Positions 1 through 57,885 of a stretch of 57,885 bases of DNA are shown in pieces. The notes beneath the pieces were generated by a model. The model worked only from the letters and a program-made list of their open reading frames with translations. It ran no database searches and had not been told where the DNA came from. Each line of letters begins with the position of its first letter. Within the stretch, counting starts at the first letter, position 1. The DNA lies in contig JAAPAO010000173.1 of assembly GCA_013115145.1 (NCBI GenBank), positions 1 to 57,885 of the forward strand, given 5' to 3'. The DNA comes from Perkinsus chesapeaki ATCC PRA-425 (taxonomy: Eukaryota > Protista > Perkinsozoa). A program made the translations under genes and the position numbers.

Positions 1-344
1 ATAATGTTAACCAAGGCTCAACCATACCATCAGTAACATAGAATCCGTCAACGCGCTACACGAACGCGCGCAAGGTAGTGCCTCTCCCTTACGTCTTTTA
101 GCTTATAGTTTCTTCCTCCCCCGTTCGGTAGTAGCTGAGCTATGACAAATGATTGTAGAGCATATTGTCCTCAGCAACTCGGAAGGGAAACATGAGCTGA
201 ATAAAGAAGCCGATATTTTTTGCCTGGTGCAATATTGAAGAGCCGGTTTCGGATTCTTCGTCTGAATATGTAGCACTGATCAAGACCTCATATGAACGAT
301 GGGTCAATCAATGTTCAACATTCTGCAAGGCGATCGAAAAGAAG

Positions 345-2885
345 ATGGTCGAGTTGGATGCTTGTGAGGACTACAGCAACCCTGCACTTATTCTGAGAAG
401 ATGGTCGATTCTCTTTAAGAAGGCTGGTCACTTGGAGTTTACCCGTATAGTAGAAGTAGAAGGCTTCCTCTCAGAGGAATCCTCTGCGGGAAACTCACTG
501 AGATTAAAGGTTTATCTCTCGAGTGGAACTTCCGAGCTCGGCTCTTCGAACTCATTTTGCAGAATTGCTGGATGTTTGGACCAGGGCGAAAAAGGAAAGC
601 GTAGTATCGGTTGGAAAACAACGAGCTTGAGGGAATCTACCATTTCAGGTGGTTTCCTTAGTCGCACACTATATTCACCCGGCGGATCCGGAGAACCCTT
701 CGCTCACCGGCTCCATACAGACGAAGGTGATAGGCTTCGAGACATTGCGGTCAAAGCACACAGCTGACAATATCAGCTGGCTTCTAACAAGGACTCTCAA
801 CAAAATGGGCTTGCAAGGTAAGGCGGCTCCAGCCAGGCATGATGCCCGAGACACCATGTAGATATGTATCTTTGTTCAGGTCGCATTAGCATGCACAGAC
901 TCTGGCAGCAATATGGTTAAATGCTTCTCTGATTTGATCGATTCCGGTACTATGGCCCTTCTTAAACAGTGGTTGCCTTGTGCGGCACACCGTCTACATG
1001 GCCTCGGGCTATATAAGACGAAGCGCTCCGAGAAAACTGGTATCTATGGGCATAGGACGGCAGAGGACGGCCTAGCACAAGCGGAAGAACCTCTCAAGGA
1101 AATAGATCCGAAGGAACCGACCGAGGGCGAAGACTCCACTAATGTCAACAATGACGCACTCTTGATGGAGGCGGAGGAGGGCATTGAGCAGAACGAGCCT
1201 GACTGGGGACTTGAAGGAGATGATGAGGCATTCCGTGCTGGCGTCGAGACTACAGGGCGGGTAACCCGTATTCAAGCAAGTGCTAAGCACTCGATTGACC
1301 GTGTTCGAGCACTGATTTCCCTGCTGCGCAAATCTACCACTGCCCGCGACATCATGAACGATGTGAGGGAGAAGTTCCCTCCGGCTGCTAAAGGAGGGAC
1401 CGCTTACTGCGGGGATACGGTCACCCGCTGGAATAGCACTCTAGCTATGATAAAGCAGATACTTGACTACAAGCTCCAATATGAAGAGTTTCAGCGTTCG
1501 GTGGAGTCGACATTGCCTCCAGAATCACCGGTCTACAAGGTAGTTGAGAATTGTCGGCTCAGCCACACTGATTATCGCGTCCTTCAAGCCGTGTATGATG
1601 CCCTTATACCATTCAAACTATTCAAACTACTGACTGGTTGAGTGGGTCGAAGTATCCTACCCAACCCAATCTACTCATCGCTATCGGTGCAATTAGACGG
1701 AAGCTTGAACGTGATGAACCAGATGTTCGCACGGTGAGGAACCTGGAGGATGTGCTTCTGGATCGTTTGAACCACTACTTCGCCTACTTAACTGAAAGCC
1801 ACTTCGTGAAGGCCGCCTACTATCTGAACCCTACGACTCGATCTCGCCAGCCCGCAAATGACCCGTATCACGTAAGTGAAACCTCTGACTGCGGGGAGGG
1901 GGTAGGGGGAGCATTAGAGGCCAGAACCTGAAGCGAACAACAGGTCGGGTGAATGATAGTATCATTATGATACTGCTATCACCATCCGTACCGTTAACAG
2001 ATGGGCCATAGCATACTGCTTTGAACGCCGAGTATACGACCCGACGCTGTTCGCGAGTTACTGGCTTCTAATGTCACCAGTCTATCCTGAAAGGGGTAGA
2101 CTCGACCGCAGTCTCGGTTGATGGGGAGGGATGGTGGGTTTTAATTCAATAGGCGGCGCGACCCACGCGTCTCCGCAGGGACGCGGCCGTCTATCCGACT
2201 ACTAACTTCAACATTGTTGGGAGATTACGGAGACGTTGCTTTACTAGTAGCTAGTCCTTGGCTTTGTGTTCCGATGTCCCACGACGGAGCGATCGCCCAG
2301 TCATTGTGTTATGTTGTCCCCGCGGAAGTGGTTTCACCGGCGGTAAAACCTACGGTATTACCTAGAGATGACGCGGAGGGGCGGAAGGCAACACTGAAAT
2401 GCTTGGAGACCCTCAATCTGGCAAAATGCGAAGATACAGAGAGGAGGCCCGCTGAGGAAGACTCGCAGCAGGATAAGGCGGTGGACTCTTTCGACAGCCT
2501 GATTAATGACTCTTTCGACCAGCCGGCAGATCACCAACCACACGAGATGAATGCCGAGGAGCGTTACGAGGACGAGATGATGACTATTCTCTGTGAGTAC
2601 GAGATGAGAGCGCGCAGCTTTGCTGCTCCCTCGGACAGTAGCTCCCCGCCTAAGAAAAAGACCAAGCACGCTGAGAGGGATGCCAAGTCATCCCGGTACG
2701 AGCGTTTCTGGATACGCTGCGATGACCTGTCACCTGTCAGCGAGGTCGCTAAGATTTTAGGTAGCTTGCCTTGCACAAGCGTGTCATCAGAGTCGGTGTT
2801 CAGCCTCGCAGGGTGCTTGTCTCGTCGGGAGCGTTCAAGGCTTACGGCCGACCGCCTCCGAACCTTGGTTCTGTTACGCTCTTAA
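345..2885 (+). pseudogene. hAT transposase, spliced and frameshifted
   Basis: Motifs in order: LLDVWT, VSLVAHY, KHTADNI, ACTDSGSNM, WLPCAAHRLH, DTVTRWNST, SGSKYPT, AYYLNP and the C-terminal dimerisation motif LPCTSVSSESVFSLAG..RSRL. Introns 601-648 (GT-AG) and 823-879 (GC-AG) join the frames. A short duplication near 1615-1630 shifts the frame. A further donor GTAAGT lies at about 1872. Confidence 0.85.
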
Positions 2886-2962
2886 TACTGTCAAGTTGAT
2901 GCATGATCATAAGAATTTCTTATTAAGAAGTAGTATGTTACGTTCATTCTAAGTCGGAGATC

Positions 2963-3124
2963 CCGGCTTCCCGGCCGGGAGTCCGGGAAAAACGCCGGGA
3001 CAGGAGCTCAATTCACAAAACCGGGATCTTGGCGGGCGGGACGGGGTGGTCAATTATAAGCTACCCGGACTTCGGGCCGGCCGGGATCAGCCCAGACGAA
3101 AATGCCCACCCGTGCCCAGAGCTC
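2963..3124. repeat. Subterminal CCGG/CGGG short-repeat cluster of the hAT element
   Basis: About ten CCGGG/CCCGG/CGGG copies in 160 bp just after the transposase stop, as expected for transposase-binding subterminal repeats. Confidence 0.6.
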
Positions 3125-3687
3125 GTAACCACGACTCTGGTTATGGTTCATTGATAAGTGATGTTCGAAATAAGAGTACATCACCTCAAGACGTTATTAG
3201 TAGGCTACAGAATGCAGCCCTTCAGAACAAGGATTCATCTATTGATGTTTATCTTGGGTTATATCCTGCTAAGAGCACTCCACCTACAGACGGAGGATCT
3301 CGAAAGAGAAAACCCGAAGGTCAGTTCACTAGTAACCAAAGGAGTATGGCTAAACGTCAGAAGCCAAACCCCATTGGTACTAGTAACCGCCTATCTACAG
3401 GTCTTGCCCAAGGCCCCAATATGAAGGCAAGTGATTTCTTCAAGATATCCCCTGCTGAACTTTCGTTGAGAAAGCAGCGTGGGGAGTGCTTTAAGTGTAA
3501 ACAACATGGGCACTTGGCAAGAGACTGTCCGAATACTTCTACTGAGTCTACTAAATTACGTATTTCTGACGCTTCATCTGCTTACCCATTAATTGACTTT
3601 GAGTTGTCAAGAGCTGAATCAGAAACGGGTGGTAACGAAGCAAGAATACAGTATGTAGAATCATCGGTTGACATATATCGATCATAA
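3125..3687 (+). mobile_element. LTR-retrotransposon gag C-terminal remnant with CCHC zinc knuckle
   Basis: ELSLRKQRGECFKCKQHGHLARDCP (CX2CX4HX4C at 3487-3528). No protease or RT recognisable downstream. The ORF-track start at 3046 lies inside the hAT end and is probably artefactual. Confidence 0.65.
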
Positions 3688-5013
3688 ACATTTCGAATGC
3701 AAATACTTCATTCTTCATGATACTACAATCATATTATTGATCATCATGTTGACTGGTTTCCGGTATTATTTTCTTAAAACGACCTCCTGGCGACTTCAAG
3801 CCAGTTGCGCAGTTCAAGGGTTGTTCGGCAAAACCTGCTAAGTTGATTCTAGTTCAACTGGAATAAACTCGTGCCAGTTTGTTGTCGTGGAGCGCACAAG
3901 GTGAGTCGGTGTTATAGCTAAAGCTAGGCTAAAGTCATTATGTTTGATGTATTCGATGTATAATCGAGATCCTATCTGCTCTATCTAAAGTATTGTGTTG
4001 ATACTTAGATTATACAGTTCCAGCACGATTCATGCCGGGATGTCCACCAGTTAGCATTCCTTAATTCCTTTATCGAAATGCTAACTGGATCCCATAAGCT
4101 TAGATACTCCTGCATTCGAGAAACGGTATTCTAGGGACGCAAACTGAGGTTTCGCTAATCATACCAAATGGGTAAGGAAATAAGACATATCTTTCACCAC
4201 AGTATCCTTCGATTCTGACCAAACAATCATTTTAAACTATCCATATTCAAAGGAAAGGTTCGCAGCAGAGTAAGTCACTTTGATCGCCACGGTATCGGAC
4301 TACTGCCTTAGAGGCAGTTCTTTAAGTGACTGGATCGCTGGCAATTGCACAACCCTGATTCTGGAAGAAATTCTCGAGTTTTCGCCTTCCGTCATCAACA
4401 CGTGCTCGACTCAGCAGTAGAACGATCTGTACTGTCTTCCCTTGTGTGGGTATGACTCATGAGTCATCACTATTGGCTTATATTTTAACGTTACTCTTGC
4501 AGCTTCAGTACCAATTATTTTACAATTATTTCAACGTTATTACTAATAACGTTGTTGCTATCATTATTTTACATCCTTGGTAAGATACGCGGTGTTTCAT
4601 TACACTATCACTAATCACAAAAGCGTCATAACGATGATGACGAACAGTACATAAGTACAACTGATGACTGAGTGTTTGTAATCACCAGAACTCGACACTG
4701 GTGGATTCATAGAGCCTTAACTATCAACATATACACGTCAAAGGGTACCACTAGCGAAAGGAGACACTCGGATCGTGTACTTGCACAATCACAGTGTTGT
4801 GCTGTAGCAGCATAGCATGAAGGTTGTTGCTAAGGTTATTCACGTCTGTCGCAAGTACTGACTTAATATTAATTGACATTTATCAATGAACCCATCCAAG
4901 TTTGTGAAGGAGAAACTGGGCAAATTGAAACAAGTAATGTATAGATGAGGTCAGGATGAAGATTTGGTACGCTGGTCCTAACAAAAGAGACAACTCTTGC
5001 ACGCACGCGCAAC

Positions 5014-7679
5014 TCAACTTACTTGTAAGACTTGTTTTAGTTCTAGGCTGTCAGCAACGGCATGGCAAAACTCATACGTACCCAACATAATTGCGCACCC
5101 TGGGATGACCTGAAAGTAGCCTCATTCGTATCTTTCACGCTTCAACCTATGATACCTTCAGCAGTCGCGGTCCCAAGCCAACAGTAAATCCGCGAAGACG
5201 ATACTCCTTAAAAATCGCCACCATAGCGGATCCTGTCGTATGAATCCTAAAAGCCATACCATTCCACTCATCCTTCTCACTGTAAAAAGCGCGCGCCCGG
5301 ATGATCGATTTATCCTACGGTGAGCTCCGTATCGACTTAGATATTGTGTGATATAAATTCGTTTGATGACATGTCCGTCCAATCGAAATGTTCCTCTCCT
5401 TCCATCCCACCTCCGCAACCGACCAGCTACACAGGGGCACCCCAAATCGATCAACTGGGCGCGCTTCTTCACTCACCGTTTTGCCAAGTTGGTTTGTTGC
5501 TTATTGGGCCGACTGGCGGTCTGAAGCTGTGTCTTGACCATATCAAATGGATGTGTTGCAGCAGCTGCAATGGTGCCGCAAACTGCGCCGTTAAGGAAGG
5601 AAAACCCAAAAGTTTCAAGCCAAGTTGCGGGTTGGTTAACCTGAAACAAGTACCAAATATTTTCCGAGGAAAGTGTCCGTAATATAGCCAATGGTAGAAA
5701 TATCGATCCTGGGAATCGAACCCTCGCTGGCTGTAGGAGATGCTCAGATCAAGCCAACGAAGAGGAACATCAGCAACTATTCCCCGTTGTGAAATGTTTT
5801 CTAGCAGACTTCCTTTCATATCCCCGCTCGTGTTGCCGTCGCGCCACATGTATCCCGTCTTGCGAGAACGATCGATTCCCCGAATCTTTCAAAACAGGTG
5901 TCATAAAACAAGCTGAATTCTCCAAAGCAATGACTTCAGTAGTATATTTTTTGTTATGATCTTTCGACGACGCGCTTTTACTAAATCGACTTGATATTTT
6001 TCCAATTATACTTAACGATCAGAGAGTCACTTGCCTTCACAAATGCGTTCTTCGGAGATTGAAGTCTTCCTAGTGCTGAGATATAATGTAAATTCAATAC
6101 CTCTGGTGGAAATGCACAGATACCGCGCTACTTGCAGAGTCGCTAAGATTCCACGTGCTCAGTAACTACAATGTGGATTTGACCTTGGGTGACCAAACTT
6201 GCGCGATCGCCCTTCTTCCAGGTTGTCTGCGATATTATATACTCCAGCATGGTCATCTCAATTGGTCATGCTCTCCAAAACCCGCATGACCGTCGTGCTT
6301 TGGAAAATACTCAAATAGACTAGAGAACAGCCTTCTTACTCGCTTCATAACGATAGTGTAGGCATCAAAGGTCTTCCCAATTTAACCCCACAAATATCCT
6401 TCCCAATTTAACCTTTGAAGTATCTTTCCCTATTCAACCTCTAAAGTATCTTTCCCTATTTAACCTCTAAAGTATCTTTCCCTATTTAACCTCTAAAGTA
6501 TCTTTCCGCATTTAACCTCTAAAGTAGCGTTCCCCATTTAACCTCTAAAGTATCCTTCCCTATTTAACCTCTAAAGTATCTTTCCCTCACTACATTAGCC
6601 TGCTTCTCAGCCAGTTCCAGCAGTTCTTCATTATTAGCATACCTCGCCGCTCCACGCCGTTCCACGTGTTCCGGGAGGAATATCTTTTTATTGTACTCGT
6701 AGAGTGACCAATAAATTGCAGAAAATGGCAAGTCCCTGGGGAAGAACAGAAACCATCAAATGGAGTCGCGCACTACCAGCTCGCGGATGTAATACGAAAA
6801 TATACAATGGAAAATGACCGAAAGGTGATCAGTTAGAATCAAGAAAAGTTTACTTTCTATAGGCTCAAACAAACGAAGCGGTGGAGGGACTCATGGTAAT
6901 GTGAGGGGCGATAAGCTGTCATTTAAAAGTTACGAAACTGCTCAAGATTCGGAGTGAAATACTAAAGCTTCGTCCGCTGCGAAATTTAATCTCTATTATA
7001 TTCCACAAGAAGCAAGGTTGAAGCTAAGATATCCTTACTACCTAACCAATGTGGGTAGCAATCCACGCCAGAGACTTGAAAAGGAGTCTTCTCGTAGAAC
7101 TCGCTTAACCGTCGCAATGGCACCCTCGCCCATTCCAGTTGTCGCTTGTACACGCGTACGCAGAAACTCCACTGGAGAGGAAATTATTTCATTTGTGAAA
7201 GTGAAGACTTACAAGGAGAAAACAAAGTAACAGCGGTGGCCCGTGCGGCCGCACTGGCTACTCCATCGGGGACTTTTTCGCGCCAGTGCTCATAGAGCAC
7301 GAAAAAGGTCTGAGGAATATGTTAGGTTGAAGCCTGCAAGATGCAAAATAGGTTGTGTACCCAGTTAGACGGTATTTGGTATACTAGGCTTGTGACTGTC
7401 CCGTTCCATAAGGCTCGCCAACCGTAAGTGCTTTTAATATGTCGCATCACCTGCAAGCCGGTAGTATTCGTTCGCTGATGATTCAGAGCCGGCGAGGCCT
7501 AAAAATATCTTAGCTCCATCCAAGTAAGATAAAGAGCAGGTTAGATCGAGATGCCCTACCTGCCAGTAGTTCTTGACTACATCAAAGGGAGTACAAACAG
7601 CCGTGACGGCAACCGATCCCATTGTAGAGGCCACCATTGTGTACCAGAAGGTCGCCTTTTCGCCATCTGGCACACTCAT
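5014..7679 (-). CDS. Mitochondrial carrier (SLC25A39/40, MTM1-like), multi-exon
   Basis: Three carrier signatures PFDVVK, PLEFLR and PFDMVK, plus WRALWNG, LWRGLLPTLVR and GLGPRLLK-VIPGCAIMLGTYE. ATG at 7679. Introns resolved at 7499-7559, about 7310-7360, about 7166-7206, 5427-5476, 5280-5318 and 5110-5155. The segment between about 5640 and 7040 is unresolved and the last exon may extend past 5014. Confidence 0.9.
6375..6587. repeat. 26-bp minisatellite (AGTATCTTTCCCTATTTAACCTCTAA)n in a carrier intron
   Basis: About 7-8 tandem copies read directly from the sequence. Confidence 0.9.
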
Positions 7680-8348
7680 CTTACAAGGCAACAACGCAAA
7701 CCATAGTTCTAAGGACACCAGAGAAAAAATACGGAAAAAATATCATCACCAGGGATCGAACCCGCGGGTAGAGGAAGACGGGGCGATAACCAGAAATTCT
7801 TCGGCGAAGACGAATTTTAATGAGCGAAATTTCATTTCCAAAAAACCGTCTCTGGGTAAGTATTTGACTGAGCGCATCTTAGCTCGACCCATGCAAGATA
7901 CGCAAAAGCTTCACAGGAACGGTACATTGCGTATCTCACATACGATATGTGTGCCGACTTGTTCTTGCATTTCAGGTCAATAATGAAATATGAAATCTAT
8001 CTCTAGAGCCCAATATAGGTGCAGCAATTGCTTCATTATCGAAGCGTGTATGAACTCGCTCCTCACACCACAGTCGGCACTAGCTAGTTTGTTAACTTGA
8101 GCTCCCTACCGAGTGACTCGGTCCGATTCGGTAATCCCGACATACAATTCATCAGAATATCCTTTTTATGCTCGAGGAAGCGCTTGATAATTAATGCGAC
8201 GAGAAGTGAAGTCAATCGTCTGTTTTTGCATTCTCTCGACTTCCTTTCGCAAATTGAAACATATGAGATGTTAATGAGTCCACTTCTGCTGCCCAATAAA
8301 GCCTTTGACTTGTTAATATTGATCAACCTACTCAAAGTTAGACACTCC

Positions 8349-9503
8349 ATGTTCAAACTCGCACTCTTCTTAAGCACCCTTATCGGTATTACTCACACCA
8401 GGGCCACGGAAGGAGACATGATGAGTACCGATGAAGATAGCATTTCAACAGCGTCCAAGGAATCCTATGTCTCTCTGACCACTGATGAGTTTGCGGATAG
8501 AATGGCGAGTCTTTATGCCGACAACTTCTTGAAGTTCTACAAACCTCCCGAAGACGAAGTCGACGCGCAATCATTTATGTCCAAGGGACTCTACCGCTCT
8601 ATCGGAGACAAAGTCAGCGGCACAGGAAGATCCGCTGTCAGAATCGAGAAACACTCTGAGTTAGCCAAAGTCTTCTGCAATTACGGCGCTGAAGAGCACG
8701 GTAAACGGCCATACCCGCCTGGAGTGCAGGCAAAGGCTTTATGCCTGAGCAAGATACCTGATGGAGACTTTACTGAAATATTCTTGCACGACTTCGAAGA
8801 GAGAACTACCGAGACATGTCAAGTTTTCACATTCACGCCGTTGCATGTGAGCAGCAGGCTTGGAACGGCCAGAGAGTATTCTAGAAAGGAGATCCGAGAA
8901 GCTTGGAAAGCGAGCTTCAAGAAAGTGCTGTCGAAGACAAACGCTCGTTGGCAGTTCAACCAAGACGCTGGAGAAGACTTCCTAAAATTCACGCACTTGA
9001 TTTTCGGCGACTGCAACATCAAGCTCGGGTTTTTCAACCCGCAGGTGTCCGCCCTCTACATGGACCCAGTTAAGAATGATAAGTTCTCCATTGCATTCTT
9101 CGTGGAGGCAGAGGCCTCCCCCGTTGATGTCACGTTCGCTAGGATCTCCCCGATCCAATACGGTGGATCGAGCAAAATGTATACCAGTGAAAATCCGAAG
9201 TTACATATCGACGTCAAAAGAGACGGAAGATTCTGGAGGGCGACGATGTATTCTGAGAACGTACCGATAAAGCACCGTGGCTCGCGGAGAGGTGTCATGC
9301 TCTTGCATTCCAAGCCAGACGCTTCACATGTGTACAGGATTAAAAGTGTATACGACACTCGTGGGAGCGAGTCCATGGACCAGATGTTCTTCTACTATCT
9401 TTTCGATAATGCTAAAGTCCAGTATGCAATGATGAGATATAAAGCAAAATGGGCTATATTAGATGAGAACGAGCTACTAAAGTCATATGAAACCACAGTT
9501 TAA
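8349..9503 (+). CDS. Secreted lineage-specific protein, paralogue 1 (384 aa, single exon)
   Basis: Signal-peptide-like MFKLALFLSTLIGITHTRA at ATG 8349; the ORF-track start at 8097 is an upstream extension. Clearly homologous to 12931-14367 (VFCNY..ALCL..F.TFTP..ARWQ..KF.H.I.G.C.I..AMM.Y..K.AIL). Confidence 0.85.
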   Translation: MFKLALFLSTLIGITHTRATEGDMMSTDEDSISTASKESYVSLTTDEFADRMASLYADNFLKFYKPPEDEVDAQSFMSKGLYRSIGDKVSGTGRSAVRIEKHSELAKVFCNYGAEEHGKRPYPPGVQAKALCLSKIPDGDFTEIFLHDFEERTTETCQVFTFTPLHVSSRLGTAREYSRKEIREAWKASFKKVLSKTNARWQFNQDAGEDFLKFTHLIFGDCNIKLGFFNPQVSALYMDPVKNDKFSIAFFVEAEASPVDVTFARISPIQYGGSSKMYTSENPKLHIDVKRDGRFWRATMYSENVPIKHRGSRRGVMLLHSKPDASHVYRIKSVYDTRGSESMDQMFFYYLFDNAKVQYAMMRYKAKWAILDENELLKSYETTV

Positions 9504-10052
9504 GTATGTCTCTTTGTCGGTTGACCGTCGTGTGTGTTTTATGATGTTGTTGTTAAGAATGATGTCTTCAATATTATTCATTCGTATTGAGTTGAACCAA
9601 GTCAGATTAATCCTCGTTTCACCATCCCCATACTTTCCCATACTTCATACTCATATACTACTCAAGCAGAGTGGCTCTACTAATAGCCGAATTTACGGTT
9701 CGCGTGTTCTGGGTTAAATTCGGGCTTAATTTATAAAGTAAACTAAGTTCGAGTTCAAATACGTTAAACATTCAAAGTTGCTCTAAGCCCGTTGGCTTTG
9801 CTATCCTGAGTGTCATGCTCCAAGGCGAAGAAACTTGTTTACCAAGTGTGCGACTCCATAACACCACTCTCATAGGCTCACCAAGAAACTCCCTTAAAGG
9901 AAGGCTTACGACTAATGATGAATATTTAGGCTGTTCAAATGTCCCAAAGACTTGCGCAGTAACAATAACATCTCAACAAACTGGCTAAAGATCAGAGACA
10001 TTCAGCAAATGGTATCGCGCCCGCGAAGTCATCTGGTCACTATCATCAAACT

Positions 10053-10623
10053 TCACTTATAAAGGCACACCCAGCCAAAGGTGGTTTGTTTGCACCAGGT
10101 GTCACCAGGACAGACCTCGAAGATCTGAAAAGGAGTTGTATTCACCCAGTCCACCCAATCGGACTTTTTCCGTAGACGCTGTCTGATGCGCAAGAAATAT
10201 GATATACGCCGAAAACTGTCAGAAAACACTGACATGTATCGCTGGGAATATTTCTGATAACTATAAAAGTACTCTGAAGCGAAGGCGGCAGATGGAAACT
10301 TGAAGGAATCCGAAGGTCGTCAGGAACTTGCAATTCGCCCGATGCTAAGGAGACTAAGAATAAGAGAGACACTACGCGAAAGGTGGTAGCAGATGTTCTG
10401 ATGCAGAACACCGTGAGTCGCTATGGACTTACTGAAGCACAGCCGAGCATACACTTTTCATCACTGCAGAACGATTTGATAGCTTTCCCCCCCGGGCTTG
10501 GGGGGCAGTCCTTCGTAGCCTCGCAATGAGGTACGCACATACGACTACGCAGCTGAGAAAGCAGACGATTTCAGGAAGAAAAATGATCCAGAGGTTGAAA
10601 AACGTAAAGAGATCATGGTACAA
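10053..10623 (-). CDS. Putative multi-pass membrane protein, spliced, partial model
   Basis: Hydrophobic segments LWIIFLPEIVCFLSCVVVCAYLIA and RVVSLLFLVSLAS join in frame through a GTAAGT..CATCAG intron at about 10397-10431. 5' extent and family are unknown. Confidence 0.35.
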
Positions 10624-11946
10624 TCGAAAGCCTTCCGACGAAAGCAGGACATTGTAGATCTACGCGAAATCAGTCCTCCTGAAACAACATCTTAAGTATC
10701 TAATACTAGACGTTTTTTATGAGCATCAGCTTATGTAGACTCTTAGACCAGTTGGATAGAGCAGGCTTCGAGCCTTAAAGTTCGAAGCTCATTGCTAAAA
10801 TGTGTTTTCGGGTTGCGTCCTGGGCATGGACGCTGGAAGCGAACAAAGCGAACGGCAGACAGTAGCTGTGCACATCTCACATCTGTAATGACTAGTGTGG
10901 TGTTTCCTGGACAATGACAATTCACAAGCTTGTCATCGACGATCTTATCGCAGCCTCCGATCGGCTTCGAGTAAGCTGAATATAATTATACCAATTCATC
11001 GCGCTCTTCAAGCATTACGTTGTGCCAAGACGTCGTAAAGTAAGATGGTGATGAAAGTGATAATTTTCATGGGGGGGGGCACAACTGACAACAGAAAGCA
11101 CTTTTTTCGAGTATTGATGAAGCATCAGCGATGCTGGTCGCTGGCAGTCGTGACCGATTATCGGTCACCGTAGAGTCACGTGCTGTGGTAGTGTGACAGT
11201 CACTACTTCGCGAGCGAACATGTAGGCTACTGCTGTTCCGCGGAACTGCGTACAACTTACACGAATGTGCAAGACAACCACAAGCGATACTTGCGGTTAA
11301 AGAATGGAGGAGTATAGCGTTCCTTGAGCTGATTAAAACCGACCGCCAGATCCGAACACACGCAGTGAGGGGATCGTCGAGATGAAACGGTTGCTGAGGG
11401 TAGCTCTTACGAGCAAAAGTCAGAAGCAGGTTTCAAAAAACAACTGCCTGGAAGAATATGACAGACAGTCATTGACTCTATACTGGTAAGCGAACAAACA
11501 GAATCGTTACATCGTGAATTACATGGAACAAATGGATTCAGTTATAAGCACGCATGGTCTTAGCTCTAGCACGGGGAGATCTGAAGATTGAGCCGGGCTG
11601 TACGTGTGGTAGCAGCATTTTGCTAGTGGTTTGTGTAGTCACATGCCTGCTATGTTTTATGTAAGCCTATCTCTTCCGCCCCGTATAGCTGCGAGCTTTT
11701 TCTACATTTCTGTCCTGGTCTAGTCGGAGACCTCGCAACGGAGTCCGCGACTCGAAAACTCCCCTGCTCGCAGTTGGAGCCCTTCGATGTCCGGCTTCTT
11801 GTCAAAACTTGTAGACGAGGCCGTGAGGCTACTGATCGCTCCTCGGGTAAAAGCCCTGGAGATAGTGCGGCACTAATAGTGCCTAGTTTCTCCAAGTTGG
11901 AGGTTTCAACCGTTTTCTGCTCTTGAGACTAGTTACATTCGTTTTT

Positions 11947-12059
11947 GGTGAACCCTACTGTGACAGTAACAGTATAGGTAACTCTCGCTCGGAAGCTGCA
12001 CATAGAATGGACAGTCTAACTTAGCCAATTTCGGCGTTGGACTATAAACTCACACACAC
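11947..12059 (+). repeat. Dispersed ~110-bp CA-tailed repeat, copy 1
   Basis: GGTGAACC..GCACATAGAATGGACAGTCTAACTTAGCC..GGCGTTGGACTATAAACTCACACACAC; homologous to 15461, 20426 and 21242. Confidence 0.8.
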
Positions 12060-12930
12060 CAACCGTTGAGGTGAACTAACTCAGATTAACCTTATTTGTA
12101 ATACACCCTGCCCTTTCCTGTCATTCTGAACCATCTACCATACGACTCTACTCGGTGGCCCTCCGAATTCCCGCTGTTATAACAGCAGCAGTCAGTTCTC
12201 GGCTCGTTAGAGGTTCTAACGGAAAATTCCTCCCGTCTTCTATGTATCAAAATTCGCCGGGTGCGTAACATACAGCATCTGTTGCGATAACTAACTAAAG
12301 CCTCTCCCGGTTGAGAAAAGAAAGCTTATGCTTTTGAAAAGCCCAGGCCGCTGTGTCTGTTAGCAAATGTGAAGTATCTTCATGGGTACCTGAATAAGAG
12401 TCTTATTATAAGACGCATTATTAGTCATAATACGAAACTCATAATGAGTTGCACGTGTCCACTACTTTCCATTTTTCCGAAGTCTTTGAGTTTTTTCATA
12501 ACTTACATCGATTTTCATGCCCGATTAAGTCGCTTATATGTACCGTTGCTAACTCTAACCATCTTCTCTCGGGGGTGCCCGACAGCCTGGCCGTCTGTGG
12601 CCGCCAGCCACCGGCCGCGCTCCGGTCGAGTGGGCTTGTAACGTGACGAGACGCCGATAATCGATTATGATGCCGGCGAGATTTCACTGAGCGAAATTAC
12701 ACTTCCAGGCTAGACGTCTCTCGGGGTATTTTAAAGTTGTTGGTATCTTAGGTTGAACCGCGCTGTGATTCTACGTAAGGTCTCATCCTATACTTTGTAT
12801 AACTTTTCTTGACCCTTTTACTTTGACTTTTTGATCATCTCTGTGAGTGGACTTTGGCATTTCCGGGAGTTTAAGTTGTTTCCCTTGGGATTGAGTATGC
12901 TCTCAGTGATACCGTTTTCATTAGCTTTAC

Positions 12931-14367
12931 ATGTTCCGAGCTGCTATCGTCGGAAGCCTCCTCTGTGCCATTACACACTGCGCTGAACCCAATATGGCGC
13001 ACGCGGTTAAGGTCGAAGGTGTGGAGGTTGAGCTACGTCGACCCTCTCAGAGAGACTCCAAAGATGTTGTGAAAACTGCCGGTGAGGATGAACCCAAAAA
13101 GAGCAAGAAGAAGAGCTGGTGGAAGACCTTGACAAGAACCAAGCGCTCGTCCGAAAGCAGCCTTCTCAATTCCAAACGTTCTCCTGGTAAATCTGATGGC
13201 CGCAATGCTCACAGCGAGGGCTCGCACGTCTTCCGGGTGATTGGGACTTGGGGTGATGAATCTTTTATGGAATCAAAGAGAAGGTCGAGCTTCTCTAACT
13301 TGGCCAACCGCTGGAGTCATGGTGACACTTTGCCGAGACGCTCTTCTGGCAGCAAAGGAGACAGTCTTTTGAAAAGTATCTTTCAGAAGAAGAAGAAAAC
13401 CGCAGGTGTTACAGATCTGGATCTCTCTGCCTCTTTTGGGATGTGGCCGACTGACTCCAAGGACACACCATCTAGCCCTATCTCGCCTGGAACTCTGAGC
13501 ACTGATGAATTCTTCGGGAAAGCACTAGATGCATACAAACTAGCTCCTGTTACCAATGGTTCATCCGCCACCCACTCGAATCCGTCACCCGCAAGCAAGC
13601 CTGCTGATCCTGTAGAAGATGTGTTCTGCAATTATGCTGTTATGCACCCAGATGCGTTGTGCCTTTACAAGCAACGAGGTTCTGACACTTTCACTGATAT
13701 TTTTCATCACAATTTCATGACCAAAGAGACCAAAACCTGTCCGACTTTCACTTTTACACCACCGGAGCTGTCTGGCAAAGATTTTGGTAGGAAGGAAATC
13801 TCTCGGGCCTGGAAGAACGCACTGGCCCATGTCAAGAAAGCTCGTTGGCAGGACACAGCTGTACAAACCGATCTGATGAAGTTCTCCCACGTCATTATAG
13901 GGACCTGCGACATCGCCTTCCCGAAAGATTTGAAGACAGATATTTCGGCTCTCGTCGTTCAACCCGAACATAAAGGCAAGCTTACTCTCGCCTTCTTCAC
14001 TGAGCCAGAGCAGCCCCAAGTGGGAGTCGAGTTCACCATGGTCGAGCCTGAGAGGCACTCAAGTACGACAAGAACATATTACAGCTATGAGCCAAACTTC
14101 ACCATTTCGATGATTAGAGCCGGCGTGGAGCCCAGGGCAAAGGTGACTGTCAACAACGTGACCGTATTCTCAGCCGGTATCAGTCCGTATGGTACTCCGA
14201 CACCTCAGATAATCAAAGACAAAGTCAGCCAGACTCCACAGGGACAGTTTTTCTTTTTTTATCATAAAAGACTATCCGAAGATCCCTTTGCAATGATGAA
14301 GTACCAAGGCAAGTCTGCCATATTGCATTACTTAGACTCCAAATTGCAGTTAGAGACAACGTTGTGA
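12931..14367 (+). CDS. Secreted lineage-specific protein, paralogue 2 (478 aa, single exon)
   Basis: Signal-peptide-like MFRAAIVGSLLCAITHCA, a Ser/Lys-rich low-complexity linker, then the domain shared with 8349-9503. Confidence 0.85.
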   Translation: MFRAAIVGSLLCAITHCAEPNMAHAVKVEGVEVELRRPSQRDSKDVVKTAGEDEPKKSKKKSWWKTLTRTKRSSESSLLNSKRSPGKSDGRNAHSEGSHVFRVIGTWGDESFMESKRRSSFSNLANRWSHGDTLPRRSSGSKGDSLLKSIFQKKKKTAGVTDLDLSASFGMWPTDSKDTPSSPISPGTLSTDEFFGKALDAYKLAPVTNGSSATHSNPSPASKPADPVEDVFCNYAVMHPDALCLYKQRGSDTFTDIFHHNFMTKETKTCPTFTFTPPELSGKDFGRKEISRAWKNALAHVKKARWQDTAVQTDLMKFSHVIIGTCDIAFPKDLKTDISALVVQPEHKGKLTLAFFTEPEQPQVGVEFTMVEPERHSSTTRTYYSYEPNFTISMIRAGVEPRAKVTVNNVTVFSAGISPYGTPTPQIIKDKVSQTPQGQFFFFYHKRLSEDPFAMMKYQGKSAILHYLDSKLQLETTL

Positions 14368-15335
14368 TGTATATATACCTAGATGCTATTATCAATGTTG
14401 TTGTTGTTAAATAAGCCAGCGCGATGTAGTTGAGTTAGAGAAGTGTGATTCGCGTAATGTCATTCGGGTTGGATGCGGCTGTTTTGCGGTTATTGATTGC
14501 GGACCGAAAGCTCCTTACGTAGAATGACTGAAAAGAGCTGCAATTGTTGCACATATATATTGTAAAATGACTTCAGCCGATTAAAAATGGCAAGATTCCC
14601 TCTGTTATATCGCTACATATGGCGATACTATCACAACCGCTGATAAGTCCACAAGTTGTGGACCACAACCTTACGAAACACATTTCAATTGCTATTTTCA
14701 ACGCTTTCAAAGCTCTTTGTACAGTAAGTGTCCAAAGTATTGCGCGATGCGAGTTATTCGCAGCGGATAGTGATAACAATGGGGCCGGTTGCCATGACGG
14801 CCGGCTTCGACTATCTGTAAGGGTGAAAGTACTCCTCCAGGGCAGGAGGCAGGTTTCACAGAGGATTAGCATTACACGAGTGTAGCTTACTGATGTGAAA
14901 CCTTTTTTTTACATTTTTGGGAGCCTCCTGAATGGCAAGCAAAATAACTTCACAGAGGTCTAGTAGAAGTAACCGGAGATCATCTTAACCCAAAAACAGA
15001 TAGAAGGTTTTGGAGGTTTTTCCGGTACCACCGCTATATTATAGCGTGTTGAGGTCTCTTACCGAGGACGGCGTGCAAAGCGGTTCTCTGGAAAAATGTC
15101 GTGTACACCTTTTCAACGCTTATTTTGACAGGCAAGCAAAATTTACGCTAAATTTTTTTAAAATGGTCTCTAATAACGATCAACACATGATACAAGTTGT
15201 ATCATACAACAATCACGTTCTTCTCCTCAAAGGCTACTGGCTTGGAAGTATGTGTCGAAGTTGAAGTTCCTATATGCGAAGTTGTATTTCGAGTCCAAGA
15301 GATGAAGCTTGGGGTGCCGCATCTTGCGAGCCGTT

Positions 15336-15378
15336 GTTTTGGTAGTTGTACACAGGGCCTGTGTACAACTACCAAAAC
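15336..15378. other. Perfect 20-bp inverted repeat with 3-nt loop
   Basis: GTTTTGGTAGTTGTACACAG-GGC-CTGTGTACAACTACCAAAAC. Confidence 0.9.
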
Positions 15379-15460
15379 CAAAGCCTGTGTCACAAGCCCT
15401 TGGTTGCGTAAATGAATTCTGCTATGAGACTCCTAGTAGGAGTAGTAGTAGATTCTTCTG

Positions 15461-15574
15461 GGTGAACCATCCAGTGACAAAAGCAGTGCAGGTATTGAAC
15501 TCTTCCGGCAGTCGGACATAGAGGGGATAATCTAACTAAGCCTTTTTGCGTTGGACTATAAACTCAAACACACA
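15461..15574 (+). repeat. Dispersed CA-tailed repeat, copy 2
   Basis: GGTGAACCATCCAGTGAC..CAGTGCAGGTATTGAACTC..TCTAACTAAGCC..GCGTTGGACTATAAACTCAAACACAC. Confidence 0.8.
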
Positions 15575-16378
15575 ACATTAGTGAAGAACAGGGAGTCGTG
15601 GATGCATCTCTCTCTGCGATTTTTCACCTGCACATCGGGAAGATCTTCCGGCCTCGAACGCGGGAAGAGCCAAATCTTCTAGGTGTCACATTTCCGTGAG
15701 GTTAGATGATTCCCTGATAACGCACTCTACTCTTAGCAAACAGTGTGGCCACTGTTTTTTCAGCAGAGTGCGATCAGTGCGTTTGAGAGAAGACATTCTC
15801 GGAAGTTTTACCTTTTTGGATACTTAAAGCTCACCAGTTTTATATTGCTGGTAGTGAGACATTATTTTGTCCTGGTGCCTTTGTGGAAGCAAGATCAACG
15901 AATCATAAGCTACCAGTACAATACAGCTCCATGTGTGTAGAAGGTCTTGAACAATTACAATAATCCTATTATAGTGAACGATGTAACAGAGACAAAGAGA
16001 CCTGAACTTGGGGTACTTACATTACTAATGATATGACCAATTACTATCACCTGTGATAGAGTAGAAGACAAAAAACTCGGTAAAAGTTAGTTATACCTTC
16101 ACAGTAAAGGGCAATGAAGGGGTGGGCAAAGAGAGAAACAATGGCTTAGAAAATAGAAGTCTGCCAGCACGGTTCACTACTAGGAGGCAGCTCCAGTTCA
16201 GAACATACTAGCCGATAATCCTTGAGACGAGTAGATTATCGTTCTACTGTAGGAAAACAGACCGATAGTTAGCGCTCGAAGGCAACGTTAGTAGTCCAAG
16301 ATTTTCAACTCTGCTTCGCCCGCCTGCCCAATTCCATCCGAATCGGGCTAAATCGATTCCTGCTATTATTTAATCGGA

Positions 16379-17275
16379 ATGAAGACCCTCACTCCTTTTC
16401 TGGTGATTTTCGCTCGAGCTTTCGGCAGCTCCGTGGACGAGGAAGTCAATATGAGACCTAAGAGGGGCCGCGGTGGAGGCAGCAAAGTTGCATCTGATAT
16501 TTTCGCAGCACCTTACGAGCCTGTTGGAGGTGTAATTCCTGACCTCTATTGCAGCTTTAATGACCAAGACGAAGCCTTGTGTGCCACGAAGGAACGTTTC
16601 GGCGATGTCGAAAGTCTGACAGCCTTCAATATCAGTGAAGGTGCTGCCCAAAGTCAGGTCATTGGCGTTACTACGTACCCTCCTATTGGCGGGGTTGAGA
16701 AGAAAAAGACCTTGGGAAGGAGAGCTTTTGGAAAAATCAAGTCAATGGTAGTTAAAAGTGCCGTCCCCAAAACTGGCAAGGAGCCTCCACTCAAGAAACA
16801 TGACGTGAAGCCAGAAAAACGTATCGCGGTTAGCGGTCTCACCGAGATTGATATCTCGAAGGCGGCGACATTCACTTCCACCAACCCGAGTCATCATCTT
16901 GACTTCACTTTTGTCGACAAGTCGAATGATCACAAGACGTATGTGCTCGATCGCGTGGAAGAGGTTGGCTTTATAGACGTGTTCGAAGCTTATAATAAGC
17001 GAAGTCAGTTTAAATTCGGAAGCGCCCAGCCGAATGTGATTCTCGAGTATGACGGCAGGTTGAGTATGAGACGAGATGGCAACCTTATAGAAATTATGGA
17101 AGATCGAGTAATTGCTAATAGGTATTTCTGGACATTACCCAGCAATAAGGATAGCACGTGGCAAGATTTTGCCAAGTTCTATTACGGATTTTTTTTCAAG
17201 CTCCCCTCAGGAAGATACGCCTTCTACGCTGAAGATTGCATTTTACGTGGTCCACCATTAGTGACGGAGGTGTAA
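16379..17275 (+). CDS. Secreted lineage-specific protein, divergent paralogue 3 (298 aa)
   Basis: Signal-peptide-like MKTLTPFLVIFARAFG. LYCSFNDQDEALCATKERFGD matches the family motif VFCNY..DALCLYKQRGSD. Confidence 0.75.
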   Translation: MKTLTPFLVIFARAFGSSVDEEVNMRPKRGRGGGSKVASDIFAAPYEPVGGVIPDLYCSFNDQDEALCATKERFGDVESLTAFNISEGAAQSQVIGVTTYPPIGGVEKKKTLGRRAFGKIKSMVVKSAVPKTGKEPPLKKHDVKPEKRIAVSGLTEIDISKAATFTSTNPSHHLDFTFVDKSNDHKTYVLDRVEEVGFIDVFEAYNKRSQFKFGSAQPNVILEYDGRLSMRRDGNLIEIMEDRVIANRYFWTLPSNKDSTWQDFAKFYYGFFFKLPSGRYAFYAEDCILRGPPLVTEV

Positions 17276-18308
17276 GGAAATGAGAAGTGTGAATGGCAGA
17301 CAGTGAAGATCTCTCAGCAGTGTGCTGTACATTGCTATCAAGATTTATTGTTGTTCGTGCTGTTGTTGTACTCCTTAAGTGTTGAGTTTGCTAGTTCATA
17401 ATAGGAATCTTTTAGATCCCTGAATGAGAGAAAATAGGGTCTTCCTTTATCATTATATACAAGACGGATGGGGACCAGTATTATCCTTTATCTTGCTTGT
17501 GAGAAATCGATCAGTGAAGCGTCCGCTTGGCTAGAAGCCAATGGCTACTCCCTTATCAAAAGAAACGAAACTTGTCCGGTACGTGAATCCGCACTCAACG
17601 ATAGAGCTCAAAAAGACACACAAAATATAACTCAATACTCAGATACTCAGGTCAATCAGTGGATCGTAATTGTGTCGAGTATGGCTTGTTCTTCGCTGAT
17701 AATAAGGCATCGTACAGCTACTCTATATCTAGCTAGCTCACTCACGTAGGGGGGCCTACGAAGTCTGCTAACGCAACGGCGGATCATACGGTTTTTCTAT
17801 GCTTGAACGGAGCCTGGCTCCGGGAGCCATGGAAATGAAAAGGCTCTTTGTAGACGGGAATCATCAGAAAGCCATTGAATCCATTTATATCTTTGTCGAG
17901 CCACATAACCGGCTAGTCTTCCGACCGTTTCCAACTATCACCGATCGATCGAAGCTTCTAGACAAATGATTGTCATGCCTTCAAGCTATTTTGCACTTAT
18001 CCTGTTTCTGAGCCTCGCGCCTTTTTAAGCTCCTTGTCTTCCCGCCAAACGGGCTCCTTACGATCTTTGTGTGAACCGCAAAATACCACGAGACATTCAC
18101 AATGCCTATCTGGAATGTGTGTCAGAATGCGTTGCATAGTCGAACCAGCGCGGCAACCGTTGCACTGAGCTTTCGCAGTTGGAAGCGCCATACGAATAGG
18201 CGGGCTATGGGAGGCCACGCACCGTTTCCCGGCGGGATATTACCGCGCCACGAGAAGCGTCGCCATCGGACCAGTTTCCATCTGGCAGATTTTCTTTAGT
18301 ATAGCATC

Positions 18309-19069
18309 ATGGTGGTGTTCAAAACTGGGTTACTATCAAGTCTTGCAGCCGCCCTGCAACCTGGGAAATACTGCTACCAGCAATTGGTGTCTAAAACTGG
18401 TCCGGTGAGTTGGTACGACTGTGTAATGCTAGATTATGCTTCCTCTACTAACGCCTCGATGTCTTACACTTATTTCGGCAAGGATTGGTACGATATATAT
18501 TATGACGATGTCAGCTTCCAAGGAGATAAGGTCATCTTAAAGCGTCTCGGTAAAGTCGAAGGACCCGAGCTGTATCCATATTTTGACGTTGGTTTCGATC
18601 TCAAAGTCAACGCCGCTAGTGAAGTACATATGGTGGGTAAAAACGGCAAGTACGATTACAAGCTTACAACTGATGCCTGTAGAAACAGCCCAAGAGGGAT
18701 GCACAGAGTGGTATGTCCTGCGCCTTCGCTCGGAAGAGAGTTTGCTTGAGGGGCATGTATTCGGCTACGAACCGTCCGGACGGTCGCGGTATGTATTTGT
18801 CTCTTTACCCCACCTCGAAACGTAGTATGGTTGTGGCTTTCAATTCGAATCATCAAACTTTCACTCTGGCCTATAATGATCTCACGTTATCTCCCAGGAG
18901 GGAACAGGAAGGTGAAGTTATCGTACTGACAAGCCCTTACAAGAAGTATTGTGATAACTACTTCAATATAACCGCCAAGTATGTCTATGACAAATGGAAC
19001 GATGTGGTGTATTTCATTCCAAGGGATGAATCTAGTCCCAAACTCAAGTTGAACCATAGGCGTCCTTGA
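18309..19069 (+). CDS. Secreted beta-rich protein split over two frames (short intron or frameshift near 18711-18750)
   Basis: Signal-like MVVFKTGLLSSLAAA followed by LQPGKYC. The second frame continues VCLRGMYSAT..KLKLNHRRP. GTATGT at 18711 and GGAAG at 18736 would give an in-frame 26-nt intron. Confidence 0.6.
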
Positions 19070-20425
19070 CCGTTCAATGGACTATTCAGTCCACCTCAGT
19101 TGGATATTGAAGTGCATCATCATGTGATCGATTCTGTGGCTAAAATACTTTCATTTGACAAGTCAAAGCGTTTACTCATGGTTATCATTTTTTGGGGAAT
19201 AGAGAATTCCTCGCCAGTCTTTCTCTTTTACCGAATCTCAGTGTCGGTTGGTCGACGTCTTCGTATTATTTTCATCGTTAAGGTCGGTATATCACCCGTT
19301 TGAAGAGATTAATGATAGATTGAGTTCTGATACACTATTGGTAATACTTCTTGTTCAACATTTAGAGACTAATGCCTGCTCCATGCAATATCGAGACCAA
19401 GGCATGATGACACTTGAACTTTATAATAGCATCACTCCAGGCATGGCGATGAACGCCGGACAAGAACTCGTCAGTATAGTTACATCAATGATTGTAACGC
19501 CGAGCACTGTTGATGGTGTAACAGTACGCAAACTCTAAGTTTAAGAGTATCTGGAAAAGTATAACCTAAGATTGTCCCTTGTAGGCTACAGATAATCGAC
19601 TACTTTAGGTAGCGTAATCTATAAGTAAGTATTACACAATACTGTTGTCCATAGTGGGGCACAAATACTGTCTCCACAATGGAAAGTGAGTTTACATATT
19701 TATAAAATTGACCTAGCTCATTTCCTTTCTTGTTCACACCGCTATTAAAAGAAGGTGATATTATTCTGTGAGGATCAGCAATTGGCTGATTACGTATATC
19801 TAGGGTGTATACTTCACACCAACCGCGTGACCTTGCTTAGTATGATTCTGTATTGAAGAAGGCGGCGCTCTTGCGTTGCACTACTAGCTTCACGAGCGTT
19901 TGGCCGAATTTGATAAGTCTGGCAGAAGTGCGCTGTATCAACTGTATGTTAACTCGACAATATGTTGGAGCACAATTGACACTTAGTTGCATGAATACTT
20001 ACTCAGAAATCAACTTGGTGTGCTAGTGGGACACGATATGGAGTTGAATGCAAAGCTGTCGGCAGATATCTGATGAAAGCAAATCAACTTTCACGATATG
20101 CGAGCACCCTCGAAGAGAGGAGATGTCAGCTTTCCTGGGCCTCAAGTATTCATTCATTTTTCCACAATGCTGAAGAAGACTCACCTCCCATCAGCGCAAT
20201 AGCGCGCTGCCTGTCAATGTTTCCTCCCAAGCATTTGTCATCTAGAACCAGCCAACAATCCTCGGGCCTATCGAACTCGATGGCTGCCAACGTCCACATA
20301 ACTTCAATGATATCGGGGGACTGCTCTCCTGCTCTTGAAGCATACCTGATGAGCATCATAGAGACCTCGGCAGCTCAGAAATGAGATATGGGAATACCAA
20401 GTATCATGCTCGCAAGGAGATCTGC

Positions 20426-20531
20426 GTGTGTGTGAGTTGATAGTACAACGCCAAAAATGGCTTAGTTAGACTATCCGTTCTATGTGCAACTGCTGCCGGA
20501 GGAGTTTAATACCTGCACTGTATGGTTCACC
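20426..20531 (-). repeat. Dispersed CA-tailed repeat, copy 3 (inverted)
   Basis: Reverse complement reads GGTGAACCATACAGTGCAGGTATTAAACTC..GCACATAGAACGGATAGTCTAACTAAGCC..GGCGTTGTACTATCAACTCACACACAC. Confidence 0.8.
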
Positions 20532-21241
20532 CATACGAGGAGATCTGCACTACCCTTAAATGAAAGGATGCAAGGCTTTTTCATTTTCCTGGGATATTTA
20601 TACAGTTTCGATAGGTAGTATTCTATTATATGATCACGAAATCCCTTAATTTTCCGATAAGGTGGTATATTAATAAAGCCCGGCCGTTGGAGGTCTGCTA
20701 ACCTTACCAAATGTCAACGTCCCCAACAACATCATCCATCAATATCTCAATGCCTTCCAGTGCAGCTCTGAGCCCATCTGGATGAGCCACTATAACCTAA
20801 AAAACACGAAGGAACACCATGGACCCTCAGTACAAGTGGGAAATACCGCTGACACTTTTTGGGTTCTTCGGAAAAGTCCGAGTTTTACTTGCCAACGTAG
20901 CGTCTGAGTCTTACCATCTTTTCTCCTAGACCGGAAGTCCTCCTCTCGACTAGCATTCGAGCTAGCTCATGGATGCCGGAGAACCGCATCGTTAATAAAA
21001 CGGAAGACGAACTATTTCAATCCCCGGACTCCTCCTATCACACAATCCATCCCGTGCCTGGAACCGGTCGGGCATTAGTTGTCGTTGATGTTTTGCAGCA
21101 TTAAGCAGATAACTCAACCAATAGTGGGTCAGTTATCGGCTTATAAGTGGTAGTTAACCTTGAGCTCCGGCTCGTACGGTATGCATCGGTATCAGTCTGC
21201 TCGCTCACTCCGATCGTCTAACCTTTTTAGGTGTATAATAA

Positions 21242-21345
21242 TGTGTGTCTATAGTCCAACGCCAAGAACCGCCGGTCGGCAGAAGCATCCGTTCTATGTG
21301 CAACTGCCGAGAGGGATTACCACTTAGACTTCGCTTGTCACTGTA
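21242..21345 (-). repeat. Dispersed CA-tailed repeat, copy 4 (inverted, more diverged)
   Basis: Reverse complement reads CAGTGAC..CGGCAGTTGCACATAGAACGGAT..TTGGCGTTGGACTATAGACACACA. Confidence 0.7.
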
Positions 21346-22339
21346 TTATGTGACCATTCCCTTTAATATCTCTAGCATTTGATGAGCTATATTTGGCACT
21401 TTTACAACTATCCATAATAACTGCGCAATACTCCTGCGTATATCGAGGCCGTCAGGACACTACACTTGAGGCTTCCCATGCAGGTGATGGTTTAGGTGTA
21501 TAGAGATATGACTGGACAGCTAAGTGTTGCAAACCGTTTCGCATATATACAACGAGGCTCCAGAAGAGAGGGTCTGGCAGTGAAGAGTGTTCCATGGAGC
21601 ACTTCTAGGGAATATCGTACGGAAAGCCTATCGTCATGAAGACGGGAATTCAGTACTGCTGGATCGGCAATGAGAATCTGTGAAGTCAGCCGGAAATGAA
21701 ACCTACAACTCACCCTGCAGAGGTGACATCAACTGGTGAAACGCCGATCGACGCGGGAGGGGGGGAACTAACTAGAAGATGTCGAGAAACAGAATTTGCC
21801 AAGGAGATATCCGTGAAGCTCGAATGTTAACGTGGAAAAAGCTTTGGAAGCATTGTAGGCTTGAGACTCAAACGGTTGAGCACCTCGCTTCTCTCCCGCT
21901 CCCTAATTCGGTGGATGGTCCATGTGCCGCATGCCATCCATGTTTGCACGTTTCTATTCGCGGATAAAGCCCAGCAACAGCAGAGAAGGAGTTCTCGAAC
22001 TCAAAAGTCTCCGTGTCTTTGAATACCACTATGCGGAATAGAGACGGTGCCCCTGCGCTGCAGCTCTCGGGATTAGTTAGCGTGTTTGTCGGTCTCAAGT
22101 TGATGGTCGAGTAGCTACACACATTTCCCTAGCCAAATCAGTCATAGCTCGCTCGCCCGATCAGCTCGAGGATGCTGCCGATTGATAAACCGAGCATGGA
22201 TTCATGATTTCGTATTAATGATCGCTCACTTTATCTTTGAGTGATTCCTCCAACTATTCTTTCAGTTAACTTTTCTCGCTCATAGCTGGAAAGCTATCAT
22301 CAACTTTGTGGTATCCACATTAGCTAATCCCCGCTCACT

Positions 22340-22789
22340 ATGCACATGCCCGCTTTGGTGTGCATCTTATCTCTCATCAATGTCTGGTCTCTGAGCTCTG
22401 CCCTCGATACATATTATCACTACATGACCCACGGGGTGTGTATTGAGGTTTTCTGGCCGTCTCCAGGCATGGTCGTGGATATTATTCGCTGCCGAACAAG
22501 ATACGCCATAGCTGATCCGACATCCAAGCGAATGGAGGTTTCTGGCACCAACCCATACTACATAGCCGAACGAAGTAAAGCGGATTACAATGCTTATGTC
22601 GGAAGCTTCGCGCAGACGTGCAACTTCCCTGGTCCCCTAGAACTATACAAGAAAAGCTTCGGCGAATATATACATGACGGAGTGGTCAACACACTTGCTA
22701 CACTCTTCAATGGTTCATATATTGCTCTGAGGTCTGGCTATTGTGATATGGGATCCTTGGATGATCGATTACAGCAAACTGCACCGTAG
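22340..22789 (+). CDS. Small secreted Cys-containing hypothetical protein (149 aa)
   Basis: Signal-peptide-like MPALVCILSLINVWSLSSA, four Cys in the mature part, protein-like composition, single exon. Confidence 0.7.
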   Translation: MHMPALVCILSLINVWSLSSALDTYYHYMTHGVCIEVFWPSPGMVVDIIRCRTRYAIADPTSKRMEVSGTNPYYIAERSKADYNAYVGSFAQTCNFPGPLELYKKSFGEYIHDGVVNTLATLFNGSYIALRSGYCDMGSLDDRLQQTAP

Positions 22790-24032
22790 TCGCTATTTTC
22801 ATTAGGTCCGCACATGCGCGCTTCGCTAAATCAATCTCGTATATCTGTTGCTGTCGGATGGCCGCTTTTACGACGCTTCAAGTCCTTTATATGAGGTTTA
22901 AGAGATCATTTCTGCCCACATTTCGCATCGTCTGGGCATTTATAGAATCTTTTCGATCAAGTAATATTGTGTCTACCAGTTGGTGAATGCACGGAGAGCA
23001 AGGCGGTGTCAAATCTCCGCTACGGAGACCGTAGTAGGAGTATCTTTGAGTGATCATGGGTCAGAACTAGTGATCCAGTTTCTCTCAAGCTGCAAACTTC
23101 TGTAGACATTTCGCCACTGTTGCCGTAGAAGTGCATGTAATGACCTCCATGGGCGTCTATTCAGAGCAAAAACGTCATATAAAACCATTGCTGACCGGCT
23201 ATCGCACATGTCTAGGCGAGCTTGAATCGTCGCTTTCGTTTCGGGATTAGGAATGCAATGAAAGGAAGAATAACTATATCTTCGTTGCATCAGCCGCCCA
23301 GTGTCATCCATGGGCACCCTCGATTGGGGTCCTACTACATACACTGTATGATACAACGATCGACAAGAAGAAAGGTGGAAATGAAACGAAATATTATTCC
23401 ATTTTCACTGTAGGAGAGTTCCATCAATATGGATCGCTGAGACAGAATTCAAGCGATGCTGTTTTACATTTCGGTCTTCTTGTAGAAAATCGCCGGTTTT
23501 GGAATTCTGCCGAATTCCCCTCACGGAGCCAGTCACTAAAGCGGTATTCTGTGTTGCCTTATCATTCTTCAACCTCACACATCGCTCGAGCCCGACAGAC
23601 AATCATCATCTGAAACGTGCGCCACGGGCCTTTTTTTCGATAAGCAAGGTACCGTCATGCATACCGATACTAAATCCACAAGGCTAGCAATCATACAACC
23701 AAGGGTCGCCCCGTCCGTTCTCAGCCATGGTAGGTTGGCTGAATATCAAAGGCAAACCTTCGCGCCCCTGCCCAATTACAAGGGGTAACCCGAATTAAAG
23801 TGTGAACTCAAGCGGGAATGCAACTAATCTACCGGCAGCCCTCCAACGACTTTGTCTCGCCATGAGCTCTGACTCATATGATACAGTGAAAAATCGATAC
23901 TGGACGGCAAACGAGTTGATCTACCATGGTCGTATCTTAAGAATAGGGGAAGTGACGCATCCATCGATCGCAACGGAAGAATATTTTTATCTGAAAATAC
24001 CGTCTCCTGGAATCGAACTCGCGGCCTTTCGC

Positions 24033-25587
24033 TTACTCACCTGTGAAGACTTTATGCCAGACGAACTCCGCTATATAACATGGCATATCTCCCACCCCAC
24101 AGTCGGTGCCGTTCCAACCTTCTCGTATCAAATTATTCATATTCTCATAAAATTCTACCGAACGTCTCGCCATAGCATTTCGACTCACCACAAATTGACC
24201 ACAGCAATAGCTGCTCAAAAACTCATCGACTTTCAAACCTTCGCCGAATATCTTTTGATAAGCTTGAGCCAGACAATTCGTTCGCATTTCAAGATACCTT
24301 TCGTGATTAAGGTGGAGGAAGTCGCCACGGAACGTTCCCAACAAGATGCTTTTTGTAACTATATTTAAAAACGGCAACCTGAGGTGCCTCGGTGCATCAT
24401 CATGGAGAAAAACGACCAAATCCGGGAGGTCGGAGCGTGCATTTAGCAGGTAAAAAAGATACGCCGTGCATTCGCCGGTCATGAAGCCGTCAACTTCGTC
24501 TGTTGTATACTTGTTGAAGAAGACCTTTCCAAACGACAACTGATCGGTTAGATCTGCCAGAGAGAAATCCATGGGAAAATTCCCGCCACATTTATCAATA
24601 ATGTGCAAATGCCACGTACTGCCGATGGTTACGTTGCGTAACTGATAAGCTATCTTGAATCCTACCTGCTTCCACCTAAGATACCCACCCACGACAGAGT
24701 GTGATTGCATTTGGCGATCACGAAGTCGACGCGTAGCGCTGGCTGTCTTTCGTTGACGAATCTTTCCCGCTCCGATGAATAGGAAGCCCAGGCCTCAGCG
24801 ACAGGGAACATTGCGTACCTGGGCATAGGATCGAGCTTGACCTATTTCGCATCATGCACACATGGAGCTAAGATTCTCCTCGGAATTCGATCGCCTTCCC
24901 AATTCCTCAACGAATTCTTTAGCCTTGTTGGCATAATACTCCGCTGCAACCTGCCAATCGGGCGGAGCGAAGCGATTCACGTTTTACATTTATTGTTTTC
25001 CCCTCACCAGGCCGTCGGTCCCTAACCTGATTTCCGCCATCATTAACAACGACGTAACCAACAGACCGGGACAAGACAAAAAGGTATCAAACTGATCCTC
25101 TTCAGTAGTACTAAGGAGCCAGAATACCTGACCAAACTGACCCATTTTGCATCTTTCACGCTTCAACCTATGATACGACCTCTTCTATTGGTGGTCTAGC
25201 AAACTGATGCCCTGGTCTCGATGGTCGATAGTAGTCCAAAAGACGTGCCTAAAAATGGTTCTCTTCTTGACCTGACGAGTATCTTGCGCGCTCAAGCTCG
25301 AGATACCCACCTGGAGGTCCCAAGCAAGAACTTCGCTCCGCCGGCAAAGATAACCCTTCTCGTAAAAATCATGAGAGTCGCATATCTCTCCAATTTGCCG
25401 CAGCGTCCAGTAACATCCGACAAAAAATTCCTGAAAAATCACAAATTTTCGGAAAATTTTCGGGAAAAATTACTTTTCTCGCGTGACGCTCGATGAACTC
25501 GTCGGTATACTCCGTCACGAAATCGTCCTCCGGAGCAGATAGTACTATTTTGGAGAAAAGTAGGATAAACGTCGCCCACGGTGGCAT
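24033..25587 (-). CDS. DUF3431-family secreted or membrane-anchored protein, multi-exon
   Basis: GECTAYLFYLL..LPDLVVFLHD..SYCCGQFVVSR..R..EFY..EFVWHKVF matches the DUF3431 pattern. Signal peptide MPPWATFILLFSKIVLSA at 25587. Upstream exons are linked by short GT-AG introns. Confidence 0.75.
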
Positions 25588-25733
25588 TTTAGACTAGTCA
25601 AGAATGCCAGACAGAAATGCTGTCATTTAGCAATCTCGAATCACCTCTCCCGAGAGTCCAAAAAGTCCGCAAGTTGATCAGGCCGTATGCTCGGCGCGCA
25701 ACTCCTATAATATCGACCCCCGCTGAAAAGCAA

Positions 25734-27211
25734 CTAGTATACTGTAGTTCTCTTCTTTTCAGATGACCGCTTCTTCTTTTCAGATGACCGCTTCTTCTTT
25801 TCAGATGGCTGCTGTTTCGTAACTACCCTTCTTGGCTCAGAGCAATATGACTGTTCTGTGAGACTTTCTACTCCCAAAAAAATAACAATCCACTTTTCCT
25901 TCATTGACAGACCGTTCCCATTGACGGCGCTGAGGTATGCTAGAAAAGATGTTACTAAAGTGAGCACGTATTCTCAAAAATATATTGAATGATTTTATTG
26001 ATGTTATTGAGAATGATTTTTGTTCCAGATTCTTAAATAGTCGGTAAAAAGTTCATGTTCCTTTTTAAGGAGGTCGCCGAGGAACGCACTTGTCACACGC
26101 CGCCTTGCCGAACGTTTGGCTTGCTGAGCGAGAGAACGAAAGATTCGAATGACTGGAATAACATTTTAACAGCGTAAGAATAAACAATATAATCGATCGA
26201 CTGGAATAACATTTTAACAGTGTAAGAATAAACAATATAATCGATCGNNNNNNNNNNNNNNNNNNNNNNNNNNNNNNNNNNNNNNNNNNNNNNNNNNNNN
26301 NNNNNNNNNNNNNNNNNNNNNNNNNNNNNNNNNNNNNNNNNNNNNATAATCGATCGACTGGAATAACATTTTAACAGCGTAAGAATAAACAATATAATCG
26401 ATCGACTGGAATAACATTTCACTCTATTTCATTGACCAACTAAAAATAGTTGTCTCCAATGTACCTCAAATTGTTATATACGAAACGAAAACAATGAGCA
26501 ACATTCGATCTGGCCTGTTTCCTAGCAATGAGAACGTAAACGGATCATCCTTGTAGAATCTGACAGGAAAACCTCATTCGCATCTTGCGCGCTTCAACCT
26601 AAGATACCATCCAGCAAACTGATAAGAAACTTTCGTATCTTTCTATCTCATAAAGATATTTTTTCCTCACCTGATAATAAGGGCTCAACTTGAACTGTAG
26701 GGAACGGTACTAGTGACAGCGTTGCGTACCTATGGAAAGGAATCTTTGCGCATGCGTGCAGATTATTTCTTACCAACTAATTTTGCCGTCAGGATGGATA
26801 ACACTAACACCTTGACACTGAGAATCGGAGACGTCAAGAGAGGGAGGACGTCTCCTTGGTGTTCTGCAAAATATCCTCATGTTGAGCGTGCAAGATACAA
26901 AATAGGTCACCTCATCTGCTGGGGTACACCAAGCTTCTTCTCATCGTGAAAAGATGCTGAATTCACTTCCGAGCCAATCGGTCTGAAATTATATGCTCCT
27001 ACTAACTATCCTTAACATTAAAGAAAAGATTCATAAAATAATTAACCTTACGTCGATGTGCTTCGACTCGAGCCCTCAAAATGGTCTAATAAAACCTGTT
27101 AGGAGACAGTATGACACAGAAATCTGCACGCATGCGCAAGGATACCGTTTCGTGAAAGTCTGCCGCCAACGCAGTCGGGGGTTTCTTTTTCTTTTTCGAT
27201 GACGAAGTCAT
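25734..27211 (-). CDS. Hypothetical multi-exon protein (model uncertain)
   Basis: Chain of short exons (MTSSSKKKKKPPTALAADFHET; DEKKLGVPQQMRTPRRRPPSLDVSD) separated by GT-AG introns carrying the dispersed units. Whether 25734-25967 is the last exon is not established. Confidence 0.35.
26150..26420. repeat. 48-bp tandem repeat spanning an assembly gap (N run about 26248-26345)
   Basis: Unit AATCGATCGACTGGAATAACATTTTAACAGCGTAAGAATAAACAATAT is present on both sides of the gap. Confidence 0.9.
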
Positions 27212-27754
27212 AATGTACGATTCGATTAATAATAATAAACTTTCGGAAAAATTCAACGAAAATTTCCCATTTCTCAAATAAAGTTTTACTTACCGCTGCG
27301 CACCGCAATGGTATTCGCAGAGACGTAAACGCCGACGGAAAAAGTAGGAAATTTCACCAGATTTTTCACAAATTTTTGCCGAAAATTTCAGAAAAATCTG
27401 GTCGGTTTTTCAGATATTGAATAGGAAAAAGGTACGAAAAGCTAAAAGCAATAAAACAACGAAAGTTAAGAGTAAGAAAAGACGGGAAGTTGGAATTAAT
27501 AAAATGATAAATATAAGAATAAAATATACAATTAAGAATTCTCTGCGCTTTCCCTCAATTAAAAACTGCCTCAACTCAATAATATACGAGATTTAATAAA
27601 AGTAGCATTCAACTTCTTTACGCTATTTGCCGACTATATACGTCAGCAAGAACGAGTTTAGACTAATCACTCGGCACCGGGACATACTCTAATACGGGTT
27701 AAGTTACATCGACAGGAAATAAACATATTACAGTTGTTGGTTATATAGATTATT

Positions 27755-28195
27755 TCAGATTACTCCACAAAGATTAATTAATTGTGTCGCGCTTGAGCTC
27801 ACAGACGATTGAAAAACCATTATTGGTTTTTGAATTAATCGATTCTTCGATGCTACAACAGACCGTTCAATCGCTGGGATTTGCTCGGCAAACACCGAAA
27901 TATGCACAGTAATAGTCGAATTGTGGAAAAGTGAGACGGGGAGCAGCGGAGCGATGCAAAACAAGCAACGGGCTGCTGCAGGGGAAAATCACACCGATTG
28001 TTCGGCGATCGCCAATCACATGTTTAGGTTGAAATTCGGTCACCTGCAAGCAAAAGAACAATGTACGATTGAATACGATAATCACGGATTTGCGCATGCG
28101 TGCAATATGGGGACAGTGCACACAATCGATCTCACTTGCTGTGACAATGAAATGTCATTTTCAAACTTGAATTTACGATCTTCAGCAACATTCAT
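27755..28195 (-). CDS. Small hypothetical spliced gene
   Basis: Open segments MNVAEDRKFKFENDISLSQQ / VTEFQPKHVIGDRRTIG / VFAEQIPAIERSVVASKNRLIQKPIMVF are bounded by plausible splice sites. No family recognised. Confidence 0.3.
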
Positions 28196-29534
28196 TTTTC
28201 GGATTCGGAACGCTCAGCATTGGAAAATGCAATCAGGAAAGTGATGCAAGAAAAACAATTTCATCCGACGAATTACCGTCGAAGTCAAAAACCAGGATAA
28301 GATTCGCGATTTAGTAAACCATAAAAAATCAGAGTATTCGCAAGAAGTTCGATTGCGTAAAATCTCCAAAGGACAAAACATTTTCTGTCCAAGCGGAGTA
28401 TAGAAAAAAGGTAATCCGAACTTCCCATTCATTTAGTTACATTAGTAACCAAATATGTATATAAGTTACTACTACATAACTACTGTTACTATTAACTACT
28501 AATACTATAATAACTATCTGACTGACAGTTACAAGTTAATACGTACACATATTAAGTTGTGTTTTTCTACTTGAAAGATTATGTATATTCTTATTCGCAC
28601 TGGAAAAATAAGCTGTTCCTTACCTGTTATGCACACTGGCGACGATAACGACGGACATCAGATTTTACAGAGGACCTAAAAACGTACTCACCGGGGATCG
28701 AACCCACGACCTTTAAAGAGACGGAATTTCTTTATATGGATTTGTACTCAGTATCTAGTCGGAAGCATTATAGTGTCATTAGTCGTGATGATATCGAATC
28801 CCCAAGAGGTTAAATTAAGCTAGGACACCCAAGGTAGCTTCGGAAATATATAGATTTCGTTCGAGACTGTCGAAATCAGACATCCCGAGAAATCTATGAG
28901 TAACAAAAAATATCGATTATAGTGGGGTATCCGGCCTGTCTCATGGCGTAGGCAGAATTCTACCGCGGATCAATCTGATATGACAACTACCTGAACCCGC
29001 CCCAGCGACGCCCCTATACTGGTCGAAGGGGACAGGTTGCACAAAAAGAAGAGAAATTATGACAATCTCGCGACGATATCACAGTAAAATTAGAACGATT
29101 GACCAGCCAACTAGCTCAACAGTGGGAGCCGGCTCGATTGGGAGGAACCAAAAAGTAATCATTTGTATCAAGGCGATTGGGAACCTCTATTTCTCTTCAG
29201 TGATATAAAAATAGGTGGTGGAAAAGGAAAGGATATTGGCAAGCAATTCATCAATCTAACTAGATTCTAAACCGCCCTCTAAACGCGTGCAGATTGTGAC
29301 AGTTCCAGTTTTTGATTCCGGGCGAGCGAGATTTTCAGCAGTCACATGACAGTTTATATCAGTATCGTAAAAAAGTTGTTCTCACAAAATATCAAGCCCT
29401 AGCTCTTTCTCGTCAGTAGTTTATGCTCAAAAGTGTAGAGGTCGTATTATTTTGTGAGGGGGTTTATATCAACAATTTTAGTGTGGAACAATCACTCCAT
29501 TGAAATATATTTATATATTTCAGAGCAACTCAAT

Positions 29535-31750
29535 CATCAAACATGCCTACGCACTGAGTTAGTCCGGCAATAGTGACTTGTGGTATATCCTCTTCATCAG
29601 TAATAATCCTGAGATACTAATCGATCACGTGATCGATTTAGAAATAGTTTACCTGATCTTAACGAATTTGTTTCGACTAGAATGTCGAGGCGGTGTCTTT
29701 CCGGCCACATCGCTATCGGCGACTTTGCGCGGTTTCAAACGGGAAGACTCAGCAAGTAAGGACGACCTGAAAATGTATCTTAGGTTCAAGCTTGCAGTTC
29801 ACATTCGAGCCTGAAGATACTCACTTATCGCTGGCACTTTCAAATTCATGACGGTCGCCGATTTTACGGCAGCAGCCAGCTATCGGCAAACAACACAGAG
29901 GTTTGGGCCTGAAGGAATCTTAGGTTGAACCGTGCAAGATATAAAACATGTCAAAACATGTCAACTTGTGTCGTTCACATTTCGCGAAGCTTCACAGGAA
30001 TCTCAGCTTGAAGCATGCAAGATGCGCCAGATGTTAAAACGACGCCTTTCTCACCTAACCCCGTGCCTGTCGCCTTCGTCTTCAACAACAATCAGTTTTG
30101 GCCCACATCGCGGTCCTACTTCTCCCTGACCACAAAAATCTTTGCAGTGCGAAAAGATACTCCTCACCTTCGTATCTTTTAAATCACTCACTGAGGGTTC
30201 GATAATCGGGGAGAATGCCATCTTAGAGAACAAAATCTTCAAAGTGTGGAAAGATAAAAAACAGAGACAAATCTTCACAGTGCCGAAAGATACGAAACAG
30301 TGAAAAATCTTCACAGTGCGGAAGAATACGAAACAGTGAAAAATCTTGACAGTGCAGAAGGATACGAAACAGAGAAAAACCTTCACAGTGCGGAAAGATA
30401 CGAAACAGAGACAAATCTTCACAGTGCGAAAAGATACACTTCAAACTCAACTCAGCAACATACTTTAACACACTTCCACGAAATACCTTCATACTTAATG
30501 TCAATGTAAAAAGCGCTCGCCCGATTGATCGATTATTTATTAGTAAAATAAAAAAGGAAATATATAATAATAAAGGCATGCACGTGCGGTAATCCTTTCA
30601 CCCGGGTTCGAATCCCAGCGGCGACATCAATTCAGCGACTTGGACCGTGCAGGGCGATGCATGCCAAAAATTATTATATAAAAACAGCCGATCGATTTAA
30701 TGAAACGGCTAAAAGATATAATTCGCAAATCGATCAAGTGATCGATAAATAGAAGATTAAAATTTACCTGAAAAAATATCTTTTCCCAATTTATCAAGTT
30801 TGGTTTACCTCATGAAGTTGAACGCCTCGGACGGGCGCCGGTAGTGAAAGAATCGACTAAAATCCTGAAGAAGACGGAATCGATCACGCGATCGATTATA
30901 CTTCATACTTGATGATCTGGAATTTTGAGATTTCTAATTAAGCATTCATTCGGCCTTTCGCCAGCGGGGAGATGTGTTACTAGTGCTTTAGCGTCCTCTT
31001 TAAAGGGAGTCCTCCTAATGGCAACTCTACCAGTTCTTCCTCATTGCGACTAGGGATAGATACCTCCGCAAAGATCCCAAGCGCAACGCACTGTGAAGAA
31101 TTATATAACTCTGCACGCATGCGCAATTCAGCGCCTCCCAAATGGCAACTACAGGAGCCCTTTTAGGAAAAACCTGTGAAATTGGATTCTATTTTCTAAT
31201 GAAAGATAAGCTAATCACAGACTTTGCAACTCGCAAATGTCGCAACGACTTCGTATATCAATTACATGCCAGGGGTGTCTTCCCAACACAAAAAATTTGC
31301 ACGCATGCGCATGCGGCACAATTCCAAATATGCGTTTCATTCAGCTGTTCAAAACGCGAGTTCTCGGACATGGCCACTCTGTCGGCGAGCCAATCCCATG
31401 GAAGCTCACCCACGGCGGTCTCAAACTTTTTAAAAAGGACACTAAGTCATCAAATAAGGGGACAGACTACACAATCATCTTGCACGCATGCGCAAGTGCA
31501 ACCTGTTTGAACAGATCAGAAAAATGTTGTGAATTATTTTGCGAGATTTGTCGTTGCAAAATATCTGTGAAAGTTCGACCATTTCTCGCACTGTGAAGAT
31601 TTCCGATCTTACTCGACTCGTCGTTTCTCAGTTGGTGTCCTCGCCGAATTCGATCGATTTCGAATCACCAAAGCAGGCAATCTGAACATCTCCGATCCAC
31701 TAAAAACAGATAAATACAAAAATGCCAAACATGGAACAATTTTACAGCGG
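29535..31750 (-). CDS. Hypothetical multi-exon protein (model uncertain)
   Basis: The last exons splice in phase (..HEFESASDK/SSLLAESSRLKPRK..NKFVKIR/IITDEEDIPQVTIAGLTQCVGMFDD*). Upstream exons and start are not resolved. Confidence 0.35.
30231..30438. repeat. 36-bp minisatellite with core AAATCTTCACAGTGCGAAAAGATAC
   Basis: About 6 degenerate copies plus an isolated copy near 30137-30162. It produces the spurious repetitive ORFs in the track. Confidence 0.85.
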
Positions 31751-31819
31751 AGCGTTGCATTCATCAACAACGATAACGGTCCTTCTGCTTGAAGCGAGAG
31801 ATGCATCCTAAAAGGAACA

Positions 31820-32062
31820 GTATCTTTACGCACTATAAAGATTTTATTCGGTATCTTTACGCACTATAAAGATTTAATTCGGTATCTTTAAGCACTATAA
31901 AGATTTAATTCGGTATCTTTACGCACTATAAAGATTTTATTCGGTATCTTTACGCACTATAAAGATTTAATTCGGTATCTTTACGCACTATAAAGATTTT
32001 ATTTGGTATCTTTACGCACTATAAAGATCTTATTTGGTATATTTACGCACTATAATGATTTA
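31820..32062. repeat. 31-bp minisatellite (GGTATCTTTACGCACTATAAAGATTTTATTC)n
   Basis: About 8 tandem copies read directly. Confidence 0.95.
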
Positions 32063-32962
32063 TCCCACTCACATTCAAAGAAGATCGCCTTCTCATCATT
32101 TTCGTTTTTATTTCCGCGAGGGGCAGAGTCGGCACGAAACTCGATGATGGCATTACAGATGAAAAACAGTTAACCTCAAAAATATCTTAGCGCTCCCTCA
32201 TGAGGCATATCTTAGCTTAAAGCGCGTAAGATACAGAAAATGTCACTCCCTCGCCTACTGTATACACCAGAATTTTCACGACAAAGATAAAAAATGCGAA
32301 AATAAATTTGACACGATACACACAAAACATAGTTCCGTATGTCTCTTTATTTGATGCTCGCATCAACCTAAGATTCTCTCAGAAGTAATGCACTTGATTT
32401 TCTCAGTTAAAGATGTTAAGAAAATTTCTCAACGTCTTTAAAGAAATATGTTTATATGTTTGTATATATAATTCATTTCTTAAAGGAATAATTAAAGTAT
32501 TCTTCCAACAGTGTTGTTCATCCTGCGTCACGAAAAAGGCCACGTGCTCCTAGATTGAAAGATATAATGGAAACCTGACTTCCGAAAGACTATTCCCGAA
32601 CAATTTTTCCCAAATTTTTCCGAAATTTTTCCGAAATTCTTCTGAATAAGTACCCCAGCGCTGTCCCATTCGCACAATATCAAAGCAAAGCAGTCATTAA
32701 ATTATTTCCAAAAATGTTTAAACGAATAAATTGCCCTGAAGTAATATTTCAACAGATTGCCAATTGAAATCTCAACTCAACACATTCGATCATTTTAATA
32801 CTACTAGAGCGCCGACCAGCGAAATGAAAGAATAATAACGTGCACAAACAGTAGGTCGAGCAGTGATATAAACAACGTATCTTTTATCGATCACCTGATC
32901 GATTTGAACCAGCAAAACCAATCAAACCAACTTCATCATCTCTACACAGTCTCCTTATGAAT

Positions 32963-35950
32963 TTAATACTCATCAACTGCACATTCGGGAGTCGGTTCTT
33001 CCCGCCTTTCGATCGGTTTGGTCATTTGGGGCGGAGCGGCTTCGTTGGTGAGAAGCTCGAGATCGAGTGCTCCGTCATGCTTTACAATATGCTCTGAAAG
33101 GCAGTAGCTGACCCATTATGTATCGTGCATGCTTCAACATAAGATATTTCAAGCGACACAGTTGAATAAACCGAAAAAACTAGAATAGCCTCCCTCAACT
33201 ATCAAATCGATCACGTGATCGATTATCACTCACCGAGCGATTCCGTCAACAACTGAATCTCATTTCCTAACTGCGTCAGATCAGGTTTCAACAGAAACTT
33301 CACAGACTTCATCCTGATCGAAACACAAATCGATCAACTGGGCGCGCTTTTCACTCACCAACTGTTCGCAGTTCTCCTCGTGGGAATGTTGCCAAGCGTG
33401 ACTCTCATCAAAGCCTCACGCTCATGCGGGGAATCTCCAATAGAGATAACGTTCCTCCACGACCTGAGGAAATATCTTAGCTCGAAGCGTGCAAGGTACA
33501 CAATAGCTCAACTCGTACCTATGCATAGCCGAGCTGTTCCAAAAATTAACCGCTGTGCTTGACGGTTGCTCAAGAAACTGTGGCCCACTCCCACTAACAG
33601 GCGTCGCACCTTGGAATTCATAATCGATCGCGTGATCGATTTGGATACTCACATCTCTGACCGTCAATGATATCCCTAAAAGCATGTGCCTTCCACCCCG
33701 CCGGGCTTTTTATTCCCGTATGCTCAAACGCACCTAAAATGACAACAAAATCTTGCAATCTTGCTCTTCCTTCCATTTCCTCAACGCAGAAAACCCTGTT
33801 CCGCCTACTTCTAGCACTGCAAATCTGAACTGCCAAATCTTGCAAAAGTGGCTCCAACGAGGGAAGCCATTTTCGGCAGGAAAGTTCAAACCATCCATCC
33901 TGAGGGAAAAATATTTTTCGCGGAAAAAATCTCAGTTTTTTTCTCAGGAAAAATTTATTGAATAATTTTTACATAATTTTTCCAAGAAAAAAATACCGAA
34001 ATTTAAAAAAATAATTCCGGTCAAGTAATTCAACTGTCTCCAATACTCGTCCCCAAGAAAGGAACAATTTTCCCGGAAATTTTCCGGGAAAATTTGGGAT
34101 TTTTTTTCATACCAGAAATGCTATACATCATATTTCCATGCACGCATTGAAAACATCACTTCGCGTTTCAGATTTACTTTTTTAATTTTCCAGAAATTTT
34201 CCGAAAAATTTCCGAAAATTTTCCGAAAATTTTCTGCTCACCTGCGCGTTTGTAACAATGACGACCTTCCCCAACGAAGCGGCAACGCGGACCATCTTAG
34301 CCGCCATTTCAGCGAGCTCTGCCAAAGGGTCGATGAACTGCTCAGGTACGAACGGATCGCAAACCTAAATAAATCCGTGAAACGAAACTCGCTTCGCTCC
34401 GCTAGAAAATGCTTCTCTATTGTGGATACAATGCGAAAATGAACAGCTTCGATTCGTTTTTTTCAATGGGAAAGTTGCAATGAATACACTTGCGAGCATA
34501 TAGAAATGTGCAAAACATCTCCGGCAGATTTTTAGGCGAATTCGGAACTTCTCGCGGATGTGAAAATTATTGAGAGCAGAAAGATTTCGCGGAGGTTGAA
34601 TTCCCGAAAAACAAGATTTGGCTGAACAAATTCAAGAGAGATCCAGAGCGGTTAAAGTATTAAGGGCACTGGCAGGCTCGGAAAAACTTAGGAAGAAAAA
34701 ACGCTTCGCTCCGCCTTACGTTCAATCCATTTAATTTCGCCCAAGTGGTCGGACAAATAGTATCATCCCAATCAAAGATAACCAAAGTCTGAGCTCGAGC
34801 TGGCGTGCCTGAAAGATACTTTTGAGCTCAACTTGCCTGCACCCCTTCTACTTGGTGTGGCAGCACAAGCCTCCTTCAAAGGAGTCGGAGTGGCGCCAAC
34901 TGCAGTACTGAAAAAAAAGAAATTTTTCCACGGAAAAAAATACGAAAATCACCAAGGAGGAATCTGGAATAATTTCAAAAAGGTGAAGAAATGTTTAAAA
35001 AATATATTGTAACATTCAGGGTTCAAATGAGTGAAAAATTATCACACGAATCTTAGGTTGATTCTTGCACCGAACAATCTGAAGCGATTTGAACAGCAGT
35101 AAAATTTATTAAATTTCGAAATCCTAAATGTTCGTGATCGGCGAGCCAACTTGACATTGAGAGACGTAACCCCCGGATGGCATGGGAAAGTTTTGGTAGA
35201 ATTAAACTGGCGAGAGTTCTTCCTTATTGATACCATCCAACTTTTAAAACTCCCCGCTTTACCTTCCATTTGAGATATCCCCTTCTTTCTCCTCTCCAGG
35301 TGTCATAGGTTGATCCGCGTCTTTTTCATCTCGCAAAGATTCCTTTGGTGTCATCATGACTCGACTGCGACTCTCCACATGGGGAAATGTTGCTGTGGGG
35401 AAGTCTGAGAGTAATATCGATCGTTTGATCGATTTCGAACTGACAACGTGTTATACTGCTATGTAGGCCTTTTGGAATATCGATCACGTGATCGATTCAC
35501 AGATCAATAAATTCAACCATACTGTCTCCCTAGACTTATTTTACAATATCGATTACTCGATCGATTTGCTCAACCTACAGTTATTCTGATCAGTTCTATG
35601 ATGATCCTCTCCCAGCGGACTCAACACGTCTCGACTCTCATCCTCATCACTTCCGAACACCATCGGGTCTGAATCTAACTCTAGGCATCTACGGGTACCT
35701 GAATCGATCACGTGATCGATTTAGAACAGCTAACCAAGCTAACGGCTTCGGCATATCCTAGGTCCGACCTTGCAAGACGAATAGAACTCCAATCAAAAAG
35801 GAATATAAAACATATCTTAGCTCGAAGCGTACAAGATACAAGATAGCTCAATTCCCTACCTCTCCCCGGAACAGGTGTACTCTGCTGAAGATCTTCCATC
35901 GAAATCGGTTGCTCCTCATCAATTGATTTTTCCTCGCCGGCAAACATGCA
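32963..35950 (-). CDS. HAD-like DWDDT-family protein (type seen in alveolates and oomycetes), multi-exon
   Basis: Spliced motifs in order: TLVIFDWDDTICPTTW, GKVVIVTNA, GWFELSCRKWLP, ICSAR, WKAHAF, NVISIGDSPHEREAL, KSVKFLLKP, EHIVKHDGALDL. Introns at 33610-33652, 33464-33518, 33314-33358 and 33094-33233. The 5' part (34900-35950) is micro-exonic and unresolved. Confidence 0.75.
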
Positions 35951-36018
35951 AAACCAATCACCACCCAAAACTACAAATCGATCACGTGATCGATTTCACC
36001 AAACCCAACCCATCATTC

Positions 36019-37296
36019 TCAAGAAACCTTTCCAATCCGTCTCAAAGGCGCCCGCAAACTACACTTCATCGCAGCCCACTCAGCGCGCCCTCCCTCATGT
36101 TCCCATTCAAATCTGTGCGTCGCTCCGCTAAATTGTGTTGCATGTTTCACATTTTCCTTCGACACTATCGTAACGATCGCCGACGGCATTTCCCCCAATT
36201 TTATTTTTCTAACATGGACGACTTTCCATCCTTCGACAAGCGAATCTTCCACGATTTCAACCAGATCCTCTTTTGTCAGAAGCACCTAAAAAAGCTATAC
36301 CAAATCGATCAAGTGATCGATTATTACCATAACACCCTCTCGTCTGCAAACCCTGCCAAATTCGGCCAACGTTCGCCGATAAATATCTTCCAATTTCTCA
36401 GGGTCTCCCGCGCACCATTGAACTCCAAACGGCAGGTCCGAAATTATCAAATCAAAAATATCTTTTCGGAAATTCAACCTCCGCGAATCTTCCAAGATTC
36501 CATCCACTTTCGCATCCGCAAGAAAATCCAAATTCGCCAAAAATTTCGTCATCTGTTGCCGACTAGAATCGCTTCCGATCGCCCAACTCCCTCCACTCCG
36601 CTCAAAAATCGTCGCGCCAGTTCCACAGAACGCATCCAAAACAGTCAGGTTACCAATTTCTTGCGCGCCACAAATTTCTGTTATGAACCTTGCTTGCCTA
36701 TTCATCGCCCAGGCCACAGGACCAGAGAGACCAACACATTTTCGCTCGCCCGATTGATCGATTCGAACCATCACGGGAATATCAATAATAATCCAATCAT
36801 CATTCATAAATATCCTCACCACAACCTGCGGTTTAGGGGAAACTCGCGCTTGCCACGTTTTCAACCTCTCGGGTATCATGCACGCTGCAAGCTTAGATAC
36901 GTCAAATGACGATATCGATGCGAATCTCTTCCCTTTCCTCTGAGTTTCGACCTTGAAATCGATCACCTGATCGATTTTCGCATCCATCGCCGTTCTCACT
37001 TTCTCATCGACTCCTTCCCAATCTACACCATCCAAATAATCGCGTATCTTTTCATGTGGATAATCCTCGCTTGAAGCTTCGCATAAAAGATTCAAACAAA
37101 TCTTTTCCTGCAATTTTATATCCGACTTCAATATTTCAGTCAAATCGCCATCGAAATAAATTCTCTGTCGAGGTCCGGAAAAAATTATTTTTTCCGAATT
37201 TATTTTTTCCCGGATTTCCCAAAGCGCACGCGTGCTCATTCCAACACCTGTGCTAAACGTCGAACAAAACTGCGATGTAATACGAGGAGCTGGCAT
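36019..37296 (-). CDS. THUMP-domain SAM-dependent RNA methyltransferase (THUMPD2/THUMPD3-like)
   Basis: THUMP-like FKVETQRKG..WQA..IPV, then VAWAM, motif I VLDAFCGTG, motif IV-like IISDLPFG and EFGRVCRREGVM/VLLT. The last join is a 42-nt intron at 36286-36327. Confidence 0.85.
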
Positions 37297-37433
37297 GAAA
37301 TAAAGCTAATCAAAATCGATTACGCGATCGATTTGCCCAATTATCATCAACACAAAACACTTCTCATCCAACACCTAGTAAATTTCGTTAAAAAAACATA
37401 TCCAAGCTCCAAGCATGCAAAGTACAAAATAAC

Positions 37434-57885: not shown

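Follow-up and report, generated by a model that had tools for sequence, protein, structure and literature searches.

A dispersed palindrome in genes and micro-introns of Perkinsus chesapeaki as a putative dyad-symmetric recognition site

Palindrome copies and their gene context

We analysed a 57.9-kb stretch of DNA from Perkinsus chesapeaki ATCC PRA-425, referred to here as the window. It contains a real palindrome of 18-22 nt in 14 copies, all of them within positions 29620-37332 (7.7 kb); the rest of the window holds no further copy. The copies and the features around them are as follows, with the 18-mer core of each copy starting at the first coordinate given for that copy; the GT..AG brackets around the copies are on the minus strand.

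29620-29637, unstranded: palindrome copy with centre ACGT, in a candidate minus-strand GT..AG bracket at 29609-29652 (44 nt)
30729-30746, unstranded: palindrome copy with centre AAGT, in a candidate minus-strand bracket at 30709-30767 (59 nt)
30879-30896, unstranded: palindrome copy with centre ACGC, in a candidate minus-strand bracket at 30865-30908 (44 nt), with a pyrimidine tract ahead of AG
32886-32903, unstranded: palindrome copy with centre ACCT, in a weak 29-nt bracket at 32881-32909; possible gene end or untranslated region
33199-33233, minus strand: candidate 35-nt intron with GTGAGT donor and palindrome at 33206-33223, flanked by 34 and 36 open codons
33315-33358, minus strand: 44-nt intron of a second family, made up of donor, AAAAGCGCGCCC, N4 and GATCGATT, with one palindrome half-site
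33610-33652, minus strand: 43-nt GT..AG intron with GTGAGT donor and palindrome at 33623-33640; 105 and 61 open codons flank it after removal
35416-35565, unstranded: palindrome triplet within 150 nt (35416-35433, 35479-35496 and 35548-35565), each copy in a possible 32-52-nt minus-strand bracket
35699-35734, minus strand: candidate 36-nt (or 29-nt) intron with palindrome at 35703-35720; 89 and 47 open codons
35977-35994, unstranded: perfect 22-mer copy between a stop codon and the next ATG
36286-36327, minus strand: 42-nt GT..AG intron of a THUMP-type methyltransferase gene, with palindrome at 36304-36321; joins ...EGVM to VLLTKEDL...
36328-37296, minus strand: exon 1 of a THUMP/UPF0020-type RNA methyltransferase gene, host of three copies
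36958-36975, unstranded: palindrome in methyltransferase exon 1, in frame and translated IDQVID, with no usable GT..AG around it
37315-37332, unstranded: palindrome whose position 7 is T; the methyltransferase ATG (37296) lies 18 nt downstream, and TTTGATTAG follows the copy on the minus strand

The original prediction had placed 14 copies in this region and had described them as containing GATC, ATCGAT and CACGTG; all 14 were found, with core starts within a few nucleotides of the predicted positions, and all three words are present. Two of the brackets it proposed, 33610-33652 and 36286-36327, are exact on the minus strand, and the second of these is a well-supported intron. A third, put at about 35698-35733, is refined to 35699-35734, and a fourth, put at about 35966-35994, does exist as a 29-nt GT..AG bracket but at 35971-35999, where the flanking frames give it no support. 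The claim that the palindrome fills micro-introns is correct for some micro-introns and not for every copy: 36958 is exonic and in frame, and 37315 and 35977 lie just upstream of ATGs (in the latter case the methyltransferase exon-2 frame stops about 25 nt before the copy, and ATG 35947 follows 29 nt after it). Placement upstream of start codons was rejected as a general rule (6 sense versus 5 antisense).

Ten frames of the minus strand (29.6-35.9 kb) had no Pfam match, and gene models there stay candidates. Word searches with the frames 33425-33709 and 35711-35995, which read through or end in palindromes, likewise gave no match. Antisense frames are long in this region, so that the longest spanning open reading frame is uninformative on exonic copies.

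Abundance, spacing and constraint in the genome

Exact ATCGATC..GATCGAT arms are found in 12 of the 14 window copies, the other two (35548 and 37315) having T at position 7; within the triplet, ATT follows each copy. Dinucleotide shuffles of the window yield 0.00 matches to the 22-mer (up to three mismatches) and 0.28 to the 18-mer (up to two mismatches). Genome-wide, ATCGATC-N4-GATCGAT has 357 exact copies on hundreds of contigs, compared with 0 for a reversed-pattern control; ATCGAT-N6-ATCGAT occurs 443 times (6 in the reversed control), and sites with no more than one mismatch number 472 (3 in the control). The density is about one palindrome per 90 kb (~470 copies in 41.7 Mb), with local clustering: a neighbour within 5 kb was present for 14 of the first 50 listed sites, against an expectation of about 10%. 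The 60-nt flanks of the window copies have a mean identity of 26% (maximum 50%), and no long direct repeats joining these copies were found. The window copies are all confined to 7.7 kb. Even so, given the counts in shuffles and control, the hundreds of contigs and the unrelated flanks, the probability that chance at this base composition or a duplication limited to one locus has produced the palindrome is close to nil; both of these explanations, named with the original prediction as refuting conditions, are contradicted.

We found that the palindrome reads as three abutting palindromic hexamers (ATCGAT, CACGTG, ATCGAT), and its half-site, T-GATCGAT-T, is present as two inverted copies around a variable 4-nt centre. 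The arm hexamers and the consensus centre are each palindromic on their own, which a hairpin would not need. Variation is about 0.8% per position in the hexamer arms, about 8% at positions 7 and 12 and about 15% in the centre, which deviates from the consensus in about half of the copies; 14 positions are near-invariant, and 65 of the 472 one-mismatch sites deviate solely at positions 7/12, with about 50 further single-sided variants in the arms. Spacing is equally strict. Among 742 ATCGAT pairs at spacings of 0-30, 443 have the N6 spacing and about ten fall at each other spacing (control, about six per spacing), and in sampled genome stretches (78 unique copies) the N6 spacing was seen in 51/59. 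Neither this sample nor the genomic one-mismatch count revealed a decay spectrum of degraded copies. Flank positions ±1 and ±2 have an A/T consensus. A further flank asymmetry, an apparent downstream TTGG bias, was rejected as a signal, as the G:C ratio of the coding strand accounts for it.

The half-site is also used alone. Solo GATCGATT occurs 20 times in the window, where about two are expected, and GCGCCC-N4-GATCGATT has 98 copies in the genome (0 in the control), with no partner arm there. Within this second intron family the half-site always points the same way with respect to the donor, at a distance of 15-24 nt from the acceptor; the donor is part of the repeat, which brings the family nearer to the introner pattern than the palindrome is.

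Cross-species evidence at the locus comes from one orthologous protein (P0001, 57% identity), read through an intron and compared at two sites. At the positions of the exonic copy (36958) and the intronic copy (36304), P0001 reads IDHVIDF and IDHVIDL. Both copies that can be compared are thus present in P0001, and there is no recent lineage-specific gain at those two sites. The distance from palindrome to donor differs by 3 nt between the two genes; centre and offsets have changed, and the arms have stayed constant. This suggests old insertions with arms held constant and not recent spread.

We found no paper describing the motif. A metagenome scan with the 20-mer gave two unrelated chance matches only, one of which falls in the reading frame of a bacterial sulfur-oxidation cytochrome gene, at its end.

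Mobile-element and pre-mRNA explanations

If the palindrome were a selfish or relic mobile element (introner, MITE-like element or Rickettsia-type palindromic insertion), it would have spread among introns and, now and then, exons, and would owe its uniformity to gene conversion or to what its mobilising or homing enzyme requires, and not to a host function. Hundreds of dispersed, near-identical copies with sharp edges and local clustering fit this explanation, as do the copy in frame within a protein-coding exon and the related whole-intron family that includes the donor site. Inverted-repeat introner elements exist, moreover, in Amoebophrya, which belongs to the dinoflagellate lineage; Perkinsus branches at the base of that lineage (PMC7789003; PMC3101222). 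Like the palindrome, these are inverted-repeat sequences with a predicted hairpin in many short introns; however, their 8-20-nt inverted repeats stand at both intron ends and overlap 3-5-nt direct repeats at the junctions, and they are strain-specific and have non-canonical splice sites (PMC7789003). The palindrome has contiguous arms (4-nt centre) and is internal, 4-28 nt from GT and AG; its introns are canonical GT..AG where supported, they lack direct repeats, and a distant orthologue has some of the same copies. Micromonas, Aureococcus, fungal and MITE-derived introners resemble it in that one family occupies introns of unrelated genes. In those families the whole intron and its splice signals are shared over tens to hundreds of nucleotides, often with TIRs/TSDs and recent presence/absence variation, whereas here the 18-22-nt core alone aligns, between unrelated flanks, and none of the remaining introner features is found. 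The palindromic elements of Rickettsia are bacterial, 100-150 bp long and inserted in frame in genes; copy 36958, translated in frame within a conserved enzyme, is like them in this respect but is a single case among 14 copies.

Several further observations make a mobile origin improbable. Target-site duplications are absent, 2-5-nt direct repeats at four assumed boundaries being no commoner than in permuted flanks; the splice sites lie outside the repeat, at offsets of 4 to 28 nt; known transposons are far longer than 18-22 nt; the two copies open to comparison occupy the same positions in the orthologue; and decayed copies do not form a spectrum. Variable offsets and the absence of target-site duplications indicate that this is not an active introner, and together with the sharing of the core alone and the two copies kept in the orthologue they leave the second introner family suggested in the original prediction without support as an active intron-making element.

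An element of the pre-mRNA is possible, though we consider it doubtful. It could take the form of a stem-loop, with a stem of 7-10 bp and a loop of 4 nt, that would control splicing or retention of micro-introns or mark the excised intron, or of a linear branch-region signal, in which the half-site UGAUCGAUU would act 9-30 nt before the 3' splice site and the palindrome would show that signal in either orientation. The position of the copies speaks for such an element. Intron-like brackets are enriched around copies (15/78 versus 4.1% of random positions; in a second comparison, 24/72 copies versus 113/600), and copies gather in short coding-strand GT..AG brackets. The plausible window brackets span 29-59 nt, host introns being generally about 30-60 nt long, and a copy lies 4-28 nt from GT and 4-29 nt from AG. 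Predicted hairpin energies range from -7.3 to -12.4 kcal/mol, with an added outer helix in 2/6 brackets, the centre is variable like a loop, and two copies just before AG upstream of ATG resemble an SL trans-splicing outron. For the linear version, there are the orientation and acceptor distance of the half-site in the second family, and UGAU, which presumably fits the loose yUnAy branch consensus.

The arms, however, are invariant in their letters and do not covary. The check for compensatory changes between arms gave 7 compensated T..A copies against about 3 expected, a weak excess, and 65 single-sided ones. Among single-sided variants at positions 7/12, U·G and C·A numbered 11 and 8, which gives no G·U bias in a small sample (19 confident cases) with strand assigned by GC skew. 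Pairing of the flanks was no more frequent than in permuted sets at ±1 (57 versus 57.4) and ±2 (36 versus 38.2) and less frequent at ±3 (12 versus 20.8). Without covariation, G·U bias or flank pairing, a hairpin defined by structure only does not account for the palindrome. Folding should moreover hinder splicing, because a 22-nt hairpin leaves too little single strand in introns of 29-45 nt. A fold-back that shortens the distance between splice sites, as the original prediction had suggested, finds no support in introns that already measure about 30-60 nt and that lack compensatory or G·U changes and flank pairing. The linear version gives no account of the equally conserved 5' arm, and one of the conserved copies lies in frame in an exon. 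Only about 470-570 introns are carriers, so that the element is not a general splicing signal. A search of window positions 26-40 kb against Rfam returned no match at any palindrome; two sub-threshold hits to miRNA models lie elsewhere in the region.

A putative dyad site in gene bodies

On this evidence the palindrome behaves like a genuine element that is kept by selection and read by its letters; it does not behave as a mobile intron or a plain RNA fold would. Our preferred reading, to which we assign a probability of about 0.45, is that it is a putative dyad-symmetric protein recognition site, old and selectively maintained, most likely on the double-stranded DNA of gene bodies. The putative reader would be a dimeric, sequence-specific protein acting on DNA and recognising the palindrome by its letters rather than by its ability to fold. 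Introns would be tolerant carriers of the site and not its creation: it would lodge mainly in spliceosomal introns of 30-60 nt and occasionally in an exon in frame or just upstream of a start codon, with local clusters like the one in the window (14 sites over 7.7 kb).

Inverted half-sites conserved at a fixed spacing, a variable spacer and independent use of the half-site are as would be expected of a dyad site. Bipartite SPE2 arrays in Plasmodium are bound by a tandem-AP2 protein. In Drosophila, DRE (TATCGATA) and the dual-core CGATA sites of BEAF are clustered dyad or bipartite DNA motifs bound by protein (PMC2605929). Such motifs, like the palindrome, combine inverted or bipartite half-sites at fixed spacing with a variable spacer, solo half-sites and homotypic clusters, and the ATCGAT core resembles DRE, by letters alone. 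AP2 proteins are present in Perkinsus, and dimerisation of AP2 domains on DNA is possible (PMC4117751). These motifs are found at promoters, insulators or subtelomeres, whereas the palindrome is found in micro-introns instead. The original prediction had compared it with HIP1 (GCGATCGC) of cyanobacteria, which is also an iterated short GATC-containing palindrome far above chance. HIP1, an octamer, recurs roughly every kb and does so in both coding and non-coding DNA. Of the three readings offered with that prediction, an iterated DNA site fits best, but the abundance and intron bias of this one, an 18-22-mer in a eukaryote, are unlike those of HIP1.

Some observations count against a DNA site. 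The 14 near-invariant positions are stricter than those of most transcription-factor sites; an RNA fold is predicted (-7 to -12 kcal/mol), and other intron modules of the same genome form hairpins too. Nearly all copies lie in transcribed DNA and the majority in intron-like brackets, and a pure DNA site would predict neither.

Why very short introns are kept, and what role their sequence has beyond the splice signals, is an open question on which the palindrome bears: about 470 introns or near-intron positions with an almost invariant dyad word of 14 positions offer a clean, testable handle. A broader reading, which we regard as unlikely, is that micro-introns of Perkinsus are given over to DNA sites at which architectural or regulatory proteins bind. 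If that were true, the palindrome (a dimer site) and the module of GCGCCC and half-site would be protein-binding cassettes inside genes, many introns would be retained for the site they carry, and clusters such as that in the window would be signs of a chromatin domain under regulation. As a parasite of shellfish Perkinsus has commercial importance, and it is an outgroup to dinoflagellates and apicomplexans; a new class of cis-element in this genus would bear on the evolution of gene regulation and intron content in the whole group.

Palindrome copies in the window and their gene context

We scanned the window with a 22-mer (at most three mismatches) and with the 18-mer core ATCGATC-N4-GATCGAT (at most two mismatches); every palindrome position of the original prediction was recovered by both, and shuffled window sequences never gave more than three matches with either. 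A stricter scan yielded 14 copies, named below by core start, and none in the remaining 50 kb of the window; at 14 in 7.7 kb, this is the densest palindrome cluster seen. Direct-repeat analysis shows that the copies have only about 20-30 nt in common, and local duplication as their origin is ruled out because their 60-nt flanks have a mean identity of 26%. Genes at 29-38 kb are on the minus strand according to GC skew, on which strand assignments are based, and open frames. The palindromes are confined to the 29.6-37.3-kb portion of a low-GC stretch, 26000-48000 (GC 0.37-0.44 vs 0.44-0.49 outside, GC skew strongly negative).

Window copies of the palindrome (a bracket is a GT..AG pair enclosing a copy)
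36304 (-): 42-nt GT..AG intron, 36286-36327, in a THUMP/UPF0020-type RNA methyltransferase gene
33623 (-): 43-nt intron, GTGAGT donor, 105 and 61 open codons on the two sides
33206, 35703: intron brackets supported like 33623, but more weakly
29620, 30729, 30879, 32886 and the trio 35416/35479/35548: candidate GT..AG brackets, 29-59 nt
36958: in frame in methyltransferase exon 1, reading IDQVID; usable splice sites absent
37315: 18 nt upstream of ATG 37296
35977: about 25 nt past the exon-2 stop and 29 nt upstream of another ATG

With 36286-36327 excised, ...EGVM runs straight into VLLTKEDL..., the strand that should follow the catalytic loop (the exons were searched separately). Pfam gave no match on the frames flanking the 29-59-nt brackets, and those flanking 35977 give no support to its 29-nt bracket. 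Sequence alone allows no more than a minority of brackets to be called introns. Among 78 unique copies compared with random positions, 19% (vs 4.1%) have a consensus-like donor and a pyrimidine-tract acceptor at most 30 nt away, and 33% (vs 19%) have both flanks open with read-through blocked. Thus, the short-intron bias of the palindrome is real. Introns of P. marinus are canonical GT/AG and 39-1622 bp long, the majority under 100 bp (PMC3101222).

Genome-wide counts, variation and age

The assembly spans 41.7 Mb in 3544 contigs, and its contig C802 is the window.

Sites genome-wide, with reversed control
Exact ATCGATC-N4-GATCGAT: 357; control 0
ATCGAT-N6-ATCGAT: 443; control 6
At most one mismatch to the 14 specified bases: 472; control 3
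Single-sided variant, T at position 7 or A at position 12: 65; control 0
Double variant T..A (positions 7 and 12): 7; control 1
ATCGAT pairs, every spacing 0-30: 742; control 182

N6 accounts for 60% of ATCGAT pairs at spacings 0-30 and lies about 40-fold above any other spacing. Three palindromic hexamers, ATCGAT, CACGTG and ATCGAT, abut to form the motif. A(A) and T(T) are its usual flanks, and its commonest centre is ACGT. Variation per position is about 0.8% in the two arm hexamers, about 8% at positions 7/12 (transitions almost exclusively) and about 15% in the centre. In a 241-kb genome sample (stretches around 50 loci), almost no copy carries two or more mismatches in its arms, and there is no decay spectrum. 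Among the first 50 sites listed, 14 have a neighbour within 5 kb, vs about 10% under a uniform spread. Full-text searches for the 18-mer, for Perkinsus together with introns and palindromes, and for Perkinsus introners found no published description of the palindrome.

The sole relative from a word search was the orthologue P0001 (57% identity), whose ORF call runs through the intron. The exonic copy reads IDQVIDF in the window and IDHVIDF in P0001, the intronic copy IDHLIDL and IDHVIDL, and the donor-to-palindrome stretch is one codon longer in P0001. From these protein sequences we infer that, at both sites, the arms were retained and the centre and offset altered; the two checked copies would thus be old. 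Part of methyltransferase exon 1 (36640-36977, -) also has in-frame stretches resembling other intron modules. An in-frame hairpin at about 36858-36907 resembles family A, a different hairpin-type intron module of this genome, and is not kept in P0001; RIDQSGERK of exon 1 is retained there as RIDQSGGRK.

A second intron family and neighbouring repeats

A second family is laid out as donor GT(G)AGTG, AAAAGCGC(G)CGCCC, N4 and GATCGATT(T), sharing one half-site (arm) with the palindrome. Its core, GCGCCC-N4-GATCGATT, occurs 98 times genome-wide vs 0 in the control, mostly within a whole-intron family whose repeat includes the donor; no partner arm exists in these copies. Since the donor belongs to its repeat, this family looks more like an introner (an intron-making mobile element) than the palindrome does. 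Solo half-sites GATCGATT outside full sites number 20 in the window, vs about 2 expected.

Second-family copies in the window
5293-5310 (+)
5445-5462 (-)
about 30510-30534 (+)
33315-33358 (-)
36741-36764 (+, antisense): inside methyltransferase exon 1; GCTCGCCC+half-site unit, in frame
37840-37857 (-)

Minisatellites
30196-30473: period 36 nt
31758-32092: period 31 nt
41710-41936: period 20 nt
43823-44048: period 38 nt
45653-46002: period 31 nt

Several of these five have an ATCTT...AAGAT hairpin core, as in family A. A hairpin module of about 40 nt, GTATCTTGCACGC...CTAAGATAC, has at least 20 copies in 26871-47166 in either orientation (families D5, D9, D10, D11 and D13), many being entire short introns. 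B-box-like pieces resembling tRNA 3' halves (GGTTCGAATCC / GGGATCGAACCC type) lie at 28678-28711, 30598-30625, 42461-42494 and 45520-45553; ARAGORN found no tRNA genes in the window. Motif TGCACGCATGCGCA occurs at 27113-27138, 31100-31125, 31286-31311 and 31469-31494, three of them spaced about 185 nt, and it resembles the TGCATGCA-type words that apicomplexan AP2 proteins bind. An N run (assembly gap) at about 26248-26360 lies inside a 48-nt repeat containing CGATCGATTAT. Genome-wide, the Perkinsus-type spliced-leader exon CCATCTTGG occurs in 31 places (e.g. C8:829, C8:7019, C1631:1302), several variants having C-to-T or C-to-A in the first bases; TCTT replaces the dinoflagellate TTTT, as in the Perkinsus form (PMC3101222).

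Readings of the palindrome

Predicted RNA folding of the palindrome is -7.3 to -12.4 kcal/mol, and nothing points to pairing as the selected property. The arms, which the original prediction proposed to check for compensatory change, are invariant and show no covariation. At the sole variable pair (7/12), 65 sites are single-sided vs 7 compensated, with about 3 compensated expected under independence, and U·G is not commoner than C·A on the sense strand (11 vs 8, with strand taken from GC skew where this reached 0.1). An A/T consensus marks flank positions ±1 and ±2, yet they do not pair more frequently than in permuted sets, and pairing at ±3 is rarer than in such sets. Every arm is palindromic in its own right, a property that a hairpin would not require, and half-sites also occur on their own, in the window and in the second family. 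A downstream TTGG preference proved only apparent, being matched by the coding-strand G:C ratio of 1.37.

A role at the RNA level, as a regulatory hairpin or with the half-site as a branch-region signal, is rather unlikely; what speaks for it is the intron bias, the half-site's fixed orientation within the second family, and hairpins as a theme of other intron modules. An introner was rejected on account of splice sites outside the repeat, variable offsets, the absence of target-site duplications at palindrome copies and the apparent age of the checked copies. The introner elements of Amoebophrya are unlike the palindrome: they carry inverted repeats at their ends and direct repeats at the junctions, use non-canonical splice sites and are strain-specific (PMC7789003). 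A selfish palindromic relic is improbable, and chance is negligible. Some weight is left for a reading we have not considered. Our leading and still tentative reading (probability roughly 0.45) is that the palindrome may be a dyad-symmetric site recognized by its sequence. Its reader would probably be a dimeric protein bound to double-stranded DNA, and micro-introns would be the carriers of the site.

Follow-up and report, generated by a model that had tools for sequence, protein, structure and literature searches.

Short repeated motifs that lie mostly in micro-introns and spacers of the shellfish parasite Perkinsus also occur in frame inside a coding exon, and the locus described here raises the question of whether such copies are spliced out, are former introns that became coding, or are signals written over protein codons irrespective of splicing. 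The stretch under analysis (57,885 nucleotides; contig JAAPAO010000173.1 of Perkinsus chesapeaki ATCC PRA-425), hereafter termed the window, was flagged in a first-pass annotation, which placed four motif families, A, B, C, and E, within an exon of a THUMP-type methyltransferase gene. All of these matches are present at the places proposed, and none is there by chance. The exon 1 families number from ~70 to 200 copies each genome-wide (68–203), while reversed-pattern controls returned 0. Judged by their letters, the exonic copies are genuine members of families otherwise found mostly in micro-introns and spacers. We consider it probable, though far from certain, that the motifs are cis-elements on DNA or on the nascent transcript, overprinted on codons and independent of intron identity.

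The four copies reside in exon 1 of a reverse-strand gene (36328–37296; ATG at 37296), an exon of 323 codons (open frame, 333 codons). A 42-nt micro-intron on the same strand (GTAATA...TTTTAG; 36286–36327) separates it from exon 2 (36019–36285), which runs for 88 codons to the stop at 36019 and is colinear with gene model P0002 of P. olseni and with two orthologous loci, L001 (a Logan contig of a sister species) and L063 (P. olseni assembly GCA_013115135.1). The orthologues in these sister loci share 57–59% identity with the window gene, and the proteins of the window have orthologues labelled Perkinsus olseni at 46–59% identity. In searches and alignments, each of the two exons was treated on its own. 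Removal of the 42-nt intron joins ...GVM to VLLTKE..., restoring the conserved family motif G-x-x-V-L-L-T, and the intron is spliced out in model P0002. It is filled by a C palindrome at 36304–36321, and a C-bearing intron whose length differs between species occupies the same position in L001 and L063. By these comparisons, the palindrome at 36304–36321 is a true intronic copy within the same gene, which therefore carries the same palindrome twice, once in a genuine intron and once in coding sequence.

The gene, a single copy in the 41.7-Mb assembly, is of the Trm14/TrmN/THUMPD-like SAM methyltransferase type, with a match to Pfam UPF0020 (PF01170) at 30.4 bits against a cut-off of 22.3. The Pfam THUMP model itself found no match in the exon 1 protein; a two-sequence profile search matched archaeal Trm14 (3tlj) and Trm11, with Trm14 aligning to the exon 1 protein from F-K-V-E-T-Q-R-K-G on and covering the THUMP strand and helix. 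Structural comparison of an AF2 model (mean pLDDT 73.9) with Trm14 chains gave a TM score of 0.61 over ~350 columns, the full length, and in the model an N-terminal ferredoxin-like plus THUMP fold is predicted to precede the Rossmann domain. Distant full-length homologues were gathered by an exhaustive profile search, giving an alignment of 12 sequences in which SAM motif I (LDAFCGTG) and motif IV (DLPFG) are invariant columns; the product is a predicted enzyme.

Against this framework, the motif copies can be placed on the protein. The AF2 model puts A within a helix and B within a loop; C marks the junction of a loop with a strand, and E takes in a helix end and a loop. The earlier suggestion that A and B lie at normal coding positions is borne out by the 11 homologues, relative to which no length is added at C, A, or B. 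Alignment with the sister orthologues needs no gap at either C or B, and the stretch ahead of the THUMP F-[KR]-V strand has in Perkinsus the same length as in the shortest homologues. Two small RNA runs from the same species, compared with positions 35500–38800, gave coverage only at 35579–35620, in the neighboring gene. From the comparison with orthologues and homologues, we infer that the four segments are translated codons and neither introns nor exonized introns.

The exonic member of family C is a 22-nt palindrome (36956–36977), for which no strand can be given because it is a palindrome. As annotated in the first pass, it reads K107-I-D-Q-V-I-D-F114 (on the coding, reverse strand); it is an exact copy and belongs to a genome-wide family. 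It displays every feature of that family (ATCGAT arms, a CANNTG center, and AA and TT flanks), and the 18-nt form ATCGATCANNTGATCGAT is exact at 36958–36975. The strict form of C occurs at 203 sites in the 41.7-Mb genome (reversed control, 0), and with a looser pattern 26 strand matches were counted in the window, where 0.01 would be expected. All C sites of the window (14/14) lie within 29.6–37.3 kb, a cluster also found in both sister loci. Among 25 C sites examined, the methyltransferase copy is the only one in a verified exon. This copy recurs at the orthologous place, with the same codons and letters, in L001 (723–744) and L063 (2095–2116). On the protein it spans a loop together with the opening residues of a THUMP beta strand (pLDDT 78–93 in the AF2 model); F114, the F of "IDF" encoded by the last letters of the palindrome, is invariant across the 12 homologues, and the amino-acid difference inside C among the three species is Q/H, at a position that varies within the family. 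The possibility that C is a transposon excision scar was considered and rejected, as one fixed sequence recurs at ~200 sites and persists in orthologous positions.

Family B is represented in exon 1 by its 21-nt core on the reverse strand (36743–36763), which reads (R)-I-D-Q-S-G-E-(R) and overlies the conserved D-x-[ST]-G motif of the enzyme family, also present in Trm14. The copy matches the family core AATCGATCA-N3-GGGCGAGCG at 21/21 positions. Its reported identity to a non-coding copy on the same strand (30514–30534) was confirmed over all 21 nt, with unrelated flanks on either side, and a further 7 identical sites bring the exact genomic copies to 9 in all; at ≤2 mismatches the family has 68 genomic copies (control, 0). 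The 3′ extension seen most often in the family (GC-TTTTTACA-like) is missing from the exonic copy, which continues instead as AAAATGTG, nearer to a minority variant. It is kept in L001 with 1 mismatch and in L063 with 2, at family-variable positions, the amino-acid differences inside B among the three species being Q/R and E/G. A B-box-like word with one mismatch lies beside B and may be there by chance.

The family A unit is present in full. It begins on a codon boundary in the sense orientation on the reverse strand (36860–36900) and encodes V133–K146 of the THUMP helix. Its length is put at 41 nt because the core is followed by the 3′ tail typical of the family, 5 nt and then AGGTTGAA, and the copy has the 28-nt core, the GTATC/GATAC ends, and the tail ending AGGT(T/C) by which the family is defined. 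The hairpin core had been annotated correctly at 36873–36900, with a match of 25/28 to consensus; against the majority 28-mer derived here the figure is 24/28, and three of the four variants recur in other members. The downstream end was likewise read correctly, with ...GAGAG followed by GTTGAA as in the 35-nt A introns. Genome-wide, family A has 129 copies at ≤3 mismatches (control, 0), and the corresponding stretches of L001 and L063 contain no A within 7 mismatches. The peptide that A encodes fills the THUMP helix (residues 130–144, pLDDT 85–91 in the AF2 model) at normal length, with 16 residues against 17–18 in the sisters, whose hydrophobic pattern it shares with only ~40% of the letters in agreement.

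The fourth copy, that of family E, forms part of a 50-nt patch on the reverse strand (36639–36688), and its core (36656–36673) reads I-C-G-A-Q-E-I. The core around GGCGCGC matches at 18/18 positions in the sense orientation, on the G-rich (coding) strand; the family has 4 exact copies and 111 at ≤2 mismatches genome-wide (control, 0), and no E was found within 4 mismatches in L001 or L063. The proposed match to a copy upstream is real, and its extent is not ~35 nt but 50 nt: the non-coding sibling (38544–38593, reverse strand) lies 1.9 kb upstream and agrees at 41/50 positions. The central 19 nt of the pair are identical (0 changes), whereas the flanks match at 22/31 positions, the 9 changes amounting to 29% divergence. 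Since the family consensus spans only ~22 nt, the similarity of the flanks points to a local copying event. The flanks contain N-L-x-V codons that are also present in the sisters, which suggests copying from the exon outward, and the patch as a whole argues that short-patch copying does happen at this locus. That the core stayed unchanged while its flanks diverged speaks for a core under constraint in each copy. That 38544–38593 might be the remnant of a duplicated whole gene was rejected, as sensitive blastn and tblastn searches matched nothing beyond the 50-nt patch.

The position of E is a Perkinsus-specific variable loop ahead of the SAM-binding strand. The first-pass estimate of about 9 extra residues holds for the three Perkinsus orthologues relative to most eukaryotic homologues; relative to archaeal Trm14 they are not longer. 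Both sisters have the extra loop without E, and E therefore did not bring the extra length.

Codon choice in this one gene registers the presence of the motifs. Synonymous codons were shuffled 5000 times with amino acids and codon composition fixed, and no shuffle reached the observed motif match of A, while 5, 45, and 49 shuffles reached those of B, C, and E, respectively. Such rare matches indicate codon choice that is tuned to the motifs, so that the comparison with synonymous-codon shuffles called for at the outset, run here for this gene, finds the motif match to exceed nearly all shuffles. Conservation across species points the same way for two of the copies. C and B occupy the same codons in all three species, and among degenerate codons with an identical amino acid, 10/10 within C and B are identical in the three species versus 44/113 elsewhere (Fisher one-sided p = 1.6e-4); beyond the motifs, identity at four-fold sites is only 35–52%. 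By this measure, C and B are shown to be old copies with synonymous positions under purifying selection.

This result separates motif function from intron identity. Were the families to act only as parts of introns, as introner relics or splice signals, codons would be expected to contain no copies, or only decaying ones; yet in three species with nearly scrambled silent sites, C and B have kept their synonymous positions. Their conservation in codons implies a function exerted on DNA or nascent RNA, irrespective of how the surrounding sequence is spliced. The claim that the motifs are overprinted regardless of splicing is supported on three counts, the segments being coding and in keeping with the lengths and fold of the homologues, their codons motif-tuned, and the synonymous sites of C and B held in three species. 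A synonymous change of C or B in exon 1 would alter the motif and leave the protein intact, and the locus would provide an example, from a protist parasite, of protein sequence that can be overprinted by a non-coding signal.

A and E follow a different pattern. Among the three species they are found only in that of the window, where they are located in the two most variable stretches of the protein. Amino-acid identity makes the window species the outgroup of the three, and gain here and loss in the sisters are therefore indistinguishable for A and E, which the sister pair may have lost instead.

Several other explanations were weighed against overprinting by cis-elements. One of them, which we regard as unlikely yet deserving of attention, places the action at the level of the transcript: the motifs would be bound or folded in nascent RNA and guide nearby cis- or trans-splicing, with the exonic copies serving neighboring splice or trans-splice sites. 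Orientation bears on it in both directions. With a G-rich strand taken as proxy for the coding strand (a proxy that held for four known genes) and a sample of only ~30 loci per family, E is oriented 26:5, strongly toward the G-rich strand, a bias for which an RNA-level or otherwise directional role is no worse an explanation. In contrast, A is oriented 21:16 relative to the G-rich strand, and B in micro-introns is found 9 times in sense and 8 times in antisense, an indifference to orientation that a single-stranded RNA signal would not tolerate unless it formed a symmetric hairpin. C and A can form hairpins. Moreover, in three species, C is followed after 4–7 nt by an AG close ahead of the start codon in each of two neighboring genes. 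One such palindrome (37313–37334, again without assignable strand) is followed by TTGATTAG and then by 9 nt to the ATG, and is kept in place in both sisters, as is the C copy of the terminal intron. No tRNA gene was found in the region. Nor does it match any Rfam family, which counts against action at the level of the transcript.

It is also possible, at a level we consider quite unlikely, that the copies have no function and that those in exons are tolerated accidents, being by-products of ectopic short-patch conversion or the footprint of a mobile element. A and E are lineage-specific, as such neutral or selfish spread would predict, and the E copy belongs to the copied 50-nt patch. Exonic copies are not confined to this gene: two others, whose P. 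olseni orthologues align without gaps, carry B and E within exons of 555 and 507 codons, respectively, and neither copy is kept in the sister-species DNA, again in line with neutral spread. Some exonic copies may therefore be short-lived and functionless. The length of the spanning open frame was used only to pick these candidates, which were then checked via orthologues; as a test of coding it was discarded as unreliable, with medians of 73–108 codons and long antisense frames that arise from the strong G-over-C skew of coding strands. Functionless spread does not readily account for C and B, which stand at orthologous codons and at orthologous non-coding places in three species with four-fold sites near saturation, nor for the unchanged core of the E pair between flanks that have diverged by 29%.

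Exitron-like splicing, in which a 48-nt segment around C (36930–36977, reverse strand, in frame) or the 35-nt A unit (36866–36900, reverse strand, frame-shifting if removed) would be taken out of some or all transcripts, strikes us as distinctly improbable. Both candidates have GT and AG at family-typical places; A is a full unit like the 35-nt A introns, and C is followed 4 nt later by AAG, as ahead of several real acceptors. The 48-nt segment had been put forward as a candidate intron, a proposal that finds no backing in the comparison: its donors in the three species (GTGAGA, GTGGAA, and GTTCGA) are not conserved, the stretch has no indels and shows codon-like substitutions (GTG/GTT, AGA/CGA, TTA/TTG, GCG/GCC), and its removal would delete the invariant F114 together with the start of a confidently modelled strand. 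For A, splicing would amount to an unproductive event that lowers expression, since it leads, as had been predicted, to an early stop, here 13 codons later, and destroys the THUMP helix; in addition, the base that precedes the exonic A is C, where most sense intronic copies carry G. Exonization, the other reading offered in the first pass, by which former unit-carrying micro-introns lost splicing and became coding, is very improbable: the units are stop-free in the frames used and Perkinsus has the ~9 residues at E that most eukaryotic homologues lack, but nothing is added at C, A, or B, the E loop of ~27 nt is shorter than the shortest introns seen (35-nt A and 42-nt C), and the loop persists in both sisters that lack E and is equaled in length by Trm14.

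Returning to overprinting by cis-elements, we infer an action of the motifs at the level of DNA, and if the units are indeed DNA-level sites, the protein code is therefore overprinted by the motif. In such a mechanism the motifs would work at the level of DNA or of the nascent transcript, where sequence-specific proteins would most likely dock on them, and the perfect 22-nt palindrome of C would be well matched to a dimer. Their position relative to splice sites would be irrelevant to this action. In a compact genome, the motifs would usually come to lie where protein constraint is absent, and they would be found in codons where a segment tolerates the encoded peptide. New copies would be written by short-patch templated copying of a gene-conversion-like kind and then pass a filter of protein function, or would alternatively be reached by stepwise selection for a new site. 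For helix A, both origins are possible, patch copying with protein-level filtering on the one hand and stepwise selection on the other. A bolder proposition, which we hold to be doubtful, is that Perkinsus possesses undescribed DNA signals of ~20–40 nt that are copied by short-patch templated repair, including into codons, and are then selected. If true, a non-coding motif code would measurably shape the proteome, with loops and helices accepting peptides such as I-D-H-V-I-D.

Dual-use codons ("duons") and exonic enhancers are transcription-factor sites or cis-elements embedded in coding exons. The Perkinsus copies resemble them in that a non-coding signal laid over codons constrains synonymous sites and codon choice, as appears for C and B, and an excess of synonymous-site conservation over the element, the test applied to dual-use codons, is found for both. 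They differ in being dispersed families of nearly invariant elements of 18–41 nt that lie mostly in micro-introns and spacers. Exitrons are introns within protein-coding exons, and exon 1 likewise contains GT..AG segments, of which one has a length divisible by three (48 nt); the difference is that the 48-nt segment contains an invariant residue and that loss of the 35-nt A unit would shift the frame. Introner elements of Micromonas, Aureococcus, and Amoebophrya are inverted-repeat families that make up or fill short introns (PMC7789003). Family A recalls them by supplying GT at its first base and often AG at its end. Unlike introners, however, the Perkinsus copies occupy orthologous places across diverged species, take either orientation, and are not limited to introns but occur in spacers and exons too, and the C, A, and B copies of exon 1 add no length and create no intron. 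A literature search by terms and by literal motif strings found nothing on these motifs, and none of the papers in the library searched contains the strings. What appears to be new is the occurrence of motif families inside translated codons with conservation at synonymous sites.

Against the overprinting reading, runs of identical codons occur outside the known motifs too, for example over P-R-Q-R-I-Y and T-I-F-E-R. The locus also carries a warning for annotation, as the P. olseni gene model is visibly wrong here and motif-bearing introns are read through by ORF-based gene callers.

The 57.9-kb window has 14 C palindromes, all confined to 7.7 kb (29620-37332). This stretch contains 9 of the 203 strict copies found genome-wide; among the roughly 50 sites listed, no other contig carries as many. 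The density of C is equally high at the orthologous loci, with seven copies in 2.6 kb of the sister-species locus L001 and ten in 9 kb of L063, the P. olseni locus. The upstream C copy (window 37315-37332, L001:353-370) displays an off-consensus centre that is mirrored between the two species, reading ...CGCGTA... on the coding strand of the window vs ...TACGCG... in L001; judged from sequence, the difference resembles the outcome of an inversion, either of the element or of its centre. In the downstream gene, a contig from X1, a small same-species RNA run, matches window 35620..35579 (minus strand) and then diverges into unlike sequence. This break at 35579 is compatible with a splice junction, which would place the C copy at 35548-35565 inside a spliced intron.

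An A unit oriented antisense to the genes is conserved in all three species (window 37398-37440, L001:282-309 and L063:1623-1650), in the spacer that separates the methyltransferase gene from the upstream gene. The nearest relative of the A copy in the methyltransferase exon is found at L095 (G000:C2505:22054-22081), differing by two mismatches and displaying a similar 3′ flank, within an approximately 86-nt intron of a gene for a monothiol glutaredoxin.

Exonic copies of the other families occur in genes elsewhere. A long exon at L062:993-2657 (plus strand) carries a B copy read as A-E-S-I-T-W-A-S-A, and one at L023:338-1858 (minus strand) carries an E copy read as I-V-A-R-E-K; both belong to real genes with P. 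olseni orthologues, and neither copy is retained in the DNA of the sister species. A further E copy lies antisense in a 385-codon open frame, a candidate coding region (L016:1216-2370, plus strand), about 50 codons ahead of its TrmO_N domain.

Within the methyltransferase exon, the B copy is adjoined by a tRNA B-box-like word (10/11, window 36759-36769, minus strand) created by a codon that specifies Val here and Gly in the sisters. Five B-box-like matches were observed in the window vs 1.07 expected, and the word beside B, which has one mismatch, may be a chance match. Two runs of fully identical codons fall outside families A, B, C, and E: P-R-Q-R-I-Y (P42-Y47), followed after a two-residue gap by F-D, is shared by the window (37160-37185) and L001, while T-I-F-E-R (T229-R233, window 36599-36613) is shared by the window, L001, and L063. 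From codon identity, P42-Y47 and T229-R233 could represent additional overprinted elements.

The deposited P. olseni gene model P0002 (687 aa, L063:47-3063) merges the upstream gene and the methyltransferase and omits approximately the first 65 residues of the latter; the underlying assembly, GCA_013115135.1, contains a frame break near L063:1905-1950.
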